DNA from: Patescibacteria group bacterium
GTDB lineage: Bacteria; Patescibacteriota; Minisyncoccia; Phycocordibacterales; UBA12445
Direction: 5' to 3'
Assembly (NCBI GenBank): GCA_003504275.1
Contig: DOAO01000007.1
Span: forward strand, 75,535 to 139,534
Length of the DNA stretch: 64,000 nucleotides
Both the position numbers and the translations under genes were made by a program. The notes under the pieces are model-generated. The model made no database searches and had not been told where the DNA came from. It worked only from the letters and a program-made list of their open reading frames with translations. Position 1 is the first letter of the stretch, and the number at the start of each line of letters is the position of its first letter. Positions 1 to 64,000 of the stretch are shown piece by piece.

Positions 1-453
1 AGACTCCTCAGAAACAAGAGTTTCTATATTTATGGAGATGGAAAACAGGAGAGAGCTTTTTCCTATATAGACGACACAATACCACCAATGATAAGAGCCG
101 CCTTTAGTAAAAAGTGCGAAGGGAAAACTATGAACGTCGGAGGAGAAGAAAATATTTCTTTAAACAAACTAGCAAAGGTGCTTTTGGAGGAATATTTTGG
201 AACAAAGAAAATTCCAAAAGAATTTATTCCCATACATCTTCCCGCAAGACCCCAAGAGGTTAAATACGCTTACTCTAATCACGACTTAGCCGGTAAATTA
301 ATGGGATTTAAGCCCAAGACATCGCTAAGCGAAGGACTCAAAGAAATGATAAAATGGGCGAAAGAAATTGGCCCCCAGGATTTTGTTTATTTGGAGGAGC
401 TCGATTTGGAGAACGATCTTGTGCCAAAGACCTGGAAAAATAAGCTTTTGTAA
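1..453 (+). CDS. NAD-dependent epimerase/dehydratase family protein, C-terminal part (5' end lies outside the window)
   Basis: Frame is open from base 1 with no stop until 451-453. C-terminal region looks like the SDR-type sugar epimerase family (YGDGKQERAFSYIDD...). Confidence 0.55.
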   Translation, partial: RLLRNKSFYIYGDGKQERAFSYIDDTIPPMIRAAFSKKCEGKTMNVGGEENISLNKLAKVLLEEYFGTKKIPKEFIPIHLPARPQEVKYAYSNHDLAGKLMGFKPKTSLSEGLKEMIKWAKEIGPQDFVYLEELDLENDLVPKTWKNKLL

Positions 454-455
454 AA

Positions 456-1121
456 ATGAATATATATAAAAATATAAAACTAGAAAGTTTCAGCTATGAT
501 TCTTATTGGAATGGAAGAGATTTTAATATTAGAAAGAAGCTTTTTGAAAGAGAAGAGATTTTTTCCGATTGGATAAAAGACAAGAGCAAGGTTCTTGACG
601 TTGCTGTCGGTAACTCATATCTCCCTATTTATCTAAAAGAGAAAAAGGGTTGCGATGTTACTGTTTATGATTTGGCGCAGAAGGTTATAGATGAATATAA
701 GAAATACGGAATCAGGGCCGAAGGTAAGAGTATATACGATACAGCTAATGAGAGGGGTGAGGTGTATGACTTTATAGTAATGAGTGAAATATTGGAGCAC
801 TTACCCATGCCGGAAGATGTAATCAAGAAAATGTCGGAACGTGCCGAATATCTTGTAATTTCTGTTCCCAATTCCGCTTTTTATCGTTTTAGAATACAGC
901 TTTTATTCGGTAGATTTTTTAAGCAGTGGATACACCACCCGTCTGAACACCTTCGTTTTTGGTCCCACGTTGATTTCTTAGATTGGCTACGTGCACTAGA
1001 GCTTGAAGTTGTAAAAACAGAGGCTTCCAACGGTCTAGATATTGGCCCCCTAAAACTATTCAAATATTTTCCTAATTTATTCGGACATCAAATGTGCTAT
1101 CTTGTTAAAAATAAAAAATGA
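456..1121 (+). CDS. class I SAM-dependent methyltransferase
   Basis: Motif I-like LDVAVGNSY plus the acidic post-motif signature (VMSEILEHLP) typical of Methyltransf_11/23 proteins. Confidence 0.55.
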   Translation: MNIYKNIKLESFSYDSYWNGRDFNIRKKLFEREEIFSDWIKDKSKVLDVAVGNSYLPIYLKEKKGCDVTVYDLAQKVIDEYKKYGIRAEGKSIYDTANERGEVYDFIVMSEILEHLPMPEDVIKKMSERAEYLVISVPNSAFYRFRIQLLFGRFFKQWIHHPSEHLRFWSHVDFLDWLRALELEVVKTEASNGLDIGPLKLFKYFPNLFGHQMCYLVKNKK

Positions 1122-1762
1122 GCATTTTTAAAAAATATTATAATAGAGATAATGCCGAGTACGGCTCAACCTCTTCCAGAATAAGGAAGATACTTTCATT
1201 TTTTGATGGGATAAAAGGCAAGAAAGTTTTGGATGTCGGTTGTGCGGGAGGGCATCTTGGCACAGAGATAAAAAAACTAGGAAATGAGGTTACCGGAATA
1301 GACATTTCAGATGTTTTGATTAAGGAGGCTGAAAAAGTTTTAGATAAGGCTATCGTCGTAGACGTACAAGAAGAAAATATTCCCTTCAACGAAGGGTATT
1401 TTGATATTGTTATTTTGTCGGAAGTAATAGAGCACCTCTTCTTTCCGGAGATTACTCTTGAAAAAATTAAAAATGTCTTGAAAAAAGACGGAAGGCTCAT
1501 TATTACCACTCCGAACTTACTGGTTTTTTCCAATAGAGTTAGAATATTTTTCGGAAATTTTGAATATACAGAGAAAGGGATTATTATTCCGGAACACATT
1601 CGTTTCTTTACGCATGATTCGCTGATTAAATTTTTAAACAAAAACGGTTTTGAAGTAGTGAGAGAAAATAATATTATTCATCCAAAAATACCAGAATTTT
1701 TGGGCAAGTTATTTCCAAATTTATTCACATACCAGATGGTTATTGAATTTAAATTTAAATAG
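1118..1762 (+). CDS. class I SAM-dependent methyltransferase
   Basis: VLDVGCAGGHLG (GxGxG motif I), D-I-S motif II, ILSEVIEHLFFPE. Overlaps the previous gene by 4 nt (operon). Confidence 0.65.
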   Translation: MSIFKKYYNRDNAEYGSTSSRIRKILSFFDGIKGKKVLDVGCAGGHLGTEIKKLGNEVTGIDISDVLIKEAEKVLDKAIVVDVQEENIPFNEGYFDIVILSEVIEHLFFPEITLEKIKNVLKKDGRLIITTPNLLVFSNRVRIFFGNFEYTEKGIIIPEHIRFFTHDSLIKFLNKNGFEVVRENNIIHPKIPEFLGKLFPNLFTYQMVIEFKFK

Positions 1763-1787
1763 CTATTAAGAATTATAATCTAAGGTA

Positions 1788-2765
1788 ATGTTAAAAATAG
1801 CGGTTATAAATCCTGGTATAGCAGACGGTTTGGCGAGGACCATACTTGATGGGCTCGTTTCTCTTACAAAAAGAGATTCTTCGGTGTCTTTTAAATATGC
1901 CAATACTTTTCCTTACGCCATAGAAGGTCTCGAGGAGAATCAAAGTAAAGACAAAAAAGATTTTATTGATTTTGCAAAAGAGGCTAATCTTATATTTTTT
2001 ATTTGGGCAAAAAGGGATATGGATATCGGTTTGGCAAATGAAATCGGTCTCTGGGATAAAACTATTTTTATAGACGGTTCTGAAATAGGTAAAAACGGAA
2101 GATATAATTTTGAAATTCAGCACAAGATAATAAAGGGAGAGTATTCTGGGAGCGGAAAAATTGACACAGAAATGCTCCATAAATGCCCACTTTATTTTAG
2201 AAGAGAAAAACCCTATAAGGATGGAATTGTTCCTTTTCCGTTTGGAATAGAGAGTCTTTATGTTAAAGATTTTTCTTTAAATACCCCCAAAGATATAGAT
2301 TTCTTTTGTGTTTTTGGACAAGATGAATATCCTTTAATGAGAAGATATTCCAGAGAAATTTTGATTGATTTCTGTAAGAAGAACGGATTTACATGTTTTA
2401 CAGAAAAAACAGATAGAGATAATTTTTATAGAACCCTTGCAAGATCAAAAGTCGGCATTTCTGTTGGTGGGGGAGGATATGACTGCATGCGTTTTTGGGA
2501 GATATTGGGTAATAATTGTCTGATGCTGACCGAAAAAATAGATATTTATGAACCTGATTCAAAAAAGCTTAAATATGATAGGATTTGGCAGTTCAACGAT
2601 CTTTTTGATTTTGAATATCAGTTAGAAAAAATGGGAGAATATTTGAGAAAAGAATACGACCAGTCTAAGTTAAAAGAAGAATATAGAAAGGTAATGTCTG
2701 AGCATTCATCCGAAGCCAGAGTTTTGGAGATTATTGAAAAGGCAAAAGAAATAAAATTATTATAA
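1788..2765 (+). CDS. putative glycosyltransferase (GT-B C-terminal-domain-like)
   Basis: C-terminal region (GISVGGGGYDCMRFWEILGNNCLML) looks like the Glyco_trans_1_2 type fold. Context is a glycosyltransferase operon. Confidence 0.35.
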   Translation: MLKIAVINPGIADGLARTILDGLVSLTKRDSSVSFKYANTFPYAIEGLEENQSKDKKDFIDFAKEANLIFFIWAKRDMDIGLANEIGLWDKTIFIDGSEIGKNGRYNFEIQHKIIKGEYSGSGKIDTEMLHKCPLYFRREKPYKDGIVPFPFGIESLYVKDFSLNTPKDIDFFCVFGQDEYPLMRRYSREILIDFCKKNGFTCFTEKTDRDNFYRTLARSKVGISVGGGGYDCMRFWEILGNNCLMLTEKIDIYEPDSKKLKYDRIWQFNDLFDFEYQLEKMGEYLRKEYDQSKLKEEYRKVMSEHSSEARVLEIIEKAKEIKLL

Positions 2766-2770
2766 TTTCA

Positions 2771-4480
2771 ATGAAGGAAGATAACCTTAAAAATGAATGT
2801 TCTGTTGTAGTCTCATCTTGCGACGCTTTTTCAGATGTTTGGGAGGCATTTTTTACATTATTTTTTAAATATTGGCCTGATTGTCCATTCCCCATTTATC
2901 TTATAAGCGAAACAAAGAAATATCCCGATAACAGGGTAACAACATTAAACATCGGAGAAGATAAAAAATGGGCCACTAACATTAAGAACGCCTTAAAAAG
3001 AGTTAATACTAAAAATATAATTTATTTACAGGAAGATTATTTGCTTGAAAGTAAAGTCAACACAGAAAAAATTATAAATTTGATTAAAATTTTGAGCGAT
3101 AGTGGTGCTGCTTATTTAAAACTCTGTCCATCTCCCGCACCCTATAGAAAGTTCGGCGAATATAAAGATATTGGTGAAATAAAAAAGGGTAGCAATTACA
3201 GCATTTCTTTGCAGGCTGCGATATGGAATAAAAAAATAATGGAGGGTTTGTTGATAGATGGAGAAAGCGGATGGGATATGGAGTTTAAAGGTAGCATTAG
3301 GACCGCGGATATCAAGGAGCCACTTCTTAGCGTTTATAGCAGTGTTTTGAATTATTTTTATGCAACTGCGATAAAGAAAGGGGTATGGTTTTATGATGCA
3401 ATAAAATTATGTGAGAAAGAGGGAATAAAAATAGATAAAACAAAAAGAAGAATTGAAACATTTAATCACTATGTTTTAAGAGTGACAAAATTTTTACACC
3501 TAAAGAATATATTAAAAATTTTCTTATTTAAGGTAAAGAGAAAGATGATTTTAATTAGCAGATTTTCATTCAATTTATATTTATTTTTCAAAAAAAGTAA
3601 ACAAATTAGCGATTTTTATGTAACAAGAAAGACTTTTTTTGAAAATTATGACCTTATAAACAAACAAGATATTTCAAAATTTATAACTCCCCATTGGCAC
3701 GATTTAAATAAAAAATATGAAAATTATCTAAGAATAAAAAACGTACCGGTAAATTTCTTAAGAGACAGGGTAATCGGATACACAATGTTTGTTTCTTCTG
3801 GTGGCGGTGCCATGAAGGCCGAATTAGATTTTTTAGAAAATAAATATTCTAAAGGAGATTTAGGTAAATATTTAGAAGAAGAAGCCGTCGGTTTCCCTAT
3901 AATATTGAGCAGGAAATATCTCTCCTCTCACAATAGTATCCGTCACCTATACCACATAAGTCGCTTTATTTTTAGGACCAATGTGGAAATAAATTCCATA
4001 AAGACGGTTGTTGAGTGGGGAGGAGGATATGGTAATTTTGCTAAAATATTTTTAAGACTTCAGGACAGTCCCCAAAAAACAACTTATGTGATAATAGACA
4101 CCCCACTATTTAGCTGTATTCAGTGGTTATATTTGTCCGTTGTTCTTGGCAAAGATAAGGTTAATTTTGTTAGAAGAGAAAATGATAAGATTGTCTCCGA
4201 AAAGATAAACATCATTCCCCTTGGTTTTGTTGAGAAGGTTAATCTTAAGCCGGATTTATTTGTTTCTACTTGGGCGCTAAGTGAAAGTTCGCCATTCTCT
4301 CAAGATTTTGTTTTAAACAAAAACTTTTTTGGAGCTAAGCATCTTTTGATTGGTTATCAGGAAAGTAACCCATCGCTACCTGATGCGGATAGAATAAATT
4401 TAATCGTTGATGAAAAGAGGAAAGATACAATAAAAGAGATAATAGATTTTATCCCGGGGAATTATTATGTATTTAAATAA
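2771..4480 (+). CDS. hypothetical two-domain protein: N-terminal GT-like domain, C-terminal putative sugar O-methyltransferase-like domain
   Basis: Continuous 569-aa ORF. The N-terminal ~230 aa are W/F-rich and GT-like. A low-complexity AT-rich linker follows. The C-terminus carries VVEWGGGYGNFAKIF (GxGxG SAM-binding-like). Confidence 0.35.
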   Translation: MKEDNLKNECSVVVSSCDAFSDVWEAFFTLFFKYWPDCPFPIYLISETKKYPDNRVTTLNIGEDKKWATNIKNALKRVNTKNIIYLQEDYLLESKVNTEKIINLIKILSDSGAAYLKLCPSPAPYRKFGEYKDIGEIKKGSNYSISLQAAIWNKKIMEGLLIDGESGWDMEFKGSIRTADIKEPLLSVYSSVLNYFYATAIKKGVWFYDAIKLCEKEGIKIDKTKRRIETFNHYVLRVTKFLHLKNILKIFLFKVKRKMILISRFSFNLYLFFKKSKQISDFYVTRKTFFENYDLINKQDISKFITPHWHDLNKKYENYLRIKNVPVNFLRDRVIGYTMFVSSGGGAMKAELDFLENKYSKGDLGKYLEEEAVGFPIILSRKYLSSHNSIRHLYHISRFIFRTNVEINSIKTVVEWGGGYGNFAKIFLRLQDSPQKTTYVIIDTPLFSCIQWLYLSVVLGKDKVNFVRRENDKIVSEKINIIPLGFVEKVNLKPDLFVSTWALSESSPFSQDFVLNKNFFGAKHLLIGYQESNPSLPDADRINLIVDEKRKDTIKEIIDFIPGNYYVFK

Positions 4481-4482
4481 GT

Positions 4483-5196
4483 ATGAAATTAATTAAAGAA
4501 ATAAAAAAATACCTAAGACCAGTTAAGAAATTATTTAGCACAGAGTACAAAAAGACTTATTCTCAAGCAGGAGAGGATATTATTGTTTCGGGCGCGTTAA
4601 AGGCCATGAAGATAGATAATGTTAGATATTTGGACATTGGAGCCCACCATCCTTCTTATTTGAGCAATACATATCTTTTTTATAAAAATGGCGGTAGTGG
4701 GGTTTGTATTGAGCCCGATCCATACTTGTTTAAAAATATACAGAAAAAAAGACCCAAAGATATTTGTCTTAATATTGGGATAGGAGTAAATACAGAGAGT
4801 GAGGCTGACTTTTATATTATGTCGGCAAGGACCTTAAATACTTTTTCAAAAAGTGAAGCTGAAAAAGTAAGTAGGGAAACTAAATATAAAATAGAATCTA
4901 AAATAAAAGTACCATTAAAACCTGTAAATGAGATAATTGGAGAATATTTTGAAACAACTCCCAATTTTATATCTTTAGACGTAGAGGGATTAGATATGGA
5001 AATATTAAAGTCTTTTGATTTTAATAAATACAGACCAGAAGTATTTTGTGTTGAAACAATAACTTTTACCGATGATAACTCGGGGGAGAAGGAGCAGGAT
5101 ATCATTGATTTTATGATACTTAAGGGTTATTTTGTTTTTGCCGATACACATATAAACACAATCTTTGTAGATAAAGATAAATGGATAAAGAAATAA
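4483..5196 (+). CDS. FkbM-family methyltransferase
   Basis: YLDIGAHHPSYLSNTYLFYKNGGSGVCIEPDP is characteristic of the FkbM methyltransferase domain. Confidence 0.55.
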   Translation: MKLIKEIKKYLRPVKKLFSTEYKKTYSQAGEDIIVSGALKAMKIDNVRYLDIGAHHPSYLSNTYLFYKNGGSGVCIEPDPYLFKNIQKKRPKDICLNIGIGVNTESEADFYIMSARTLNTFSKSEAEKVSRETKYKIESKIKVPLKPVNEIIGEYFETTPNFISLDVEGLDMEILKSFDFNKYRPEVFCVETITFTDDNSGEKEQDIIDFMILKGYFVFADTHINTIFVDKDKWIKK

Positions 5197-5855
5197 ATCA
5201 GAGATTTATAAATGTTAAGAATTCAAAGACCTTTAATAGGATTATCCGTCTTTTGGGACTTAATAATAAAAAAGTTTTTGATGTTGGGTGTGGATTCGGG
5301 GAGTATTTAGCTCTTTTTGGCAAGGGCAGTTTTGGTATTACATCTACAGAAGAAGAAGTGTTTGTTGCAAGGGAAAGGGGGCTTGATGTTTTTAAAACGA
5401 ATGCTGAGTTGATAAGCAGAGATAGCATAAAAAATGATTTTGGAGTCATTTGGGCTAATAATCTTTTTGAGCACCTTTTGTCTCCTCACTATTTTTTAAT
5501 GAGATTGAGATCTATTTCTGACAATGGTGCTATTTTGGTTTTAGGCGTTCCCGTTATACCGAAATTTGTTTCACTTCTAAGGTTGTCTCACTTTGGAGGT
5601 TCACTTGCGAGTAATCATATAAATTTTTTTACAAAGGAAACATTAAGACTAACAGTAGAGAGGTCTGGCTGGAGGGTAATAGAAGCGAGACCATATTTAA
5701 GCAAATTTAGAATATTTGATAGTATATTAAGTTTTTTTTCTCCTCATATTTATATTATTGCCAAGAAGGACCCTTTATTTAATTATCCCGAAAAGAAAGT
5801 ATTAGAGTGGGAAGGGGAAAGTTATTACGAAAATATTTTAGGGATGACAAAATAG
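5181..5855 (+). CDS. class I SAM-dependent methyltransferase
   Basis: VFDVGCGFGEYLALFG motif I. Overlaps the upstream gene. Confidence 0.5.
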   Translation: MDKEINQRFINVKNSKTFNRIIRLLGLNNKKVFDVGCGFGEYLALFGKGSFGITSTEEEVFVARERGLDVFKTNAELISRDSIKNDFGVIWANNLFEHLLSPHYFLMRLRSISDNGAILVLGVPVIPKFVSLLRLSHFGGSLASNHINFFTKETLRLTVERSGWRVIEARPYLSKFRIFDSILSFFSPHIYIIAKKDPLFNYPEKKVLEWEGESYYENILGMTK

Positions 5856-5857
5856 AA

Positions 5858-6979
5858 ATGAAAATATTGTATTTAGAAAACATAAGAATGCCGACAGACC
5901 GTGCACACGGTATTCAAATAATGAAGACCTGCGAAGCTCTTTCAAGGCTCGGTGTAGAAGTTGAATTGGTGGTTCCGACAAGAGAAAATAATATCAAAAA
6001 AGACCCCTTTCTTTACTACAAAGTAGAAAATAATTTTACTATCAAAAAAATATATTCGCCCGATCTTGTGAGATTCGGTAAAACTGGAGGAATTGTGCAA
6101 TATATATTTTTTTCTTTTGCCTCTCTTTTTTATGCTTTAAACCAAAAGGCTGACATTTTTTATTCCAGAGATGAATTACCTATTTGGTTTTTGGGCTTCT
6201 TTAATAAAAAAGTTTTTTGGGAAGTTCATAACGGTAAATGGAATTTTCTTGTTTCAAGTCTTATGAAGAGGTGTGCTGGGGTGGTTGCAATATCGGGTGG
6301 CATAAAGAATTTTTTTAAAGATAAAGGTGTTCTTGAGGAAAAAATAATAGTAGCGCCAGATGCAGTAGATATTGATGATTTTTATTTGAATATAAAAAAA
6401 GAGGAAGCGAGAGACAGGGTTAAGCTTCCTAAAAACAAGAAGATTGTTATGTATACGGGACATCTTTTTGAATGGAAGGGAGCTGATACAATCGGCCAGG
6501 TTGCCAAAAATTTTAGCAACGATTATCTTTTCGTTTTTGTTGGCGGAACAGAAAAACATATAGAAGATTTTAAAAAGAGACATCTTTTTGATAATAAAAT
6601 ATTAATGGTTGGTCAGAAGTCTCACGAGGAAATACCTCTTTATCTGAAGAGTGCAGATGTGCTAGTTATTCCCAATAGCGCGAAGGAAGATGTCTCGCGA
6701 TTATATACATCGCCGATGAAGCTTTTTGAGTATATGGCGAGCGGGACCCCAATCATTGCCTCAGACCTGCCTTCCATAAGGGAGATACTGGATGATGACG
6801 GCGCTGTTTTCTTTAAGTCAGATGATTCCGAGAGCCTAACTAAAGCGATTAAAAAAGTCTTTGATAATCAGACCTTGGCTGATAAAATGGCCAGTATCTC
6901 AAGGGAAAATTCCAAGAATTACTCTTGGGACAAAAGAGCTGAAAAAATAAACTCTTTTTTGTTAAAAAATGGAATTTAA
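5858..6979 (+). CDS. glycosyltransferase family 4 (GT-B)
   Basis: C-terminal EX7E-like region PMKLFEYMASGTPIIASDLPSIREIL. Start moved to the ATG at 5858 (MKILYLEN), immediately after the upstream stop, rather than the ORF-track start at 5807, which overlaps the previous gene. Confidence 0.7.
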   Translation: MKILYLENIRMPTDRAHGIQIMKTCEALSRLGVEVELVVPTRENNIKKDPFLYYKVENNFTIKKIYSPDLVRFGKTGGIVQYIFFSFASLFYALNQKADIFYSRDELPIWFLGFFNKKVFWEVHNGKWNFLVSSLMKRCAGVVAISGGIKNFFKDKGVLEEKIIVAPDAVDIDDFYLNIKKEEARDRVKLPKNKKIVMYTGHLFEWKGADTIGQVAKNFSNDYLFVFVGGTEKHIEDFKKRHLFDNKILMVGQKSHEEIPLYLKSADVLVIPNSAKEDVSRLYTSPMKLFEYMASGTPIIASDLPSIREILDDDGAVFFKSDDSESLTKAIKKVFDNQTLADKMASISRENSKNYSWDKRAEKINSFLLKNGI

Positions 6980-7397
6980 AGAAAATATAAATCTAATAAA
7001 CAAGAGGGCTCGTGACCTTTATCAAAATGCCATGTTTATTAAATCTATTTTAGTAGGCTTTGTCGCCCTAGCAGTAGATCTTTCTTTAATATTTATTTTT
7101 ACCGATGTGTTTTTGTGGAATTATTGGATATCTGCAAATATCGCATTCATAATTACTATTTTGGTTAATTTCCTGTTGCAAAAATTTTGGACTTTTGGCG
7201 ATAATGTCGTCCACAGAACGAAGGCTCAACTATTTAAATTTTTTACTCTCTCTTTATTAAATCTTTTTGCAAACAGTATTTTAATGTATGTATTTGTAAG
7301 TTTGTTTGGCATATGGTATTTATTAGCCCAGACGGTTATAACGGCAATACTTTTTTTGTTTAATTTTGTGGTTTATAGATTTTATATATTTGTTTAA
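6969..7397 (+). CDS. GtrA-family membrane protein (polyprenyl-phosphate sugar translocase-like)
   Basis: 142 aa with 4 TM segments. Carries the GtrA signature (NFLLQKFWTF). Confidence 0.6.
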   Translation: MEFKENINLINKRARDLYQNAMFIKSILVGFVALAVDLSLIFIFTDVFLWNYWISANIAFIITILVNFLLQKFWTFGDNVVHRTKAQLFKFFTLSLLNLFANSILMYVFVSLFGIWYLLAQTVITAILFLFNFVVYRFYIFV

Positions 7398-7403
7398 AAT
7401 AAA

Positions 7404-8351
7404 ATGAAAATATCAATTGTTGTTCCTGTGTATAATGAAGCGAAGAGTTTGCCGGAGCTTTTTAATGAGATAAGGGCTATTTTACAAAAAGAAAAAATAG
7501 ACTATGAGATAATCGCAATTAATGACGGCTCTCGGGACAACAGTTGGGATGTTCTCAAAAAACTCGGGAGCGATGACAAGAGAATAAAAGCCCTTAATTT
7601 CAAGTGGAATAATGGTCAGACCGCCGCTATGTCTGCAGGAATAAGAGCATCAACAGGGGATGTTGTGATTCCGATAGATTCAGACCTTGAGAACGATCCT
7701 GCTGATATACCAAAACTTCTAAAGAAAATGGAGGAAGGTTTCACTGTGGTTTCTGGATGGAGAAAGGAAAGATGGAGTGGTTCCGCTTTTAGCAGGAAGA
7801 TTCCGTCGGTTATGGCCAACTGGCTCATTTCAAAAATAACAGGAGTGAAACTCCATGATTATGGTTGTACGCTCAAAGCTTACGATAGGGATATTATTTC
7901 TGAGGTAGAGCTGTATGGGGAGATGCACCGATTTATTCCGGCTTATGCCAAATGGAAGGGTGGGAGAGTGGCAGAAATACCTGTTAACTATAGACCAAGA
8001 AAATATGGCGAAAGCAATTATGGTATTTCAAGAACGTTTAGAGTTCTCTTGGATCTTGTCTTGATAAAATTTCTTGTTAAATATATGAATCGTCCAATGC
8101 ACTTCTTTGGTGGGTTGGGTTTTTTTAGCGTAATTTTAGGATTATTATCCGGAACCTTGGCGTTGGTTTTAAAGTATTCTTATGGAATAAGTTTTATTTC
8201 TACCCCAATGCCGGTCTTAACCACATTCTTTATAATCGTCGGTATTCAGATGGCAGCTATGGGTATATTGGCCGAGATGATAATGCGTACCTACTATGAA
8301 TCTCAAAGTAAAACCCCGTACTCAATAAAAGAGAAGATTAATTTTGATTAA
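7404..8351 (+). CDS. glycosyltransferase family 2 (polyprenyl-phosphate glycosyltransferase, GtrB/DPM-like)
   Basis: MKISIVVPVYNE...INDGSRDNS (GT-A DXD context) and a C-terminal TM pair, as in the dolichol-P-mannose synthase / ArnC / GtrB family. Confidence 0.75.
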   Translation: MKISIVVPVYNEAKSLPELFNEIRAILQKEKIDYEIIAINDGSRDNSWDVLKKLGSDDKRIKALNFKWNNGQTAAMSAGIRASTGDVVIPIDSDLENDPADIPKLLKKMEEGFTVVSGWRKERWSGSAFSRKIPSVMANWLISKITGVKLHDYGCTLKAYDRDIISEVELYGEMHRFIPAYAKWKGGRVAEIPVNYRPRKYGESNYGISRTFRVLLDLVLIKFLVKYMNRPMHFFGGLGFFSVILGLLSGTLALVLKYSYGISFISTPMPVLTTFFIIVGIQMAAMGILAEMIMRTYYESQSKTPYSIKEKINFD

Positions 8352-8376
8352 GTTGCGCTGTCTGCCCCCTGTTCTA

Positions 8377-8515
8377 CTTTGTCATCCGCACGAGTGTTGT
8401 CATCCCAGACTTGATCTGGGATCCACTAGCATTGGTGGTGAAACATGGATCCCAGATCAAGTCTGGGATGACAAAGGTTGTGTGTCATCCTCGCGAATGC
8501 GGGGATCCAGAAAGT
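8377..8515. repeat. nested palindromic intergenic element (MITE/REP-like) carrying GTCATCC...GGGATCCAGAAAG motifs
   Basis: Perfect 26-bp inverted repeat GTCATCCCAGACTTGATCTGGGATCC / GGATCCCAGATCAAGTCTGGGATGAC, each arm itself hairpin-forming. An outer imperfect inverted repeat (TGTCATCCGCACGAG / TCATCCTCGCGAATGCGG) flanks it. Confidence 0.6.
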
Positions 8516-8546
8516 TTTTATTAAAAAATCATAGAATAGTAAGAAC

Positions 8547-10415
8547 ATGTGTGGAATAACCGGATTTATAGGAAAAGGGACAAAAAACGACCTGGAAAAA
8601 ATGGTCGCCTCTATAAAGCACCGTGGTCCTGATGCACAGGGGCATTTTTGGAGCGAAGGCATCGCCCTAGGGCACACAAGGCTCAGTATCATAGACCTTT
8701 CTGAGACCGGCTCTCAGCCTATGTTTGATAATAAGAAAGAGATAGGTATCGTTTTTAATGGAGAAATATATAACTTTCCGGAGCTAAGAAAAGAGCTAGA
8801 GAAAAAGGGTTATGTTTTCATGGGTACTTCCGACACAGAGGCGATAATTTATCTATATAAGGAATTTGGCGAAAAATGTTTTGAAAAGATGAATGGGATG
8901 TTCGCTGTCGCCATATATGATTTCAAAAAAAATAAGCTCGTGCTCGCCAGGGATAGAATGGGAAAGAAACCATTATATTGGGGTATTTTTCAAGAGACTT
9001 TAATTTTTGGTTCCGAACTCAAGTCATTAATTTCCCATCCTCTTTTTAAAAAAGAGATTGATTTAAATTCTGTAAATAAATATCTTCAGTATGATTATGT
9101 TCCGTCACCTCATTCTATTTTTAAAAATGTTTACAAATTAGAACCGGCAAGTTATCTTCTTTTTGAAAAAGGTAAAATAGAGAAAAATAAATTCTGGAGA
9201 GCAGACCTCACTCCTAATAAAATTACCTTCAAGGAAGCGTTAGGGGAGTTTGATAGTAATATGAATAGTAGTGTCGCCTCAAGACTTGTTTCCGATGTGC
9301 CTCTCGGTATTTTTTTGAGCGGGGGATTAGATAGTTCCGCGATAGCTTATTATGCGCAGAAGAATTCCAAAGATAAGATAAAAACTTTTTCAATCGGTTT
9401 TAAGGAGGATAGTTTTGATGAATCCAAATATGCCAGACAGGTTGCAGAGCACTTAGGTACCGAGCATTATGAGAAGATTTTAAGTGCCAAAGATTCTCTT
9501 GATTTGATACCCAAAATAGCTGATATTCTGGATGAGCCCGTTGCTGATGCTTCTATAATACCGACATACTTACTTTCTAAATTTACTAAAGAGAGGGTAA
9601 CTGTCGCACTAGGCGGTGATGGGGGTGACGAACTTTTTGCTGGATATCCGACATTCCAGGCTGATTCAATAGTTGGTCTTTATGAGAGCATCCCCGAATT
9701 TATGAGGAAGGGGATAATTGAAAAGGTAATAAAAAGTATTCCCGCATCAGACAAGAATTTTAGTCTGGGATTCAAGCTTAAAAAATTTATTAGCGGGTTG
9801 GGTGTTAATAAAAAATACTTACACCAAACATGGCTCGGCAGTTTTGGAAAAGAAGAGAGAAAAAATTTATTTAAAAATGAAGCTTGGGAAAAGTTAGTTA
9901 ATGAGAATGAGTTTGAGGATATAGATACATATATGAATGAAGTAAAAGACAGTGACCCGAGGAATAAGATTCTATATTTATATATGCGAACATATCTTAT
10001 GGACCAGGTACTTGTGAAGGTTGACAGGGCTAGTATGGCGAACGCCATGGAGGTCAGAGCACCATTCCTAGATACAAGTATTGTCGAATTCGCCAACTCT
10101 CTGCCTTACATATATAAATATAAGAATTTTCAGACCAAATATATACTTAAGAAGCTTATGGAAGGTAAACTTCCGCAGAATATTATACATAGAAGCAAGA
10201 AAGGTTTCGGTATTCCACTCGGCAAATGGCTCAAAGAGGACTTGAGGGGATTTTGTGATAAAACATTGTCTAAGGATAATTGTGATAAATTCGGCTTGTT
10301 TAATTATGAATTTATTAATAAACTTAAAAACGAGCACTTTTCTGGAGTTAAGGACAATAGGAAGTTGCTCTGGAATTTAATAGTATTATTCCTGTGGAGG
10401 GAAAAGTGGATTTAA
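8547..10415 (+). CDS. asnB: asparagine synthase (glutamine-hydrolysing) family amidotransferase
   Basis: N-terminal MCGITG (Ntn Cys2), SGGLDSS PP-loop, and ~620 aa length. Confidence 0.8.
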   Translation: MCGITGFIGKGTKNDLEKMVASIKHRGPDAQGHFWSEGIALGHTRLSIIDLSETGSQPMFDNKKEIGIVFNGEIYNFPELRKELEKKGYVFMGTSDTEAIIYLYKEFGEKCFEKMNGMFAVAIYDFKKNKLVLARDRMGKKPLYWGIFQETLIFGSELKSLISHPLFKKEIDLNSVNKYLQYDYVPSPHSIFKNVYKLEPASYLLFEKGKIEKNKFWRADLTPNKITFKEALGEFDSNMNSSVASRLVSDVPLGIFLSGGLDSSAIAYYAQKNSKDKIKTFSIGFKEDSFDESKYARQVAEHLGTEHYEKILSAKDSLDLIPKIADILDEPVADASIIPTYLLSKFTKERVTVALGGDGGDELFAGYPTFQADSIVGLYESIPEFMRKGIIEKVIKSIPASDKNFSLGFKLKKFISGLGVNKKYLHQTWLGSFGKEERKNLFKNEAWEKLVNENEFEDIDTYMNEVKDSDPRNKILYLYMRTYLMDQVLVKVDRASMANAMEVRAPFLDTSIVEFANSLPYIYKYKNFQTKYILKKLMEGKLPQNIIHRSKKGFGIPLGKWLKEDLRGFCDKTLSKDNCDKFGLFNYEFINKLKNEHFSGVKDNRKLLWNLIVLFLWREKWI

Positions 10416-10426
10416 TTTTTTAAAAA

Positions 10427-11194
10427 ATGTCATCAAGCGAACGATTCGGATACGAGTGGGATACTTATTCATTTATGGATGAGAATTATGAAAAACAGTT
10501 CTTAAACTGGACTAGTCCTCTACCTAAAAGTTTTTTCAAAGATAAGTTTATTCTAGACGCTGGATGTGGAATGGGAAGGAATAGCTACTGGCCACTTAAA
10601 TGGGGAGCAAAAGAGGTTGTTTCATTTGATCTTGATGAGCGCTCTGTAAACAGGGCGAAAGAAACCTTGAGGGAGTTTAAGAATTCGGAAGTTTTTCTAA
10701 AAAGTATTTATGAAATAGATTGGAAAGATAAGTTTGATGTGGCTTTTAGTATTGGAGTAATACATCACTTGAAAGATCCTAAAAAAGCCCTCCAAAATAT
10801 TGTGAATGCTTTAAAGAAAGATGGCACCTTGCTTATATGGGTATATAGTTTTGAGGGTAATGAATGGATACCAAGGTATATTGATCCAATAAGAAAAAAT
10901 ATTACATCAAAGCTTCCTGTGGGATTGGTTCATTTTTTGAGTTATTTTTGCTCGGTACCGTTATGGACTTTTGTTAAGATTTTTAGAGGACCAACGGGAT
11001 ATTTAAAACAACTCTCAACTTTTGATTTTTGGCATATTCACAGTATTGTTTTTGATCAGCTTATACCAGATGTTGCAAATTATTGGTCAAAGAAAGATAT
11101 TGAAAAATTATTTTCTGGATTAAATATAAAAGATGTTTCTATTAAGATGCCTCCTAATGGGAGCGGTTGGACAATAATAGGATACAAAAAATAA
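10427..11194 (+). CDS. class I SAM-dependent methyltransferase
   Basis: ILDAGCGMGRNSY motif I and VAFSIGVIHHLKDP. Confidence 0.55.
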   Translation: MSSSERFGYEWDTYSFMDENYEKQFLNWTSPLPKSFFKDKFILDAGCGMGRNSYWPLKWGAKEVVSFDLDERSVNRAKETLREFKNSEVFLKSIYEIDWKDKFDVAFSIGVIHHLKDPKKALQNIVNALKKDGTLLIWVYSFEGNEWIPRYIDPIRKNITSKLPVGLVHFLSYFCSVPLWTFVKIFRGPTGYLKQLSTFDFWHIHSIVFDQLIPDVANYWSKKDIEKLFSGLNIKDVSIKMPPNGSGWTIIGYKK

Positions 11195-11198
11195 TTTT

Positions 11199-11777
11199 AT
11201 GACAAAGGAAATTAAAAAATTAAATCTTGGTGCCGGTGAATTTAAAAAGGATGGATATGTAAATGTTGATTGGCAAGATCTTACAAAACCGGATGTAAAG
11301 CACGATCTCAATGTATTACCATATCCATTTGAAAACAATACTTTTGATTTGATTGAGGCTTTTCATGTTCTGGAACACTTAGATAAACCGTTTAGCATCA
11401 TGTCGGAGCTTCATAGGATTTTGAAACCGGGGGCTATTTTGATAATAAAGGTACCTCATTTTAGTAGGGGGTTCACACACGCTGAACATTCACATGGTTT
11501 TGATGTTACTTTCCCGCTATATTTCAATAGGAATTTCACAAAATCTGGTTATTTTGGGACTGATTTTAAATTAAAAAAATTGAAGCTTAGGTGGTCGGCT
11601 TTTATACACCTCATGCCTTCTATGGGTTACGGGAAGATAAGTCTAACATTGGTTAAAATTGTTGATTTTATTTTCTCGTTTCTGGCTAATCTTAGTCCGA
11701 ATTTTTGCAGTAGAATGTGGTGTTTTTGGGTTGGTGGTTTTGAGGAAATAGAATTTGAATTCATAGCACAAAAATAA
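11199..11777 (+). CDS. class I SAM-dependent methyltransferase (Methyltransf_11-like)
   Basis: LNLGAGEFKKDGYVNVD...FHVLEHLDKP...LKPGAILII. Confidence 0.5.
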   Translation: MTKEIKKLNLGAGEFKKDGYVNVDWQDLTKPDVKHDLNVLPYPFENNTFDLIEAFHVLEHLDKPFSIMSELHRILKPGAILIIKVPHFSRGFTHAEHSHGFDVTFPLYFNRNFTKSGYFGTDFKLKKLKLRWSAFIHLMPSMGYGKISLTLVKIVDFIFSFLANLSPNFCSRMWCFWVGGFEEIEFEFIAQK

Positions 11778-11778
11778 A

Positions 11779-12468
11779 ATGTCTATATTTAGGGAATATT
11801 TTAAAAAATGGCCTATTTTTTACTATTTTGTCGGTACTGTTTTTGGCCCTGTTCTACTTGCGGGGTTAAACCCGCGAGGTTTTTTGAAAAAATATAAAAT
11901 AGACGGAAAGGTTCTTAATATTGGTTCTGGTCCAAGAAGAATTGCCTCCGGGGTTATAAATATGGACATAGAAAAATATGAGGGAGTAGATATTGTTGGT
12001 GATGCAACAAATATGCCTTTTGACGATAATACTATTTCTGCTGTGATTTGTGATAACGTCTTAGAACATGTAAAAGATCCACAGAAGGTGGCAGGGGAGA
12101 TAAATAGGGTTTTAAATGTTGGCGGTGTTGCATATATAAGTACTCCTTTTATTTACCCATTCCACTCTTCCCCATACGACTTCACTAGATGGACCAAACA
12201 GGGATTGGAAAAATTATTTAGTGATTTTGATATCGTGGAAATTGGCTCAAGGTCGGGACCGTTTTCTTCGCTAGTGGTTTGCCTATGTTATCTTTTTGCC
12301 ACGATATTTTCTTTTGGAAATAGTACTATTTATTGGTTTTTGGTAGATCTTTTTATGTTTGTCTTCTTTCCTATAAAATTTTTAGATGTAATCTTTAATT
12401 TTTGGCCCAACTCAATAAATATGGCCGCAGTATTGTATGTAGTTGTCAGAAAAAAAGATGGTCAATAA
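11779..12468 (+). CDS. class I SAM-dependent methyltransferase
   Basis: LNIGSGPRRI...ICDNVLEHVKDP...LNVGGVAYI. Confidence 0.5.
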   Translation: MSIFREYFKKWPIFYYFVGTVFGPVLLAGLNPRGFLKKYKIDGKVLNIGSGPRRIASGVINMDIEKYEGVDIVGDATNMPFDDNTISAVICDNVLEHVKDPQKVAGEINRVLNVGGVAYISTPFIYPFHSSPYDFTRWTKQGLEKLFSDFDIVEIGSRSGPFSSLVVCLCYLFATIFSFGNSTIYWFLVDLFMFVFFPIKFLDVIFNFWPNSINMAAVLYVVVRKKDGQ

Positions 12469-14254
12469 ATATTGGGCAAATCTTAAATTTTTTGTTTCTG
12501 AGCACTTAATAGCTATCTTTTTTGCTTTACTTGTCGGAACTTTGTGCTCACTTCCACAGTTTTTAGCTATCTGGTCTCTGGGGGAACAATATAAAGGAAT
12601 TCCTTTTTTGTATAGTGACTCAGAGTTTGTTTATTTGGCTAGAATACAAGAGATATTTGATGGACATTTGTCCGCAAGTTCACATGTTTTTTATGAATAT
12701 AAGGATTCAGTTTCAATAACACCCCCTTCTGGTGAATATTTTTATTTTTTAGGAAGTAAACTATTGGGAATAAGTATTATCGGATTTGTTTATTTGAGTA
12801 AGCTAATTTTTCCCGCCATTCTTTTTCTTCTCATATATTTTCTTGTTTTACTTCTAACAAAGAAAATAGAAAGTGAGTGTGGTCTCGGTCAAAAATTAAC
12901 GGCTATTCTAGCCGGATTAACCTCCACTATAGGGTATGAATTTTTTAATTATCGCACCCTGATACCACTATTGTCGGGTAATACTCAAAATTTAAATTTA
13001 AATATATGGACAAGGCTTATTAATCCCATAACTGGTGCTATTTTATTATTTTTATTCTTTATATTTTTATTAAAAATAATAGAAGGTAAAAGGAAATTGA
13101 TAATACCAGCGGGAATATTACTTTTTTTGATGATTGGCTACATATTCTCCTTCGGAATTTCGCTATTAACTTGTTTGATATTGAGTATTATTTTTGCAGT
13201 AAAAAAGGAATACCGGATATTTAAAGATCTTCTCTCGGTAATTTTATTTTCCACCATCATCTTTGCTGTTTATATTTTTATATCATTAATGACCAACCCC
13301 TATCCGACAGATTCTCTGAGGATGGGATTGTTTTTGACCCATACTGTTTTGTTAAACAAGCTATTGCTTTTAGTCATTTCTTTTTTTGCTGTTTCGTCTC
13401 TTTATTTTGTTAAAAATAAGACCTTTTTTAAAGATGAGAGAAATAATTGGTGGCTATTTCTTTTGTCTGTTGTTTTGGCCTGTTTTATTTCCTACACACA
13501 GCAGGTTGTGACAGGTATGACTGTTTGGCCACAACACCTCGTCCAATATACAATACCGATTTCTATTATAACTGTTTTAGTTTTATTATTTAACTTTTTC
13601 TCTAATAATTGGAGAAAAATATATATCCCTTTTTTAATAATATTAATTTTTTCAAATGTTTTTATGAGTTTAATGAGTCTATTAACATATAAAAATATTT
13701 TAATTGATTTTATTGACGTTCAAAAATATGGAGAAGCTGTTAATTGGATTAAGTTAAATGCCGAAAAGGACTGTGTTATTTTGTCGTCAGATAATAGAAT
13801 GAATCGGATAATACCGGCACTAACCAGATGTAATGTTTATTTATCCGATTGGGTTTTTTCCGGTGTTCCTATGGACAGAGTAAGGCATAATTATTTTTTG
13901 TATCTTAGACTAAAGGGGATTACCCCAGACACCATAGACAGCTATCTTTCTGAAAATAAAGAAGAGGTCTCCAATCTTTTTTTTAGAGACTGGAAAGATT
14001 TGTTTATGGACAATAATGATCCGTGGCTTAATAAAATAAGTAATAAAAAAGAAATAGAAAATTGGAAGGAAGAATTGAATTTAGATTTGGCGTCCGATTT
14101 CAAAAAATTTATGAATAATGACCTTTTAGAACAAATAAAAAAATATAGAATTGACCATGTTATAATAAACGGCGCCGATATTGGCAAATATAAAGAATTA
14201 AAATTGAATTTAATAGAAGAAACAGGTGATTTTAAAATCTATAAATTAAATTAA
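12458..14254 (+). CDS. polytopic membrane protein, putative GT-C-type glycosyltransferase
   Basis: About 12 predicted TM helices followed by a soluble C-terminal domain. Sits in a GtrA/GT2 neighbourhood. Start set at the internal ATG (MVNKYW); the ORF-track start at 12443 overlaps the upstream gene further. Confidence 0.35.
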   Translation: MVNKYWANLKFFVSEHLIAIFFALLVGTLCSLPQFLAIWSLGEQYKGIPFLYSDSEFVYLARIQEIFDGHLSASSHVFYEYKDSVSITPPSGEYFYFLGSKLLGISIIGFVYLSKLIFPAILFLLIYFLVLLLTKKIESECGLGQKLTAILAGLTSTIGYEFFNYRTLIPLLSGNTQNLNLNIWTRLINPITGAILLFLFFIFLLKIIEGKRKLIIPAGILLFLMIGYIFSFGISLLTCLILSIIFAVKKEYRIFKDLLSVILFSTIIFAVYIFISLMTNPYPTDSLRMGLFLTHTVLLNKLLLLVISFFAVSSLYFVKNKTFFKDERNNWWLFLLSVVLACFISYTQQVVTGMTVWPQHLVQYTIPISIITVLVLLFNFFSNNWRKIYIPFLIILIFSNVFMSLMSLLTYKNILIDFIDVQKYGEAVNWIKLNAEKDCVILSSDNRMNRIIPALTRCNVYLSDWVFSGVPMDRVRHNYFLYLRLKGITPDTIDSYLSENKEEVSNLFFRDWKDLFMDNNDPWLNKISNKKEIENWKEELNLDLASDFKKFMNNDLLEQIKKYRIDHVIINGADIGKYKELKLNLIEETGDFKIYKLN

Positions 14255-14262
14255 AATATATA

Positions 14263-15399
14263 ATGAAAATTTTATATATATTGGAAAATATGGATGGCAA
14301 AGATGGGTGGAGTACTTATGGTCTTTCTCTTATTGATGAGGTTATGGCACTTGGGATGGAGGTTCGTATTATTTCTTCAAAAAATTCGAAAAAATCAAAC
14401 GAGAAGTCGTCTTTTTTGTATTTTTTAAAACCACCAAAGGATTATTTGTTAAATATTTTTAATTGTTTCTCAGCCTCCCGAAAGATAAGGGTGGTAATTG
14501 AAGAGTTTAATCCAGACATTATTCATTTCGTAGTTGAACCTTATTCAAACATACTTTTATTTTTGAGAAGGAATAAAAAAGAGAAATATATTTTAACCGT
14601 GCATGGAACTTATTCATATATTCCTGAACTATTTGACAACCCCATTAAAAAAATTGTATCCGCTCTTATCTGTGGGGTTGTTTTTAATAGTATCGATAAA
14701 ATTATTGCAGTAAGCAACTTCACTTCAAATTACCTGAAAAGCAAAGCCCCATACCTAAGGGATAAAATAATTGTAATTAAAAATGGAATAAAAATAAATA
14801 AAAACGCAAGGACAGTGAAACAAGAAGGCGGTGTAAAGAAAATTACCTATATAGGAGCCGTAAAACCAAGAAAGGGTCTCTACGAAGCTGTGGAGGCTCT
14901 GGGTATTTTTAAACAAAACAGCAATACTCCATTTATTTTTAATATAATTGGTTCATACCACGGAGGTGATTCATACTATGAGAAGATTTTAAACAAAATT
15001 AAAATCAATAAGCTTGAAGAAAATATAAAATTTCTCGGCAGGGTGAGTGACGAAGAAAAAAATTCGTTGTTGTCTGATTCCGATCTGTTTATAATGACTT
15101 CAATAAATAATGGAAAGGACTTTGAAGGTTTTGGTTTGGTATACCTAGAAGCAAATAGTTTTGGTGTACCATGTATTGGCCCCAACGATTCTGGTGCCGT
15201 TGATGCTATAATGGAAGGTGTTAGTGGATTTGTAGTTAATCCTCGCAATTCGAGAGAAATTTGCGATAAGGTAGATTTTATAATTAATAAGAAAGCCATA
15301 AAAAGAGAGGATTGCGTCGATTGGGCTAAAAAAAACGATATAAAGAATAGAATATTGGAAACCGTTGAAGTTTATAAAGATATAAATAATAACAACTAA
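14263..15399 (+). CDS. glycosyltransferase family 4 (GT-B)
   Basis: EGFGLVYLEANSFGVPCIGPNDSGAVDAIMEGVSGFVVNP is the EX7E region of GT4 enzymes. Confidence 0.7.
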   Translation: MKILYILENMDGKDGWSTYGLSLIDEVMALGMEVRIISSKNSKKSNEKSSFLYFLKPPKDYLLNIFNCFSASRKIRVVIEEFNPDIIHFVVEPYSNILLFLRRNKKEKYILTVHGTYSYIPELFDNPIKKIVSALICGVVFNSIDKIIAVSNFTSNYLKSKAPYLRDKIIVIKNGIKINKNARTVKQEGGVKKITYIGAVKPRKGLYEAVEALGIFKQNSNTPFIFNIIGSYHGGDSYYEKILNKIKINKLEENIKFLGRVSDEEKNSLLSDSDLFIMTSINNGKDFEGFGLVYLEANSFGVPCIGPNDSGAVDAIMEGVSGFVVNPRNSREICDKVDFIINKKAIKREDCVDWAKKNDIKNRILETVEVYKDINNNN

Positions 15400-15418
15400 G
15401 AATAATTTTTTTCAAAAA

Positions 15419-16558
15419 ATGTCCTTTTTGTGTAAAAAAAAAATTGTGCTGAGTGCTTCATATGGGTTAGGAAACCTGGGAGATGAGGCAATTTGTAAGA
15501 CTTTGATAGAAGATCTTTTTTCTACTGGTTTGGTTAAAAAAATAACTGTTTTGGTTTTTGATAAGGTTGTTTTTATAAATAATCACCCTGAATTGATAGA
15601 AGAAAAAAGGGTTAGTATAAGAGAGTTTTTTGTTGGCCCCAAGGTATTATTATCTATTACAAAAATATATGATTTTTTGTTTTCAATTTATGATTTGGTT
15701 TACTGTGATTTATTTATTTTGGGTGGTGGTGGTTTAATAAGAAATAGAAACGATTGGTTTAGATTTTATATTCAACCATTAAAAATAGTACAATTTTTTC
15801 ATCGAAAAACGGCGATTTTTTCTATTGGAGTTGATGCGGTTGAGAGGGAAGACGTCATCTTAGGGGTTAACAAGATAAAAAGGGTAGATTTTTTCTCTGT
15901 GAGAGACAATGAATCTAAAAATAATTTGCTAGCAATAAATAAGAATTTTTCTGATGAATTTATAAAAGTGATACCTGATCCGGTTTTTCATATGAAAAGT
16001 ATTTATAATCATTCTCCGGAAAATAAAAAGATCGGCTTTAATTTAACTTCGCCGGATCTTCTGAGCCTTGGTGGAAAAGCGTTTGATAAAGGTAAATTTT
16101 TAAATGATCTGTCTGGAATATTTAATGAATTATTTACAAAAGAAAAGTTTGAGCTTGTTTGTTTACCTACAGATACCCAAAAAGATTCTTTGTTTATGAG
16201 CGACTTCATTTCTTCTTTAAATAAAGAAATACACGTTACTTTAATTAAATTAGAAACCCCAGAGCAATTTTTAAAAGAAGTTTCTCGTTGTCGCTGTTTT
16301 ATTGGTATGAGAATGCACTCATTAATAATGTCTTCAATAATAGAAGGTTTGCCGATATTGGGTATAGTTTATGCCAAAAAGGTTGAAAATATGTTTGGGG
16401 AGATCGGTTTTAAAAATATTGTTTCCGCTGATATAATTTCCGGCAGGGATAGTATCATTAAGTTTTTGAGTAGGCCGGAAGACTATGTTTTTGACTTCAA
16501 ATCTACGAAAGATAGTTCTTACGATGGCACAAAGAAGATCCAATTTTTATTAAGATAA
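15419..16558 (+). CDS. polysaccharide pyruvyl transferase family protein
   Basis: N-terminal GYGLGNLGDEAI and GGGGLI motifs typical of PS_pyruv_trans. Confidence 0.5.
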   Translation: MSFLCKKKIVLSASYGLGNLGDEAICKTLIEDLFSTGLVKKITVLVFDKVVFINNHPELIEEKRVSIREFFVGPKVLLSITKIYDFLFSIYDLVYCDLFILGGGGLIRNRNDWFRFYIQPLKIVQFFHRKTAIFSIGVDAVEREDVILGVNKIKRVDFFSVRDNESKNNLLAINKNFSDEFIKVIPDPVFHMKSIYNHSPENKKIGFNLTSPDLLSLGGKAFDKGKFLNDLSGIFNELFTKEKFELVCLPTDTQKDSLFMSDFISSLNKEIHVTLIKLETPEQFLKEVSRCRCFIGMRMHSLIMSSIIEGLPILGIVYAKKVENMFGEIGFKNIVSADIISGRDSIIKFLSRPEDYVFDFKSTKDSSYDGTKKIQFLLR

Positions 16559-16568
16559 TATATAAATT

Positions 16569-18425
16569 ATGTGCGGAATTTTGGGAATCGTGAGTTCAAA
16601 AGATGAGAATATCTCTGAAAGTGTTTTTAGGGAATCTCTTTCTTTGATGAGTCACAGAGGACCAGATGGTATGAATATAAAGAAGAATGTAGGGTGTATT
16701 CTTGGTCATGTTAGATTATCCATAATAGATCTTTCTGATTTAGGGAAACAACCAATGTACTGTGAGTTTAATAATAAAAAACTCATGATTGTTTTTAATG
16801 GAGAAATTTACAATTATTTAGAAATTAGAGACTCGTTACTAAAAGAAGGTTTTGTATTTAAAACAAAAACAGACACAGAGGTTCTTGTTGCCGCTTATTC
16901 TTTGTGGGGAGAAAATTGTTTAGATAGGCTCAACGGAATGTTTTCTTTTGCTATTTGGGATGTTAATAGGAGGGAGTTATTTGCAGCTAGGGACAGAATA
17001 GGAAAAAAACCTTTCTTTTACTATAAACATGGAGATACTCTTGTTTTTTCTTCAGAAATAAAGGCAATAAGAAATATTTTTCCACAAATACAAATGGATC
17101 CGGAAAAATTTTTTCAGTATTTAGTTTTACCAAATAATTATAATTCTGGGCCAATTGAAACATTTTTTAAAAACATCAAACAACTTCCCGCCGGGCATTT
17201 TATAAAATACAAAGAAGGAGGAGATTTTTTAATAAAAAAATGGTGGAGCTTTTCTGATTTATTAAAGAATTCAAAAAACGAACAGTTTTTACCAGGGGAG
17301 TTTAATTCGATTTTTCTCGACACCTTTAATGATGCTGTTAAAATAAGGACCAGGAGTGATGTAAAAATAGGATTAAGTTTAAGTGGTGGGATTGATTCAA
17401 CCTCAATATTGAGCGCACTTTCTAAAATTTATGACGAAAAAGGTGGGGATATATTTACGTTCAGTCTTTGTCACCCCGGAAGCAGTACTGATGAAAGGGG
17501 TCTCGTTCAGGACACAGTAGATTATTTTAAAAATAAAACTGGCACAAAAATTATTCCGTCTTTTTTTGACTTTCCCAAAACCATATCAGAAGAAGATGTA
17601 ATTAAGTTTTGTAAAATTCACGATGAGCCCGTTAGAAGTTTCGATGTTTATAATCAATTCTTTTTAAATAAAAAAGTACATGAATCTGGGATTAAGGTTC
17701 TGTTGAGTGGGCAAGGGGCAGATGAATTTTTTTGGGGGTATCCACGTTATTATAATGTTAAGGCCCTAGACGATCTAAAAAGAATAAAAGTTATTAATTT
17801 TATTAAGGATGTTTCATATATATCCAGTTTTTATAACAAAAAGTTTCATTCTGTGGTTTTGAATACTTTCTCAATGATGTTTCCTAGCTTATATTTTAAT
17901 AAAAGATTGGATTATTTTAGTCATAATTATTTTTTGAATAAAGATTTATTGAAGCCGGAGCTTCTTTTCAATAGATATAATTTTCTTAATCCCACCGATG
18001 CTAACGCCTTTAGGGTGGCAGAATTAGATTACTCTAGTTTGCCATCTCTCCTGAGAGATGAAGATATAAATAGTATGAGTTTTTCAGTTGAGACAAGAGC
18101 CCCCTATTTAGACTATAGAATAATGGAACTAGCAACGAAGATACCAATAGAAGAATGTTTAAAAAATAGCCAGACTAAGTATTTCAATAGATCTATTTTT
18201 TCCGAATTAATACCTAAAAATATCGCGTGGAGGAAAACAAAGTCCGGTTTTTATGAAAAAAGAACAATGAGATATCTTAATAATTTTGAGATGTTTGCAT
18301 TAAAGGAAATAAAGAAATCAGATTTTATTAAAAATTTTATTAGAATAGGAGATGTTGATTTGAACAACTCGGAATTGCTTTGGAAATTGTTTAACGTTGC
18401 CGTGTTAGATATTAAACATGATTAA
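16569..18425 (+). CDS. asnB: asparagine synthase (glutamine-hydrolysing) family amidotransferase, second paralog
   Basis: MCGILG N-terminus and SGGIDST PP-loop. Clearly diverged from the copy at 8547. Confidence 0.75.
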   Translation: MCGILGIVSSKDENISESVFRESLSLMSHRGPDGMNIKKNVGCILGHVRLSIIDLSDLGKQPMYCEFNNKKLMIVFNGEIYNYLEIRDSLLKEGFVFKTKTDTEVLVAAYSLWGENCLDRLNGMFSFAIWDVNRRELFAARDRIGKKPFFYYKHGDTLVFSSEIKAIRNIFPQIQMDPEKFFQYLVLPNNYNSGPIETFFKNIKQLPAGHFIKYKEGGDFLIKKWWSFSDLLKNSKNEQFLPGEFNSIFLDTFNDAVKIRTRSDVKIGLSLSGGIDSTSILSALSKIYDEKGGDIFTFSLCHPGSSTDERGLVQDTVDYFKNKTGTKIIPSFFDFPKTISEEDVIKFCKIHDEPVRSFDVYNQFFLNKKVHESGIKVLLSGQGADEFFWGYPRYYNVKALDDLKRIKVINFIKDVSYISSFYNKKFHSVVLNTFSMMFPSLYFNKRLDYFSHNYFLNKDLLKPELLFNRYNFLNPTDANAFRVAELDYSSLPSLLRDEDINSMSFSVETRAPYLDYRIMELATKIPIEECLKNSQTKYFNRSIFSELIPKNIAWRKTKSGFYEKRTMRYLNNFEMFALKEIKKSDFIKNFIRIGDVDLNNSELLWKLFNVAVLDIKHD

Positions 18426-19359
18426 AATTAGAGAAAATTGTCCCGTTTGTAGGAGTAGCGAAATCTCAGACATAAGGAGCAGGTACGATTTTACACTTTC
18501 TTTTTGTAAAAAGTGCGATTTTATGTTTGTTAAAGAAATATTTAATTATGATGATTTTTACAATTCTAAATATTTCCGTAATTATGCTAATTCAGAGGCC
18601 TTATTTGATAAGAACAAAGATTCTATAGAGGGGGAGTGTAGTTATGAAAAAAATAAAGACACTCACAAGATTAGCTATGAAGGTGGCTTTCGCGCGTTGA
18701 AAAAATCTATTGACCCACGTGGCGCTACTTATCTAGATATCGGGTGTGCCGAGGGTTATGGGGTTGAGTTGGCTAAAAATTTTGGGGCTATTCCATATGG
18801 GCTAGACGTTTCTAAGGATGCCGTTGAAAAATGTAGGGAAAGTGGTTTAGGGGACATGTTTGTAGGAGAGCTATCAAGTTGCCGATTTTCTAATATAAAA
18901 ATGGCGACCATGATAGATGTTCTGGAACATATGCAAGACCCTGTTTCTAACTTAAGGGCACTTAATAGAATAATGGAAACTGGAGGTTTTGTTTTTGTTA
19001 AGAATAATTTATTTTCCCTAGACTTGTTTATGAATGACAATGATTATTTTTTAAGAAATTTCGAACCACCCTACCACTGTAGTTATTTTTCCGAGAGTAA
19101 GATGGTAGAGATCTTTAATGATAATGGATTTAAATTAGTATACAGAAGACCCAATTTTGTGCTTCATGTTTTTCAAATTTACGGATATCTTAAGGGGCTT
19201 TTTAATCGGAAACACAGGGATCTTTACATGGAAAATAAAAAGAAGAGATTACCGGGATTAATGGCCAAAAAAATTAGCAAAGGAGGTTTTTGGGGTAGAA
19301 AGATGGAGGAGTTTTTCCCGTCGGGCTTTGTCTTTAAAAAGATAAAAAATATTAGTTAA
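18418..19359 (+). CDS. class I SAM-dependent methyltransferase with N-terminal Zn-ribbon
   Basis: CPVC...CKKC zinc ribbon. YLDIGCAEGYG motif I. IDVLEHMQDP. Confidence 0.55.
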   Translation: MIKIRENCPVCRSSEISDIRSRYDFTLSFCKKCDFMFVKEIFNYDDFYNSKYFRNYANSEALFDKNKDSIEGECSYEKNKDTHKISYEGGFRALKKSIDPRGATYLDIGCAEGYGVELAKNFGAIPYGLDVSKDAVEKCRESGLGDMFVGELSSCRFSNIKMATMIDVLEHMQDPVSNLRALNRIMETGGFVFVKNNLFSLDLFMNDNDYFLRNFEPPYHCSYFSESKMVEIFNDNGFKLVYRRPNFVLHVFQIYGYLKGLFNRKHRDLYMENKKKRLPGLMAKKISKGGFWGRKMEEFFPSGFVFKKIKNIS

Positions 19360-19368
19360 ATCTACTGT

Positions 19369-20748
19369 ATGAAAAAAACAATATTTATAACCAGTTTTCA
19401 CAGTATAATCTCAAAAAATATTTTTAATTCTGATGTTTTAAAGATATTGTCTGAAGATAAGAATATAAATATTGTTATTTTTGTTCCCTCCCATAAAAAA
19501 GAATTATTTGAAAAATATTACAAGAGAGATAATATAATCTTTGAGGGGATAAATCTTGAACCCTTAATTAACTCCAAGATAAACACCTTTTTTTCAAGAA
19601 TATCTTTTTTGCTTATGGATTCTCACTATCTTTGGTATAAAAAGGCGGAAAGGTTGGAGACTGCAAAAAACTTGAGGGGATATTTAAAATATTATTATGA
19701 AATTGTTTTTACAAAAATACTCAGCGGACACCGATTTGTAAATAACTTTTATAGGTTTTTTGATTACCTATTTACACCAAAGAATTTTTTCAAAAAATAT
19801 TTTGATGCATATAATCCTAACATGGTTTTTGTAACAGATCTTTTTGATAAGACTGATTCCGCCTTCTTAAGAGAAGCTAAATCTAACAAGGTTTTTTCAA
19901 TAGGAATGGTTAGATCTTGGGATAATTGCTGGAGTAAGGGGCTGATGAGAGTTTTGCCTGACAAATTTATTGTGAATAATGAAGTGATCAAAGATGAGAT
20001 CGTTTCAATGCACAATGCAGATAAAAAAAATATATTTGTTGGCGGGTTGCCACAATTTGATAAATTTTTATCTATGGACTTGGGCTCAAGAAAAGATTTT
20101 TTTGAAAAGTTGAAAATAAGGGAAGATAGAAGATTATTAATGTTTTCCCCATTAGGATATTCTTTATCGGACGTTGATTGGGAGATACTGCAGATTTTTA
20201 AAGATGCAATTAAAAATGGTGACCTACCTGAAAATATTCAATTTTTAATCAGAATGCATCCTGGCAGACCGTTGCCACTTAAGGATTTCACCCCAGACGA
20301 TCATTTTTATTTTGATAAACCAGGAATCGGAGAAGGAAAGGACGTGGAATTTCGACCAGACGACGTTGAGCATTTAGCCAAATCACTTTATTTTTCAGAG
20401 ATAATAATATGGGTAGCAACGACCCTGGGCTTAGATGCAGCTGTCTTTAATAAACCACAAATAGTTGTTAATTTTGATGGCTGGGAAAAACGCGAATATA
20501 TCAATAGTGTACGTAGATATCATAATGAGAACCATATGAGAAAAATGATAGACTGCGGAGGTGTAAAAGAGGTTTTAGACAGAGAATCTCTTATTGAGGC
20601 TATAAATAAATATTTAAACAATCCTTCTCTTGATCAGACCGGTAGAGACGCAATGGTAAAACAACAGCTCTATAAAATAGACGGTAGGTCAGGAGAGAGA
20701 ATAGCCAATTTTATTTTGAGTGAATTAGAAAAAATAGACAAAAAATAA
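19369..20748 (+). CDS. hypothetical GT-B-like protein (possible CDP-glycerol/capsule-type glycosyl- or glycerophosphotransferase)
   Basis: C-terminal IIIWVATTLGLDAAVFNKPQIVVNF resembles the Glyphos_transf / capsule biosynthesis family. Weak. Confidence 0.3.
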   Translation: MKKTIFITSFHSIISKNIFNSDVLKILSEDKNINIVIFVPSHKKELFEKYYKRDNIIFEGINLEPLINSKINTFFSRISFLLMDSHYLWYKKAERLETAKNLRGYLKYYYEIVFTKILSGHRFVNNFYRFFDYLFTPKNFFKKYFDAYNPNMVFVTDLFDKTDSAFLREAKSNKVFSIGMVRSWDNCWSKGLMRVLPDKFIVNNEVIKDEIVSMHNADKKNIFVGGLPQFDKFLSMDLGSRKDFFEKLKIREDRRLLMFSPLGYSLSDVDWEILQIFKDAIKNGDLPENIQFLIRMHPGRPLPLKDFTPDDHFYFDKPGIGEGKDVEFRPDDVEHLAKSLYFSEIIIWVATTLGLDAAVFNKPQIVVNFDGWEKREYINSVRRYHNENHMRKMIDCGGVKEVLDRESLIEAINKYLNNPSLDQTGRDAMVKQQLYKIDGRSGERIANFILSELEKIDKK

Positions 20749-20751
20749 ATT

Positions 20752-21468
20752 TTATTTTTTATTACTCTCGAGAAGCTTCATTTTTTGTTCCGCAATAAAC
20801 CAGTCCTCTTCCGTATTTATATCTACGTTGTATTTGTCGTCCATTGTGAATAGTTCAACTTTTTCTCCATATAAATTAGGAACATCTTCATATAGATTTT
20901 TGGGTCTCAGTAGATAAATAATATCGTTTCTTGAGTAGCATTCTGGTAAATCTTGGCTTCTTGTTATTATTTTCTTAAGTGGTTCTCCTGTAAATAAGGT
21001 AACTTTGTCGTCTTTATCTTTTTTTAATATCCAATAGGGATTATTGTTTGCTGTTGCCCTAATAACAGAGACCACTGAATCTGGTTTTTTGTCCTCAAAT
21101 ATTTTTATTGCTTCATCTATCTGTTCCGTCGTTCTGGTTGGATTTGTGGGTTGTAGTAGTGCTATTAAGTCGGGTTGGTAATTTTGATTTTGCTTCAACC
21201 ATTCATATGCGTGTTTGAGGACAGGTTCTATTCCCATTTTGTCTCCTGATAGTTCCTCTGGTCTAATGAAAGGAACTTCGGCTCCATATTCTCTTGCTAT
21301 GTCTGCAATTTTAACGTCGTCGGTTGAGACGATAACTCTATCTAATTTGCTCTTAATGGCACTCTCTATAGACCATGCAATAAGTGGCTTATTTAATAAA
21401 ATCTTTTCATTTTTATGAGGAATTCTTCTTGAGCCACCCCTTGCTGGTATTACAGCTAATATTTTCAT
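20752..21468 (-). CDS. neuA: acylneuraminate (nonulosonic acid) cytidylyltransferase, CMP-NulO synthetase
   Basis: MKILAVIPARGGSRRIPHKN is the CMP-NeuAc / CMP-Pse / CMP-Leg synthetase N-terminus. Confidence 0.75.
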   Translation of the reverse strand: MKILAVIPARGGSRRIPHKNEKILLNKPLIAWSIESAIKSKLDRVIVSTDDVKIADIAREYGAEVPFIRPEELSGDKMGIEPVLKHAYEWLKQNQNYQPDLIALLQPTNPTRTTEQIDEAIKIFEDKKPDSVVSVIRATANNNPYWILKKDKDDKVTLFTGEPLKKIITRSQDLPECYSRNDIIYLLRPKNLYEDVPNLYGEKVELFTMDDKYNVDINTEEDWFIAEQKMKLLESNKK

Positions 21469-21509
21469 ATTTTTTATGATATATTAAATCATTATTATCT
21501 TCAAACTAT

Positions 21510-22451
21510 ATGGAAATCAAATATTGGAAAATAGAGGACGGCATTAGAAAGGAAATAGAGGATCATTACAGAACCAGACTTGCTCTTTCTCTGAAGGAAC
21601 AAAGTGCAATAGAGATTGTTAAAGAGATAACTTTTGATAATGTCGCCCCAAATTTAAATGTGAAGGAGGTTGATAGTCTTATTTCTTTTGTTAACAAAAA
21701 TTTTTTAGAAGAGAAATTGGAAGGTGTCGGGCTAGAGGTCGGCGCAGGATGCGGATTTTTCAGCGCTGTTTTTGCTAAAGAAGCTACTGTAAAAAAGGTT
21801 TATGCCCTAGAGATAGTGGAGAATATTGTAAAAGAACTGATGCCTAAGGTCGTTGAATCTGTCGCGGGTAAAAATAGTAATAAAGTTGTTGGATGTGTGG
21901 GGGAGTTTAATAATATAGAATTACCTAATAATTCTGTTGATTTTGTATTCGATTTTTATTCACTACACCATTCTAATAATCTGGAAAAAACTTTTAGAGA
22001 ATTATTTAGGGTTTTAAAACCAGGGGGTTTTGTTTTGTGTTTTGACAAAGCCAGGAGCAATTCACTTAGCAGGGAACAATTAGACGGCCTTTTAGATAAG
22101 GAATATCCACGCGAAGCAAAAATTAACATGGGTATAGATCCTTCCGCTATTCATACACGAAGAATGAACGGAGAATATGAGTATAGGCTTAAAGATTGGG
22201 AAAAGGCTTTTTTGGATTCAGGTTTTAATAATTTTTATCACTATCATTTGGCTAGAATGGGCTCGGGCGGTGTTTTTTCTCGGATATACAAAAAGATGAT
22301 TTCAATTTTTCCTATAAAGTTACAAATATTTATAAATAACCTTTTATTGAGAAATAAGAAGGTTAATAATTTAGATGTTTCTAATGTTATCTACACTCGC
22401 TTAGTAGATAATATGCCAAAAGAAATTTCGCTGATGATGGTTTATAAATAA
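21510..22451 (+). CDS. class I SAM-dependent methyltransferase
   Basis: GLEVGAGCGFFS motif I and LKPGGFVLCFD. Confidence 0.55.
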   Translation: MEIKYWKIEDGIRKEIEDHYRTRLALSLKEQSAIEIVKEITFDNVAPNLNVKEVDSLISFVNKNFLEEKLEGVGLEVGAGCGFFSAVFAKEATVKKVYALEIVENIVKELMPKVVESVAGKNSNKVVGCVGEFNNIELPNNSVDFVFDFYSLHHSNNLEKTFRELFRVLKPGGFVLCFDKARSNSLSREQLDGLLDKEYPREAKINMGIDPSAIHTRRMNGEYEYRLKDWEKAFLDSGFNNFYHYHLARMGSGGVFSRIYKKMISIFPIKLQIFINNLLLRNKKVNNLDVSNVIYTRLVDNMPKEISLMMVYK

Positions 22452-22476
22452 AAAAAGACCACAATTTCTTGTGGTC
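22450..22476 (-). terminator. rho-independent terminator for the minus-strand radical SAM gene
   Basis: Hairpin GACCACAA-TTTC-TTGTGGTC. On the minus strand it is followed by a T6 run. Confidence 0.55.
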
Positions 22477-22483
22477 CTGTCTG

Positions 22484-24139
22484 CTACATATTTAGAATAT
22501 CTTCTATTCTCCCATTGTCTATTTTTTTTCTTGCCTCCAGAAAAATTTCGTTAGACATTTCGCTGAAGTTAAGTGGTTCTCCATTCTTGTCCAATAATAC
22601 TTTTGTTGCATCATCCAGTTCAAGAACATAATTTTGAAGCTTGTCGTCGAAAATCAGCTCTCTTTTATTGCTGAATTTTATTTCAAAATGCTTGTTAAGA
22701 ATCTTTGTGACATGGGGGTCGCTAAACATCCTTGTTCCAGGATAAGCCGTCGCAGTAAACATCTTTTTATTAATTGAGCCAACTGCAATTTTATGAGACT
22801 CTGTGCCTGGAGTTAATTCTTTAGAGACATTTTCTATCTGCCACAGTATGAAAGAAACACTCTTCTTTAAGTCATTAAGTGTTTCTCCTGGGTAACCCAT
22901 TATCCAAGTGCAGTTTGAATGTATTCCGTAAATTAGGCAGTTGTTTATTCCCTCAATCATTGTTCTTGGGAATTCAAAATCATAACCAGGTATTTTAATC
23001 ATACCTTTTTTGAGTATAAATCCACCCTTCCCCATTTTCTCTAGTATTTTTTTACTCGCACTTTCTGCGCCAAAACCTATATAAATGCACCCAGAGTCAG
23101 CCATATCCTTAAGTCTTTCGTCGGCCTCATCTATTCTTGTGTGCGTTCCCCAGCGAAGTTCAATTTCTTTGAATAATAGGGGTAGCAATTTTAATCTTTT
23201 TGTATCAACGGCAAAATTGTCGTCAGGATACCCAAGAAAATCTATTGCATATTTATCCTTAAGTATTTTTGCCTCCTGAAAAAGATTTTCAGCGCTTCTC
23301 ATTCTGTAATTTCTCTCCCCCTGAGAACCACGATAACAAAAAGCACAGTTGTATGGACAACCTCGGCTACTGACCGTAGTAAGACTTTTTTTCATTGTAA
23401 ATGGTGTAGCAGAACTATTATTCGCTGACCCACCCCAAACTGGAGTGTCAATGTACCAATCAAGGAGTCTATTACCAAAAACATCTACTTCAAGTAAATC
23501 TAGCGCAGGAAGGGGTAAAGAATTAAGGTCTTTGGGTCTGCTACCGGGGTATAAGAAGCGATGCCTACCATTAATTTTACCAAAATAGAAAGGAGAATTA
23601 AGGTTACGATCAAAATTATTAAACGCCCCATTTTTCTTGAGATCCAAAATCTCTTTAGCGATTACCAGGATAATATCGTCTCCCTCTGAGTGCCCGATAG
23701 CATCAATGTCATTTATCCAATTAAAGAGTTCGCCACGGATTTCGGTTGCAAGTCCTCCTCCAGAAATCATAAATGATTGTGGACTCGTTTTTCTACAAAT
23801 ATTGGCCACAATTTTTTGCCATCTTAGCGTTGTAATCATTCCAGAGAGGGCGATAATGTCTGGTTCGCCAAATTTATTGAAATGGCTTTCCAGGAGAAAT
23901 TTCACCTCATTCTCTGTGAGGTGTCTTCCCAAAGAAGCTCTTTTGGCTTCCGATAATTCATCAATTATACGATAGGCGTTAAGATCAACAATAGAAACAT
24001 CCGCTCCGTGGCTTCTAAGTCTGGATGCGAGTAATAGTGGTCCTTGTGGTGGTACATTTGGCCTAGCCATCTCCCTTAATGGCATATTAATGAAAACAAC
24101 ATTCAAACCTCTTAGTTCAGAAAATTCTTTTATGATCAT
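22484..24139 (-). CDS. B12-binding domain-containing radical SAM protein
   Basis: N-terminal cobalamin-binding Rossmann-like region. Radical SAM CxxxCxxC = CPYNCAFC. Confidence 0.7.
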   Translation of the reverse strand: MIIKEFSELRGLNVVFINMPLREMARPNVPPQGPLLLASRLRSHGADVSIVDLNAYRIIDELSEAKRASLGRHLTENEVKFLLESHFNKFGEPDIIALSGMITTLRWQKIVANICRKTSPQSFMISGGGLATEIRGELFNWINDIDAIGHSEGDDIILVIAKEILDLKKNGAFNNFDRNLNSPFYFGKINGRHRFLYPGSRPKDLNSLPLPALDLLEVDVFGNRLLDWYIDTPVWGGSANNSSATPFTMKKSLTTVSSRGCPYNCAFCYRGSQGERNYRMRSAENLFQEAKILKDKYAIDFLGYPDDNFAVDTKRLKLLPLLFKEIELRWGTHTRIDEADERLKDMADSGCIYIGFGAESASKKILEKMGKGGFILKKGMIKIPGYDFEFPRTMIEGINNCLIYGIHSNCTWIMGYPGETLNDLKKSVSFILWQIENVSKELTPGTESHKIAVGSINKKMFTATAYPGTRMFSDPHVTKILNKHFEIKFSNKRELIFDDKLQNYVLELDDATKVLLDKNGEPLNFSEMSNEIFLEARKKIDNGRIEDILNM

Positions 24140-24320
24140 ATTACCCCTCCTCTTCTTTATTTTAAGTTTTCAAAGTTCAGACTATTTTAAATTATAAAAG
24201 CACATAAATGGTATTTTTACAATAGCAACATAACAATTAAGATAGAAGATTATTCAATAATCGTGTTTAGATAATAGATGTGCCCAGTTTTTCTTATCTT
24301 ATGCCGAATAATAATTAAAA

Positions 24321-24342
24321 GCCGACTCTTGTGAGAGTCGGC
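24321..24342. terminator. hairpin terminator downstream of the small radical SAM gene
   Basis: GCCGACTCT-TGTGA-GAGTCGGC with A/T runs on both sides. Confidence 0.5.
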
Positions 24343-24350
24343 AAAATTTT

Positions 24351-25154
24351 TTATGTGGAAGTGGGTACGCCCCAGAATTCACATTTAGCGCAAAGGGGAA
24401 TTCCTGCTCTTTTTCCTTGCTTATGGAGTTCGAGCCACTCAAGTCTCTGTTTACCATTCCATATCTCGGCTAGGGTATTTTCATTTACATTGCCTATGAC
24501 TCCGAGATGGTTTGGGTCGAATCTGACACAGATTGAGACATCTCCTGTAATACTGATGCAAAGATGGCTAAGAAAGTCGAGACATATTCCTATTTCCGGT
24601 ATTGTGGGATTTTTTTTCTGATACTTGAAACTTCCCATTGGATGATGTAGAACCCTCTTTACCATAAGAAGTCCAAGGTGTTCATACCCCTTAGGATCAA
24701 TTTCCCCGATGAGACGAAGGTTCGTAAACGGTTTTCTATTTCCTTTTATTTTTACGAATTCTTCGATTATTTTGAGCTGTTCTTCTGCTTCGGTGTCCCC
24801 TTCAAATATTGAAATAGACATCGTATCGAGGTTGTCAATTATCTCGTCGGCTTTTTTGATGAGCAGTTTTCCGTTGGTTGTAATGCTTTTAATTTGTCTT
24901 GTAAATAATTTTAAGGCGTCGCCAAATCTGGGATAGAGTAGACCTTCTCCGTCTTTGTGAAATTGAACCACAATGTTTGAAGGAAGTTGCTCTGCTATTT
25001 TACGCAGTATTTCAAAGTCGGCGTCACCATATTTAAGCGTAAGTTCCGGAAAATCCTTTTCTACTTTTCTTCTGCCACACATCCAACATTTTTTGTTGCA
25101 CCTATTTGTGAGCTCAACATTGACGCAGTTAAGACCAAAAAGCCCTTTTTCCAT
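24351..25154 (-). CDS. radical SAM protein with C-terminal Cys-rich (SPASM/twitch-like) region
   Basis: CNKKCWMC (CX3CX2C) near the N-terminus. C-terminal CxxxxxxC...CAKCEFWG. Confidence 0.65.
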   Translation of the reverse strand: MEKGLFGLNCVNVELTNRCNKKCWMCGRRKVEKDFPELTLKYGDADFEILRKIAEQLPSNIVVQFHKDGEGLLYPRFGDALKLFTRQIKSITTNGKLLIKKADEIIDNLDTMSISIFEGDTEAEEQLKIIEEFVKIKGNRKPFTNLRLIGEIDPKGYEHLGLLMVKRVLHHPMGSFKYQKKNPTIPEIGICLDFLSHLCISITGDVSICVRFDPNHLGVIGNVNENTLAEIWNGKQRLEWLELHKQGKRAGIPLCAKCEFWGVPTST

Positions 25155-25161
25155 ATTTATT

Positions 25162-25170
25162 CCCCCCCCC
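25162..25170. repeat. homopolymeric tract C9 on plus (G9 on minus) forming the RBS of the radical SAM gene
   Basis: On the minus strand: AAGGGGGGGGGAATAAATATG. Nine G ending 7 nt before the start codon, in a very AT-rich genome. Confidence 0.6.
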
Positions 25171-25323
25171 TTATTTTCAAAGTCCTAAGTTGACAAAAGA
25201 TTAACATCTTATTAATTATTTGTCAAAAAATAAAAATGATTTTCGTTGACGCTACTTTATTAATGTGATATCTTCATTCTTAGGTCTTGGAACTTTTACA
25301 ATAAAAAAGAAGGGGGAGATATT

Positions 25324-26187
25324 ATGGCTATTAAGATTGGAAACAGGCTTGTGGGCCTCGGTCACCCGTGTTTCATTATCGGAGAAATAGGCATCAATCA
25401 CAATGGTGATGTTGCTGTCGCCAAAAGGCTTATCGAGGTTGCTAAGAATGCTGGATGTGACGCAGTTAAGTTCCAGAAAAGAACAATTGATATCGTCTAC
25501 CGGCCCGAAGAACTGGCTATGCCAAGGGAAAATCTTTTTGGTAAAACGAATGGCGATCTCAAGCGCGGACTCGAATTCGGTCAGAAAGAATATGAAGAGA
25601 TTGATCGTTATTGTAAGGAAATCGGCATCATATGGTTCGCTTCTCCGTGGGACGAGGACAGTGTTGATTTTCTCGAACAGTTTAATCCGCCCTGCTATAA
25701 AGTAGCTTCCGCTAGTTTGACTGATAGCGGTCTTTTGTCTCATATTAAGACGAAAGGAAGGCCGATTATCTTATCGACAGGCATGAGCACAATGAAGGAA
25801 ATCGAGTACGCATTCAAGGTTCTGGGAAAGGAAAATTTAATAATTCTTCACACCGTTTCCACCTATCCTTCAGAAAATGACGAGTGCAATCTCGCTGTTA
25901 TGGGAACTCTCAAGAACAAATTTAAAGATGTTCCTATTGGATATAGCGGACACGAGAGGGGTATTGTAATTTCTGTAGCGGCTGTTGCACTCGGTGCTTG
26001 TGTTATAGAGAGACATATTACCCTTGATCGCGCAATGTGGGGTTCTGATCAGGCGGCGAGTATTGAGCCAAAAGGTCTCGAACTTTTGGTCCGCGATATT
26101 CGTATGGTCGAGACAGCTATTGGAAGTCCCGAGAAAAAAGTTTACGAAAAAGAGATAGCGATAAAGAAGAAACTCCGCAGAAAATAA
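25324..26187 (+). CDS. neuB: N-acetylneuraminate synthase family (NeuB/PseI/LegI-like nonulosonic acid synthase), short form without obvious SAF domain
   Basis: FIIGEIGINHNGDVAVAKRLIEVAKNAGCDAVKFQKRT is the NeuB N-terminus. 287 aa. Strong SD GGGGGAG upstream. Confidence 0.75.
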   Translation: MAIKIGNRLVGLGHPCFIIGEIGINHNGDVAVAKRLIEVAKNAGCDAVKFQKRTIDIVYRPEELAMPRENLFGKTNGDLKRGLEFGQKEYEEIDRYCKEIGIIWFASPWDEDSVDFLEQFNPPCYKVASASLTDSGLLSHIKTKGRPIILSTGMSTMKEIEYAFKVLGKENLIILHTVSTYPSENDECNLAVMGTLKNKFKDVPIGYSGHERGIVISVAAVALGACVIERHITLDRAMWGSDQAASIEPKGLELLVRDIRMVETAIGSPEKKVYEKEIAIKKKLRRK

Positions 26188-26206
26188 ACAAAAAAGTTTT
26201 TACTTA

Positions 26207-26236
26207 AAAGGGCGAACAAATGTTCGCCCTTTATTT
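26207..26236. terminator. bidirectional rho-independent terminator between convergent neuB and the flippase gene
   Basis: AAAGGGCGAACA-AATG-TTCGCCCTTT followed by TATTTTTTAAATTTTT. Confidence 0.6.
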
Positions 26237-26237
26237 T

Positions 26238-27488
26238 TTAAATTTTTCTAAGTGTATAGAAATTAAGAATAAGATTTATAAAACCGTTTAATATTTCTGC
26301 GGCTACTGCTCCGGCTAATCCCCAGATGGGTAGTAGTATCAGTTTGAGAATTAATAATATAGTAGGATTAATAACAGATAAAAAATAATTTATTTTTTTT
26401 CCACCATGAGCTGTAATTGCAATACTCAGTGGTTTTTTGGAATAAGTTAGCAGAGTAAGGGCTAAGAACTGTGAATATATTATAGCCTCATTATATTGAG
26501 GAAAGAATATATTATAAAAATAAGGTATCAATAAAATATAAAGAACAGTAGGAATTATCATTAGCAGGGTGATTTTTAGAGACTTGATTGGAAGCGTCTT
26601 TTTTAAATCCTCAATACTTCTGGATGCTATTTTGGGAATAAGCAGGGAGTTTGATGTTTTTAGCATTGATGCAACTTGATCTACCGGGGCGGAGGCGAAG
26701 GCATAGATAGCCAGTGGTGTGGCTCCCAGGTAATGGAAAACAAGGATTTTGTCTATATTACTGCTTATCATCCCTAATATACCCATTAAGCTGAGGTGTT
26801 TTCCATATTTTATTGCCCCTTTTTCAACATCATGATTTGGTTTATATTTGCTGACGGTAACGAAATAGTAAAAGGTTACCATTATTGCATTTGATAAAAA
26901 ATAAGACCCGACAACATAGACGGGACTGCCAGTTAGCAAGATGGTGACAATCATTACAGCATTTGTGAACAAGCCGGAAGTTACACCATACGTTGTGGAG
27001 GTTTTGAATTCTTTTTTTCCCGTTAGAAATGCTCCATAAAGACTAAGGTTTGTCGTTATTGGCGACAATAGAGCGGGAAAGAGAAGGGAGATACCTAGGG
27101 TATAGTTTTGATTTAAAAAATAATAGGCAGAGATAGCTAACGATATTGATGTGGGAATGAAGCTCCACTTAAAACCTGTTTTAATCGCGGCATACATAGT
27201 ACCTTCAAACCCTCGGGAAACTGATTGGGCTACAATAGTTCCAAGTCCTGTCAGATAGAAGGCACTCGTTATTCCCGCTAAAGACATAATATATTTGTAG
27301 CTTCCATATGAATCTTTTGGGAAGTAGTTTGCAAAAACGAGAGACATTATGAATGTCCCAATCATAGATACACCAAAACCGGAACCAAGCCAAAAACCGC
27401 CCTTAGCGAAATAGACCAGGTCGGTTTTTAAATATCTTCCACCTAGTTTAAGCCATTCAAATACCTTTATCTTTATTTTTTTCAGCAT
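26238..27488 (-). CDS. oligosaccharide flippase (Wzx/MOP superfamily polysaccharide biosynthesis protein)
   Basis: 416 aa, ~12 TM helices, general MOP flippase architecture. Confidence 0.6.
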   Translation of the reverse strand: MLKKIKIKVFEWLKLGGRYLKTDLVYFAKGGFWLGSGFGVSMIGTFIMSLVFANYFPKDSYGSYKYIMSLAGITSAFYLTGLGTIVAQSVSRGFEGTMYAAIKTGFKWSFIPTSISLAISAYYFLNQNYTLGISLLFPALLSPITTNLSLYGAFLTGKKEFKTSTTYGVTSGLFTNAVMIVTILLTGSPVYVVGSYFLSNAIMVTFYYFVTVSKYKPNHDVEKGAIKYGKHLSLMGILGMISSNIDKILVFHYLGATPLAIYAFASAPVDQVASMLKTSNSLLIPKIASRSIEDLKKTLPIKSLKITLLMIIPTVLYILLIPYFYNIFFPQYNEAIIYSQFLALTLLTYSKKPLSIAITAHGGKKINYFLSVINPTILLILKLILLPIWGLAGAVAAEILNGFINLILNFYTLRKI

Positions 27489-27606
27489 CTTAACAATTTT
27501 AGACTATTTGTCGTCCTTTTGATAGAGTTACCGTTATTGAAACTATTGTTTGTGTTATTTGGTTACAAATACACCCTATTAAATAAAATTTAAAATTAAA
27601 TAATAT

Positions 27607-27864
27607 ATGTACTGCTATGTCTATGTTTTGAGGTCTGATAAGGATGGTAAAATGTATACTGGTTATACAAATAATTTAAAATTTAGATTTGATAGTCACA
27701 ATAAGGGTCTAGTGTTCTCAACAAAAAACAGAAAACCTTTTAAATTGATATATTTTGAGGGGTGCTTAAATCAACAAGATGCGACTAGGCGTGAAAAATA
27801 TTTGAAGACTATTTATGGAAAGAGGTTTATTAAAAGCAGGATCAAATCTTATTTAATAGGGTAA
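27607..27864 (+). CDS. GIY-YIG nuclease domain protein
   Basis: CYVYVLRSDKDGKMYTGYTNNLKFRFDSHN carries the GIY...YTG core. 85 aa. Confidence 0.55.
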   Translation: MYCYVYVLRSDKDGKMYTGYTNNLKFRFDSHNKGLVFSTKNRKPFKLIYFEGCLNQQDATRREKYLKTIYGKRFIKSRIKSYLIG

Positions 27865-27927
27865 ATGAAAAATAAATACAAGATAGGGGTGGCGGGGGTT
27901 GGGATGGTGGGTGTTCAGGTGAGATAA
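27865..27927 (+). pseudogene. duplicated 5' fragment (20 codons) of the downstream UDP-glucose dehydrogenase-like gene
   Basis: MKNKYKIGVAGVGMVGVQVR* matches the start of the 28959 gene (KKGQYKIGVAGVGMVGVQAERW). A 37-nt stretch is identical (27883-27919 = 28992-29028). Confidence 0.6.
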
Positions 27928-27952
27928 ACGGAAAGATGGTAAGATTAAAAAA

Positions 27953-28966
27953 ATGAAAAAGGAAAATAAAAATATTGATGAAAAATTAGATAGAGGAGAG
28001 ATAGCAATTTATCAAAATAAGGACAAGGGTGTTATCGTGGAGGCTAATCTTAAGGAGGATACTATTTGGCTTACACAAGCTCAAATAACAGACATTTTCG
28101 GAGTAGACAGAAGCGTCATAACTAAGCATATTCGTAATATATTTAAAGACGGGGAGCTAGAAGAAAAAAGCAATGTGCAAAAAATGCACATTGCTAATTC
28201 TGATAAATTGGTTAATTTTTATAACTTAGACATGATTCTCTCTGTTGGTTATAGGGTTAATTCTAAACAGGCAACACAGTTTAGGGTTTGGGCGACAAAG
28301 ACTCTCAAGGAACATATCATTAAGGGATACACGTTAAACAGTAAAAGATTGGAGGAGTTGAAGGGAAAGCAGTTAAACGAATTTGAACAAGCGATTGGCC
28401 TAATAAAAAAAACCATAGACACAAAGATTCTTTCTGGAGGAGAAGAGAGTGGTCTTTTGAAGGTCATTACCGAATACGCTAATTCCTGGTTACTCTTACA
28501 GAGATATGATGAAGATGGACTGACTCTACCAAGGAAGGTAAAAAAGCCTACTTTTTCTCTTAAATATGATTTTGCGCAATTGGCTATTTTTGATTTGAAG
28601 AGAGATTTAATGAAGAAGGGAAACGCAAGTGAGCTTTTTGGTACCGAAAGGTCAAGTCTTCAGGGTATAATAGGAAATATCTACCAAACTTTTGGTGGTT
28701 CTGAATTGTATTCAAGTATAGAAGAGAAAGCGGCTCATCTTCTTTACTTTGTTATCAAGGACCATCCTTTTGCTGACGGAAATAAACGTATAGGCTCTTT
28801 TTTGTTTATTGTTTTTCTTGCACAGAATAAACATCTTTTTAGAAAGAATGGGGATAAAAAAATAAATGACAACGCTCTTGTTGCGGTTGCTTTGCTTGTA
28901 GCCGAAAGTGAGCCTTCACACAAAGATACTTTAATAAAATTGATAACAAATTTAATTAGTGATTAA
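27953..28966 (+). CDS. RhuM-family (virulence RhuM) / Fic-DOC fusion protein
   Basis: N-terminal RhuM-like region (IWLTQAQITDIFGVDRSVITKHIRNIF...SVGYRVNSKQATQFRVWATKTL). C-terminal Fic motif HPFADGNKRIGS (HxFx[DE]GNKR). Confidence 0.65.
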   Translation: MKKENKNIDEKLDRGEIAIYQNKDKGVIVEANLKEDTIWLTQAQITDIFGVDRSVITKHIRNIFKDGELEEKSNVQKMHIANSDKLVNFYNLDMILSVGYRVNSKQATQFRVWATKTLKEHIIKGYTLNSKRLEELKGKQLNEFEQAIGLIKKTIDTKILSGGEESGLLKVITEYANSWLLLQRYDEDGLTLPRKVKKPTFSLKYDFAQLAIFDLKRDLMKKGNASELFGTERSSLQGIIGNIYQTFGGSELYSSIEEKAAHLLYFVIKDHPFADGNKRIGSFLFIVFLAQNKHLFRKNGDKKINDNALVAVALLVAESEPSHKDTLIKLITNLISD

Positions 28967-29834
28967 AGCCATGAAAAAGGGGCAATACAAAATAGGGGTG
29001 GCGGGGGTTGGGATGGTGGGTGTTCAGGCAGAAAGATGGTTCAAGTCAAAGGGATTTGAAGTTTTTGCTTATGATAAATTCAAAAATATTGGAAAAGAGG
29101 AAGATCTGCAGAAAGCCGATTTGATATTTTTGTGTTTACCTACTCCCCATAAGGATAAGGTTAATACGGGGGTGGATATTTCAGTATTTTTTGATTTTTT
29201 GAAGAAGTTTAAAGAACCAAAGATATTTGTAATCAAGTCCACCGTTCCGCCCGGAGCGACCGAGGCAATACAAAAGAAATTTCCCAAACACAAATTCTTA
29301 CATAGTCCGGAGTTTTTGACCGAAGCCACCGCTTGGAAAGATTTTTCAAAACCTGTATTTCAGCTTCTTGGATATACAGAAAAAAGTAAAGATGTGGCTC
29401 AGAATGTTTTAGATATTCTTCCAAGGTCTAAAAAAACAAATTTATTAATGAAGTCTTCTGAGACAGAGGTATTCAAATTTGCACGAAATGCATTCTTTGC
29501 TGTTAAGGTTGTTTTTGCTAATCAGATATATGATATTTGTAAATCTTTTGGCGGTGATTACGATATTATAAAAAATTTAATGCTTTCCGATCCTTGGATA
29601 GGAGGACATCATTTGGAGGTGATTCATAAAGGGTATAGGGGGTTTGGAGGTAAGTGTCTTCCAAAAGATCTCAAGACTTTCATAAAGGTATTTAAAACCA
29701 AAAAATTAAAGCCAGAATTATTTGAAGCGACCGATAGAATCAATGATGGTCTTATAAAAAAACAAAAACTCACAAAAACCTTGAATAAATATTGGTTGGG
29801 AAATTACAACGAGCCCGATTTAGTAAAATTTTAA
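28959..29834 (+). CDS. UDP-glucose/GDP-mannose dehydrogenase family protein, short form (N-terminal NAD-binding and central domains only)
   Basis: N-terminal KIGVAGVGMVGV Rossmann motif. GFGGKCLPKDL catalytic Cys region near the C-terminus. Ends ~100 aa earlier than canonical ~430-aa enzymes. Confidence 0.5.
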   Translation: MIKAMKKGQYKIGVAGVGMVGVQAERWFKSKGFEVFAYDKFKNIGKEEDLQKADLIFLCLPTPHKDKVNTGVDISVFFDFLKKFKEPKIFVIKSTVPPGATEAIQKKFPKHKFLHSPEFLTEATAWKDFSKPVFQLLGYTEKSKDVAQNVLDILPRSKKTNLLMKSSETEVFKFARNAFFAVKVVFANQIYDICKSFGGDYDIIKNLMLSDPWIGGHHLEVIHKGYRGFGGKCLPKDLKTFIKVFKTKKLKPELFEATDRINDGLIKKQKLTKTLNKYWLGNYNEPDLVKF

Positions 29835-29895
29835 ATTATAATAATGTTTTACTATGTCTACGTGGGCAGGTTAAGGATTAAGAATAATTATCCCG

Positions 29896-29989
29896 ATTGT
29901 CATTCCCGCAGATAGAAAATTTAGAAAGAGGCTCAACCTCCTAAAAAAGAGGTTGAGCCTCTAATTTTCTATCTGCGGGAATGACGATG
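29896..29989. repeat. nested palindromic MITE/REP-like element (outer inverted repeat GTCATTCCCGCAGATAGAAAATT, inner 13-bp-stem hairpin GAGGCTCAACCTC...GAGGTTGAGCCTC)
   Basis: Perfect 23-bp outer inverted repeats at 29899-29921 and 29964-29986 enclose a conserved inner hairpin. The same inner hairpin recurs at ~32925-32960. Confidence 0.65.
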
Positions 29990-30111
29990 CAATAAAAATA
30001 GACCACATTATATTTTTTAGAAAACATTTAATTTTGTCTCTAATAATGCTATATTACTTTAGATAAAAAGAGTTTCTTTTTTGAGTTAAATTAAAAATTA
30101 AAAACAAGAGA

Positions 30112-32304
30112 ATGAGTAATATAAGCACAGAAAAGCTTCTTAAAAACGCAATTATCGGCGGATTATTTTTAATTCCTTTTTTGCCTTTCATTGTGTCCGG
30201 TTCATTGTTCTTTCCGTTTATAACAGGGAAGAATTTTGCATTTCGTATAATTATAGAAATAGTTTTTGCTCTTTGGCTTGCTCTTATTATTTTTGATAGA
30301 AATTATTTACCAAAGAAGAGTGATATTATTATCTCAGTTCTTTCTTTTGTTGGAATAATTGCACTAGCTGATTTTTTGGGAGTAAATTCATTCAAGAGCT
30401 TCTGGTCAAATTACGAAAGAATGGAGGGACTGGTTTCCTTGTTACACGTTCTGGCATATTTCATTCTTCTTGTTTCTGTTTTTAATGAAAAAATTTGGAA
30501 ATATTTTTTTAATACGATACTTGTTTCCGGAATAGGCCTCTACGCAGTAGGGACTCTTCAGCTTATGGGAAAGGTGGCGATACATCAGAGTGGTACCAGA
30601 TTAGATGCTACTTTTGGAAACTCGTCATACTTTGCTGTTTATATGCTTTTTCTAGCATTCTTGGGCGCTCTATTTTTCTTTAGAAATAAGATTGAAAATA
30701 ATTTTTATTCTTGGTTTTATGGTTTTGTTTCCCTCTTCGCTGTATTTATGTTGGCGCAGACAGCTACTAGAGGTACTGCTATCGGCCTTGTAATGGGTGT
30801 TATTGTTTCATCTGCTATTCTCGTGTGGCAGGGAGATGAGACGCAAAAAAAGATAGCTAAATATATTATTGGTGGAATAGCGGGGGTTATTCTTCTTTTC
30901 TTTTTTGTTAAAGAAATTCCTGCAATAAAAAGTCACCCTATCTTAGGGCGATTTGCTGAACTCTCTGTTACAAGCATAATGAACCAACCTAGATATATGG
31001 TTTGGAATATGGCATATCAGGGTTTTAAGGAAAGACCTATTCTTGGATGGGGTCAGGAGAATTTTAATGTTGTTTTCAACAAAAATTATGAGCCGAAAAT
31101 GTATTCTCAAGAACCTTGGTTTGATAGGGCGCATAATGTTTTCTTCGATTGGTTGATTGCGGGTGGGATTTTAGGATTGTTGTCTTATCTCTCTATATTT
31201 TTCTTTTCAATTCGTGCTATTTGGAATAACAAGAAGACAAAAAAACTGTCTCTCCTGGATAGATCTATTCTCACAGGTCTTCTTACTGGATACTTTATTC
31301 ATAATTTTTTCGTTTTCGATAATCTTTTGAGCTACGTGATGTTCTTTGCGGTTATTGCATATATATGTCACGAATCAGGTGGAATAGCTGTAAAGAGCAA
31401 GGAGAAACCAGTATCCCTTATTAAAGATGAGCTTTGGGTTTATGTAGCGGTTTCAGTCATTATTGTGTCTGTTTCAATGTGTTTGTATTTTGTAAACATT
31501 AAACCGATAATGGCCTCTAGGACTTTAATCAAGGCTCTATCCTCAAGGACCATTAATGAAACTTCTGATTATTTCAAAAAAGCTATTTCATACAACACAT
31601 TTGGCACCACAGAATCAAGGGAGCAATTAGTACAAAGATCAATGTCTATTTCTAGGTCCAGCGAAATAGATGCAACAACAAAACAATCTTTCTTTTTACT
31701 TGCGAGAGAAGAGATGAATAAGCAGATAGAGCTTTTCCCGTCAGATGCAAGGTATAGAGTTTTTCAGGGGGCATTATATTCAACCTATGGATTTCTTGAT
31801 GACGCCATAAGGGAGTTTGTGTCTGCTAACGAGCTCTCTCCCAGAAAACAAAATATTATGTTTGAGCTAGTTTCTGCTCTATTGAATAAGGGAGATTATG
31901 CTAACGCGCTTGTTATTGCGGAAAAAACTTTCAGATTAGAAGAAACTTATATTGATGCCAGGAAAATTTATGCGGTAACCCTTATTTATAATAAGGAGTT
32001 TAATAAGGCAGAAGAATTACTCGCTGAAGTTTATGGAGAAGGGGTGATTGTTGTAGATGACCGTATAATAAATGCCTATGCTGCAACAAAACAATACAAG
32101 AAGATAATTGAGATATGGAAAAAGAGAATTGAGTCAGAACCAACAAATGCTCAGTATCATGTATATCTGTCTGCTAGTTATTTGGCTGATGGTCAGAGAA
32201 CTAATTCAATCTCTGAACTTAGAAAAGCAGTGGAGCTCAATCCTCCATTTGCGCCTCAGGCTGAAATATATATAAAGGAAATAAAGGCCGGTAGGAATCC
32301 TTAA
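30112..32304 (+). CDS. O-antigen ligase (Wzy_C)-like polytopic membrane protein with C-terminal TPR repeats
   Basis: Multi-TM N-terminal region with a loop (ATRGTAIGLVMGVI) typical of O-antigen ligase-like proteins. C-terminal ~250 aa are TPR-like. Confidence 0.55.
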   Translation: MSNISTEKLLKNAIIGGLFLIPFLPFIVSGSLFFPFITGKNFAFRIIIEIVFALWLALIIFDRNYLPKKSDIIISVLSFVGIIALADFLGVNSFKSFWSNYERMEGLVSLLHVLAYFILLVSVFNEKIWKYFFNTILVSGIGLYAVGTLQLMGKVAIHQSGTRLDATFGNSSYFAVYMLFLAFLGALFFFRNKIENNFYSWFYGFVSLFAVFMLAQTATRGTAIGLVMGVIVSSAILVWQGDETQKKIAKYIIGGIAGVILLFFFVKEIPAIKSHPILGRFAELSVTSIMNQPRYMVWNMAYQGFKERPILGWGQENFNVVFNKNYEPKMYSQEPWFDRAHNVFFDWLIAGGILGLLSYLSIFFFSIRAIWNNKKTKKLSLLDRSILTGLLTGYFIHNFFVFDNLLSYVMFFAVIAYICHESGGIAVKSKEKPVSLIKDELWVYVAVSVIIVSVSMCLYFVNIKPIMASRTLIKALSSRTINETSDYFKKAISYNTFGTTESREQLVQRSMSISRSSEIDATTKQSFFLLAREEMNKQIELFPSDARYRVFQGALYSTYGFLDDAIREFVSANELSPRKQNIMFELVSALLNKGDYANALVIAEKTFRLEETYIDARKIYAVTLIYNKEFNKAEELLAEVYGEGVIVVDDRIINAYAATKQYKKIIEIWKKRIESEPTNAQYHVYLSASYLADGQRTNSISELRKAVELNPPFAPQAEIYIKEIKAGRNP

Positions 32305-32404
32305 AAAATATTTGCTGTAAATAAGCTGTTTTGGTAATATATAGGAGTGAGCGTTGTTCAATAATAATTATTTTATTTGAACTGCACTTCATTAAGCAAG
32401 TACA

Positions 32405-32441
32405 AGCGCAAAACCCCCGAAAGGGGGTTTTGCGTTTTTTT
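32405..32441 (+). terminator. rho-independent terminator
   Basis: GCAAAACCCCC-GAAA-GGGGGTTTTGC followed by T8. Confidence 0.7.
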
Positions 32442-32769
32442 TGTGGAATTGATAAAATTATAGGTAGATCTTTTGTTTAGTTAAGGTTGGCGGAACGCTC
32501 ACATCTTTTGTACTTGTGGAGTTTGTTTCCGCCAACTTTAAGTAGATGAAAACTTGTCCGCCAAAATTTTTATATAATAAATAAAATTGTGCGGTAATAT
32601 TTTAAATAGGTATTAATTTATTTTATCGTTGAAATTGATTGTATAAAAATTTAGGAGGATGAATTTTAAAAAAAAACGAGAGCAATCTCGTTTTTTTCTT
32701 GCCCCGTTAGAAGTTCTCCATTCGGATTAATGCGATTCCCGTCAGAATGACAGTCTCGTCGGGTCAGCA

Positions 32770-32995
32770 TCCACTCGCCACCGTCTTTGCGAGACCGAAG
32801 GTCGTGGCAATCCAGAAAGTATTATGAACAATCTGGATTGCTTCAAGCTTCGCTTTCGCAAAGACGATAAGAAATATTTTTTGTAAATTATTTTTCGCTG
32901 TCTTTGCGAGATTTAAAAATTTTAGAAGCTCAACCTCCTAAAAAAGAGGTTGAGCTTCTTTTTAAAAAATTTTTAAATCTCGAAATGACGACAAG
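32770..32995. repeat. two adjacent nested palindromic elements of the same family as 29896-29989 and 8377-8515
   Basis: Inverted repeat GTCTTTGCGA...TCGCAAAGAC enclosing GCAATCCAGA...TCTGGATTGC. Then inverted repeat CGAGATTTAAAAATTTT enclosing the AGCTCAACCTCCTAAAAAAGAGGTTGAGCT hairpin. Confidence 0.55.
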
Positions 32996-33162
32996 AAATA
33001 TTTTTTATTTTATTTTTTTAAAGTTATCCACATATTTTTTATTTTTTTTATTACAAAAAATTTTTTTATGTGAGATAATTAAATTATTAGAGCAACATCA
33101 TCACAAGAATTTTTATTTAAAAAGGTCGGATGTTGTCTCCAAGCAAAAAAAAGAAAAATAAA

Positions 33163-33249
33163 ATGGCAGCAAAAAAGAAAGCAAAGAAAGTAGTAAAGAA
33201 AGCAGTAAAGAAAGTTGCAAAGAAGAAAGTTGCAAAGAAGAAGAAATAG
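33163..33249 (+). CDS. candidate small ORF encoding a 28-aa Lys/Ala/Val-rich basic peptide (MAAKKKAKKVVKKAVKKVAKKKVAKKKK)
   Basis: ATG-initiated ORF immediately followed by a strong terminator. Below the 60-aa ORF-track cutoff. No clear SD, so tentative. Confidence 0.3.
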   Translation: MAAKKKAKKVVKKAVKKVAKKKVAKKKK

Positions 33250-33258
33250 TTTTTAACA

Positions 33259-33295
33259 AAAAGAAAACCCTCCTAATCGGAGGGTTTTCTTTTTG
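33259..33295 (+). terminator. rho-independent terminator
   Basis: AAAACCCTCC-TAATC-GGAGGGTTTT followed by CTTTTTG. Confidence 0.65.
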
Positions 33296-33405
33296 TTTAA
33301 TTTCACAATTTGCAAATTATATTCCGGCCTAGATTTTTTCTGTTATTTTGCTCTCAAATGAGCTAGTATAATTAAATAGCTTTTATTTATCCTAAACACT
33401 AAATC

Positions 33406-35904
33406 ATGTATATATTAGATAAAATATTTGGAAGCAGAAACGACAAGGAAATAAAGAATATGGGGCCCATTGTAGAAAAAGTGGCCTCTTTTGGCGATTC
33501 CTTAAAAACACTTTCCGACGAGCAACTTTCTTTAAAAACAAAAGATTTTAGGGAGAGGATTGCTAAGGGGGAAACCTTAAACGATATTTTGCCCGAAGCT
33601 TTTGCTGTAGTGAGAGAGGTTTCAACAAGATTGTTAAATCAGAGACATTACGATGTTCAGATAATGGGTGGTATTGTTTTGCATGAAGGTAAAATTGCAG
33701 AAATGAGAACGGGAGAAGGAAAGACACTCGTCGCAACCTTACCTGCTTATCTGAATGCACTTGCGGGACACGTTCATGTCGTAACAGTAAATGATTATCT
33801 TGCGAGAAGAGACTCTGTGTGGATGGGACAGATATATTCTTTTTTGGGACTTTCTGTTTCTGTTATAAATCACGAGTCTTCTTATTTGTATGATCCAAAA
33901 CATAGTGAGGCGGACAAAGAAAGAGATGAGCTCGGGTCTTTTAAAATTGTTTATGAATTTTTGAGACCGTGTACAAGAAGAGAAGCATACTTGGCTGATA
34001 TTGTTTATGGAACAAATCACGAATTTGGTTTTGATTATTTGCGTGACAATATTGCATACGAGGAAAGAAACATAGTTCAGAGCTTTGGTGATTTTTCTGA
34101 AAAGTCTGCCTATAATTTTGCAATCATAGATGAGGTTGACTCTATTTTGATAGATGAATCAAGAACGCCTCTTATTATTTCTGCCCCGGCTGGTGAATCA
34201 GAAGACCTTTATGCAACTTTTGCAAAGATAGCATCATCCATGAATGAAGTTGAAGATTATGCAATAGACGAAAAGCTTAAGGCAATAACTTTAACAGATG
34301 CAGGTATTACAAAAGCGGAAAAAGCTCTTGGTGTTTCAAATATATATACAGAAGGAGGTGTAAAATTTGTACACCACCTAGAATCAGCTGTTAAGGCGAA
34401 GGCTTTGTTTACGCTGGATAAGGACTATGTCGTTAAGAATGGCGAAGTCATAATCGTTGACGAATTTACAGGAAGACTTCAGCCTGGGAGGCGCTGGTCT
34501 GACGGTCTCCATCAAGCAATAGAGGCGAAAGAGGGTGCACGTGTGCAAAAGGAATCAAAGACGATGGCCACCATCACTATTCAGAATTATTTTAGAATGT
34601 ATCAGAAATTATCCGGAATGACCGGAACAGCGCTTACTTCCGCTGAGGAATTTTTGAGTGTATATAATTTAGACACGATAGCAATTCCTCCAAATAAAAT
34701 AAGTAAAAGAAAAGATGTTGACGACCTCGTTTTTCAAAGTGAAGAGGGCAAGATAAAAGCGATTACTGCTAAAATAAAAGAGCTAAACAAGAAGGGTCAG
34801 CCTGTACTTGTTGGTACTGTTTCTATAGAGAAAAATGAAGTGCTTTCTAAATATTTAGAAAGAGAGGGTATTAAGCATAGTGTTCTTAACGCCAAGAATC
34901 ATGAGAAAGAAGGAGAAATTGTTGCCGAGGCCGGTAAAAAGGGTAGTGTCGTTATCGCAACCAACATGGCTGGAAGAGGTGTTGATATCAAGCTTGGTGG
35001 TCCAATGGCTAATAAGGAAGAAATGGAAGAGATCAGGGGGCTTGGAGGGCTATTTGTACTTGGTACAGAAAGGCACGATGCCAGAAGAATTGATAATCAA
35101 TTAAGGGGAAGAAGCGGAAGACAGGGTGATGAAGGGGAAACTCAATTTTTTGTTTCTCTGGAGGATCCTTTGATAAGAATCTTCGCTTCAGACATGGTAA
35201 AGAATATGATGGGTAGGCTTGGTATACCAGAAGATGAAGCTATACAAAATAGGCTTGTTACAAGATCTATAGAAAGCGCACAGACAAAGATTGAGGGGAT
35301 AAATTTTGACTCTAGAAAACATCTTCTTGAATATGACGATGTTATGAATATTCAAAGGAAGACTGTTTATGAAAAGAGGAGAAAAATACTTTTGGGTGAT
35401 AAAGAATATTTAGAATCATTCTTGAATGAAATATCAGCGGGAGATGAAGATGTCGCTAATTTTGTTAAAAAATTAAAGGAAGAATTAGGTGAGGATAATT
35501 TCTTTGCGTCATTAAAAATACTGTCACTTCAGGTTGTGGATATGATTTGGACCGATCATTTGGAGATGATGGATCACATGAGGTCTAGCGTCAGGTTGCG
35601 TGCTTATGGACAGAGAGACCCTTTGGTTGAATACAAGAAAGAGGGAATAAAGCTATTTAGAGAAATAGAAGACACCATAGCAGATAGTATAGTGAAACTT
35701 CTGCCTACGTTGCGGGGTAATAATGTAATGATGTCGTCTGACGGCGCTGAGTTAAAAGAAGTGCATGACTCCGCTAGTCTTGTTGGGAATTCCGAAGACG
35801 AGGATCATGCCAAAATGGAATCTGAAAAAGAGGTCGTCGGTAGAAACGAACCATGTCCTTGCGGGAGCGGAAAAAAGTACAAGAAGTGCTGTGGGAATAA
35901 ATAG
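33406..35904 (+). CDS. secA: preprotein translocase subunit SecA
   Basis: DEAD-like motor motifs (MRTGEGKT, DEVDSILIDE). C-terminal Zn-finger CPCGSGKKYKKCCG. 832 aa. Confidence 0.9.
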   Translation: MYILDKIFGSRNDKEIKNMGPIVEKVASFGDSLKTLSDEQLSLKTKDFRERIAKGETLNDILPEAFAVVREVSTRLLNQRHYDVQIMGGIVLHEGKIAEMRTGEGKTLVATLPAYLNALAGHVHVVTVNDYLARRDSVWMGQIYSFLGLSVSVINHESSYLYDPKHSEADKERDELGSFKIVYEFLRPCTRREAYLADIVYGTNHEFGFDYLRDNIAYEERNIVQSFGDFSEKSAYNFAIIDEVDSILIDESRTPLIISAPAGESEDLYATFAKIASSMNEVEDYAIDEKLKAITLTDAGITKAEKALGVSNIYTEGGVKFVHHLESAVKAKALFTLDKDYVVKNGEVIIVDEFTGRLQPGRRWSDGLHQAIEAKEGARVQKESKTMATITIQNYFRMYQKLSGMTGTALTSAEEFLSVYNLDTIAIPPNKISKRKDVDDLVFQSEEGKIKAITAKIKELNKKGQPVLVGTVSIEKNEVLSKYLEREGIKHSVLNAKNHEKEGEIVAEAGKKGSVVIATNMAGRGVDIKLGGPMANKEEMEEIRGLGGLFVLGTERHDARRIDNQLRGRSGRQGDEGETQFFVSLEDPLIRIFASDMVKNMMGRLGIPEDEAIQNRLVTRSIESAQTKIEGINFDSRKHLLEYDDVMNIQRKTVYEKRRKILLGDKEYLESFLNEISAGDEDVANFVKKLKEELGEDNFFASLKILSLQVVDMIWTDHLEMMDHMRSSVRLRAYGQRDPLVEYKKEGIKLFREIEDTIADSIVKLLPTLRGNNVMMSSDGAELKEVHDSASLVGNSEDEDHAKMESEKEVVGRNEPCPCGSGKKYKKCCGNK

Positions 35905-35908
35905 AAAC

Positions 35909-36124
35909 ATGTTAAATATAAAATTGGGAAAATACGAGCATTATAAAGGAAAGCTCTATGAAGTGGTTGGAGTCGCCCGACATAGTGAGACTTTAGAGAG
36001 CATGGTTGTTTATAGACACTTGTCTGATGATGGTGGATTATGGGTTCGTCCAGCGAAAATGTTTGAGGAAATGATCAATATTGATGGTGATGTTGTGCCT
36101 CGTTTTAAATATATAGAAGAATAA
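35909..36124 (+). CDS. DUF1653-like small protein
   Basis: YEHYKGKLYEVVGVARHSETLESMVVYR. Start set at the ATG just after the secA stop rather than the overlapping ORF-track start at 35765. Confidence 0.45.
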   Translation: MLNIKLGKYEHYKGKLYEVVGVARHSETLESMVVYRHLSDDGGLWVRPAKMFEEMINIDGDVVPRFKYIEE

Positions 36125-36128
36125 GTTT

Positions 36129-36560
36129 ATGGAACATGTGGCGATAATGAAAAGATCTTGGAAGCACATAGAAAAAATCTTGAGTGGCGAGAAGAATATT
36201 GAATCGCGCTGGTATTCAATGAAATGTAGACCGTGGAATTTAATAAAAAAGGGAGAAAAGATTTATTTTAAAGATTCTGGTGGTGTAATTAGGATAAAAG
36301 CAGAGGTCAATAAAGTCTTACAGTTTGACGGTCTTGTTTCGAAAGAAGTGCAAGAAATATTAAATAAATACGGAAAAGATATCGGAATACAAAAAGATCA
36401 GAGTAAAGAATTTTTTGAAAGATTTAAAAATAAAAAATATTGCATACTTGTGTTTTTGAATAATATTACAGAAATTAAACCTTTTGATATAAATAAAACC
36501 GGATTTGGGATGATGTCAGCATGGATAACAGTAGACAGTATTTCAAAAATTAAAAAATAA
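36129..36560 (+). CDS. hypothetical protein, possible ASCH/PUA-like domain
   Basis: Small beta-rich protein with an ASCH-like N-terminus. Weak. Confidence 0.3.
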   Translation: MEHVAIMKRSWKHIEKILSGEKNIESRWYSMKCRPWNLIKKGEKIYFKDSGGVIRIKAEVNKVLQFDGLVSKEVQEILNKYGKDIGIQKDQSKEFFERFKNKKYCILVFLNNITEIKPFDINKTGFGMMSAWITVDSISKIKK

Positions 36561-36566
36561 TTTTTT

Positions 36567-37469
36567 ATGAAAAATAAAAAAGTAAAAGTTGTGGTCACCG
36601 GCGGTGCTGGATTCATCGGTTCAAATTTAGTTGACGCACTTATTTCTGAGGATTTTAATGTTCATGTTATTGATAATCTGTCTGGTGGCAAAAAAGAGAA
36701 TGTTAACAAAAAAGCCAAGTTACACATTGCCGACATAACGGATCTAAAACAGATAAAACCTATATTCAAAAAGGCTGAATATGTATTTCATTTGGCCGCT
36801 TTACCCAGGGTGCAATATTCCATAGAACATCCTAAGGAGACAAATGAAGCCAATGTTAATGGAACATTGAATGTGCTCATTGCGTCTAAGGGTGCAGGGG
36901 TTAAAAAAGTTGTCTATTCTGCTTCAAGTTCGGCTTATGGAGATCAAAAAATAATGCCACTTAAAGAAGATATGAAGGCAAGTCCAAAGAGTCCTTACGG
37001 CCTCCAGAAACATATAGGAGAATTATATTGTAAGATTTTTAGTGATGTTTATAGTTTGCCGACCGTTTCTTTAAGGTATTTTAATGTTTATGGACCAAGA
37101 CAAAGTTCAGAAGGCGCTTATGCTTTGGTCATCGCCAAGTTTTTAAAACAAAAAGCAGAAGGGAAGATGATGACAATTACGGGTAGCGGGAAACAAACCA
37201 GAGATTTTACACATGTGAGCGATGTCGTTCGTGCAAATATTCTTGCCATGAAAAGTAATAAGGTTGGAAAAGGGGAGGTTGTAAATATTGGATGTGGAAA
37301 TAATCAGTCTATAAATAAGATTGCGAAATTAATTGGAGGAGAGGTTGCGTATATTCCAGCAAGACTTGAGCCGAAAGACACACTAGCCGATAATTCATTG
37401 GCAAAAAAATTACTCAGTTGGGTGCCAAAGGTAAAGATAGAGGAGGGGGTAGCGTGGCTGAAAGAATAA
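36567..37469 (+). CDS. NAD-dependent epimerase/dehydratase (UDP-sugar 4-epimerase-like)
   Basis: VVVTGGAGFIGSNLVDAL Rossmann motif. YxxxK region SPYGLQKHIGE. Confidence 0.75.
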   Translation: MKNKKVKVVVTGGAGFIGSNLVDALISEDFNVHVIDNLSGGKKENVNKKAKLHIADITDLKQIKPIFKKAEYVFHLAALPRVQYSIEHPKETNEANVNGTLNVLIASKGAGVKKVVYSASSSAYGDQKIMPLKEDMKASPKSPYGLQKHIGELYCKIFSDVYSLPTVSLRYFNVYGPRQSSEGAYALVIAKFLKQKAEGKMMTITGSGKQTRDFTHVSDVVRANILAMKSNKVGKGEVVNIGCGNNQSINKIAKLIGGEVAYIPARLEPKDTLADNSLAKKLLSWVPKVKIEEGVAWLKE

Positions 37470-37479
37470 ATATCTAAAA

Positions 37480-37941
37480 ATGGCTACGATACATAGATTT
37501 GAGGATTTGATTTGTTGGAAGAAAGCTCGTGAGCTTACGAAGGAGATATATAAAGCTTTTAAGGATAGTAAAGATCGTGGGCTGAAGGACCAGATTGAAC
37601 GTGCGGCGGTTTCTGTAATGAGCAATATTGCAGAGGGTTTTGAAAGAGGCACTAAACAAGAGTTTCTGAATTATCTTTTTATCGCAAAAGGTTCGGCAGG
37701 AGAAGTAAGATCACAGCTTTATATAGCACTTGATGTTGGTTATTTAAATATTGAAACATTTAAATATTTAAATTCTCTGGCAACGGAAAATTCACGTCTC
37801 ATCCAGAGTTTTACCGAGAAGGTAAGGGGTGGTTCACGTGCGGGAACGCAATTTAAGAAACTAGACAAAAAGGACCCTTTAGAAGAAATTATAAAAGAGA
37901 AGTCCCCAGAGCTTTACGAAAAATTTTACGGAAAAAATTAA
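37480..37941 (+). CDS. four-helix-bundle protein (23S rRNA intervening-sequence-type protein family)
   Basis: MATIHRFEDLICWKKARELTKEIY...SNIAEGFERGTKQEFLNYLFIAKGSAGEVRSQLYIA fits this family. Confidence 0.55.
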   Translation: MATIHRFEDLICWKKARELTKEIYKAFKDSKDRGLKDQIERAAVSVMSNIAEGFERGTKQEFLNYLFIAKGSAGEVRSQLYIALDVGYLNIETFKYLNSLATENSRLIQSFTEKVRGGSRAGTQFKKLDKKDPLEEIIKEKSPELYEKFYGKN

Positions 37942-38158
37942 TAAATTTATAGACGTCCAGCAGGATTAGGTCATATATAATTTTTCTGACGATTAGCAGG
38001 ATTAGGCCACGAGTTACTAATTCGCTTCGCTCATAAGTACTCTCGGCCCCGCCTCAGCTCCCATTCTTGCAGAATGGGTCCCGCTTCCGGCTTTCAAATC
38101 CTGCTGTGGCGCTACAAAACAAAAAACACCCAAATGCTTTCGCATTTGAGGTGTTTGT

Positions 38159-38327
38159 TTTGTGCGCCCAGCAGGATCTTTTCTCTACGAGAACAGTATA
38201 GGTTTCCCATTTTTTCGGATTAAAATCCTCAAAAATAAGGGAGAACCTTTTCAAATCCTGACGCAAGGTAAGCAGTTACCTTGCTTGGGCGCAAGAGAAA
38301 AAACAGGCTAAAGCCTGTTTTTTGTTG
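38159..38327 (-). ncRNA. candidate structured element downstream of tRNA-Lys (trailer element copy 1)
   Basis: Closed by a stem that copies the tRNA-Lys acceptor/3' end (18-nt direct repeat 38159-38177 = 38325-38342). Internal hairpins show compensatory changes relative to copy 2. A hairpin plus T-run terminator separates it from the tRNA. Confidence 0.4.
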
Positions 38328-38400
38328 TGCGCCCAGCAGGATTTGAACCTGCGACCCTCCGCTTAAGAGGCGGTTGCTCTACCAACTGAGCTATGGGCGC
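38328..38400 (-). tRNA. tRNA-Lys (anticodon CTT)
   Basis: Cloverleaf: acceptor GCGCCCA/TGGGCGC, anticodon loop CTCTTAA, T-loop TTCAAAT. No encoded CCA. Confidence 0.85.
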
Positions 38401-38442
38401 TTGATTTGCTGATTTAAAATAACACTTTTAATCTTTTTTTTC

Positions 38443-38609
38443 AATGTGCCCGAGGTGAATCTTCCTCTACGAGGACTGTATAGCTTTCCCATTTATTCAG
38501 AGCAAAGCTCTTCATAAATAAGGGAGAAGCTTTTCGACTCCCTCACGCAGACCAAGCAGTTGGTCTGCTTCGGCATAAAATCAAAACCAAAAGATGGTTT
38601 ATGATTTTG
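38443..38609 (-). ncRNA. candidate structured element downstream of tRNA-Leu (trailer element copy 2)
   Basis: Same architecture as 38159-38327, with a conserved core ...TTCTCCCTTATTT...AAATGGGAAAG/CCTATAC...CTCGTAGAG... . Hairpins vary by paired substitutions (GCAAGGTAA/TTACCTTGC vs GCAGACCAA/TTGGTCTGC; GGATT/AATCC vs AGAGC/GCTCT). Confidence 0.4.
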
Positions 38610-38693
38610 TGCCCAGAGAGGGAGTCGAACCCTCAATCCCTTGCGGGCGACAGATTTTAAGTCTGTAGCGTATACCAATTCCGCCATCTGGGC
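38610..38693 (-). tRNA. tRNA-Leu (anticodon TAA)
   Basis: Acceptor GCCCAGA/TCTGGGC, anticodon loop CTTAAAA, long variable arm, T-loop TTCGACT. Confidence 0.85.
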
Positions 38694-38717
38694 ATTAGAC
38701 CCTTTTTTAGGATCTTG

Positions 38718-38789
38718 AGGCCTGGGGGAGAATCGAACTCCCGCATAACGGTTTTGCAGACCGTCGCTTTACCACTTAGCAACCAGGCC
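38718..38789 (-). tRNA. tRNA-Cys (anticodon GCA)
   Basis: Acceptor GGCCTGG/CCAGGCC, anticodon loop CTGCAAA, T-loop TTCGATT, U73 discriminator. Confidence 0.85.
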
Positions 38790-38794
38790 AATAT

Positions 38795-39145
38795 TTATTT
38801 ATATGCTTGATCAGCTCTGTTCGCTTGGCTTAAAAGCTCATCAATTCTTTGTCTGTGTTTCTCTCCTTTGTCTAATTCAAAATCGAAGAATGGGATAAAT
38901 TTCATATTCCAGTCTTTCTTTACATAGTCACGAAAATCACTTCGTTGTCTCTTTAGGAATTCCAGAGCTCTTTCTTCCCCGCTATCCGGAAGAACCGTAA
39001 AAAGGACCTTGGCCTCCTTCATATCAGGAGAAAGGTCAATGCTCGTTATTGTTATTATCGATTTCTTATTAGAAACTCTCTCCACGAAATCCGCGGCAAG
39101 TTTCATTAAAAGGGATGATATTTTTTCGTTTCGTCTTCCTTGCAT
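38795..39145 (-). CDS. rbfA: ribosome-binding factor A
   Basis: 116 aa with RbfA-like N-terminal sequence. Sits just downstream of infB. Confidence 0.75.
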   Translation of the reverse strand: MQGRRNEKISSLLMKLAADFVERVSNKKSIITITSIDLSPDMKEAKVLFTVLPDSGEERALEFLKRQRSDFRDYVKKDWNMKFIPFFDFELDKGEKHRQRIDELLSQANRADQAYK

Positions 39146-39288
39146 TTTACCCAGTTAAATAAAATTGACTGATAATCCGTCTTGCACCTGTTTTTAACAT
39201 TTTATCCTGATAATGTCTATCTTTCCGAGATAAGCCCAGCCAATTTTAATTTTCTTTTTTAAAAATTATTTAACCGGGTGAATTGCCT

Positions 39289-40791
39289 TTAAATCGTTTC
39301 TAAGTCAAAGGCCTCAATGATATCGCTCTCTGCAATTGTTATTTTTGAATCGATTGTGACACCGAATTGCTTTCCTTCAACAACCTCTCTCGCTTTCATT
39401 TTATTCTCTTGAAGCTCGTTTATTTCTCCTCTTCCTATCTCATTTTTCTGTCTTATTATCTTTACTTCCTTGCCTACGATAATAGATCCGGAAAGTACAG
39501 TACCTCCTACAACCTGCTTGTCTTTTTGTCTACTAAATACCCTAAGTATTCGGGCTTGTCCTAGGGTTTTCTCAACTTCCTCCTTCGGCATTCTTCTTTT
39601 TATTTCTTCCTCTATTGTATCGTTGATCTTATAAATAATATCAAAGGTCATTGGTTTTATGCCAAGTTTTTCGCCAAGCTCCATGACGTCTCTATCTGCT
39701 TTAACATTAAAACCAATCACGAGAGGCTTATCTTTGTTTCCTGCAGAGCTGACATCATTCTCTGTGATATTTCCAACCCCACAAGATATTATTCTTATCT
39801 TCACATCGTCGTTCTCCAATTTTCTAAGTTCCTTTTCAATTGCCTCAACTGAGCCTTGAAAGTCGGCTTTAAGTATTACCGGTAATACTAATTTTACATT
39901 TTCATAATTTTCTTCAGCTCTTCTTGCGCAGATAGGCGCTTGAGTCTCTGCTATTTTCTCGGCCTCTTTTTTGTTTTTTGTTGATATGAAATTTGAACCA
40001 ACAGCAGGAAGCTTACTGAATCCTGTTATTTTAACAGGGGATGAGGCGATAGCTTCCGCTATTTTTTTTCCTGCGAAATTTTCAAGGCTTCGGAGGGGTG
40101 TTACATTTCCGTCAATTATTATAAAATCTCCAACATTTAAAGTTCCATCTTTGATTATAAGTGTAGCGACACCACCTTTCTTTGGATCGAGATTTGATTC
40201 AAAGACAAATCCTTCTCCAGGTTTACTATCGTCTTTTTTAAATTCACCCATTTCAGCCATCAAGAGTAATACATCCAAGAGATCAGAAACCCCGTCTCCT
40301 GTTTTTGCAGACACGGGAACATTTGGAACATCTCCTCCATAACCTTCAAGGAATACTCCATTTGATGCCAAGTCTAATTTAGTTTTCTCAATGTCGGAAT
40401 TTGGTTTATCTATTTTATTTATTGCTACTACATAAGGAGTTCCTGAGTCCTGTATTGTTTTGATTGCTTCTATTGTTTGAACATTAACACCATCGTCAGC
40501 TGCGACAACAAGAATTATTACATCTGCAATTTGTGCTCCTCTACCCCTCATTTTGGAAAAAGCAGCATGACCAGGTGTGTCTATAAAAGTAATTCTTTTT
40601 GCCTCGCCACTCGGCATTTCGTGCATGACTTCATATGCGCTCGTGTGTTGAGTTATTCCTCCAGCCTCTTTTTCTACCGTATTGGCCTTTCTTATGTAAT
40701 CAAGAAGGGTAGATTTACCATGATCAATATGACCCATCACCGTGATGATTGGAGGTCTCTCTGTTTCAGTTTTTTGGGTCTTGTTAGTCAT
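39289..40791 (-). CDS. infB: translation initiation factor IF-2 (short form lacking N-terminal extension)
   Basis: G1 GHIDHGKST, G3 DTPGH, G4 NKID. 500 aa. Confidence 0.85.
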   Translation of the reverse strand: MTNKTQKTETERPPIITVMGHIDHGKSTLLDYIRKANTVEKEAGGITQHTSAYEVMHEMPSGEAKRITFIDTPGHAAFSKMRGRGAQIADVIILVVAADDGVNVQTIEAIKTIQDSGTPYVVAINKIDKPNSDIEKTKLDLASNGVFLEGYGGDVPNVPVSAKTGDGVSDLLDVLLLMAEMGEFKKDDSKPGEGFVFESNLDPKKGGVATLIIKDGTLNVGDFIIIDGNVTPLRSLENFAGKKIAEAIASSPVKITGFSKLPAVGSNFISTKNKKEAEKIAETQAPICARRAEENYENVKLVLPVILKADFQGSVEAIEKELRKLENDDVKIRIISCGVGNITENDVSSAGNKDKPLVIGFNVKADRDVMELGEKLGIKPMTFDIIYKINDTIEEEIKRRMPKEEVEKTLGQARILRVFSRQKDKQVVGGTVLSGSIIVGKEVKIIRQKNEIGRGEINELQENKMKAREVVEGKQFGVTIDSKITIAESDIIEAFDLETI

Positions 40792-40828
40792 GATTTATCT
40801 GTTTAATTTTTTAATAAAAAACTTTTTA

Positions 40829-41290
40829 TTATTCTCGATTTTCCCAGGATATTCTCATTGCTTCTTTTTCTTCGCCGGAAAGTTCGTAATCTGATTTTAA
40901 TTTTTTTATCGGCTTAGCAAATACACTTACTTTATCTCTGGCATAGAGACTAGATAATACAACCCCATCTCCGTGATCATCTAAAAAGGCTGAGGCAAAG
41001 CTCTGGTTGCCACCAGCATCTCCAAAAGGATTAAATCTTATAGTTCCTGCGGTTTGTATATTTCTCCTTATTTTAGTTTTTATCGCCTGTATTTCTTTTT
41101 CTATTTCTTTTTTGGAGTCAGTTAATTTTTCGATATCATTAAGGGCAGATACAATCGTACCTTCGACATCTTTTACATTATTACCTCGCAAGAGGCGTCG
41201 TATTCTAATTTCTAGTCTAATGGCTAAAATTAGAAGTATCGCAACTAGTGCGATAAGCGCATAGGTTATATATGGTGAATTGATGTTCAT
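40829..41290 (-). CDS. DUF4446-family protein (N-terminal membrane anchor)
   Basis: N-terminal TM. Conserved IRFNPFGDAGGNQSFASAFLDDHGDGVVLSSLYARD. Confidence 0.5.
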   Translation of the reverse strand: MNINSPYITYALIALVAILLILAIRLEIRIRRLLRGNNVKDVEGTIVSALNDIEKLTDSKKEIEKEIQAIKTKIRRNIQTAGTIRFNPFGDAGGNQSFASAFLDDHGDGVVLSSLYARDKVSVFAKPIKKLKSDYELSGEEKEAMRISWENRE

Positions 41291-41486
41291 GGTGTGGGAC
41301 CTGACAGTAATCTAAACACTAGATTAAAAATAAAAAACTGTTTGTCGGTCACGATCTTAAAATTTTGGCTGCAAATTACGAATTTCTCGTCGGCTGCCTT
41401 ATCTAAATTCGTTATTTTCGCTCAAAATTTAAAAATCCTGACTCAATATTAGATTTCTAACAGGTCTCGCTATTCTACCTTTTTTT

Positions 41487-42710
41487 TTGCTATTTTGCAA
41501 AAAATTCAGTATTATGGCGCTCGTGATAAAGAAAACGAAGAAAATCGGAAAAAGAATATTTTTGGATCATGCCTCAACCACCCCTGTTCTCGGTGAGGTT
41601 TTGGGTGCTATGAAAAAATTCTGGTCATCTGAATATGGTAATCCGGGCTCCATACATTCTTTTGGTATCAATGCGAGTAAGGCAATTGAAGAATCTAGGA
41701 AAAATATTGCGATGGTTTTGGGCGCCAAGTCTTCAGAAATTATTTTTACAAGCGGTGGTACAGAATCAAACAACCTCGCGATACTTGGTGTTGCTAATTT
41801 ATTTAAAAAAAATAGCAACGGAGCGAAACTTCACATAATAACTACACAGATAGAGCATCACGCAGTTCTCTATCCTTTTAAGTATTTGGAAAACTCAGGA
41901 TTTGAAGTTACTTATTTACCTGTATCTGAAAAAGGAATTGTTTCGGTGGAAGAAGTAAAAAAAGCGATAAAAGAAAATACTGTTTTGATTTCAATAATTT
42001 ATGCCAATAATGAGGTTGGAACCATTCAGCCTATTAGAGAGATTGGTAATCTTATAAAAAAGGTAAGAGCCGACCGACCTTATCCAGTATTTCACACAGA
42101 CGCATGTCAGGCTCCATGTTTTTTGAATTTACAGGTTTCTAATTTGGGAGTGGACTTGATGACGATAAGCGGATCAAAATTATATGGTCCTAAAGGTTCG
42201 GGATTTTTGTATGTTAAAAATAATACACCGATAGAGCCGACAACCTTTGGAGGAGGACAGGAGTCCGGCTTACGTTCTGGAACCCAAGCCGTGCCTCTTA
42301 TTGTAGGATTGGCTAAGGCATTGAAGATAGCCGAAGATAAAAAGAAAAAAGAAAGCGATAGGCTGATTTCACTGAGAGATTATTTTATTCGTTTGGTTCT
42401 AAAAAAAATAGCAGGAACAAAATTAAATGGCGATATGAAATTAAGATTACCAAATAACGCCAATATTTATTTTCCGGGAATTTCAGGCGAACAGCTTGTT
42501 ATTGAATTGGATGTGAAAGGCATAGCTGTTTCTACGGGAAGCGCTTGTAGTAGTAGGGAAGAAGCTCCATCTCATGTGCTTTTGGCAATTTATAATGATA
42601 AAAAGAGAGCGGATGGCTCTATTAGATTTACTTTTGGACGAGATACCACCAAAAAGGATGTTGACCAAACGATAAAAACTTTGGATTCTATAATTAAAAG
42701 AATAAGGTAG
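41487..42710 (+). CDS. cysteine desulfurase (aminotransferase class V, IscS/NifS family)
   Basis: RIFLDHASTTP, SGGTESNN, SGSKLYGPKG (PLP Lys), and the active-site loop SACSS. The true start may be the internal ATG at 41514 (MALVIKK). Confidence 0.8.
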   Translation: MLFCKKFSIMALVIKKTKKIGKRIFLDHASTTPVLGEVLGAMKKFWSSEYGNPGSIHSFGINASKAIEESRKNIAMVLGAKSSEIIFTSGGTESNNLAILGVANLFKKNSNGAKLHIITTQIEHHAVLYPFKYLENSGFEVTYLPVSEKGIVSVEEVKKAIKENTVLISIIYANNEVGTIQPIREIGNLIKKVRADRPYPVFHTDACQAPCFLNLQVSNLGVDLMTISGSKLYGPKGSGFLYVKNNTPIEPTTFGGGQESGLRSGTQAVPLIVGLAKALKIAEDKKKKESDRLISLRDYFIRLVLKKIAGTKLNGDMKLRLPNNANIYFPGISGEQLVIELDVKGIAVSTGSACSSREEAPSHVLLAIYNDKKRADGSIRFTFGRDTTKKDVDQTIKTLDSIIKRIR

Positions 42711-42757
42711 AAAAATTTTCTTTTACTTTTTATTTTTGTCGTGTAGAATAAAGGTAA

Positions 42758-43660
42758 ATGGAAGAGCTCAACAAGACACAAATAATTCTTTTGGCAATAT
42801 TTATCACTTTGGTTACTTCGGTAGCGACGGGTGTTATTGTTGTTACTCTAATGGATCAGGCACCACCCGGGGTTACTCAGACAGTAAATAGAGTTGTTGA
42901 AAGAACCATTGAAAGAGTTATTTCTCCCGGAAAAGTAGAAAAAACTGAAGTTAAACAAATTGTGAGGGAGGACGATACAATTGTTTCTTCTGTGAAGACT
43001 GTAAGACAATCTCTTGTAAAAGTTGTCAGACAGGGTGCTTCAAGCGATGTTGCTTTTAGTAATCCGGACTTACAAGTATCTTCTATTTCTGGGTCAATAG
43101 AAAGCTCCAGTTTGGCTTCTGGTTATTTGGCAGTAGGAGAGGACGTTAGCAGGGTGGGCTTTATTGTTTCTGGGGATGGATTAATTATGACAAGCAATGA
43201 AGTTCTGGGGGGAAGCGGTTCCGCCTATTACGCTATTTTAGGTGATTCAAAATATAATCTTAAGTTTATAAAGAGTAATGATTATAATGGAATTGCGCTT
43301 TTCTCAATGGAGCAAGCTCCTAAGGGATTAGTCCCAATAGATGCTTTGTCTATAGATCAAGTATCTTTAGGACAGACAGTAATAACGCTTGGATTTGATT
43401 CAGGATTGAATACTTTAACAATGGGTTATATTTCCGGTCTTAAGGTTGGTAACGCATCTTCAACACCTATAATTAAGACGAGTATTAGACCAACAGAAAA
43501 TTGGAGCGGTAGACCAATTATAGATATAAATGGATTTTTGATTGGAATGTATGGTTCGGATAATGACGTCGTACCTTATGTAGTTGTAAAGAATTTAATT
43601 GATTCTTCCAACCCAAAAACAGGCGGAAATAACGCTACCTCAACAAAAACTTCTCAATAA
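42758..43660 (+). CDS. membrane-anchored trypsin-like serine protease (HtrA/S1C-like, no obvious PDZ)
   Basis: N-terminal TM. Asp IALFSM region. NWSGRPIIDINGFLIGMY resembles the GNSGGPL catalytic Ser context. Confidence 0.5.
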   Translation: MEELNKTQIILLAIFITLVTSVATGVIVVTLMDQAPPGVTQTVNRVVERTIERVISPGKVEKTEVKQIVREDDTIVSSVKTVRQSLVKVVRQGASSDVAFSNPDLQVSSISGSIESSSLASGYLAVGEDVSRVGFIVSGDGLIMTSNEVLGGSGSAYYAILGDSKYNLKFIKSNDYNGIALFSMEQAPKGLVPIDALSIDQVSLGQTVITLGFDSGLNTLTMGYISGLKVGNASSTPIIKTSIRPTENWSGRPIIDINGFLIGMYGSDNDVVPYVVVKNLIDSSNPKTGGNNATSTKTSQ

Positions 43661-43775
43661 CAGAAATAAAGGAGTAAAAGTCAAAAATGGTTTTTTAACT
43701 TTCTTTTGAATTTTTAGTTGTTATTTTACATTTTGAGATTTGCATTTTGCATTTATTCACGTACCCCTCTTTTGT

Positions 43776-43804
43776 TTGACAAGACGCTATTGGTCTATTA
43801 GTAT
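43776..43804 (+). promoter_or_regulatory. sigma70-like promoter upstream of clpB
   Basis: TTGACA, 17-nt spacer, TAGTAT, about 27 nt upstream of the ATG. Confidence 0.45.
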
Positions 43805-43830
43805 AACCGACATAATAATAAGACAAATTT

Positions 43831-46500
43831 ATGATCCCATTTAACAATTTAACTTCAAAAGCGCGTGAAGCCATAAGAAAAGCCCACGAGTTGGTAATAG
43901 AAAGAGGACAAAATCAGGTAAACCCGATACATCTTTTGGTGTCTCTTTTGATACAGGAAGACAGCTTGATTCTTTCTATCTTAGATAAGATGGAAGTAGA
44001 TACAAACTTACTCATGGATCAGCTTCTTGAGTCTGTGGAAGGAGCGGAGAGCCAGAACGTTCTTTCACCTTCATATCAAATATATTTGACCGCTGAACTT
44101 GTAAAAATATTAGATGGTTCAGCCAAGATGGCTGCAGTACTCAAGGACGACTTTATTTCAACAGAACACTTATTTTTATCAATGCTCGAAGAAGCAAACT
44201 CGGCTAGGGAAATTTTAAATAGATTTAAAATAAACAAAGAAGAGGTGCTAAAAATTCTTCAAGATATAAGGAAGGGAAAAATTTCTGATGTTGGCGGAAA
44301 GAAAAAGCCAAAAGCCCTGGAGAAGTTTACGAGAAACCTTACGAGATTAGCCAAAGAAGACAAACTGGATCCTGTTATTGGTAGAGATGAAGAAATCAGG
44401 AGGATAATGCAGATATTAACAAGAAGAACAAAGAATAACCCTGTTCTTGTTGGAGAAGCAGGTACCGGAAAAACTGCGGTTGCAGAAGGTCTTGCTATCA
44501 GAATTGCCAAGGGCGATGTGCCGGAAACTTTGAAAGATAAAGAAATAGTTTCTCTTGATCTCGGTTCTCTTATTGCCGGAACAAAATTCAGAGGAGAATT
44601 TGAGGAGAGATTAAAAGCTATTTTGAAAGATATAGAGAAGTCGGCAGGAACGGTTATTCTTTTTATAGATGAGATCCACACAATAGTGGGCGCTGGTGCC
44701 GCTGAGGGTTCTCTTGATGTTTCAAATATGTTAAAACCCGCTCTTGCAAGGGGAGAGCTTAGGGCTATCGGTGCAACTACTCTTAATGAATACCAGAAGC
44801 ACATAGAAAAAGACCCCGCTCTTGCTAGAAGATTCCAGCCTGTTCATGTGGGTGAGCCAAGTATTGAAGATGGTATCGCAATATTACGTGGTCTTAAGGA
44901 TAGATACGCTATTCATCATGGAATAAAAATAACTGACTCCGCTATTGTAGCTGCAGTTAATTTGAGCAGTAGATATATTGCTGATAGGTTTTTGCCGGAC
45001 AAGGCGATAGACCTCATAGATGAGGCGTCTTCATCTTTACGTTTACAATTGGAAGATAAGCCGATAGTAATTCAGGATACAGATAAAAAAATAATGAGAC
45101 TGGAAGTTGAAAAAGAGGCTCTTAAGAAAGAGGACATTTCAAAAGATGTTCAGGCAAAAGCTAGATTAAAGAAAATAGATAAAGAAATCGCCGACCTAAG
45201 AGAGAAAATATCAGAAGTTGATATGCGCTGGAAGAATGAGAAGAAATTAATAGCTGAGACAAGAACGATTAAAAAAGAGTTGGATATTTTGAGACTTGAA
45301 GCTGAGGCCGCCGAGATGAGATCGGATCTTTCTCTTGCCGCAGAAATAAGATACGGAAAAATACCAACCAAAGAGAAGTCGTTAGCTTCTCTTGAAACAA
45401 AACTCTCCAAACTTCAGCCAAGAAGATTACTCAGAGAAGAAGTCACAGAAGAGGATATCGCAAATGTTGTGTCCAAGTGGACTGGCATCCCAGTATTTAG
45501 AATGCTTGAGGAAGAGGCTGATAAATTGAGAAGAATGGAAGATGAGCTCAAGAAAAGAGTTGTTGGACAGGATGAAGCCATCAGAAAGATATCAGAATCT
45601 ATTAGACGATCAAGAGCTGGTGTTTCTGACCCAGACAGACCAATTGGTTCATTTATGTTCCTCGGTCCATCAGGTGTAGGAAAGACAGAACTTGCAAAAA
45701 CATTATCTCAGTTCTTATTTAATGACGAGAAGGCGATAATCAGAATAGATATGTCCGAATTTATGGAGAAACATTCAGTTTCAAAATTGATCGGTTCTCC
45801 TCCGGGATATGTCGGATATGACGAAGCCGGGAAGCTTACTGAGATGGTAAAACATCGCCCATATTCCATCGTGCTCTTTGATGAGATAGAAAAAGCTCAT
45901 CCGGAGGTGTTCAATATTCTTCTTCAGGTTTTGGATAATGGACGATTGACCGATTCAAAAGGAAGGACTGTTAACTTTAAGAACACTGTTATTATCATGA
46001 CCTCAAATGTCGGTTCCGAATTTGTGAATAAAATGGAGACGATTGGATTTGGTAACGGCAAGAATGAAAAGTCCGAATATAACTTGATGAAAGAAAAGAT
46101 AATGGAAAGACTCAAGGATAATTTCAGACCGGAATTTTTGAATAGACTGGACGAGGTAATCATATTCGATACTTTAAGTAAGGATGTTATTAAGACGATT
46201 GTTGGCGTTCAGCTTGAGGTTGTTAAAAAGAGACTTGAAGACAGGGGAGTAAAACTAGAAGTTACACCTGACGTCTTTGATATACTCGCGACCGAAGGAT
46301 ATGATCCTCAGTATGGTGCAAGGCCGATGAAGAGACTTATTCAGACAAAGATATTAAATAGAGTCGCTGAGTATTTAATATCAAAGAGTTTGAGTCCTAA
46401 GTCGGTGGTAGTTGTCAGTGTTAAAAATAATGATATAATGGTCGGCATCAAAGAAACGTCATCTGAGAAGGTGACTGCTGGGAAGAAAAGTAAGAAGTAG
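43831..46500 (+). CDS. clpB: ATP-dependent chaperone ClpB
   Basis: Clp N-domain, two AAA+ modules (GEAGTGKT; GPSGVGKTE), a long middle coiled-coil between them. 889 aa. Confidence 0.9.
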
Positions 46501-46539
46501 TTGAAAATTGAATAAAGGCAGTGGAAACACTGCCTCAAT

Positions 46540-46622
46540 GCGCAGGTGGTAGAGTGGTCAATTACAACAGACTGTAAATCTGTCGGCTTCGGCCTACGAA
46601 GGTTCGAATCCTTCCCTGCGCA
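46540..46622 (+). tRNA. tRNA-Tyr (anticodon GTA)
   Basis: Acceptor GCGCAGG/CCTGCGC, anticodon loop CTGTAAA, long variable arm, T-loop TTCGAAT. Confidence 0.8.
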
Positions 46623-46628
46623 TAACGA

Positions 46629-46655
46629 AAAAGTTCCCGAAAGGGGACTTTTTAG
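46629..46655 (+). terminator. rho-independent terminator after tRNA-Tyr
   Basis: AAGTTCCC-GAAA-GGGGACTT followed by TTTTT. Confidence 0.7.
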
Positions 46656-46890
46656 TTTGCGCAGGAGAAAGCCATTATCCATGGCTTTCGTGAAGGATTC
46701 GAAGCCTGATTGAGTATTTTTTCTAGTTCAGAGAACGAAGAAAAAATCCAATCAGGTTACTGGTCGTGTAACGACCGAAACTCCTTCCCTGATTTTTTAA
46801 CTGCTTCATTCGCGTAAGGATTCGAAAAGCTCCTCTCATAATTTTTAGGATTTTTTAATCCGAAAAAATGGGAAAGCTATATCTGTGTAT
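46656..46890 (+). ncRNA. candidate structured element downstream of tRNA-Tyr (trailer element copy 3), with partial tRNA-Tyr copies
   Basis: Begins GCGCAGG (the tRNA-Tyr 5' acceptor copy). Contains T-arm-like fragments GAAGGATTCGAA and CTCCTTCCCTG. Core GATTCGAAAAGCTCCTCTCATAATTTTTAGGATTTTTTAATCCGAAAAAATGGGAAAGCTATA is near-identical to copies 1 and 2. Confidence 0.4.
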
Positions 46891-46951
46891 AATAATAATT
46901 AATTTGATATAATTATTGTGCATTATATTTTATCAGTAGGTTAATAATAAA

Positions 46952-49900
46952 ATGAAGAAATTTATTGTAGTAATCATCTTGCTCTGTATGAGCGTGGTTT
47001 TTATAAAAAACATCTCTGCTTCTGGTCCAACTTATTTACCTGGGAATATTCTTATAAATGAATTCATGACAAGCACGGACGTCGGAGTTTCACAGTGGTA
47101 TGAATTAATAAATACAACAGAGGATAATATTAATTTGACCGAATGGGTGTTAAGTTCGGCTGTTAATGGTGAAATCAACATTGCGACGATACTCGACGAT
47201 GACACAATACCCGCTTACGGCATTGTGGTAATAGATACAGCTTACAATCCCGCAGATGATTTCGGCGATGTCCTTCAATTAAAAGATCCTACCGCTCAGG
47301 TGATTCACGCGGTTTCTTATGGCGATCAACCGGAGCCAGCTGAGCCAAACCATACAGACGCTCCGACCGTTGGAAGTACGGTTGCTTTAATTTCTGGTGT
47401 ATGGGGTTCTGCCCCTATGCCTACCAAGGGTTGGTTTAATGATGCAATAGATTGGACTTGCGAACAAATCAATGGAATAGATTCACCGGAAGTTCCTCCG
47501 ACACTGTCTTCTGTCGCGACATGCCTTTCTTCTGAAATGAGTCTTGAGACAAATTTGGGAGAAGGGTCGCCGATAAATCCCTCTGCTTTTTCAAGCTTAT
47601 ACTTCAGGATACCTGGTATGGGGATGATAACTTTCAATGACAATCTTAATCTTTCCGATCAAAATACTGTGACGGTTATACGGTCTCTTGCAGACAAACT
47701 TATGATGAGTACGGCTGGAACGGTAGGATTAAATCCTGATGCGTGTGATCCAATGTCTGGCCCTTGTATTGTTCCTGCGCCATCAGTCTTTAAGAACGTT
47801 AACGCAACTGTGGAATTTTATGGAGTAAATGCTCTAGGATTTTATAATGTTCCACCTATTTTGGTTAAGGATGATGAGGGGGTTATAATTCCATCAGATG
47901 ATCCAAGTTACCCCACAATTACTAATCTTTCATATGATGGGGGCCAAAATGATGGAACCGTATATTTGACTACAAACCATTTCACACAGTTTACTCTGGA
48001 TAATAGTGTTTATGTAGACGATGATTTTAGCGGAGATGGATCTGAAGCTAATCCTTTCGCAACGATAGCAGAGGGTGTTGCTAATGTTCCTGAGGGAGGT
48101 ATTGTTCATGTTGCAGCAGGTTCTTATGATGGAAATATTTTAATAGACAGATCGATGACTATTCAGGGGGTGAGTAGTACGACAATTACAGTTACGGCCC
48201 CCCTTGCTTCTCACGGGTTTGATGTAAGTGCGGACAATGTAACAATATCAGGGTTCACAATAACCGGCGCGACGGGTGGTGGGGGAGGGGGAAAGGCCGG
48301 TATAAATATAAATTCTGGCGTAGATAATCTAACGATATCCGATAATATCATAGCAGGGAACATGTATGGAATAAAAACAAAGGGAGCTATCACTGCCCTT
48401 AATGTGCAAAATAATTCCATTAACAATAATTCGTATTATGGTATCTATATTATTAAGGTGGTTGGTGATTTAACGGTTGTTGCCGACTGGACACTACAAA
48501 ATAACTCCTTCGAAAATGATTCTTATAATATTTACAGAGAAGGAACGACTGGTACCTTGAATGCTGAAAATAATTATTGGGGCTGGGACAATAGAGCCTA
48601 TGTGAAAAATTCCATCTACTATGTTAGCAATAATGGAGGTGTGGATTTTGTTCCTTTCTATACTGATGAGGAAAGAACCACCCTATCTGATCTTTATTTC
48701 ACATTTGATGTTGGGGCGGATGAAATGCATACCTACTTTTCGATTCAGGATGCTATTAATGAGGCTGATTGTGAAGCATCGACTACAGGAACAAGTAATA
48801 TAATTACGGTAGGTCCAGGATATTATTCAGAGACAATAAGTATGACAAAATCTGTAGACTTAAGGGGACCTAATTCAAATATCAATCCTATAACGGATGA
48901 GCGCGCTGATGAGGCGATACTGGATGGAGTATTGCCATTAATTCAGATGACTACCAATGGGGTGGCTAACGTAACAATAAACGGATTTAAATTGGTTGGT
49001 GCCACTGATGTGGCCGTTGCTGGAGCCATATACTCCAATAAATTAAATGCACACAACATCACGATTCGCGACAACATTTTTTCTGGTAGTCAGGGGCGAT
49101 CGATCTTTACATCACAAGGAGAAGAGGGGGTGTATCGAAACAATTGGCTTATAACTGAAAATGTTTTTGAGAATGTGGGAAGTGTAGAAGGAGATCCTTT
49201 TCAGGCGGCCATGATGATTCAGAGTATCGAGGGCAGTTCAATAACGAACAATCAGATTGATAACACTTCTTATGGGGGGATTCAATTGGGTCACTCCTCC
49301 TCTACTATTATATCTGGGAATAGTGTATCTAACGTACCACGATCGGGTATTCAGGTCGCCTACAGCACAGGGATTACTGTCACAGGGAACACTATTACGA
49401 ACGCTGGTAATGGCGAAGAAATGGTGGATGTTCGAGGGTTTGGGGTTCATACCGACGACACGACTGAGAATGGAGGCATTACATTTTATAATTATGATCA
49501 GCCAAATATTACCGTCACCAACAATACAATCAGCGGGTCTTACAATGGCATCGCAATCCGCAGTGTGGGTACTTCGGAGTTGGGAAATTTGGGAGAGGAT
49601 ATCCTTATTAACGAGAACAGTATAACGGGTAGTCTTAATTTTGCGGTGGAAAATCTTGCTCCCTCCGGACAGCTTAGCGCTGAGCATAATTACTGGGGAA
49701 GCTCCCTTCCTGATTTTGGAACGATAATGTCTGGTAGTGTTGATTATAATCCTTGGTGGACGACTGCTTCCGGTCCAGATGTTGTTTCCTCTTCTAACAA
49801 AGATATTTCTAGTTTTTCTATTTCCAGTCAAGTGGGTACTACTACGATAAATCAAACTACACATACTGTCTCGATGGTTGTTCCTTTTGGTACAGACGTT

Positions 49901-51121
49901 ACTGCTTTTTCGCCCACAATAACTCACACTGGTTTATTTATTAGTCCATCAGGTGGAACAGCGCAGGACTTTACGACACCACAAACATATACTGTTACCG
50001 CAATTGATTCTTCAACCCAAGAATATACTGTTTCCGTGGAGATTTTGTCTGATACTCAAACAGCTCCAAATGATTCAGGAAGCGCTACTGCCAGTTCCAC
50101 AAAACCTCAAGTTGTAATTAAAAATCCGACACAGGAGGTAAGTGTCTCAATAGAAAGCGGAACAATCGAGCCATCTATTGATGTGAGTGCATTTATCACT
50201 GATGGGGTTGGAGATATACCAAAAATTACTATTACATCTGCCAATGCGGGAAATGCTGTTATCTCAATTCCGCCTACGACAATTACAAGTGCGAGTACTA
50301 CATGGAATGGAATTCTTGCCGCGCCTACAGTAACCTCTGTTACTTTGCCGGAAACCTCAGGAGAAACAAAGACATTAAGTACTGCAATCGAAGTCGGATT
50401 TTCGGGAGTCAAATTGTCTTTTGATAAAGGAGTTAGGATTTTATTACCAAGTCAAGCTGGTAAAAGAGTGGGATATATTAGGACTGGAATAGAATTTACT
50501 GAGATAACCGCCACATGTTCTTCTGATTCTCAATCGGCTGGAGATGCTCTTGTTGCAGATGGTGATTGTAAAATCGATGTTGGCAGTGATTTAGTTATCT
50601 GGACGAAGCATTTTACAAGTTTTGCGTCTTATACTCAGACGACAAATACAACAACACCTTCTTCGGGTGGAGGTGGTATTGCAGGAAGTGGACCTACGGC
50701 AGTCGGTTACGTGGTGACTTATCCCCCTAGTCTGGTTCAATTAGCGCCTAAACAAATGTCAGAAATGACAATAGAAGAATTGAAGGCTGAGATATATAGA
50801 CTGACAGTATTGCTTCAAAGTCTCCGTACTCAAATAGAGCCACTAATCATTCGTCCATATGGTTTCGCTGTAAATTTAGCATTCGGTTCAAAGAATGAGG
50901 ATGTGAGAAATTTGCAAAAAGTTTTAAACAGCGATCTGGACACTGCGGTTGCACTCTCTGGGGCAGGATCAAGCGGGAATGAAACAAATTTTTTTGGAAC
51001 AGCTACAAGGGTGGCGGTGTTGAAATTTCAAAAGAAGTACGGTATTGCGCAGACTGGATTTGTAGGGCCCTTGACCAGGGCAAAATTACAGGAACTGTTC
51101 GGAACACATATAAATAACTAG
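46952..51121 (+). CDS. large secreted surface protein: signal peptide, lamin-tail-like domain, parallel beta-helix repeats, C-terminal putative peptidoglycan-binding domain
   Basis: N-terminal signal peptide MKKFIVVIILLCMSVVFIKNISA. LTD-like ILINEFMTS...WYELINTTEDNINLTEWVL. Many right-handed beta-helix (PbH1-like) repeats. C-terminal PG_binding-like region GTATRVAVLKFQKKYGIAQTGFVGPLTRAKL. Confidence 0.6.
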   Translation: MKKFIVVIILLCMSVVFIKNISASGPTYLPGNILINEFMTSTDVGVSQWYELINTTEDNINLTEWVLSSAVNGEINIATILDDDTIPAYGIVVIDTAYNPADDFGDVLQLKDPTAQVIHAVSYGDQPEPAEPNHTDAPTVGSTVALISGVWGSAPMPTKGWFNDAIDWTCEQINGIDSPEVPPTLSSVATCLSSEMSLETNLGEGSPINPSAFSSLYFRIPGMGMITFNDNLNLSDQNTVTVIRSLADKLMMSTAGTVGLNPDACDPMSGPCIVPAPSVFKNVNATVEFYGVNALGFYNVPPILVKDDEGVIIPSDDPSYPTITNLSYDGGQNDGTVYLTTNHFTQFTLDNSVYVDDDFSGDGSEANPFATIAEGVANVPEGGIVHVAAGSYDGNILIDRSMTIQGVSSTTITVTAPLASHGFDVSADNVTISGFTITGATGGGGGGKAGININSGVDNLTISDNIIAGNMYGIKTKGAITALNVQNNSINNNSYYGIYIIKVVGDLTVVADWTLQNNSFENDSYNIYREGTTGTLNAENNYWGWDNRAYVKNSIYYVSNNGGVDFVPFYTDEERTTLSDLYFTFDVGADEMHTYFSIQDAINEADCEASTTGTSNIITVGPGYYSETISMTKSVDLRGPNSNINPITDERADEAILDGVLPLIQMTTNGVANVTINGFKLVGATDVAVAGAIYSNKLNAHNITIRDNIFSGSQGRSIFTSQGEEGVYRNNWLITENVFENVGSVEGDPFQAAMMIQSIEGSSITNNQIDNTSYGGIQLGHSSSTIISGNSVSNVPRSGIQVAYSTGITVTGNTITNAGNGEEMVDVRGFGVHTDDTTENGGITFYNYDQPNITVTNNTISGSYNGIAIRSVGTSELGNLGEDILINENSITGSLNFAVENLAPSGQLSAEHNYWGSSLPDFGTIMSGSVDYNPWWTTASGPDVVSSSNKDISSFSISSQVGTTTINQTTHTVSMVVPFGTDVTAFSPTITHTGLFISPSGGTAQDFTTPQTYTVTAIDSSTQEYTVSVEILSDTQTAPNDSGSATASSTKPQVVIKNPTQEVSVSIESGTIEPSIDVSAFITDGVGDIPKITITSANAGNAVISIPPTTITSASTTWNGILAAPTVTSVTLPETSGETKTLSTAIEVGFSGVKLSFDKGVRILLPSQAGKRVGYIRTGIEFTEITATCSSDSQSAGDALVADGDCKIDVGSDLVIWTKHFTSFASYTQTTNTTTPSSGGGGIAGSGPTAVGYVVTYPPSLVQLAPKQMSEMTIEELKAEIYRLTVLLQSLRTQIEPLIIRPYGFAVNLAFGSKNEDVRNLQKVLNSDLDTAVALSGAGSSGNETNFFGTATRVAVLKFQKKYGIAQTGFVGPLTRAKLQELFGTHINN

Positions 51122-51343
51122 ATAAATAACCCCTTCTCAGGATTCCGCTCCGTCATACCTGGAGTTTCCCTTACTGGCATAAGGAGTCCTTGTGGATATA
51201 TGTGACTGTATGGAATGGACTAAGGTCATACACCCAATCCCCGCCCTCCTAAGTAGATAAATTGGGTAATTGGAGGAGGGAGTTTATGGTGGAGTTTTGA
51301 TTATTAATAAAATAATACCACTTTCCAGACAGGAGTATTTTAT

Positions 51344-51372
51344 TTGACTCTTTGTTATTATGAGTGTATATT
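51344..51372 (+). promoter_or_regulatory. sigma70-like promoter upstream of def
   Basis: TTGACT, 17-nt spacer, TATATT. Confidence 0.45.
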
Positions 51373-51423
51373 CATAATATTATATAGGCGGGTTTTGAGA
51401 TATTTTTAAACAAAATAGTAAAA

Positions 51424-51954
51424 ATGGTAGAGATAATTCAAAAGGATGATAAAATTCTACGAGAAATTTCGAAAGAAGTTTCTGTCTCTGAAATAACAAA
51501 ACCGGAAATACAAAAAATTATTTCCGATATGAATTCCGCACTGGATTCTCAGTATGATGGAGTTGCAATAGCTGCACCTCAGATTGGTGTGTCTCTTCGA
51601 ATTTTTATAATACCTAAAAGAGTTTTTGAAAACAGAGATTTTATTAAACAAATAGGTTCCATAGATAATCTGAAAGAAGAAATTAAGCAAAATCTGGTTT
51701 TTATTAACCCTGTTATTAAGAAGTTATCTAAGGATAAAAAATTAATGGAAGAGGGTTGTCTGTCTGTTCGTCCCATATTTGGTAACGTTAGAAGAGCCAC
51801 CAGGGCTACTGTAGAAGCTTATAATGAAAAAGGTGAAAAATTTATAATGGAAGGAACCGGTTTATTGGCTCACATATTTCAACATGAGGTTGACCATTTA
51901 GAAGGAATACTTTTTACAGATAAAGCAAAAAATCTTCGCGAGATTAAAATATAG
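51424..51954 (+). CDS. def: peptide deformylase
   Basis: GVAIAAPQIG, EGCLSV, and QHEVDHLEG (HExxH). Confidence 0.85.
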   Translation: MVEIIQKDDKILREISKEVSVSEITKPEIQKIISDMNSALDSQYDGVAIAAPQIGVSLRIFIIPKRVFENRDFIKQIGSIDNLKEEIKQNLVFINPVIKKLSKDKKLMEEGCLSVRPIFGNVRRATRATVEAYNEKGEKFIMEGTGLLAHIFQHEVDHLEGILFTDKAKNLREIKI

Positions 51955-51998
51955 TTTTTTGGTTTTTTAAATAACAAATTATTAATAAAAATTGAATT

Positions 51999-52304
51999 AT
52001 GCCAAGACCTCAACGTTGTTTGTGCCAAGGTATAAAATTTAGACCAAATGTAGTTTATTTCAAGCCCCAAGGTGTTCCGATACAAGATCTTGAGGTTGTA
52101 GAACTATCGATGGAAGAAATTGAATCTTATCGCTTACGCCATATAGATGACTTAGATCAAAAGGAATCTGCTGAAAGAATGCATACGTCTCAAAGTACTT
52201 ATCAGAGAATACTTAATTCAGCATATAAAAAAATTGCCGATTTTTTGATAAATGGCAAAGCAATTAAGGTTGTTGAGCACGAACAATTTGTTATTAGAAG
52301 TTAA
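51999..52304 (+). CDS. DUF134 (UPF0251) family predicted DNA-binding protein
   Basis: MPRPQRCLCQGIKFRPNVVYFKPQGVP N-terminus. C-terminal HTH-like region. Confidence 0.6.
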   Translation: MPRPQRCLCQGIKFRPNVVYFKPQGVPIQDLEVVELSMEEIESYRLRHIDDLDQKESAERMHTSQSTYQRILNSAYKKIADFLINGKAIKVVEHEQFVIRS

Positions 52305-52321
52305 AAATAAATAAATATAAC

Positions 52322-53065
52322 ATGACACTACTTTATATATTATTGGCCACACTTTCCATAACATTCTGCGTTTTTGTGGCTGTCGGTTTTTTGTATATAA
52401 AAAAAGAGATTTTACCAAAGATATTGTTGACACTAGTTTCTCTTTCTGCTGGTGCTTTGATGGGGGGCGCATTTTTGCACCTTTTACCGGAATCAGTTTC
52501 TTCAGGTGTTGGGTTTGATACTGCTGGGTTGATTGTTTTATTATCGTTTATTTTTTTTCTTTTAGTAGAAAAATTTCTTCATTGGCATCATTGTCACAAG
52601 GCAAATTGTGATATCCATGGCAGTATTGGTCGCATCAATCTCTTGGGAGACTCTATCCATAATTTTATTGATGGTCTTGTGATAGCCGCTTCTTTTTTGG
52701 TTGATTTCAATACAGGAATAGCAACATCATTGGCAATAGCACTACACGAGATACCTCAAGAAATTGGGGATTTTGGTGTTCTTTTGTATGCAGGATATAA
52801 CAGAAAAAGGGCGCTAATCTTTAATTACCTAGTCGCAACGACAGTGGTATTGGGAGGTTTGGCGGGTTACTTCTTTAATTTTATGATTGAGGGTGTAATG
52901 CCTTACTTATTGCCATTTGCAGCCGGAGGATTTATTTATATTGCAGCCTCCGACCTTATACCTGAAGTACGAAAAGAAACAAGTGTAAGTAAGTTTATGC
53001 TTCACCTCAGTGTTTTTGTTATAGGTATTATTTTCATGTTTTTAATAAAATTTATTCACGAATAA
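52322..53065 (+). CDS. ZIP-family divalent metal transporter (ZupT-like)
   Basis: HNFIDGLVIAASF and HEIPQEIGDFGVLL metal-binding motifs. 8 TM helices. Confidence 0.7.
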   Translation: MTLLYILLATLSITFCVFVAVGFLYIKKEILPKILLTLVSLSAGALMGGAFLHLLPESVSSGVGFDTAGLIVLLSFIFFLLVEKFLHWHHCHKANCDIHGSIGRINLLGDSIHNFIDGLVIAASFLVDFNTGIATSLAIALHEIPQEIGDFGVLLYAGYNRKRALIFNYLVATTVVLGGLAGYFFNFMIEGVMPYLLPFAAGGFIYIAASDLIPEVRKETSVSKFMLHLSVFVIGIIFMFLIKFIHE

Positions 53066-53076
53066 TTTTTAAATTT

Positions 53077-53346
53077 ATGAAAGTATTAAAATTTGGAGCA
53101 GTTTGGTGTTCTGGTTGTCTTGTAATGAGACCAAGGTGGAAGGAAATAGAAGAGGAAAATAAATGGATGAAAAATGAATATTATGATTTCGACAAAGATA
53201 AGGAGATGGTAGAAAAATACAAAATAGATCAAAATTTACCCACTTTTGTTTTTCTGGATAAAAATAATAATGAGATAATGCGTTTGAGCGGGGAGCCATC
53301 AAAGGAAGAGTTACTTAAGTTGATTGAAGTGCACAAAGACAAATAA
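53077..53346 (+). CDS. thioredoxin-fold protein
   Basis: WCSGC active site. 89 aa. Confidence 0.6.
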   Translation: MKVLKFGAVWCSGCLVMRPRWKEIEEENKWMKNEYYDFDKDKEMVEKYKIDQNLPTFVFLDKNNNEIMRLSGEPSKEELLKLIEVHKDK

Positions 53347-53355
53347 CCAAAATAT

Positions 53356-54561
53356 ATGTTTAAAAAAATTATTTTCTCAATCTTTTTATTTTCTCTGTTT
53401 TTGATACCAGGGTATATTTTTGCTCAAGAAAATAAAAATATTGTTAATGTTTATTTCTTTTGGGGCAACGGTTGTCCCCATTGTGCTAATGAGAAGCCGT
53501 TTTTGGATAAAATTGAAAAAGAAAATGAATATGTTCATATTAATAGGTACGAGGTTTGGGAAAATAAAGAAAACCTTGATTTACTTATTAATATTGGTAA
53601 AGAGCTGGGGGTAAATGTTTCAGGGGTTCCTTTGACGCTGGTTGGGGATGAATCTTTTGTTGGATATGCTGAAGGGTATACATCTAAACAAATAGAAGAC
53701 AGAATTGCTTATTGTTCCACTAATAAATGCAAAGATTCCGTTGCATCTCTTGCTGGACTAGAAACATCAAACGGAGATGGTGAGGTACTAGCTTCTTTTA
53801 CAAAGAAGGAAATTCCAGAAAGCATTAACTTACCAATAGTAGGAAATATAAATATTAAAAACTTTTCCCTGCCTCTTCTTACGGTTATTTTGGGTGGTTT
53901 GGATGGTTTTAATCCCTGTGCAATGTGGACACTTCTCTTTCTGATAAGTCTTCTTTTGGGAATGGAGAATAAGAAAAGAATGTGGATATTGGGCAGTGCT
54001 TTCATAATAAGTTCAGCCCTCGTGTATTTTATGTTCATGGTGGCATGGTTAAATTTACTTTTATTTCTTGGATTTATTGTTTGGGTAAGAATTTCCGTGG
54101 GTTCTTTGGCTTTAATTGGTGGGGGTTACAATATAAGAGAGTATTTTATGAGTCAAACCGCAGGATGTAAAATTACTGGATCAGAAAAAAGGCAGGCTGT
54201 TTTTGAAAAATTAAAAAAAATTACACAAGAAAATAGCTTTTGGTTGGCACTTGTTGGTATCGTTATCCTTGCTTTTGCTGTTAATTTGGTAGAGTTGATT
54301 TGTTCCGCCGGATTACCGGCTGTTTATGCTCAAGTTCTTGCGCTTAGCGAACTCTCTTCCTTGCAATACTATTTATACATTTCCTTGTATATATTTGTTT
54401 TTATGTTAGACGATTTGGTTGTCTTTTTCATTGCCATGTACACACTGGAGATGGTTGGAATTACAACTAAATATACAAAATGGTCTCATTTAATAGGCGG
54501 GTTATTGATGGTAATAATAGGCTTCCTGCTTATTTTAAGGCCAGATTTGTTAATGTTCTAA
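53356..54561 (+). CDS. thioredoxin-like domain fused to CcdA/DsbD-type transmembrane disulfide-reductant domain
   Basis: N-terminal signal peptide and WGNGCPHC. C-terminal multi-TM region with a conserved Cys in a helix (GLDGFNPCAMWTL), as in the DsbD/CcdA family. Confidence 0.6.
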   Translation: MFKKIIFSIFLFSLFLIPGYIFAQENKNIVNVYFFWGNGCPHCANEKPFLDKIEKENEYVHINRYEVWENKENLDLLINIGKELGVNVSGVPLTLVGDESFVGYAEGYTSKQIEDRIAYCSTNKCKDSVASLAGLETSNGDGEVLASFTKKEIPESINLPIVGNINIKNFSLPLLTVILGGLDGFNPCAMWTLLFLISLLLGMENKKRMWILGSAFIISSALVYFMFMVAWLNLLLFLGFIVWVRISVGSLALIGGGYNIREYFMSQTAGCKITGSEKRQAVFEKLKKITQENSFWLALVGIVILAFAVNLVELICSAGLPAVYAQVLALSELSSLQYYLYISLYIFVFMLDDLVVFFIAMYTLEMVGITTKYTKWSHLIGGLLMVIIGFLLILRPDLLMF

Positions 54562-54604
54562 AAATAAGTAATCATGTATCTAAGGAATAATTTTTTATTT
54601 TAAA

Positions 54605-55666
54605 ATGATTATTAAAAAACTACTCATTATTTTATTTTTAATTCCATTTTTTGTTATTGCCGAAAGCCCTGAAATTTTTAAAGGTGAGGTGTTGGATATT
54701 ACGTTTGAGGAAGATACTATAATTCCGGAAATAAATTTAGAAACTTTTGTTCAGGATCTAAAAATAAAGATTATTGAAGATAACAATAAAGAGAAGATTA
54801 TAGACGTAAAGAATGACTACATAAGGCTTAAGAAGGGGGATAGGGTTTTTGTAGAAAACACTGGAAACGGTACAAAGGAAGAGGGCAGTTTTATCATAAA
54901 AGAAAAAGATAGAACTGGTCCTCTTTTTTATTTTCTAATAATATTTGTTTCCTCAATAATTTTTTTTGGTGGAATGCAAGGTGTTAGATCTGTGTTCAGT
55001 TTGTTTTTAAGCTTTGTTGCAATTGGTTATATCCTTATTCCCGCAATAATGAGCGGTTACTCACCAGTATTAATAAGTAGTGCGGTTGCAACAGCAATAT
55101 TATTTATTGCTATATATTTTACACATGGTTTCAATAGAGAATCCACCTCGGCCTTTTTAGGAACGGTAATCTCCGTAATCGTTACTGGTTTTTTATCTTA
55201 TGTTGGAGTAAAAATGGCTCAATTTACAGGAATGGGAACAGAAGAGGCTTTTATCCTTAGTTTACATGGAGGTGTAAGTATCGATTTTTCGGGTCTACTT
55301 TTGGGAGGTATTATAATTGGAACCTTGGGTGTTTTGGATGATGTTGCTGTAACGCAATCTATTGTCGTAAGGGAAATTTATAAACTACAAAAAGATATGA
55401 AATTTTCCGATGTCTATAAACGTGCGTTGTCTGTTGGAAAGGAGCATGTTGGAGCAATGGTTAACACTCTGGCCTTGGCTTACACGGGAGCGTCTTTGCC
55501 TCTTATTCTTATTTTTTACAAAAGCGAATATCCCGTGTCTCTTATTTTGAGTCAGGAGATATTTTCCGTTGAAATAATGAGGACTGTGGTTGGAAGTATT
55601 GGGTTGATTTTTTCAGTTCCATTAACCACAGCTTTTGCTGTTTATCTTTTAAGGAGTAAAATTTAA
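54605..55666 (+). CDS. YibE/F-family membrane protein
   Basis: N-terminal signal/soluble domain followed by ~8 TM helices. YibE/F-like GMQGVRSVFSLFLSF. Confidence 0.5.
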   Translation: MIIKKLLIILFLIPFFVIAESPEIFKGEVLDITFEEDTIIPEINLETFVQDLKIKIIEDNNKEKIIDVKNDYIRLKKGDRVFVENTGNGTKEEGSFIIKEKDRTGPLFYFLIIFVSSIIFFGGMQGVRSVFSLFLSFVAIGYILIPAIMSGYSPVLISSAVATAILFIAIYFTHGFNRESTSAFLGTVISVIVTGFLSYVGVKMAQFTGMGTEEAFILSLHGGVSIDFSGLLLGGIIIGTLGVLDDVAVTQSIVVREIYKLQKDMKFSDVYKRALSVGKEHVGAMVNTLALAYTGASLPLILIFYKSEYPVSLILSQEIFSVEIMRTVVGSIGLIFSVPLTTAFAVYLLRSKI

Positions 55667-55670
55667 ATAT

Positions 55671-56099
55671 ATGAAAAAATATCTTTTAATTGGAACTTTT
55701 TTAACAGTAGGATTATTTGTCTATAATTTTTATTCTCCAGGTGTCTGTCTTGGAGGAGAGTGTGAAGTAATTTCAAATATAGAGCAGACTGCTAGTTTGT
55801 CTAATCCTGAAATTATTCAAAAACAGCTAAATATTGGCCAATTTGTTCTAATTGATGTAAGGGAGGACGAAGAGTGGGACACTGGACACATTTTGGGAGC
55901 AAAACATATACCCTTAAGTAGTTTAAATGAAGAAACCACAAGAAATATTCCTAAAGATAAAATAGTTTATCTTTATTGTCGTTCAGGTAAGAGAGCTAAA
56001 AACGCTGAGACCATAATGAATGATTTGGGTTTTGAAAAAGCTAAGGGTATTGGTGGAATTGTGGAATGGCAAGAAAACGGAGGTGTATTGGTTCAATAG
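55671..56099 (+). CDS. rhodanese-like sulfurtransferase domain protein
   Basis: LIDVREDEEWDTGHI...YCRSGKRA, with the active-site Cys in CRSG. Confidence 0.65.
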   Translation: MKKYLLIGTFLTVGLFVYNFYSPGVCLGGECEVISNIEQTASLSNPEIIQKQLNIGQFVLIDVREDEEWDTGHILGAKHIPLSSLNEETTRNIPKDKIVYLYCRSGKRAKNAETIMNDLGFEKAKGIGGIVEWQENGGVLVQ

Positions 56100-56130
56100 A
56101 AGTATGCGTCTTTATTATTAATATATAAAA

Positions 56131-56838
56131 ATGAATAAAAAGAATTTATTAGTGGTATCGTTATTTTTTGTTTTATTCTTGATTCTTAGTTTTAATTTAA
56201 ATCAGAAAAAAAATACAAATTCAAATAATTTAAACAATAAATACGAAGAATATGTAGTTGATTCCGGAGATATGATAAAAGAAAAAGACCTCTCCGTGTC
56301 TATATTAGATTTAAATATTACAGCAGAAGAGAAGGCCGGTCTCATTCTTATGAGGGAAGAGGAGAAATTGGCCAGAGATGTATATCGTCACCTTGGGGAA
56401 AAGTGGGGAATGAATATTTTCTTTAATATAGCAGATAGCGAACAAACACATACTAATGCTATTAAGGTACTGCTTGAACGTTATGGCGTAGAGGATCCTG
56501 TTAAAGACGATATTTCGGGTAAATTTACTTCTTTGGAAATGTCCAAATTGTACGAAGAATTAATACAAAAAGGAGAAAAGTCTATTGTCGATGCGATTAT
56601 GGTGGGTGCCATTATAGAGGATCTTGATATAAAGGATTTGGAGGTTCTTTTGGGACAAACGACAAAAGAGGATATTGTTTTAACTTATAAAAACCTTCAA
56701 AAAGGTTCTAGAAACCATCTTCGTGCTTATTCAAAAAATTTAGATCGTCAAGGAATTACATATGCTCCGCAATACATATCTGAGGAAATATACAAACAAA
56801 TAATTTCTTCTGAACAAGAGAGGGGAACAGTAAAATAA
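56131..56838 (+). CDS. DUF2202 ferritin-like domain protein
   Basis: LILMREEEKLARDVYRHLGEKWGMNIFFNIADSEQTHTNAIKVLLERYG. Confidence 0.55.
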   Translation: MNKKNLLVVSLFFVLFLILSFNLNQKKNTNSNNLNNKYEEYVVDSGDMIKEKDLSVSILDLNITAEEKAGLILMREEEKLARDVYRHLGEKWGMNIFFNIADSEQTHTNAIKVLLERYGVEDPVKDDISGKFTSLEMSKLYEELIQKGEKSIVDAIMVGAIIEDLDIKDLEVLLGQTTKEDIVLTYKNLQKGSRNHLRAYSKNLDRQGITYAPQYISEEIYKQIISSEQERGTVK

Positions 56839-56857
56839 CCCGTCATTCACAAATAAA

Positions 56858-56890
56858 ATACCGGTATAAACGCCGGTATTTTTGTTTTTG
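56858..56890 (+). terminator. rho-independent terminator
   Basis: ATACCGG-TATAAACG-CCGGTAT followed by TTTTGTTTTTG. Confidence 0.65.
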
Positions 56891-56919
56891 TTGACAAAAA
56901 ACAGTTATGGGTATATATT
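56891..56919 (+). promoter_or_regulatory. sigma70-like promoter for the DUF5320 gene
   Basis: TTGACA, exactly 17-nt spacer, TATATT, about 40 nt upstream of the ATG at 56959. Confidence 0.55.
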
Positions 56920-56958
56920 CATAATAATAGTCGTATTTATTATTTAATTTTTAAAAAA

Positions 56959-57153
56959 ATGCCAAGATTAGATGGAACAGGCCCAATGGGCCAGGGGCGT
57001 GGTATGGGTCGTGGGCAGGGGGGGGTTGGGAGAGGACGTCGGGGTTTTTCTCAGAACCAAGTTAGAAAACTTGATGGAACAGGCCCAATGGGTCAGGGAC
57101 CAAGAACTGGCAGAGGGTTGGGAAATTGTCCCGCTTCTGATAAAAGGGTTTAG
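56959..57153 (+). CDS. DUF5320-family small Gly-rich protein
   Basis: MPRLDGTGPMGQGRGMGRGQGG...LDGTGPMGQGPRTGRGLGNCPAS with an internal repeat and a C-terminal Cys. Confidence 0.55.
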   Translation: MPRLDGTGPMGQGRGMGRGQGGVGRGRRGFSQNQVRKLDGTGPMGQGPRTGRGLGNCPASDKRV

Positions 57154-57259
57154 GTTTTTAAAAACCTAATTATTACGTTATTGTTGTCAAAATTAAGAAT
57201 ATATTGTAAAAGTTATTTTCTTTGTATTTTTTATTTGCGTTATTTATTTTTATTTTTTA

Positions 57260-57385
57260 TAATAACATTGAGGTTGATGGTTTGACAGGTTGTGTCGTGA
57301 GGCATAACCACTCGGTTGCAACAGACCGATAGAACCGTTTTACCTTGTCGAGAAGTTCCGGGTCAAACCGGGGCTTTTTGATTTG
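57260..57385 (+). promoter_or_regulatory. structured 5' leader with intrinsic terminator/attenuator upstream of the P-type ATPase (candidate riboswitch)
   Basis: GC-richer structured stretch inside an AT-rich intergenic region. Ends in hairpin AAGTTCCGG-GTCAAA-CCGGGGCTT plus TTTGATTTG, about 45 nt before the start codon. Confidence 0.4.
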
Positions 57386-57428
57386 TGGTTAATTTTGGAA
57401 AATTTGAAAATATTAGTAGAATTGTCTT

Positions 57429-60083
57429 ATGAATAAAATAGATAAAGATACGATTAAAAATCCATTTTGGGCAATGTCGGCGGAAGATTCTGTCGCAATA
57501 TTAAGATCTTCTTATTTGGGTGTTTCAAATCAAGAGGTCTCTGAAAGAAAAAAGATTTTTGGGAAAAATAAAATAATATCCCAAAAGCAATTTGTTGTCT
57601 TGAAACTATTTCTAAGACAATTTGAGAGCCCATTGATTTACATATTGGTACTGGCGGGAATTGTAACCTTATTATTGGGTGATTTTAGTGATGCCATATT
57701 TATATTTACAGCTGTTTTTATAAATGTGTCTCTCGGTTTTTATCAGGAGAATAAAGCAGAAAAAGCCCTGGAGAGTTTGGCTAATTATTTAGAAATAAAG
57801 ACTAGGGTTATAAGGGAAGGAAAGATAAAGGAAATAAATATAGAAGAACTCGTTCCTGGGGACATAATAAATTTTTCTAGTGGAGATAGTATTCCTGCAG
57901 ATTGTAGAATCATTCAATCAAATAATCTTTTGATAGATGAGGCAATATTAACAGGCGAATCTCTTCCTGTGGAAAAAGGAGTAAGGACGGTTGGATTAAG
58001 GGTTGGTTTGGGAGACAAAAAATCGATGGTTTTTTCAGGCACCTCTGTTGTTGAAGGGCTTGGTTCCGCTGTTGTCGTCTCAACGGGTAAAGATACTGAG
58101 CTTGGTCTAATAGCATCACTTATGGCTAGTATAAAAGACGAAGTCACACCTTTGCAAAAGAACATAAATTCTTTCGCAAATAAACTTACTATAATGGTTT
58201 TACTCCTGTCTTTTATGGTTTTTGTTTTGGGATTATTTTATGAATATTCTATTTTGGAAATGTTCACGATGTCGGTTGCCATTGCGGTGGCTGCTGTTCC
58301 CGAAGGTCTCGCTATATCATTGACGGTTATTTTGGCTGTTGGAGTAGAGAGATTGGCAAAGAAAAAGGGTGTTGTAAGGAGGCTTTCATCTTCAGAGACA
58401 CTTGGAGATACTTCCGTTATTCTTACGGACAAAACAGGAACATTAACCATGGCCAAAATGAATCTAGTTAGAGTAGAGGTTCCATATCTGGAAAATCAAA
58501 ACAATCTCTTGGATTATCAGAAGGAAATATTGAAGTTTGCAATACTTTGCACGGATGCTCGTGTTGAAAATCCAGAAGCACCAATTTCTGAATGGAGAGT
58601 AATAGGTAAGTCGCTAGATTCGGCCCTAATAATTGGCGCAGCAAAAAATTTTGAATTAAAAGAGTTTGATATAAGAAAAAGAGCATCTGTAATAGATAGA
58701 TTACCTTTTAATTCTTCAAATAAATTTTCAGCAGTTAAGATTAGAGAGGGAGAAATAGAGTCTACTCTTATGATTGGCGCCCCAGAGGTTGTTTTAAAAA
58801 TGTGCCACAATTTTTACTGGAATGGAAAAAATGCTATTTCAGACAAAGAGAGATCTGATCTTTTGAAAGAGGTTCACAAGAATGCGGGAGATGGATACAG
58901 AATAATTTCCGTTGCATTTTCTGAAAAAAATAAAAATACACAGCTCAAAGATATTAAAAAAATAGACGGATTTTATTATTTGGGAAACCTTTTATTAAAG
59001 GATCCAATTAGAAAAGAAGTTGGTCAGGCTATAAAGGAAATACAAAAAGAAGGAATTAGAACGATTATTGTGACCGGTGACCATACTGGTACTGCAAAAT
59101 CTGTGGCTCGAGAAATAGGCATGGATATAGATGAAAATTCTGTTATTGAACAACATGAACTGGATTTGTTAAGTGACGAAGAATTGCAGGCAAAGCTATC
59201 TTCGGTAAGAATTTTTTCTAGAATCAATCCAGAGTCTAAGGTTAGAATCGCAAGATTATTTCAAAACAATGGCCACGTCGTTGCTATGACTGGTGATGGT
59301 GTGAATGACGCGCCTGCCCTAAAACAAGCCGATGTGGGAATAGCAATTGGTTCTGGTTCTGGTGTGGCGCGTGAATCTTCTGATCTGGTTCTTCTGGATG
59401 ATAGTTTCCACACCATAGTTTCCGCCATAGATGAAGGAAGAAGAATTCTTCAGAATATAAGAAAGGTTTTGGTTTTTTGTTTAACTTCTCTATTTGACGA
59501 ACTTATTCTCGTTGGTGGTTCTATTATTCTTAATATACCTATTCCTTTAAATGCACTGCAGATACTTTGGGTAAATTTTATTGCAGACAGTTTTCCGGCC
59601 GTTTCCCTTTCTTATGAAGATGAAAAAAATAAAGAAGAAATAATAAGAAGGAAAATAAGCAGAGAATCTGTCTTTGATAAGGAGGTAAAATTCTTGGTAT
59701 GGGTAATTGGAATCCTCACAAGTATACTTTTATTTTCTTTGCACGTAATAATGTTAAAACTCGGCATAGAAGAGGGTCTTGTTAGAACATTTATTTTTGC
59801 GTCATTTGGAATTTATACACTCATGCTTATTTTTTCTATTAGAAGTCTGGATAAGAATATTTGGGAATATAACCCATTTTCCAATTGGTTAACAAATCTT
59901 AGTTCCGCTGTTGGTTTATTGTTAATGTTTGTTGCTATTTATTTTCCTCCCGCACAAGCGCTTCTAGATACCGTGTCACTCCCTGAGCCCTGGATTCTTT
60001 CTGTTTTTGGTGTCGGCTTTTCTTGTATAGTGATGGTTGAGGTTGGAAAATTTATATTTATAAGAAAAAAAATGGTGCGTTAA
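57429..60083 (+). CDS. cation-transporting P-type ATPase (type II, Ca2+/Mg2+-like)
   Basis: DKTGTLT phosphorylation motif, TGDGVNDAPAL hinge, TGES. 884 aa, 10 TM helices. Confidence 0.85.
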   Translation: MNKIDKDTIKNPFWAMSAEDSVAILRSSYLGVSNQEVSERKKIFGKNKIISQKQFVVLKLFLRQFESPLIYILVLAGIVTLLLGDFSDAIFIFTAVFINVSLGFYQENKAEKALESLANYLEIKTRVIREGKIKEINIEELVPGDIINFSSGDSIPADCRIIQSNNLLIDEAILTGESLPVEKGVRTVGLRVGLGDKKSMVFSGTSVVEGLGSAVVVSTGKDTELGLIASLMASIKDEVTPLQKNINSFANKLTIMVLLLSFMVFVLGLFYEYSILEMFTMSVAIAVAAVPEGLAISLTVILAVGVERLAKKKGVVRRLSSSETLGDTSVILTDKTGTLTMAKMNLVRVEVPYLENQNNLLDYQKEILKFAILCTDARVENPEAPISEWRVIGKSLDSALIIGAAKNFELKEFDIRKRASVIDRLPFNSSNKFSAVKIREGEIESTLMIGAPEVVLKMCHNFYWNGKNAISDKERSDLLKEVHKNAGDGYRIISVAFSEKNKNTQLKDIKKIDGFYYLGNLLLKDPIRKEVGQAIKEIQKEGIRTIIVTGDHTGTAKSVAREIGMDIDENSVIEQHELDLLSDEELQAKLSSVRIFSRINPESKVRIARLFQNNGHVVAMTGDGVNDAPALKQADVGIAIGSGSGVARESSDLVLLDDSFHTIVSAIDEGRRILQNIRKVLVFCLTSLFDELILVGGSIILNIPIPLNALQILWVNFIADSFPAVSLSYEDEKNKEEIIRRKISRESVFDKEVKFLVWVIGILTSILLFSLHVIMLKLGIEEGLVRTFIFASFGIYTLMLIFSIRSLDKNIWEYNPFSNWLTNLSSAVGLLLMFVAIYFPPAQALLDTVSLPEPWILSVFGVGFSCIVMVEVGKFIFIRKKMVR

Positions 60084-60118
60084 AAACTTTTATTTTTTGA
60101 TTCTGCTATAATTAACCT

Positions 60119-60991
60119 ATGAAAAAATATTTAATATTTGCAGTAGTGTTTTTTTTATTTGTTTTTATTAATCACAGCTTAGCTGTCGAAATACCTCCTA
60201 TTAAGCCCGGCAAGGTCACTCCTATTAAATGGGATAATACCCGGGAAATGATAGATTTGGTCAACGCCTGTCCGATTCAGGATATTGATCCTGCAGAGCC
60301 AAAACCGACCGTTTCAAATATGAAAGGAAGATTTAAGATTATTCGAGCTGATGGTAGCGAACAATATTACTACAACAGACACGGAGAAGCAAATGCTCCA
60401 GTAGAACTTAAGGATGGCGATCAAATAAAGACGTCTGACGGTTCTTCTTCAATAAATTTATCAGACGGAAGTAGCTGGATACTTGGTGAGAACACTACCG
60501 TTAAATACAGAAATAATGAAACCCTCACAAAAATATCGTTATTGGTTGGTAAATTAAGAATATTAAGACCGTCTGTCTTTTTACATGGTTTAAAGAAAAA
60601 AGTCGCTGCAAAACTTGAACCAAAAATGAGAGTAACTTCAGCTTGTGTAAGGGGAACTGATTTTGTGATGGAGCAGACTGAGGACGAAAATACATCAAAA
60701 TATTATCTACATGAGGGAACATTAGACATCGCTACATTGCAGGGCGAGATTAAGCATTTACAATCTGGAGATATTGCTGTGGTGGATTTCGATGGTCAGG
60801 TTGTTCTCACGAAATTAGATGATAATGAATGGAATGAATTAGTGAAAAATCTCGCTCCTCTCGGTGCCATAAATCCACCAGCACAGGAAGGAGAGACTAC
60901 CACTAAACAATCTTCGTCGAAATGGATTGTCTTGGTTACTGTTTTATTGATAATTGGCGGATATTATATTTATAAAAAGAAGTTTAGATAA
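60119..60991 (+). CDS. secreted FecR-domain-like protein with C-terminal TM anchor
   Basis: Signal peptide, FecR-like beta region (INLSDGSSWILGENTTVKY...GKLRIL), C-terminal hydrophobic helix. Confidence 0.4.
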   Translation: MKKYLIFAVVFFLFVFINHSLAVEIPPIKPGKVTPIKWDNTREMIDLVNACPIQDIDPAEPKPTVSNMKGRFKIIRADGSEQYYYNRHGEANAPVELKDGDQIKTSDGSSSINLSDGSSWILGENTTVKYRNNETLTKISLLVGKLRILRPSVFLHGLKKKVAAKLEPKMRVTSACVRGTDFVMEQTEDENTSKYYLHEGTLDIATLQGEIKHLQSGDIAVVDFDGQVVLTKLDDNEWNELVKNLAPLGAINPPAQEGETTTKQSSSKWIVLVTVLLIIGGYYIYKKKFR

Positions 60992-61003
60992 TTTTACTAC
61001 AAG

Positions 61004-61041
61004 AAAAAATCCCCTCAACCAATCGGCAAGAGGGGATTTTT
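61004..61041. terminator. bidirectional rho-independent terminator between convergent genes
   Basis: A-run, TCCCCTC, 13-nt loop, GAGGGGA, T-run. Confidence 0.6.
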
Positions 61042-61043
61042 AG

Positions 61044-61376
61044 TTAAACTTTTCCAAATCTATACAGGATGCCGTCGTAGACATTTCTAAACCAGTTTTT
61101 TAGTCCCTCTATTGTATAGTCTAGCGTGTTGTTTATCTTTGTTGTGATACCAGATAGATAATCAAATATCTTACTAAATCCCGTTGGAACATCGTATTTT
61201 ATATCTGACGTCGGCTTCTGAGCCTTTTCATAAGAATTGCCTCGATCAGGACAAGGTATCTCTAGGGTGTCTATACAGACTGGCTCGGGAATGACATATT
61301 CTTGAGCGAAAGCGATCGGTGCAACTAATAATGACGCCACTATTAATCCGCAAATTATTATTTTATTTTTTTTCAT
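61044..61376 (-). CDS. small secreted hypothetical protein
   Basis: Signal peptide MKKNKIIICGLIVASLLVAPIAFA. 110 aa. Confidence 0.4.
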   Translation of the reverse strand: MKKNKIIICGLIVASLLVAPIAFAQEYVIPEPVCIDTLEIPCPDRGNSYEKAQKPTSDIKYDVPTGFSKIFDYLSGITTKINNTLDYTIEGLKNWFRNVYDGILYRFGKV

Positions 61377-61466
61377 ACTTTTATTTTACCACTCAATATG
61401 TTTAATCGCAAAGTTTCTTCTCAATAATTCATTGCGCCTCATTCTTTATTACATTAAGATTAATAG

Positions 61467-62387
61467 ATGGAAATTCAAACATATTTATTTATTGCATTTG
61501 CTTTTATAATTACCATTTTTCTCGTTGCTGATCTTGGATACTTTAACAGACGTGCACACAAGGTGGATATGAAGTCGGCGCTTTTGCAGTCTATCTTTTG
61601 GGTGGCGGTTTCTCTCGCTTTTGCAGTTTTAATCCTTATATATATGGGGGAGGATTTAGCTCTTCAGTTTTTGAGTGCATATGTCACAGAAAAGATGCTT
61701 TCTGTAGACAATCTATTTGTTATTCTTTTAATTTTTAATTTCTTTAAGTTAGATGAGAAATATCATCATCGCGCACTGTTTTGGGGTATTTTGGGTGCAA
61801 TAGTTTTTCGAGGAATATTTATTACTGCTGGTTCGCTCATCGTCAGCCAATTTCACTGGGTATTGTATATTTTTGGAGTGATACTTATTTATACAGGCTT
61901 TAAATTGTTTGAAGAAAAAAAGGAAGAGCATATCAATTTTCACGAAAACAAAGTTTTAAAGTTTGCTCATAAATATCTGTCTTTTACGAACAGTCCCCAT
62001 GAAGGTAAATTTATGCTTCGCGAGAATGGCAAGTGGCATTTTACCCTACTCTTCATGATAGTGCTTCTTGTAGAAACCACAGATATAGTTTTCGCAGTTG
62101 ATTCTATCCCGGCCGCGTTCGCAATTACTCAGAATCCTTTTATACTTTATACTTCAAATATTTTTGCGGTAATGGGTCTTCGAGCACTCTTCTTCCTTAT
62201 TGAGAATGTTATGCACAGGTTTCATCATTTACAGAAGGGGCTATCCTTAATCCTTATTTTTATCGGCGGTAAAATGTTTGCCGGAATTTTTCATATTGAG
62301 ATATCGTCTTTTGTATCATTTGCCATTGTGATGTCCGCTCTTGTTTTATCTCTGGTTCTCTCCATATATTTTCCAAAGAAAATATAA
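61467..62387 (+). CDS. TerC-family integral membrane protein
   Basis: VDNLFVILLIF and DSIPAAFAITQNPFILYTSNIFAVMGLRALFF repeats of the TerC/Alx family. Confidence 0.7.
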   Translation: MEIQTYLFIAFAFIITIFLVADLGYFNRRAHKVDMKSALLQSIFWVAVSLAFAVLILIYMGEDLALQFLSAYVTEKMLSVDNLFVILLIFNFFKLDEKYHHRALFWGILGAIVFRGIFITAGSLIVSQFHWVLYIFGVILIYTGFKLFEEKKEEHINFHENKVLKFAHKYLSFTNSPHEGKFMLRENGKWHFTLLFMIVLLVETTDIVFAVDSIPAAFAITQNPFILYTSNIFAVMGLRALFFLIENVMHRFHHLQKGLSLILIFIGGKMFAGIFHIEISSFVSFAIVMSALVLSLVLSIYFPKKI

Positions 62388-62460
62388 AAGCATAAAATCA
62401 CTGTTGATAACTATCACGTTTTAATGTGTTATAATTCTAGAGTTAGTTAATAAAATTTTT

Positions 62461-63261
62461 ATGCACCAACAACTTGTAGATTTTATAGAAGAATATCTTC
62501 GAAAAGGCTCGACAAAAGAAGAGATTCACTCGGCTCTTTTAAGGGTGGGTGGATGGACACAGAAAGAAGTAGATGATGTTTTTTTAATTGTCGAAAGAAA
62601 TAATTCATCCTTACCCCAAGATGTTCCAGTTAAGCCAATACCTACAATACCAGCCGTCTCTTCAAATATTGATATCAAACCGACAGTACCAACAAATTCT
62701 CCCGTGACACCACAGAAGCCAATTATTCCGCCATATTCTAGGCCTGTTATAAACAAGCCACCAATGATTGGATTTCAGACATCTTCTCCCTCCTCTGCGC
62801 CTAAGCCACAATTGGAATTTAAGACAACTCCCGCGTTACCACCAAGGCCTTTAATGGATATCAAGGAGCCCTCTTCGCAATTCAAGCCAGTCAAGCCACA
62901 AATGCAGATTTACCCCATGCCAACTCAATCTCCTGTGTCTGCGAATAATACACTTCGGATTGTCTTAATAACTATTTCTATTTTTTCCTTATTCATTGCT
63001 GGAGGAGTGTTTGTATATTTTTACTACTTTGCTCCTGTGATAAATGAAAAAATACCGGTTCAAAATATTGCTACAACAACTGAAACCGAGAGGAATGTTA
63101 TTTTGCCTCCAGACAATGCCGTTCCAGAAGGGGCTGATTTACTTATTCTGCCCCCGGAGATTATTCAGGATATAAAAAACGATGTTTCTTCTACAACGTT
63201 AGAAGTGCCCATAGTTCCTCCTACGCAGTCTTCGTCTTCAGTCCCTTTTGTTAACGATTAA
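62461..63261 (+). CDS. hypothetical Pro-rich membrane-anchored protein
   Basis: N-terminal soluble domain, Pro/Thr-rich low-complexity linker, single TM helix. Confidence 0.35.
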   Translation: MHQQLVDFIEEYLRKGSTKEEIHSALLRVGGWTQKEVDDVFLIVERNNSSLPQDVPVKPIPTIPAVSSNIDIKPTVPTNSPVTPQKPIIPPYSRPVINKPPMIGFQTSSPSSAPKPQLEFKTTPALPPRPLMDIKEPSSQFKPVKPQMQIYPMPTQSPVSANNTLRIVLITISIFSLFIAGGVFVYFYYFAPVINEKIPVQNIATTTETERNVILPPDNAVPEGADLLILPPEIIQDIKNDVSSTTLEVPIVPPTQSSSSVPFVND

Positions 63262-63479
63262 TAACGTTTATAAAAAAAGACTAAGAAAAATATCTCTTAG
63301 TCTTTTTTATTGCCCAAAAATCAAAAAGACCTAGATAAATCTAGGACTCTTTGATGAGGTAAGATGGTTCTATCGATCTGTTGCAAACGAGTGGCTTATA
63401 CCTTGCGATAAAACCTATCAAACCATCAACCTCATTTACAAGTATAAAAAAAAGATAAAAATGGGTCAAGGATCCACCT

Positions 63480-63675
63480 GTGGATAACTTTTGCACCCTC
63501 GTCACCGTCATTGCGAGACGAGGCGCATTGCCCAGTAGTGAGCTCTGCTCTACTACCTTGGGTCCTAGCCGAGTCGTGGCAATCCCCGTCGACCAATCCA
63601 GGAATCCATTCCCGTTTCCGTCATTGCGAAGGCTTTAGCCTGTGGCAATCCAGACTGAGTTTTTTATGATATTAT
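63480..63675. repeat. cluster of GTCATTGCGAG / GTGGCAATCCAGA palindromic repeat motifs (same family as 8377, 29896, 32770)
   Basis: GTCATTGCGAGACGAGG...GTCGTGGCAATCC...CCGTCATTGCGAAGGCTTTAGCCTGTGGCAATCCAGACTGAG followed by a T-run. Confidence 0.5.
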
Positions 63676-63744
63676 AATTGTGCGTAGGGTTTTTCATTTT
63701 AAATAACTCCTACCAACTAATATTTACTTTATATTTTTTATTTT

Positions 63745-64000
63745 ATGGATACACCAAGAAATGGAACATTGGATTTCGGGGGAACAAAAGCCACAGTAGG
63801 CGAGCCTGCCCGAACCGACGGCAGTCGGGGCGGGGGATTTTATCTTTTCTTTGATACAGAAACGACAGGGCTACCAAAAGATTGGAAAGCACCTGTTACT
63901 AATTTGGATAATTGGCCACGTCTCGTTCAGATAGCCTGGATGTTGTATGACAAAGACGGCGGTAAGATAAGTGAGGCGTCATATGTTGTTAAGCCGGAGG
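63745..64000 (+). CDS. DnaQ-like 3'-5' exonuclease (DEDD family) domain protein, N-terminal part (3' end lies outside the window)
   Basis: FDTETTG Exo I motif. ORF runs off the window end. Confidence 0.55.
   Translation, partial: MDTPRNGTLDFGGTKATVGEPARTDGSRGGGFYLFFDTETTGLPKDWKAPVTNLDNWPRLVQIAWMLYDKDGGKISEASYVVKPE

Follow-up and report, generated by a model that had tools for sequence, protein, structure and literature searches.

A nine-guanine run in the leader of a radical SAM gene from a Parcubacteria genome as a probable fixed-length derivative of a Shine-Dalgarno sequence

A run of nine guanines lies in front of a small radical SAM/SPASM gene in the 64,000-nt stretch of Parcubacteria DNA analysed here (hereafter, the window). 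It is best explained as a run of fixed length, derived from a Shine-Dalgarno (SD) sequence and carried on an imported gene, that probably still serves as a ribosome docking site; we put the probability of this reading at roughly 0.6. The first-pass annotation had called the run both a ribosome-binding site and a candidate phase-variable switch. The SD position was confirmed, with the run aligning to the canonical AGGGAGGA of the nearest relative, and phase variation is unsupported. The run itself (hereafter, G9) was found on the minus strand as described, at 25170..25162, where the sequence reads TTGAAAATAA-GGGGGGGGG-AATAAAT-ATG and the start codon (25154..25152) begins 7 nt further 3'. The features discussed are collected in Table 1.

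Table 1. Features of the G9 leader, the neighbouring genes and the GC-rich repeats. Coordinates refer to the window unless the flanking contig L174 is named; duplex energies are for the canonical 16S tail.
Feature	Position	Strand	Remarks
G9 homopolymer (plus strand: C9), 5' leader of small radical SAM/SPASM gene	25162..25170	-	apparently SD-derived
A/U spacer AATAAAT, 7 nt, from tract to start codon	25155..25161	-	unchanged by slippage
Putative promoter	25198..25226	-	-35 TTGACA (25226-25221), 17-nt spacer ending TGt, -10 TAATCT (25203-25198)
Radical SAM/SPASM protein, 267 aa, leader bears G9	24351..25154	-	PF04055, PF13186
Intrinsic-terminator-like hairpin	24321..24342	-	9-bp stem with 6 G-C pairs, then TTTTAATTAT; just past the stop codon
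G-rich SD GGGGGAG of the divergent NeuB-family gene (25324-26187)	25312..25318	+	-12.9 kcal/mol
G-rich SD GAGGAGGGG of the B12-binding radical SAM gene (22484-24139)	24144..24152	-	-13.9 kcal/mol
Three-gene block: B12-radical SAM, small radical SAM, NeuB	22484..26187		sole SD-bearing set among 72 genes
GCAATGACGG-based repeats	63505-63627; L174 15006-15190 and 20354-20610		

The window has a G+C content of 35.4%. In dinucleotide-preserving shuffles a G9 match occurs 0.27 times per window on average and at least once in 17 of 100, and the three overlapping G8 matches seen in the window, against 0.89 expected, are reached in 9 of 100. The length of G9, somewhere in the window, is not significant alone, and since shuffling yields comparable runs it is the position rather than the length that calls for explanation. 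The non-random aspect is the placement of the run, exactly at the SD position and in a gene that is one of just three whose leader is G-rich. A sequencing or assembly artefact was ruled out, since the tract reads the same in three other assemblies and an independent relative can be aligned on either side of it.

The accompanying statement that the genome otherwise avoids G/C runs was correct only in part. The window holds one other run of eight and four of six (G8 at 57018, C6 at 48198, and G6 at 43207, 49274 and 52462). In the adjacent 18.8 kb of scaffold, three runs of eight and three of six were found. The count of such tracts that had been proposed as a check, made over 83 kb of scaffold, gave five G/C runs of at least eight, G9 included and the sole run of nine. 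Runs of eight occur about once per 17 kb, and four additional ones in 83 kb is a high density. Three of these four lie in GC-rich intergenic repeats, one lies in Gly codons and none falls in a glycan gene. The repeats, which carry C8 and G8 runs, are based on the motif GCAATGACGG, which occurs twice without mismatch in the window (63505 and 63618) and in 12 matches with at most one mismatch in the flanking contig L174, against 0.74 expected. A G8 at L174 20602-20609 precedes a GGTTTACAAT repeat cluster just upstream of a gene starting at L174 20708. The G8 at 57018-57025 is set within the Gly codons of a 64-residue Gly/Arg-rich ORF (56959-57153, plus strand) that carries two LDGTGPMGQG repeats, and a one-base slip there would shift its reading frame.

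The origin of G9 was approached by comparison with related loci. Within the protein collection the closest relative shares 84% identity and is present on two short contigs (L083 and L084) with the same divergent arrangement of the NeuB gene. Alignment at the homologous place gives AGGGAGGA-TAA-ATG, versus G9-AATAAAT-ATG in the window. The intergenic DNA of the two aligns at two islands only, one comprising the promoter hexamers and the other the SD motif before the start. A relative at 75% identity (L085) carries GGAGAAGG at the SD position, and no run of more than five G was found in the 40 nt upstream of the gene in any of 154 orthologous loci. Because the nearest relative has AGGGAGGA and none of the orthologues exceeds five G, the alignments identify G9 as a lineage-specific derivative of a canonical SD sequence. 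The motifs of the two neighbouring genes, GAGGAGGGG and GGGGGAG, are spaced from their start codons as G9 is from its own, and an uninterrupted G run is only one or two transitions away from them. A search of the JGI metagenome collection for other tract lengths, using the exact flanks with a variable gap, returned no matches. Protein-guided scans of metagenome contigs and of GTDB species genomes returned nothing above 70% protein identity, and thus orthologues only and no same-species variants.

The use of SD sequences in the host was assessed by pairing the 22 nt upstream of 51 ORFs of the window with the canonical 16S tail, which was assumed, as the host 16S is not in the window (an Rfam search found no rRNA there). 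A further 21 genes from the scaffold flanks (L172 1-9545; L174 11541-20801) bring the total to 72. Duplexes of -11.8 kcal/mol or stronger with this tail were obtained for 3 of the 72 only: the small radical SAM gene, at exactly -11.8 kcal/mol, and its B12-radical SAM and NeuB neighbours (Table 1). No SD was found in the remaining 69, GroES/GroEL and SecA included; the 21 flank genes, among them GroES, GroEL and SecG, all belong to this group. The median duplex for genes of the window is -1.4 kcal/mol versus -3.0 kcal/mol for random genomic 22-mers, meaning that genes pair more weakly than the background. Several genes instead have a TATAAT-like box 7–10 nt before the ATG (for example window 60119, L174 12604 and L174 15323). 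The upstream sequences suggest that leaderless or non-SD initiation is widespread in this Parcubacteria genome. An anti-SD motif has been detected in only 48% of Parcubacteria 16S genes (PMC9297842), a figure that a host with few SDs fits.

The three SD-bearing genes have G+C contents of 0.379, 0.399 and 0.436 in the order given in Table 1, versus 0.346 +/- 0.030 for the other genes (z = 1.1, 1.8 and 3.0). In the closest GTDB relatives, NeuB, radical SAM and cytidylyltransferase genes form one co-directional operon; compared with the operon order elsewhere, both the window and L083 have NeuB in inverted orientation. Since the SD-bearing genes are contiguous, their G+C is raised and NeuB is inverted, the composition and layout of the block indicate that it was probably acquired horizontally, and recently, with ribosome-binding sites of the donor type retained.

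From the position of the putative promoter, G9 would fall in a 5'UTR of about 37–40 nt. In L083/L084 the sequence TTGACA-N17-TAGATT occupies the same place, while the remaining spacer has diverged. The promoter was not listed by a consensus scan, its -10 matching at only 3 of 6 positions, and the call draws on the sequence together with this one conserved relative. The terminator-like hairpin suggests that the small radical SAM gene forms its own transcription unit, so that any effect of the tract would be limited to this single enzyme. Taken with the first 60 nt of the coding region, the leader shows no more stable folding than shuffled sequences (z = +1.16). Both G9 and the AUG are unpaired in the minimum-energy fold, which is insensitive to the number of G. 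A riboswitch or structured leader was rejected, as the fold resembles those of shuffles and Rfam gathering scores were reached in the window by four tRNAs only. A part for G9 in the NeuB promoter was rejected likewise: on the plus strand the C9 lies at least 20 bp upstream of the nearest promoter-like -35, and the candidate NeuB promoter is not conserved in L083 and lends no support to a role of the tract there.

The effect of tract length was examined by computation. With the canonical 16S tail assumed, the predicted energy of the anti-SD duplex comes to -11.8 kcal/mol at all lengths between G8 and G13 inclusive and lies between -11.3 and -12.4 kcal/mol from G5 to G7; weaker pairing is predicted only when four or fewer G remain. 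Whatever the length, 7 nt separate the 3' edge of the tract from the AUG. With pairing equal and this edge fixed, slippage by one to several G would therefore leave SD strength and minimal spacing unchanged, and the idea that it would alter them was not borne out. As the tract follows the putative -10 and is not part of the ORF, it has no effect on reading frame or promoter spacing; in the computational test a change of one unit altered neither the frame, the -35/-10 spacing nor the SD.

Nine contigs carry the identical protein, and three distinct assemblies were read among them: ENA ERZ28564009 (SAMN03203005), ENA ERZ28564294 (SAMN03203004) and a Logan SRR3309375 contig recorded in two samples. 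All three, besides the window, have G9, at the level of the consensus, in which minority lengths are invisible. Two MEGAHIT contigs that end at 25094 and 25062 were considered as a hint of length heterogeneity. A branch caused by the tract would be expected to break the contig right there, but these end 68 and 100 nt away from it, and the same contigs break again at 20549-20572, far from any run; the hint was rejected on these grounds. Overall, the analysis gave no support to the proposed phase-variable switch: G9 is present in all three assemblies, none of the 154 orthologues has the tract, and SDs occur in 3 of 72 genes.

The assembly breaks are an observation in their own right. In contigs from the same population, L169 and L170 end at 20549 and L171 at 20572, with L170 and L171 starting at 25094 and 25062, respectively, and the L002 scaffold has an N-gap at 25415-25424. 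The segment of about 4.5 kb between the breaks may be common to strains with different flanks.

The G9 gene encodes a protein with 1642 homologues at E <= 1e-10. Among proteins of solved structure the closest is BtrN, a radical SAM dehydrogenase comparable in size, with a match at 2e-8 over residues 199-265 (the auxiliary-cluster domain). Identical proteins are on record as KKQ82353.1 (Parcubacteria group bacterium GW2011_GWF2_3...) and HBM45783.1 and occur in ENA re-assemblies of Rifle groundwater samples; the window is part of a 162,691-bp scaffold. By Pfam assignment the surrounding locus contains glycosyltransferases, asparagine-synthase-like amidotransferases, many methyltransferases, a pyruvyl transferase and a glycerophosphotransferase-like protein, together with a flippase, an O-antigen-ligase-like protein and the B12-binding radical SAM protein. 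The divergent NeuB-family synthase matches PF03102 (3.5e-81) and scores below the NCBIfam NeuB and PseI equivalog cut-offs. The cytidylyltransferase matches PF02348 (3.6e-25), and its nearest NCBIfam model is PseF, with a score below the cut-off. The nonulosonic-acid setting claimed at first pass is thus right at family level, given the NeuB-family synthase, the CMP-sugar-type cytidylyltransferase, the flippase and the methyltransferases. Judged from these domain matches, the locus is a nonulosonic-acid-type sugar locus by family-level assignment, both key enzymes falling below equivalog cut-offs.

The association of these genes extends well beyond the host. Within the few kb fetched around each of the 154 orthologous loci, a NeuB homologue was found in 80, a cytidylyltransferase in 72 and both in 58. 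The linked loci (L003-L166) span many phyla, among them Omnitrophota, Planctomycetota, Desulfobacterota, Saccharibacteria and archaea. A full-text literature search for radical SAM, nonulosonic acid and NeuB found no paper linking them.

Elsewhere in the window, a 45-nt direct repeat (44 of 45 positions identical, at 27875-27919 and 28984-29028) brackets a RhuM/Fic gene (27953-28966). The repeat encodes the Rossmann N-terminus KYKIGVAGVGMVGVQ of a UDP-glucose/GDP-mannose dehydrogenase-like gene, and a GIY-YIG gene (27607-27864) lies just upstream of it. From its sequence, the RhuM/Fic segment looks like a cassette insertion that duplicated the 5' end of its target gene.

In the preferred reading, G9 as a docking site derived from an SD, the three-gene block would have entered the Parcubacteria genome from a donor that uses SD sequences, and all three genes would have retained G-rich SDs. 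One or two A-to-G changes, small expansions or both could then have turned a GGGAGG-type motif into G9. The gene would be transcribed from its own promoter (25226-25198) into a monocistronic mRNA ending at the hairpin (24342-24321), and the leader of about 40 nt, computed to be unstructured, would present the G run. Computed with the canonical 16S 3' tail, this run could form G-C and G-U pairs with the CCUCC core in more than one register, 7–11 nt from the AUG. As the run exceeds the pairing core and its 3' edge is fixed, it would act as a redundant docking site and not as a switch. In favour of this reading are the complementarity to the canonical 16S tail with a 7-nt spacer and the positional homology with the SDs of orthologues; SD-led initiation is, however, not the norm of the host (3 of 72 genes). 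Use of the tract by host ribosomes depends on the 16S having kept its anti-SD, and it may be that the tract is not read as an SD.

The latter point leads to a neutral relic, which we consider unlikely, while giving it some weight. Here the host ribosome would lack SD pairing, the anti-SD having been lost or leaderless and A/U-rich initiation having become dominant, and G9, a decaying leftover of the donor SD, would no longer serve any function; initiation would depend on the A/U-rich spacer and on the leader being unstructured. Such a host would be expected to look much as this one does, with 69 of 72 genes devoid of an SD, upstream pairing below the genomic background, TATAAT-like boxes 7–10 nt before several ATGs that suggest leaderless mRNAs, and membership of a group in which an anti-SD has been detected in only 48% (PMC9297842). 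Relaxed selection would also allow GGGAGG to drift to a homopolymer. The persistence of strong and correctly spaced G-rich motifs in all three imported genes argues against a relic, as does the fact that the motif and the promoter hexamers are the sole conserved islands in comparison to L083, a pattern resembling selection, though perhaps selection in earlier hosts. A contingency tract appears improbable. Changes in G number by slippage would modulate expression of the radical SAM enzyme by way of SD register, the length of the leader or the behaviour of RNA polymerase on the run, so that a nonulosonic-acid-type surface sugar would be modified in a phase-variable or graded manner. That every assembly read shows G9 only speaks against this, even though a run of nine G is long enough for slippage and intrinsically prone to it. 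The tract is, as in contingency loci, a G run of at least eight just upstream of a gene in a surface-glycan locus, yet it does not recur at the same site in the 154 orthologous loci or in the 84% relative. It also lies outside both the ORF and the -35/-10 spacer. In its favour, upstream G tracts grade expression of uspA1 in Moraxella catarrhalis (PMC7302503), and a poly-G insertion in the 5'UTR alters translation of espR in Mycobacterium tuberculosis (PMC11898584). Against it, tract length between G5 and G13 makes no difference here to SD pairing, spacing or leader folding as predicted. The five G/C runs of at least eight within 83 kb also speak for a contingency tract, but the others, all of eight, are in GC-rich intergenic repeats or Gly codons and none is in a glycan gene.

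A frameshift switch in an upstream ORF can also be drawn, and is very remote. An ATG at 25207 opens a 16-codon ORF (MLIFCQLRTLKIRGGE; 25157-25207, minus strand) that contains the tract and stops at a TAA (25159-25157) 2 nt before the main ATG. In variant translations G10 fuses the two ORFs in frame with an 18-residue extension, and G8 and G11 run out of frame across the main start. The upstream ATG is, however, probably untranscribed because it lies inside the spacer of the putative promoter, L083/L084 have no ATG in the homologous stretch, and a scan of the minus strand of the intergenic region found no promoter-like site further upstream. Taken together as one proposal, a hypermutable contingency tract that tunes a BtrN-like enzyme for surface-sugar modification, or switches it through the upstream ORF, is a long shot. 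If true, it would give a Candidate Phyla Radiation (CPR) bacterium its first described phase-variable switch of a surface glycan; in a full-text literature search, no paper on homopolymer phase variation in Patescibacteria was found.

In comparison to a canonical SD of the GGAGG type, G9 is similarly purine- and G-rich, is set 7 nt before the AUG and pairs at -11.8 kcal/mol with the canonical 16S tail. It differs in being an uninterrupted homopolymer, in a genome where 69 of 72 genes lack an SD, and as a homopolymer it needs G-U wobbles for SD pairing, which are possible in several registers. The poly-G contingency tracts of Campylobacter jejuni, in flagellin-glycosylation, capsule and lipooligosaccharide loci, are mostly inside ORFs and act through frameshifts; their length differs among members of a population, and related strains carry such tracts too. 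The likeness to them consists in a G run of at least eight, a low-G+C genome and a locus with a NeuB-type nonulosonic-acid gene. In contrast, the tract described here is outside the ORF, invariant in the assemblies read and absent from orthologous loci.

Two 5' tracts are closer in position. For uspA1 of M. catarrhalis, G(n) length variation and graded transcription have been demonstrated experimentally (PMC7302503 and its reference 20); both tracts are homopolymeric G upstream of a coding region and leave the reading frame unaffected, whereas G9 abuts the start codon, shows no variation in the assemblies read and is known from sequence. In M. tuberculosis espR an extra G lengthens a G/C hairpin, refolds the leader and changes translation (PMC11898584). 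Both espR and the present gene have a G homopolymer in the 5'UTR able to influence translation, but the leader here is without predicted structure and its folding is insensitive to tract length. By analogy, uspA1 and espR indicate that a 5' tract can matter; variation and effect are demonstrated there, while G9 is a sequence observation.

In the preferred reading, G9 is an ordinary ribosome-binding motif turned homopolymer and is not to be counted as evidence of phase variation in the CPR. If reads showed length heterogeneity, one could ask whether episymbiotic ultra-small bacteria vary their surfaces stochastically. The linkage of radical SAM/SPASM, NeuB and cytidylyltransferase genes across phyla points to an uncharacterised, probably anaerobic, step in the synthesis of ulosonic-acid sugars. 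For the host itself, the probably imported SD block offers a natural experiment on the continued ability of such ribosomes to pair with SDs.

Follow-up and report, generated by a model that had tools for sequence, protein, structure and literature searches.

The 5' end of a nucleotide-sugar dehydrogenase gene occurs twice at the locus described here, once as a dead stub and once as the start of the intact gene, and a single gene, encoding a protein with a RhuM region and a Doc-type Fic-fold domain (RhuM-Doc), lies between the two copies. On balance, and with moderate confidence, we favour an insertion with long target duplication, in which a RhuM-Doc segment with the start of a dehydrogenase gene attached to it (about 20 codons) was inserted by recombination at the 5' end of the resident gene.

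Organization of the locus

The window, meaning the whole stretch of 64,000 nucleotides that was analysed, contains the following features around the duplication:

26238-27488, minus strand: polysaccharide flippase of 416 aa (Pfam Polysacc_synt_3 / Polysacc_synt), the final gene of a variable left-hand polysaccharide cluster
27489-27563, no strand assigned: divergent intergenic region, common to locus L089, where it runs straight into an intact dehydrogenase
27564-27865, plus strand: GIY-YIG mini-gene unit, a leader of about 43 nt and an open reading frame at 27607-27864 (85 aa), an insertion relative to L089
27866-27928, plus strand: copy 1, ATG to TAA, reading MKNKYKIGVAGVGMVGVQVR and a stop codon, a dead stub (20 codons) that corresponds to the N-terminus of the dehydrogenase and includes the core at 27875-27919
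27920-27952, plus strand: spacer between copy 1 and RhuM-Doc, with the putative left non-homologous junction at its 5' edge
27953-28966, plus strand: RhuM-Doc (Fic-fold), 337 aa, the cargo (PF13310, 81 bits; PF02661, 45 bits)
28971-29834, plus strand: intact short-form nucleotide-sugar dehydrogenase of 287 aa (Pfam UDPG_MGDP_dh N-terminal and central domains), beginning with copy 2 at 28971-29028 (core 28984-29028)
29820-29988, plus strand: degenerate second GIY-YIG unit, its leader overlapping the last codons of the dehydrogenase and its start (MFYYVYV) at 29844, resembling the leader and start in locus L173

The short-form dehydrogenase has 540 homologues of about 280 aa, mostly in Parcubacteria. 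Homology between the intergenic DNA of the window and of L089 extends to GGTTACAA(A/T)TA, and a promoter-like site, a consensus match only, lies at 27562-27589. The first terminator-like site past the dehydrogenase is at 29927-29962, within a nested palindrome. Because no terminator-like site precedes 29927, the promoterless RhuM-Doc gene would be transcribed from the operon promoter together with the GIY-YIG and dehydrogenase genes.

None of the genes called in the 10 kb on either side belongs to an integrase, transposase or recombinase Pfam family, and Rfam searches of the intergenic pieces yielded four tRNAs only. The initial annotation had proposed a search for the cassette elsewhere; tblastn found no second copy of RhuM-Doc, the GIY-YIG gene or the dehydrogenase in the window.

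A direct repeat of the dehydrogenase start

The 37-mer ATAGGGGTGGCGGGGGTTGGGATGGTGGGTGTTCAGG is present at 27883-27919 and 28992-29028, exactly the two sites that had been reported before, and a search of the window with up to three mismatches gave no third site (0.00 matches expected from shuffled sequences). A dispersed repeat, which had been named as a competing interpretation, is ruled out by this restriction of the core to two sites in the window. One mismatch apart, the two copies agree over 45 nt (27875-27919 and 28984-29028), and in a gapped alignment from both ATGs the repeat spans 58 columns at 90% identity (27865-27919 and 28971-29028). The copies are spaced 1,109 bp apart. The Pfam identities and the coordinates bear out the earlier description of a RhuM-Fic gene between them, where it is the sole gene, and of a GIY-YIG gene just outside.

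Copy 1 occupies the native position, starting 1 nt past the stop of the upstream gene, and copy 2 begins 4 nt past the RhuM-Doc stop. In tblastn the dehydrogenase N-terminus matches 27868-27939 (75% identity, 36.6 bits), in agreement with the previous reading of copy 1 as a 20-codon fragment of that N-terminus. The 45-nt core is a G-rich, lineage-specific version that is absent from the relatives examined, and it was therefore copied rather than conserved independently. Outside the core the two copies are far more diverged than inside it, so that either a crossover between different alleles or a later gene conversion is required. The 33-nt spacer is ambiguous: this A-rich piece may be what is left of dehydrogenase codons (about 19-28) after decay, or a leader that belongs to the cassette. 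A decayed dehydrogenase reading QVRRW or QVKRW, with 9 nt removed, fits about equally with a cassette leader, and alignment to the dehydrogenase 5' ends of the window, L004, L005 and L006 requires a 9-nt indel and more gaps.

Neither inverted repeats at the ends of the insert nor inverted core-type sites were found. A target-site duplication of the transposon or IS type was rejected on length (37-58 nt here, 30-128 nt elsewhere) and for lack of a transposase and of terminal inverted repeats. Of the target duplication first proposed, the long duplicated stretch from the start of the dehydrogenase stands, but it is not of the transposase type, repeats at comparable loci ranging in length from 30 to over 100 nt. 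The G+C content of the insert equals that of its surroundings and is hence uninformative as to foreign composition.

Both inner junctions are reproduced by assemblies from other read sets. More specifically, Logan unitig L002, from another run, maps to 27890-29021, and the sister-sample assemblies L180 and L181 run from the GIY-YIG gene through copy 1 and the spacer (to 27953). These three assemblies and unitigs show 0 mismatches and rule out an assembly artefact. A further assembly, L179, stops within the core, as expected of a repeat longer than k. A 1,132-bp Logan contig was rejected as evidence of a circle, being a repeat-bounded unitig.

Relatives and candidate empty sites

The presence of RhuM-Doc at the dehydrogenase varies among relatives, in disagreement with the possibility, also raised earlier, that all of them share one arrangement. 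L004 and L005, whose dehydrogenase is 85% identical to that of the window, have neither a GIY-YIG gene nor RhuM-Doc there, and in L089 the flippase is followed directly by an intact dehydrogenase, with RhuM-Doc downstream of the latter. In L089, L004, L005, L169 and L172-L174, the dehydrogenase 5' end occurs once and has no RhuM-Doc gene ahead of it. For the empty site sought in the initial annotation, a flippase directly before the dehydrogenase, L089 is a candidate at the level of homologues, the dehydrogenase proteins of these comparators being 70-85% identical to that of the window. No conspecific empty site was recovered, and the contigs returned by an exact-match look-up with the GIY-YIG gene either continue along the occupied arrangement or end within the core.

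Loci L006-L009 carry the same tight junction between the RhuM-Doc stop and the dehydrogenase ATG as the window, without the stub, and a donor-type arrangement therefore exists. RhuM-Doc adjoins the dehydrogenase in three lineages and in three different arrangements. Among the window, L006 and L089, identity is 72-73% for RhuM-Doc, 70-72% for the dehydrogenase and 76% for SecA. This equidistance suggests long linkage of RhuM-Doc and dehydrogenase over recent import, and the earlier description of the insertion as recent is accordingly doubtful. In DNA the closest relatives differ from the window by about 25%, and the differences look evenly spread across RhuM-Doc and the dehydrogenase.

The N-terminal 110 aa of the window's flippase are 76% identical to those of L089. 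Compared with L004, otherwise the closest relative, the flippase is 38% identical over the whole protein, against 85% for the dehydrogenase, 74% for Wzy and 88% for SecA. A conserved pairing of RhuM-Doc and dehydrogenase was rejected: RhuM-Doc lies within 5 kb at 1 of 80 species-level dehydrogenase loci (L009, of the L006 lineage), and the pairing is therefore limited to near relatives of the window.

The RhuM-Doc cargo

The protein matches the PADLOC profile PDC-S23 over its full length (E = 2.1e-123, 409.9 bits; residues 14-336 on positions 4-324 of 327), and its Fic-fold domain scores 44.9 bits against PF02661 (cut-off 24). The general Fic fold has the motif HxFx(D/E)GNxR, and the Doc type carries a lysine before the final arginine, HxFxD(A/G)NKR. 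The motif read in the RhuM-Doc translation, HPFADGNKR, is of the Doc type. Furthermore, the DOC_P1 model TIGR01550 gives 37.9 bits, slightly below its cut-off of 38.65, and a Death-on-curing family protein, PDB 9vzc_A, matches at E = 0.004. A classical AMPylator was rejected on the Doc-type motif and on these best sequence matches, which are Doc proteins. The cargo as first annotated, a RhuM region with a Fic fold from a defence-associated family, is upheld, without the AMPylator assignment.

Judging from family membership, RhuM-Doc is a candidate anti-phage toxin. It would act as a single-gene toxin of the abortive-infection type, its Doc-type Fic domain phosphorylating a translation factor, e.g., EF-Tu, and its RhuM N-terminal domain would control this Fic activity. 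No experimental test of the RhuM-Doc family was found in the searchable literature on PDC-S23 or on RhuM in defence.

Duplications around RhuM-Doc genes elsewhere

At E<1e-30 the RhuM-Doc family has 7,990 members or more. Most of the relatives surveyed lie in type I or type III restriction-modification (R-M) loci. Exact flanking repeats of at least 21 nt, the threshold of the survey, were found at 8 of 75 independent RhuM-Fic loci and at 3 of the 509 neighbouring genes that served as controls (odds ratio 20, p = 6e-6). Gapped duplications at comparable loci span 30-128 nt at 73-97% identity, and at 10 of 50 loci part of the N-terminus encoded by the downstream gene can still be recognized at the protein level. 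In the window and in L127, L109, L130, L136 and L165, copy 2 starts between -9 and +13 nt from the RhuM-Doc stop, at or beside the start of the downstream open reading frame. The duplicated targets are hsdR, a type III res gene and the dehydrogenase. What is repeated usually corresponds to the start of the gene that follows RhuM-Doc, and at the other loci its sequence is unrelated to the core of the window.

L165 and L136 contain serial arrays (hsdR' / cassette / hsdR' / cassette / hsdR). Several of the hsdR-type cases share fragment and spacer by descent, so that the independent events number about 8-9, fewer than the loci. These observations suggest that insertion with long target duplication has repeatedly carried members of this very large family of defence candidates, and has done so in unrelated bacteria. 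Flanking duplications of the 5' end are not described in the searchable literature on hsdR-embedded cassettes or PDC-S23.

The neighbouring GIY-YIG gene

The GIY-YIG protein matches PF01541 (59.3 bits) over residues 3-72 of its 85 aa and consists of the catalytic domain only, with no DNA-binding extension at the C-terminus. It falls short of the group I intron endonuclease model TIGR01453 (21.9 bits, cut-off 56.05). L173 carries a copy elsewhere in its cluster, with 76% DNA identity over leader and open reading frame and 80% protein identity. The second, degenerate unit of the window is cut off by the nested palindrome at 29896-29988 (inverted repeat I11). An iterative profile search of all open reading frames at 177 loci recovered GIY-YIG genes in the window, L173, L150 and L117 only. 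From its make-up and distribution, we take the GIY-YIG gene to be a bystander, a separate small mobile gene unit unrelated to the insertion.

Discussion

Proposed course of the insertion

In the explanation we favour, the incoming DNA would have consisted of RhuM-Doc followed, right past its stop, by the first 20 or so codons of a homologous dehydrogenase. The right junction would be a homologous crossover within the 45-nt core and the left junction, at 27919/27920, a non-homologous one. The first 18-20 codons of the resident dehydrogenase would have remained behind as copy 1, and the dehydrogenase would have been kept intact because the incoming piece brought a new start codon and N-terminus (MKKGQ...). 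A plausible donor would be an unsampled relative, similar to L006, with RhuM-Doc already next to the start of the dehydrogenase. The piece could have entered as a Campbell-style circle or as a linear fragment joined by homology at one end and illegitimately at the other. The predicted junction of the empty site is ...ATGAAAAATAAATACAAG + core + CAGAAAGATGG, and that of a circle is the RhuM-Doc 3' end + AAGCCATGAAAAAGGGGCAATACAAA + core + TGAGATAAACGG.

Alternative explanations

An unlikely but serious alternative is a scar left by a cluster swap. RhuM-Doc and the dehydrogenase would then have been resident in the order seen in L006, and an incoming left-hand cluster (flippase, GIY-YIG gene and about 20 dehydrogenase codons) would have been joined illegitimately just upstream of RhuM-Doc, with later short-patch gene conversion producing the 45-nt identity. 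By the identities with L004 given above (38% for the flippase, 85, 74 and 88% for dehydrogenase, Wzy and SecA), a swapped cluster ends at the start of the dehydrogenase; the flippase type of the window (76%) directly precedes the dehydrogenase in L089, and the co-divergence of RhuM-Doc and dehydrogenase is expected were both resident. The stub may also read QVR..RW, like the QVRRW of L089 and P0005, where the intact gene has QAERW, but this requires dropping a 9-nt insertion from the A-rich spacer. Furthermore, a perfect core with diverged flanks demands the additional gene-conversion step, and the swap leaves unexplained why 5' stubs recur at hsdR and res RhuM-Doc loci, where no swap is evident. 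We find it rather improbable that an ancestor with the order dehydrogenase / RhuM-Doc / dehydrogenase, formed by tandem duplication or by a circle with a whole dehydrogenase, lost most of its upstream copy while other deletions gave the L089 and L006 orders. All three orders are present among equidistant relatives, and the window resembles an intermediate between the L089 order (dehydrogenase, RhuM-Doc) and the L006 order (RhuM-Doc, dehydrogenase), but at least two or three events are needed, the diverged flanks remain to be explained, and two full dehydrogenase copies occur at no locus among 80 genome loci and the look-ups.

The mobilizer proposed in the initial annotation, the GIY-YIG nuclease, now appears very improbable. 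It would have cut near the dehydrogenase start, with RhuM-Doc copied in during repair, or acted by homing-type mobilization. Its gene does stop 1 nt ahead of copy 1, double-strand breaks are suspected for insertions with long target duplication (PMC2853133), and RhuM and GIY-YIG genes are also neighbours in L150 and at one published type I locus (PMC9881135). Nevertheless, the gene lies outside the repeats, the fetched flanks of the other duplication-flanked RhuM-Doc loci contain no GIY-YIG gene, and its frequency near RhuM-Doc (3 of 80 loci) is not clearly higher than at dehydrogenase loci (1 of 80). The occupied site, moreover, keeps an intact target and would not be immune to cutting, and the protein has the shortcomings already described: a lone catalytic domain, failure against the intron endonuclease model and the character of a mobile unit of its own. 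We attach scarcely any probability to site-specific integration, with the 45-nt core as att core of an integrase-less element of about 1.1 kb that a tyrosine or serine recombinase encoded elsewhere would mobilize in trans. The attL and attR sites of integrated elements classically have an identical core and arms that diverge, and gene-integrating elements do bring a replacement gene end; on the other hand, a recombinase is absent within 10 kb, inverted core-type sites are lacking and other RhuM-Doc loci use unrelated repeats. Their targets (dehydrogenase, hsdR, res) and repeat lengths (30 to more than 100 nt) vary as they would not with a sequence-specific recombinase.

Implications

Should complete genomes bear this out, stubs of this kind would provide a simple sequence signature for recently acquired defence genes, as well as natural material to work out the recombination pathway; the 5'-end stubs of hsdR and res would mark successive acquisitions. 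The window offers a compact case, with a 1.1-kb insert, one gene, a 45-nt core, a CPR bacterium as host and an open reading frame that the insertion itself would have repaired. For annotation, the 20-codon open reading frame is best read as a scar, the dehydrogenase as intact, the "Fic" protein as Doc-type and the GIY-YIG gene as an unrelated mobile mini-gene.

A broader and doubtful proposition is that RhuM-Doc (PDC-S23) genes, and perhaps other R-M-embedded defence genes, e.g., DUF4143 ATPases and YhcG/DUF1016, are promoterless hitch-hiking cassettes without a dedicated recombinase. They would spread by recombination at the starts of conserved genes, each cassette bringing a new 5' end for the gene that it enters. 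A 5' stub would be left every time, and successive insertions would build integron-like arrays. Local sources of breaks, such as a core able to form a G-quadruplex, a neighbouring GIY-YIG nuclease or restriction, may set the site of capture.

Comparison with known systems

Insertions with long target duplication have been known since 2000 (reportedly Nobusato et al., Gene 259:99; reference 37 of PMC2853133). To our knowledge, no mechanism has been established for them, and well-defined cases outside R-M genes are few. The window resembles this class in its repeats of more than 30 bp, small gene insert, variable repeat length and defence-related cargo, and in having neither a transposase or integrase nor an established mechanism. 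In the description by Furuta, Abe & Kobayashi 2010 (PMC2853133), the criteria were direct repeats of more than 30 bp, an insert of less than 20 kb without mobility genes, and a repeat that is single-copy where the insert is lacking; homologues of both R and M genes were required in the cargo as a screening criterion rather than as part of the type of rearrangement. In the window, by contrast, the target is single-copy in homologue-level comparators (70-85% protein identity) rather than conspecific ones, the cargo is a single toxin-like RhuM-Doc gene and not an R-M system, the host belongs to the Parcubacteria (CPR), and the insertion lies within the 5' end of an open reading frame that the incoming piece would have restored.

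RhuM-like and Doc genes embedded in R-M operons have been described (Anantharaman et al. 2013, PMC3710099). The fusion of a RhuM N-terminal domain to Doc/Fic is shared with these genes and with PDC-S23, whereas the host operon of the window is a surface polysaccharide operon and not an R-M locus. Doc of the phage P1 Phd-Doc system is a Fic-fold kinase of EF-Tu. RhuM-Doc has the same lysine-bearing motif and weak but specific matches to TIGR01550 and 9vzc_A; it differs in having no adjacent Phd-like antitoxin gene and in the fusion of Doc to a RhuM region of about 200 aa. T4 Seg proteins and I-TevI are free-standing GIY-YIG homing endonucleases, and the gene of the window is similar to these in its catalytic domain, its intergenic site at a gene boundary and its patchy copies across related clusters. 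Unlike them, it encodes a protein of just 85 aa, which lacks a DNA-binding domain and scores below the TIGR01453 cut-off, and at other loci it shows no link to the duplication.

The RhuM-Doc arrays of L165 and L136 have a superficial likeness to integron cassettes, as promoterless single-gene units that are lined up ahead of a fixed point and expressed from an external promoter, but they are without integrase and attC/attI, and their repeats are the target's own 5' end. Homology-facilitated illegitimate recombination occurs in naturally transformable bacteria (reportedly de Vries & Wackernagel 2002; Prudhomme et al. 2002), and its events are reported to delete recipient DNA in most cases. The window differs in keeping a duplicated stub; the likeness is that a homologous anchor combined with an illegitimate junction would put foreign DNA beside a conserved gene.

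Gene content of the locus

The window derives from a groundwater metagenome scaffold of 162,691 bp, whose proteins are named in sources as Parcubacteria group bacterium GW2011_GWF2_38_76. Pfam assignments and coordinates agree with the gene order of the initial annotation, in which a RhuM-Fic gene lies between two repeat copies and a GIY-YIG gene just upstream.

Genes of the locus (Pfam)
26238-27488, strand opposite to the other three genes: flippase
27607-27864: GIY-YIG nuclease
27953-28966: RhuM plus Fic protein (RhuM-Doc)
28971-29834: UDP-glucose/GDP-mannose dehydrogenase, N-terminal and central domains

Over its whole length the RhuM-Doc protein fits PDC-S23, a candidate defence family of PADLOC (E = 2e-123), in line with the defence-type cargo proposed at first. 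The proposed AMPylator activity is not supported: the catalytic motif, HPFADGNKR, has a lysine, as is typical of Doc, at the place where AMPylating Fic proteins have a glycine. Among NCBIfam models only the death-on-curing one matches (37.9 bits against a cut-off of 38.65), and the sole solved relative is 9vzc_A, a Death-on-curing family protein. By family, the protein would be a toxin-like enzyme of Doc type whose RhuM head serves as sensor or regulator, and it may act in abortive infection. The family comprises no fewer than 7,990 members at E<1e-30, with 55-65% identity across phyla, and RhuM-Doc fusions have been described embedded in restriction-modification operons (PMC3710099).

The dehydrogenase represents a short type (~280 aa) with 540 homologues that is well conserved in Parcubacteria; the family has only the N-terminal and central domains and no C-terminal UDP-binding domain, and it scores 141 bits against TIGR03026, under the 190-bit cut-off. 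No terminator-like site was found from the GIY-YIG gene to 29927, so the operon promoter probably drives RhuM-Doc and the dehydrogenase in one transcript.

Structure and validity of the direct repeat

A repeat search of the whole window recovered the identical 37-mers reported at 27883-27919 and 28992-29028, and no third site even at three mismatches, where none is expected by chance; the 37-mer is thus not a dispersed repeat. The duplication in fact extends to 45 nt with one mismatch (27875-27919 and 28984-29028, the core) and, in a gapped alignment running from both ATG codons, to 58 columns at 90% identity (27865-27919 and 28971-29028). Beyond the core the copies differ strongly. Copy 1 is, as first described, a 20-codon dehydrogenase N-terminal fragment (ORF 27866-27928, MKNKYKIGVAGVGMVGVQVR and stop) in native position, 1 nt past the GIY-YIG stop. 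Copy 2 is the 5' start of the intact 287-aa dehydrogenase, and the insert brings, at its 3' end, an ATG of its own and four codons that keep the reading frame of the duplicated segment.

The duplication is real and reproduced by other assemblies. A Logan unitig (L002) spans 27890-29021, and two sister-sample contigs, L180 (27241-27953) and L181 (27309-27953), carry flippase, GIY-YIG, copy 1 and spacer, all without a mismatch to the window. A fourth contig (L179) breaks within the core, as expected of a de Bruijn graph at a 37-nt repeat. Both L180 and L181 stop exactly at 27953, where the RhuM-Doc ATG begins behind an A7 run; their shared end could reflect a graph branch, caused by homopolymer variation or by a strain polymorphism at the cassette's left edge, or simply low coverage.

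The core is a G-rich, lineage-specific version that is not present in relatives, and was therefore copied rather than conserved. On its coding strand it holds a canonical G-quadruplex motif, GGGGTGGCGGGGGTTGGGATGGTGGG (27886-27911 and 28995-29020). Only three such motifs occur in the 64-kb window of 35% G+C, the third at 57006, and none was found in the homologous sequences of the relatives L004, L006 and L089. The motif could mark a fragile or recombinogenic site.

The same site in relatives

The interval between flippase and Wzy/SecA is hypervariable among relatives, and the dehydrogenase stub occurs in the window only.

Arrangement in relatives (identities to the window's dehydrogenase unless stated)
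L004: 85%, SecA 88%, Wzy 74%, flippase 38%; flippase / cupin-nucleotidyltransferase / PMM-like / dehydrogenase / Wzy, with neither GIY-YIG nor RhuM-Doc
L005: 85%; arrangement like L004
L006-L009: 70%; RhuM-Doc directly upstream of the dehydrogenase, tight stop/ATG junction as in the window, no stub
L089: 72%, flippase N-terminus 76%; flippase, intact dehydrogenase, RhuM-Doc, epimerase
L175: flippase 64% (N-terminal 115 aa 72%), adjoining Wzy; dehydrogenase absent
L169, L172: 76% and 70%, respectively; other upstream neighbours
L173, L174: 70%; other upstream neighbours

In L089, a flippase of the window's type is followed by a homologous intergenic region leading straight into an intact dehydrogenase, and RhuM-Doc lies downstream of it. 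The insertion and duplication proposed initially are borne out, but their recency is not. The window, L006 and L089 are equidistant in RhuM-Doc (72-73%) and dehydrogenase (70-72%), a divergence about that of SecA (76%), so the two genes have probably long been linked in the window's clade, where they occur in three orders. Of 80 species-level dehydrogenase loci, only those of the L006 lineage have RhuM-Doc near the dehydrogenase. Further evidence that the 5' boundary of the dehydrogenase is a recombination hot spot comes from L173 (2533-4633) and L174 (1962-3200), which encode an identical dehydrogenase protein (P0010) behind different upstream sequence: L173 has a cupin/nucleotidyltransferase gene between an HTH gene and the dehydrogenase, and L174 lacks it.

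GIY-YIG units and palindromic elements

Compared with L089, the GIY-YIG unit is a ~300-bp insertion (leader and ORF, about 27564-27865) that separates the dehydrogenase ATG from the intergenic region common to both. L173 holds a copy with 80% protein identity and the same leader, upstream of an epimerase gene. A degenerate second unit lies at 29820-29916 in the window. Its leader GTAAAATTTTAAATTAT matches the L173 GIY-YIG leader, overlaps the dehydrogenase 3' end and provides its last codons and stop; it is followed by ATG TTT TAC TAT GTC TAC GTG (MFYYVYV), the start of the L173 GIY-YIG, before a palindromic element truncates the unit. The dehydrogenase ends in EPDLVKF in the window against EPEKK or EPKE in relatives, a deviation that the overlapping leader may explain. 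The GIY-YIG units are best described as small mobile genes landing at gene boundaries.

The truncating element is a nested palindrome (outer arms TGTCATTCCCGCAGATAGAAAATT, inner hairpin AGAGGCTCAACCTCCTAAAAAAGAGGTTGAGCCTCT) present at 29896-29988, downstream of the dehydrogenase, and at 32885-33004, downstream of Wzy; both sites are terminator-like, and the element may resemble a MITE. The palindrome at 8397-8474 is a different one, perfect over 29 nt. Inverted repeats 28-29 nt long, with 86-97% complementarity, occur at 38197-38225 and 38479-38506, adjoining a tRNA-Lys/Leu/Cys cluster, and 8.6 kb away at 46853-46881, adjoining tRNA-Tyr; a related direct repeat (38226-38258 and 38509-38541) lies beside the first two.

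An association of RhuM with GIY-YIG may be real, but it is rare. In L150 (476-2407), RhuM-Doc is followed by a 100-aa GIY-YIG gene (51% identity to that of the window) overlapping its stop, and then by a half-hsdS gene. The type I locus of CP081899.1 has RhuM and GIY-YIG genes between core genes (PMC9881135).

Proposed origin of the cassette

We propose that the donor was a relative with the gene order of L006, which has a homologous RhuM-Doc/dehydrogenase junction, and that it contributed a segment comprising leader, RhuM-Doc and the start of the dehydrogenase. On the right, this segment would have entered the resident dehydrogenase by homologous crossover within the core; on the left, a non-homologous join would lie at 27919/27920. 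The product would be the same for a circle integrating by single crossover as for a linear fragment that is homologous at one end.

A rather unlikely alternative to such a capture is that the left-hand polysaccharide cluster was swapped up to a point within the dehydrogenase of a donor and that gene conversion came after, and it is improbable that the locus is a decayed dehydrogenase / RhuM-Doc / dehydrogenase intermediate. The mobiliser named in the initial annotation, the GIY-YIG nuclease, is an 85-aa protein consisting solely of the catalytic domain and scoring below the cut-off of the group I intron endonuclease model. Among the ORFs of the compared loci, GIY-YIG was found at no other duplication-flanked RhuM-Doc locus, which makes GIY-YIG-driven capture very improbable; site-specific integration we regard as scarcely credible.

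Recurrence around RhuM-Doc genes elsewhere

At 75 non-redundant loci from unrelated metagenomes, the two 400-nt flanks of RhuM-Doc were compared with each other. Exact flanking repeats of at least 21 nt occur at 8 of the 75, against 3 of 509 control genes of similar size from the same loci (odds ratio 20, Fisher p = 6e-6); the longest repeat among 400 mismatched flank pairs was 18 nt. By gapped alignment the duplications span 30-128 nt at 73-97% identity, and a protein-level remnant of the downstream gene is found at 10 of 50 testable loci. In the window and in L127, L109, L130, L136 and L165, the start of copy 2 is offset by -9 to +13 nt from the RhuM-Doc stop and falls at or beside the downstream ORF start; copy 1 occupies the natural start place of the duplicated gene, e.g. 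directly past the stop of the upstream gene (L127, L130). Seven loci (L109, L130, L136, L165, L126, L133, L147) have type I hsdR as the duplicated gene, and L127 has type III res. In some hsdR-type loci, fragment and spacer go back to a common ancestor (L133/L126, 89% over 559 nt), and we therefore estimate about 8-9 independent events.

Serial arrays at hsdR starts
L165, 3666-7810: hsdR' (aa 1-96) / RhuM-Doc / hsdR' (aa 4-27) / AAA_14-DUF4143 ATPase / hsdR
L136, 1801-8151: hsdR' (aa 1-115) / two genes / hsdR' (aa 1-42) / RhuM-Doc / hsdR

These arrays indicate that the signature is not exclusive to RhuM-Doc. At L114 (804-2326), a locus that also has RhuM-Doc, exact 25-nt direct repeats (GCCACATCGCGTAGTATCTCAGAAA, at 804 and 2302) lie on either side of a YhcG/DUF1016 nuclease gene (939-2111); this may be the same kind of insertion with other cargo.

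Comparison with insertions with long target duplication

The term "insertion with long target duplication" was coined by Kobayashi's group for insertions, mostly of restriction-modification systems and mostly in naturally competent bacteria, that are flanked by direct duplications of variable length above 30 bp and lack transposase or integrase genes; how they arise has not been established, with double-strand breaks under suspicion (PMC2853133). The window locus resembles this class in repeat length and in having no mobility gene. It differs in that its cargo is no restriction-modification system, and the empty site expected of the class is seen only in homologues. In the limited literature searched, we found no paper on a duplication signature at RhuM-Doc genes and none testing PDC-S23. 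Judged by its sequence, the window locus belongs among the insertions with long target duplication and is, as an instance, ordinary for the class; it is the recurrent tie of a very large defence-candidate family to an unexplained insertion mode, together with the stub arrays at hsdR starts, that merits systematic follow-up.

Follow-up and report, generated by a model that had tools for sequence, protein, structure and literature searches.

The intergenic palindromic loci in this stretch of bacterial DNA are probably clusters of Ssn-related motifs (SRM), which are oriented hairpins occurring here in three arrangements, some of them bearing a second, REP-like hairpin at the tip. This kind of repeat has been known since 2025; what we add is a lineage new to this repeat, together with a nested, composite form not described before.

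The stretch that was analyzed, called the window throughout, comprises 64,000 nucleotides from a tiny groundwater bacterium with a G+C content of about 35%. The same DNA is also available in GenBank under the name Parcubacteria group bacterium GW2011_GWF2_38_76 (assembly GCA_000993015.1; scaffold_236, Rifle aquifer metagenome). By using the proteins encoded at the window ends, we reached 9.5 kb of upstream sequence (L089) and 9.3 kb of downstream sequence (L087). Together with the window and 20 kb of a second contig (L003), these amount to 103 kb of the source genome. A second assembly of the window locus (L002) is 100% identical to it and therefore gives no insertion polymorphism.

The features of the window are listed below. 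R1 and R2 are covariance models whose construction is explained later and whose E-values are rough, because the calibration was short. I2, I3, I4 and I6 are inverted repeats.

8398..8426, plus strand: SRM unit A1, TGTC-ATCCCAGA-cttga-TCTGGGAT-CCA, the left half of a head-outward doublet; R1 E 9.3e-6, with a hairpin fold of 8 bp; it makes up one arm of I4, a perfect inverted repeat of 29 nt.
8445..8473, minus strand: SRM unit A2, equal to A1 on the opposite strand, the right half of the doublet; R1 E 7.5e-6.
8483..8510, plus strand: SRM unit A3, TGTC-ATCCTCGC-gaat-GCGGGGAT-CCAG; R1 E 5.7e-7.
29898..29986, no strand: composite B, a double-headed palindrome with GTCATTCCCGC heading both strands and a 3' end of GAC, not CC; inverted repeat I6, with a perfect 6-bp clamp, GTC...GAC on both strands, and a second repeat hairpin at the tip.
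29927..29962, no strand: inner hairpin of B, AGAGGCTCAACCTC-ctaaaaaa-GAGGTTGAGCCTCT, a REP-like module.
32722..32752, minus strand: possible decayed NTS-like remnant, GTCATTCTGACGGGAATCG, weak and picked by eye; R2 E 0.57 and R1 E 8.6, not significant.
32782..32816, plus strand: SRM unit C1, type 3 with a decayed head, CGTCTTTGCGAG...GGCAATCCAGA, the left half of a doublet; R2 E 1.1e-5, inverted repeat I3.
32832..32866, minus strand: SRM unit C2, type 3, the right half of that doublet; R2 E 0.047.
32899..32990, no strand: composite D, double-headed, with partly decayed type-3 heads (GTCTTTGCGAG / CTCGAAATGAC) and an inner hairpin as in B; inverted repeat I2.
32924..32959, no strand: inner hairpin of D, AGAAGCTCAACCTC-ctaaaaaa-GAGGTTGAGCTTCT.
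63506..63588, plus strand: SRM unit E1, type 3 with a nested insert of 45 nt, ...CCCAGTAGTGAGCTCTGCTCTACTACCTTGGG...; R2 E 4.8e-5.
63619..63654, plus strand: SRM unit E2, compact type 3, CGTC-ATTGC-ga-AGGC-ttta-GCCT-gtg-GCAAT-CCAGA; R2 E 7e-9, R1 E 0.23.

The initial annotation, which was made from the letters of the window, described five intergenic loci with common motifs and long palindromes, and this description holds far beyond chance. All five are indeed intergenic, but each lies between co-directional plus-strand genes, and the statement that they are often located at convergent gene ends was wrong. Four long inverted repeats underlie the loci: I4 (8397-8474; arms of 29 nt, 100% complementary), I6 (29896-29988; 26 nt, 96%), I3 (32782-32866; 35 nt, 83%) and I2 (32885-33004; 39 nt, 82%). 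Within the window, the head motif GTCATYSCNV has 11 matches versus 2.9 expected, and GTCWTTSCGM has 5 versus 0.6; such counts were reached in 0 of 100 shuffles for either motif. Tail motifs taken alone are not significantly enriched in the window.

Folding as single-stranded DNA likewise separates the palindromes from shuffled sequences. Composite B is the most stable (-42.2 kcal/mol, z -14.6), followed by the A1/A2 pair at 8396-8476 (-34.6 kcal/mol, z -10.5), composite D (-29.8 kcal/mol, z -10.5) and the C1/C2 pair (-26.7 kcal/mol, z -7.3). Single SRM units surpass their shuffles by a small margin only (z between -0.3 and -2.7), which counts against the SRM reading. A search of Rfam gave no family match, and the scores to its generic long-hairpin (miRNA precursor) models were all below threshold. 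A relaxed search for hairpins, which asked for a GTC head and a 6-bp clamp in which one mismatch was allowed, returned 16 matches versus 6.8 in shuffles and similar counts for control trinucleotides; it was dropped as uninformative. The G+C-rich segment at 51125-51300, which has GTCATAC heads, was placed outside the family; its fold is no better than that of shuffles (z +0.9).

The work of Chenal 2025 (PMC11893778) defines the Neisseria NTS, CGTCATTCCCGCGMAVGCGGGAATCYRG, and a wider class of SRM, which are hairpins of 20-50 nt with a conserved GTC upstream and a C after the palindrome. SsnA, a small, single-domain GIY-YIG nuclease, binds the NTS and nicks just upstream of it, acting on single-stranded DNA only, and in N. 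meningitidis its activity results in less transformation by NTS-bearing DNA (PMC11893778). In both Neisseria and Wolbachia, Ssn binds SRM-type hairpins that are single-stranded and places a nick a few bases away from them on the 5' side; among the bases on which binding by SsnA of N. meningitidis depends, the C directly following the palindrome matters most (PMC11893778). Patescibacteria receive no mention in that report (PMC11893778).

Judged by their sequences, the outer arms GTCATTCCCGC, GTCATTGCGAG...GGCAATCCAG and GTCATCCC...GGGATCCAG appear to be NTS/SRM hairpins and not a new family. The units are oriented and follow the formula 5'-YGTC, a stem AT...AT with variable interior, then CC(A/R)G-3'. 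Their clamps are of three types, which are ATTCCCGC...GCGGGAAT, ATCCCRGA...TCYGGGAT and ATTGCGAG...GCAAT, and some copies in bacteria of the candidate phyla radiation (CPR) equal the Neisseria NTS apart from the first base. A YGTC directly 5' of the hairpin and a C (CYRG) directly 3' of it are present in the units starting at 8398, 8445 (minus strand), 8483, 32782, 32832 (minus strand), 63506 and 63619. Composites B and D end in GAC at the 3' side and so depart from this pattern. This departure counts against the SRM reading, since both carry a G right after the palindrome, where SsnA of N. meningitidis most needs a C.

The published search string for SRM, HGTCWYN(0-2)YYVSBRHN(0-5)WNVSBRGN(0-2)RNCYNB, has a single exact match in the window, unit A3 at 8483-8510, where 0.05 are expected. 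The remaining units exceed this string, having loops or stems that are too long, and this single fit is a further point against the SRM reading. Models R1 and R2 were built from copies that all lie outside the window, because circularity had to be avoided. R1 represents types 1 and 2, and four of its copies come from the surroundings of the ssnA homolog in N. gonorrhoeae; R2 represents type-3 copies from other CPR contigs and from other parts of the source genome. With the roughly calibrated E-values, R1 matches three units in the window (8483-8510, 8445-8473 on the minus strand, and 8398-8426; E 5.7e-7 to 9.3e-6), and R2 matches four (63619-63654, 32782-32816, 63506-63588, and 32832-32866 on the minus strand; E 7e-9 to 0.047). 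Neither model matches B or D.

Genes for Ssn-type nucleases accompany such hairpins in other CPR genomes. Among the loci collected for relatives of the window's own GIY-YIG gene (see below), Ssn-type GIY-YIG ORFs were found in CPR-like contigs at L071 9404-9757, L071 1842-2210, L044 7677-8042 and L049 1459-1719, and, as assessed by eye, head-outward GTCAT hairpins bracket all four. One CPR Ssn-type ORF shares 51% identity over 90 aa (E 1e-34) with the SsnA homolog of N. gonorrhoeae, which, from a chromosome filed among plasmids, stands in for N. meningitidis SsnA itself in all our comparisons. The gene for this homolog is the single match of the CPR ORF in N. gonorrhoeae, and copies of the NTS flank it. 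Based on the bracketing hairpins and the 51% identity to the Neisseria homolog, we conclude that genuine SRM-flanked Ssn-type genes exist in CPR. Neither the window nor the rest of the 103 kb read from the source genome yielded an Ssn-type (cd10448-type) gene.

Three arrangements of the motif occur in the source genome: single units, head-outward inverted doublets and double-headed palindromes of 90 nt. The doublets fold into hairpins of 29-35 bp. In the double-headed palindromes, two 5' halves alone remain, and a second, unrelated repeat hairpin, GCTCAACCTC...GAGGTTGAGC, sits at the tip. Altogether, the 103 kb on two contigs contain about 15 model-supported units and three double-headed composites.

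Copies on the second contig show how the composites are delimited. An intact copy of D resides at L003 8068-8156, with heads CGTCATTGCGAG...CTCGCAATGACG and an inner hairpin identical in kind, and D aligns with it end to end. When B, D and this copy are aligned, similarity begins at GTC and stops at GAC, and the flanks are unrelated. The composites have been dispersed as whole units to unlinked sites, with ends exactly at the GTC/GAC heads. Such copies on L003 and in other metagenomes, with exact boundaries in common, support the earlier view of a dispersed repeat family as opposed to independent terminators. In addition, L003 carries a type-3 head-outward doublet at 13942-14026 with the architecture of C. 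On the window's own contig, the spacer between groES and groEL holds a head-outward doublet, in which the minus-strand unit (L089 3854-3936) has the nested insert of E1, and mosaic clusters follow downstream of the window at the window-equivalent positions 67460-67765 and 72890-72990. In a related species (L006) with conserved SecA-Wzy_C gene order, the C/D cluster is absent, and a simple SRM, GTCATTCCCGACCACTATCGGGAATCC, is located about 100 nt upstream of Wzy_C, at the place of B, in a weak alignment.

The elements are small and dispersed, share their ends and have terminal inverted repeats; on these grounds, they might be regarded as classical MITEs left by a DDE transposon. The inverted ends are real, but the target-site duplications expected at copy boundaries are not visible next to B or D, beside the copies on L003 or at L124, nor was a transposase with matching ends found in the sequence covered. 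Moreover, what would serve as terminal repeats is an oriented hairpin motif that belongs to another system. We consider a MITE origin extremely improbable.

The hairpin at the center of B and D is a repeat separate from the arms around it. The 28-nt sequence GCTCAACCTCCTAAAAAAGAGGTTGAGC occurs exactly twice in the window, at 29931-29958 and 32928-32955, where the chance expectation is 0.00. The stretch shared by B and D extends over 36 nt at 94% identity, and its two differences constitute a compensatory change of a G-C to an A-T pair in the stem. The initial annotation was thus right that two loci share a nearly identical inner hairpin; its stem has 14 bp, not the 13 bp given there. A scan of metagenomes for GCTCAACCTC-N6-10-GAGGTTGAGC yielded at least 117 stretches among the matches listed, mostly in A+T-rich, CPR-like contigs, and the consensus among these metagenome matches is TGGAGGCTCAACCTCCATAAKGGAGGTTGAGCCTCCA. 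A literature search with the hairpin sequence returned nothing relevant.

Clustering of the ORFs beside the inner hairpin (among the matches listed) produced one family, an IS200-like Y1 transposase of about 230 aa. These Y1 genes match the Pfam model Y1_Tnp with E-values of 2e-7 to 3e-10. The hairpin lies inside or abuts eight of nine Y1 genes among the matches listed, all from other metagenomes, and on L151 a copy stands at either side of the gene. In other genomes, the inner hairpin thus accompanies IS200-like Y1 (RAYT-like) genes as their REP-like partner. Among the matches listed, 21 of 107 testable copies are in frame within long ORFs, in which they encode peptides resembling GGSTSxMEVEPP. 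Approximately 109 of the 117 copies lack GTC...GAC heads, and about six to eight are nested between such heads (again among the matches listed). Because most hairpin copies are without these heads, the inner hairpin and the GTC-headed arms are independent of each other. Other CPR contigs hold the hairpin between convergent SRM pairs. The nested copies include a 190-nt repeat family from another CPR sample, with the hairpin halfway between a convergent pair of type-3 SRMs; here, too, similarity begins at the GTC head. From this genomic distribution, we deduce that the hairpin is an independent REP-like module that recurrently comes to lie at the center of SRM palindromes.

These observations bear on the possibility that the whole family is a REP/REPIN system, with all arms recognized and spread by a RAYT, an IS200-like Y1 HUH transposase. 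Such a scheme agrees with the association of the inner hairpin with Y1_Tnp genes elsewhere, with the resemblance of the doublets to REPINs, and with the best NCBIfam match of the Y1 proteins, which is to the REP-associated tyrosine transposase (REP_Tyr_transpos). However, the latter scores are 45-49 bits, below the curated cut-off of 80, and the outer arms fit the NTS/SRM profiles and flank Ssn-type rather than Y1 genes. The large majority of inner hairpins without GTC...GAC heads also argues against a single system. A check for IS200-like, Y1 or RAYT genes found none in the window or elsewhere in the 103 kb read from the source genome. The earlier proposal of REP-like elements served by a RAYT therefore applies to the inner hairpin, which adjoins Y1 genes elsewhere, and fails for the outer arms; as an account of the whole family, we judge it improbable. 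Because neither an Ssn gene nor a RAYT gene was found in the 103 kb, both enzymes are ones that we infer for the source organism.

The REP/BIME and REPIN-RAYT systems of Proteobacteria, reportedly described by Nunvar in 2010, by Bertels and Rainey in 2011 and by Ton-Hoang in 2012, nevertheless share several traits with the SRM clusters. In both, short hairpin repeats flank their own gene for a single-strand-specific nuclease, inverted doublets that form long hairpins serve as the repeat unit, mosaic clusters arise, and, for the inner hairpin, an association with Y1 genes exists. In contrast, the enzyme of the outer arms is of the GIY-YIG type and not HUH/Y1, the RAYT-like proteins fall short of the curated RAYT cut-off, and the inner hairpin often lies in frame within Y1 or other genes.

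It could also be supposed that the loci are intrinsic, possibly bidirectional terminators that resemble each other by convergence. Their intergenic location would suit this role, as would the position of B, which follows a UDP-glucose dehydrogenase gene that has no terminator of its own before B. A stem followed by a T-run, the pattern of a terminator, is found in the inner hairpins of B (plus strand) and D (minus strand) and at no other unit; the SRM units have no T-runs. The terminator role that had been suggested is thus credible for the inner hairpin, as a side effect, and not otherwise. Against convergence, unlinked copies are identical over 28-90 nt with exact boundaries in common, and they conserve a non-palindromic head and tail for which termination has no need. 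A canonical terminator at 32404-32437 already precedes the C/D cluster, and a doublet is located between groES and groEL, genes that are normally co-transcribed. The inner hairpins that lie inside reading frames (21 of 107 among the matches listed) are a further objection. We regard convergent terminators as quite improbable, slightly more so than a REP system throughout.

The SRM reading, which we prefer, suggests the following mechanism. By analogy with characterized systems, an Ssn-type nuclease would act on the SRM sites of the source organism. The autonomous form would be an Ssn gene between head-outward SRMs, as in other CPR genomes, and the doublets and double-headed palindromes would represent gene-less relatives of this SRM-ssn-SRM unit. 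The REP-like hairpin may have inserted into an extruded palindrome at its tip, where the DNA is single-stranded, and transcription termination by the inner hairpin, if any, would presumably be a by-product.

A bolder version of this mechanism, about which we are doubtful, holds that the SRM-gene-SRM unit with its outward heads is a true transposon whose sole enzyme is the GIY-YIG single-strand nuclease of about 100 aa. Doublets and double-headed palindromes would then be its non-autonomous derivatives, and B and D would be chimeras made when a RAYT drove a REP hairpin into the tip of an extruded SRM palindrome. If this is true, CPR bacteria host two hairpin-based selfish systems, or three with the ACCCTGTTAAATA-type GIY-YIG element, that parasitize each other's structures.

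Compared with the NTS/SRM-Ssn system as published (PMC11893778), the units in this genome have the same oriented hairpin, YGTC head, stem starting with AT and C/CYRG tail, and they are likewise intergenic and multi-copy. In CPR relatives, they bracket a GIY-YIG gene of about 100 aa, which shares 51% identity with its Neisseria counterpart. However, many units here have longer, nested interiors that fail the published string, and the heads point outward from the gene in CPR but inward at gonococcal ssnA. Double-headed palindromes without the 3' C are not described for the published system, and the 103 kb of the source genome yielded no ssn gene.

Two other families of repeats invite comparison. 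The dRS3 and related intergenic mosaic elements of Neisseria, reportedly described by Parkhill in 2000, also place ATTCCC...GGGAAT clamps around variable internal segments in intergenic mosaics; dRS3 is among the elements cited in PMC11893778. They differ in belonging to another phylum, whereas the elements here have three clamp sequence types and, in B and D, enclose another mobile hairpin as their internal segment. Rickettsia palindromic elements (RPE), said to have been reported by Ogata in 2000 as Rickettsia-specific elements of 100-150 bp, are similar in being small palindromic repeats able to sit in frame in protein genes, as the inner hairpin does (21 of 107 among the matches listed). 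Unlike RPE, no copy in the window lies within coding sequence.

The SRM assignment places the Ssn/SRM system, described in 2025 mainly from Proteobacteria, in ultra-small CPR bacteria. Since CPR depend on acquiring DNA from outside, which of it they retain could be influenced by a nuclease with tagged single strands as its targets. The repeats are modular, with a conserved clamp and exchangeable inner hairpins, and a single element fuses the motifs of two distinct hairpin-specific nuclease systems. Fusions of the B and D type thus provide concrete substrates for asking whether Ssn-type nucleases move DNA in addition to cutting it. For annotation, the SRM and hairpin motifs give rise to many spurious ORFs among metagenome proteins.

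The window itself contains a different GIY-YIG gene (27607-27864, 85 aa), located about 2 kb upstream of B, that might be taken for the cognate nuclease of the SRM units. It has a single domain and Ssn-like size, at least three copies exist in the source genome, and it is a distant relative of SsnA (31% identity to the N. gonorrhoeae homolog over 68 of 94 aa; pairwise E 3e-9). The published rule for Ssn proteins demands a BLASTP match to SsnA with E < 1e-10 and coverage of at least 75% (PMC11893778), and this protein fails it. Relatives that are 63-77% identical were collected from 80 loci in Patescibacteria, Bacteroidota, Proteobacteria and other phyla, in a total of 1.05 Mb. The strict SRM string has 11 matches in this 1.05 Mb, none of which is beside a window-type GIY-YIG gene (about 82 homologs), and a match to R1 or R2 lies within 500 bp of 2 of the 82 copies. 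Further evidence against a cognate role is that the gene has its own, different co-varying repeat (TTYACCCYGTNARATA / TATYTNACRGGGTRAA) in 82 loci across phyla. A cognate role is therefore very improbable; the gene is a member of a sister subfamily, whose inverted repeat is another one, and not the SRM partner. A tblastn search of plasmids with its protein returned nothing useful.

The element around this gene has features of its own. The gene forms the core of a unit of about 300 bp with an upstream inverted-repeat arm, TTYACCCYGTNARATA, and the complementary arm, TATYTNACRGGGTRAA, supplies the last codons and the stop; the arms co-vary across the 82 loci from several phyla. In cases recognized by eye, the unit is found inside conserved motifs of other genes. 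These cases alone are trustworthy, as a test for restoration of the host ORF upon removal of the GIY-YIG unit was too permissive. Gene-less mini-hairpins made of the unit's repeat exist as well. The source genome has at least three copies of the unit, and one GIY-YIG copy lies inside a glycosyltransferase gene, together with an 83-bp duplication of the 5' end of its host.

The 85-amino-acid GIY-YIG gene in the window belongs to a sister subfamily of Ssn, the small single-domain GIY-YIG ssDNA nuclease encoded by ssnA in Neisseria. It is enclosed by an inverted repeat of its own, and together they make up a unit of about 300 bp, copies of which lie at the following positions.

Window 27573-27866, + strand: GIY-YIG unit, with the 85-aa gene at 27607-27864 and the inverted repeat around it
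L003 (another contig of the same genome), 9955-10259: further copy of the unit
L089 (upstream extension of the window contig), 6543-6848, within the region 6440-6900, which lies ~3 kb before the window start: third copy of the GIY-YIG subfamily, inside a glycosyltransferase gene
Loci L007-L086: loci with homologs of the gene

The arms of the window unit are ACACCCTATTAAATAA and TTATTTAATAGGGT, and the second arm forms the last codons of the gene. Homologs of the protein are 63-77% identical and are spread over many phyla. Among 84 loci that were compared, 55 showed a perfect inverted repeat of 10-18 nt, the arms of which co-vary. In several cases the unit resides within conserved motifs of other genes, namely those for four-helix-bundle 23S-IVS proteins, integrases, RAYT-like proteins and a GxxExxY protein; in the last case, removal of the unit restores the motif GFLEKV|YENAM. 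Mini-hairpins of the repeat also occur without the gene (L060, L058, L085 and L135). The unit appears to be a minimal element, mobile or homing, that is separate from Ssn and its associated SRM (Ssn-related motif) hairpins.

The copy in the glycosyltransferase gene sits between direct 83-bp duplicates of the first 26 codons of the host gene, and the stop codon of the element itself has been lost. Because these codons are duplicated, the glycosyltransferase reading frame is intact downstream of the copy. A direct repeat of 45 nt, 98% identical (window 27875-27919 and 28984-29028), brackets a Fic/RhuM-family gene (27953-28966). The next gene (28959-29834) encodes UDP-glucose dehydrogenase, and the repeat codes for the GxGxxG motif at the N terminus of that enzyme. 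Such an arrangement suggests an insertion accompanied by duplication of the start of the dehydrogenase gene.

The inner hairpin GCTCAACCTC...GAGGTTGAGC is a REP-like repeat at the tip of two composite elements in the window. Of its metagenome copies, 107 could be tested, and 21 of these lie in frame within long ORFs (for example, in L096, L102, L107, L138, L154, L176 and L199), to which the hairpin adds peptides such as GGSTSIMEVEPP. RAYT-like genes themselves carry the hairpin in frame, at several different positions. This presence within ORFs resembles that of Rickettsia palindromic elements. The hairpins that flank the RAYT-like gene of L151 (230-290 versus 968-1010) have the outer arms ATATCAAG/CTTGATAT in common, but in the upstream hairpin the 9-bp core GGCTCAACC is turned round to GGTTGAGCC, and the polarity of the duplex core relative to the loop is therefore opposite.

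Larger mosaic clusters of SRM hairpins lie just past the window end, in its downstream extension.

L087 15000-15305 (window-equivalent ~67460-67765): mosaic SRM cluster
L087 20400-20535 (window-equivalent ~72860-72995): mosaic SRM cluster

Their linker segments are repeated as well; for example, CCCCGTCGACCAATCC is found also in locus E, a pair of SRM units in the window, at 63583-63600. This higher-order organization is like that of BIME/NIME. The N. gonorrhoeae ssnA homolog and its flanks of NTS, the Neisseria repeat that SRM hairpins resemble, were taken from L208 (NZ_CP119140.1), which is filed among plasmids; L208 is one of two complete gonococcal chromosomes (2.17 Mb) labelled as plasmids in that collection.

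Downstream of the Wzy_C terminator, the window contains an imperfect hairpin, TTAAGGTTGGCGGAAC...GTTTCCGCCAACTTTAAG (32470-32551), that is kept in both sequence and position in a related genome (L006, 4345-4270). Rfam gave no above-threshold match for this hairpin, which may be a small RNA or regulatory element. Also conserved in L006 is a lysine-rich ORF of 28 codons (MAAKKKAKKVVKKAVKKVAKKKVAKKKK) followed by a strong terminator (window 33164-33250), and the segment carrying this ORF is inverted there relative to the window. Finally, a 33-nt direct repeat containing GGAACAGGCCCAATGGGCCAGGG (window 56964-56996 and 57066-57098; 88% identical, 102 nt apart) sits in a 590-nt gap before a P-type ATPase gene and overlaps a called ORF of 64 aa.
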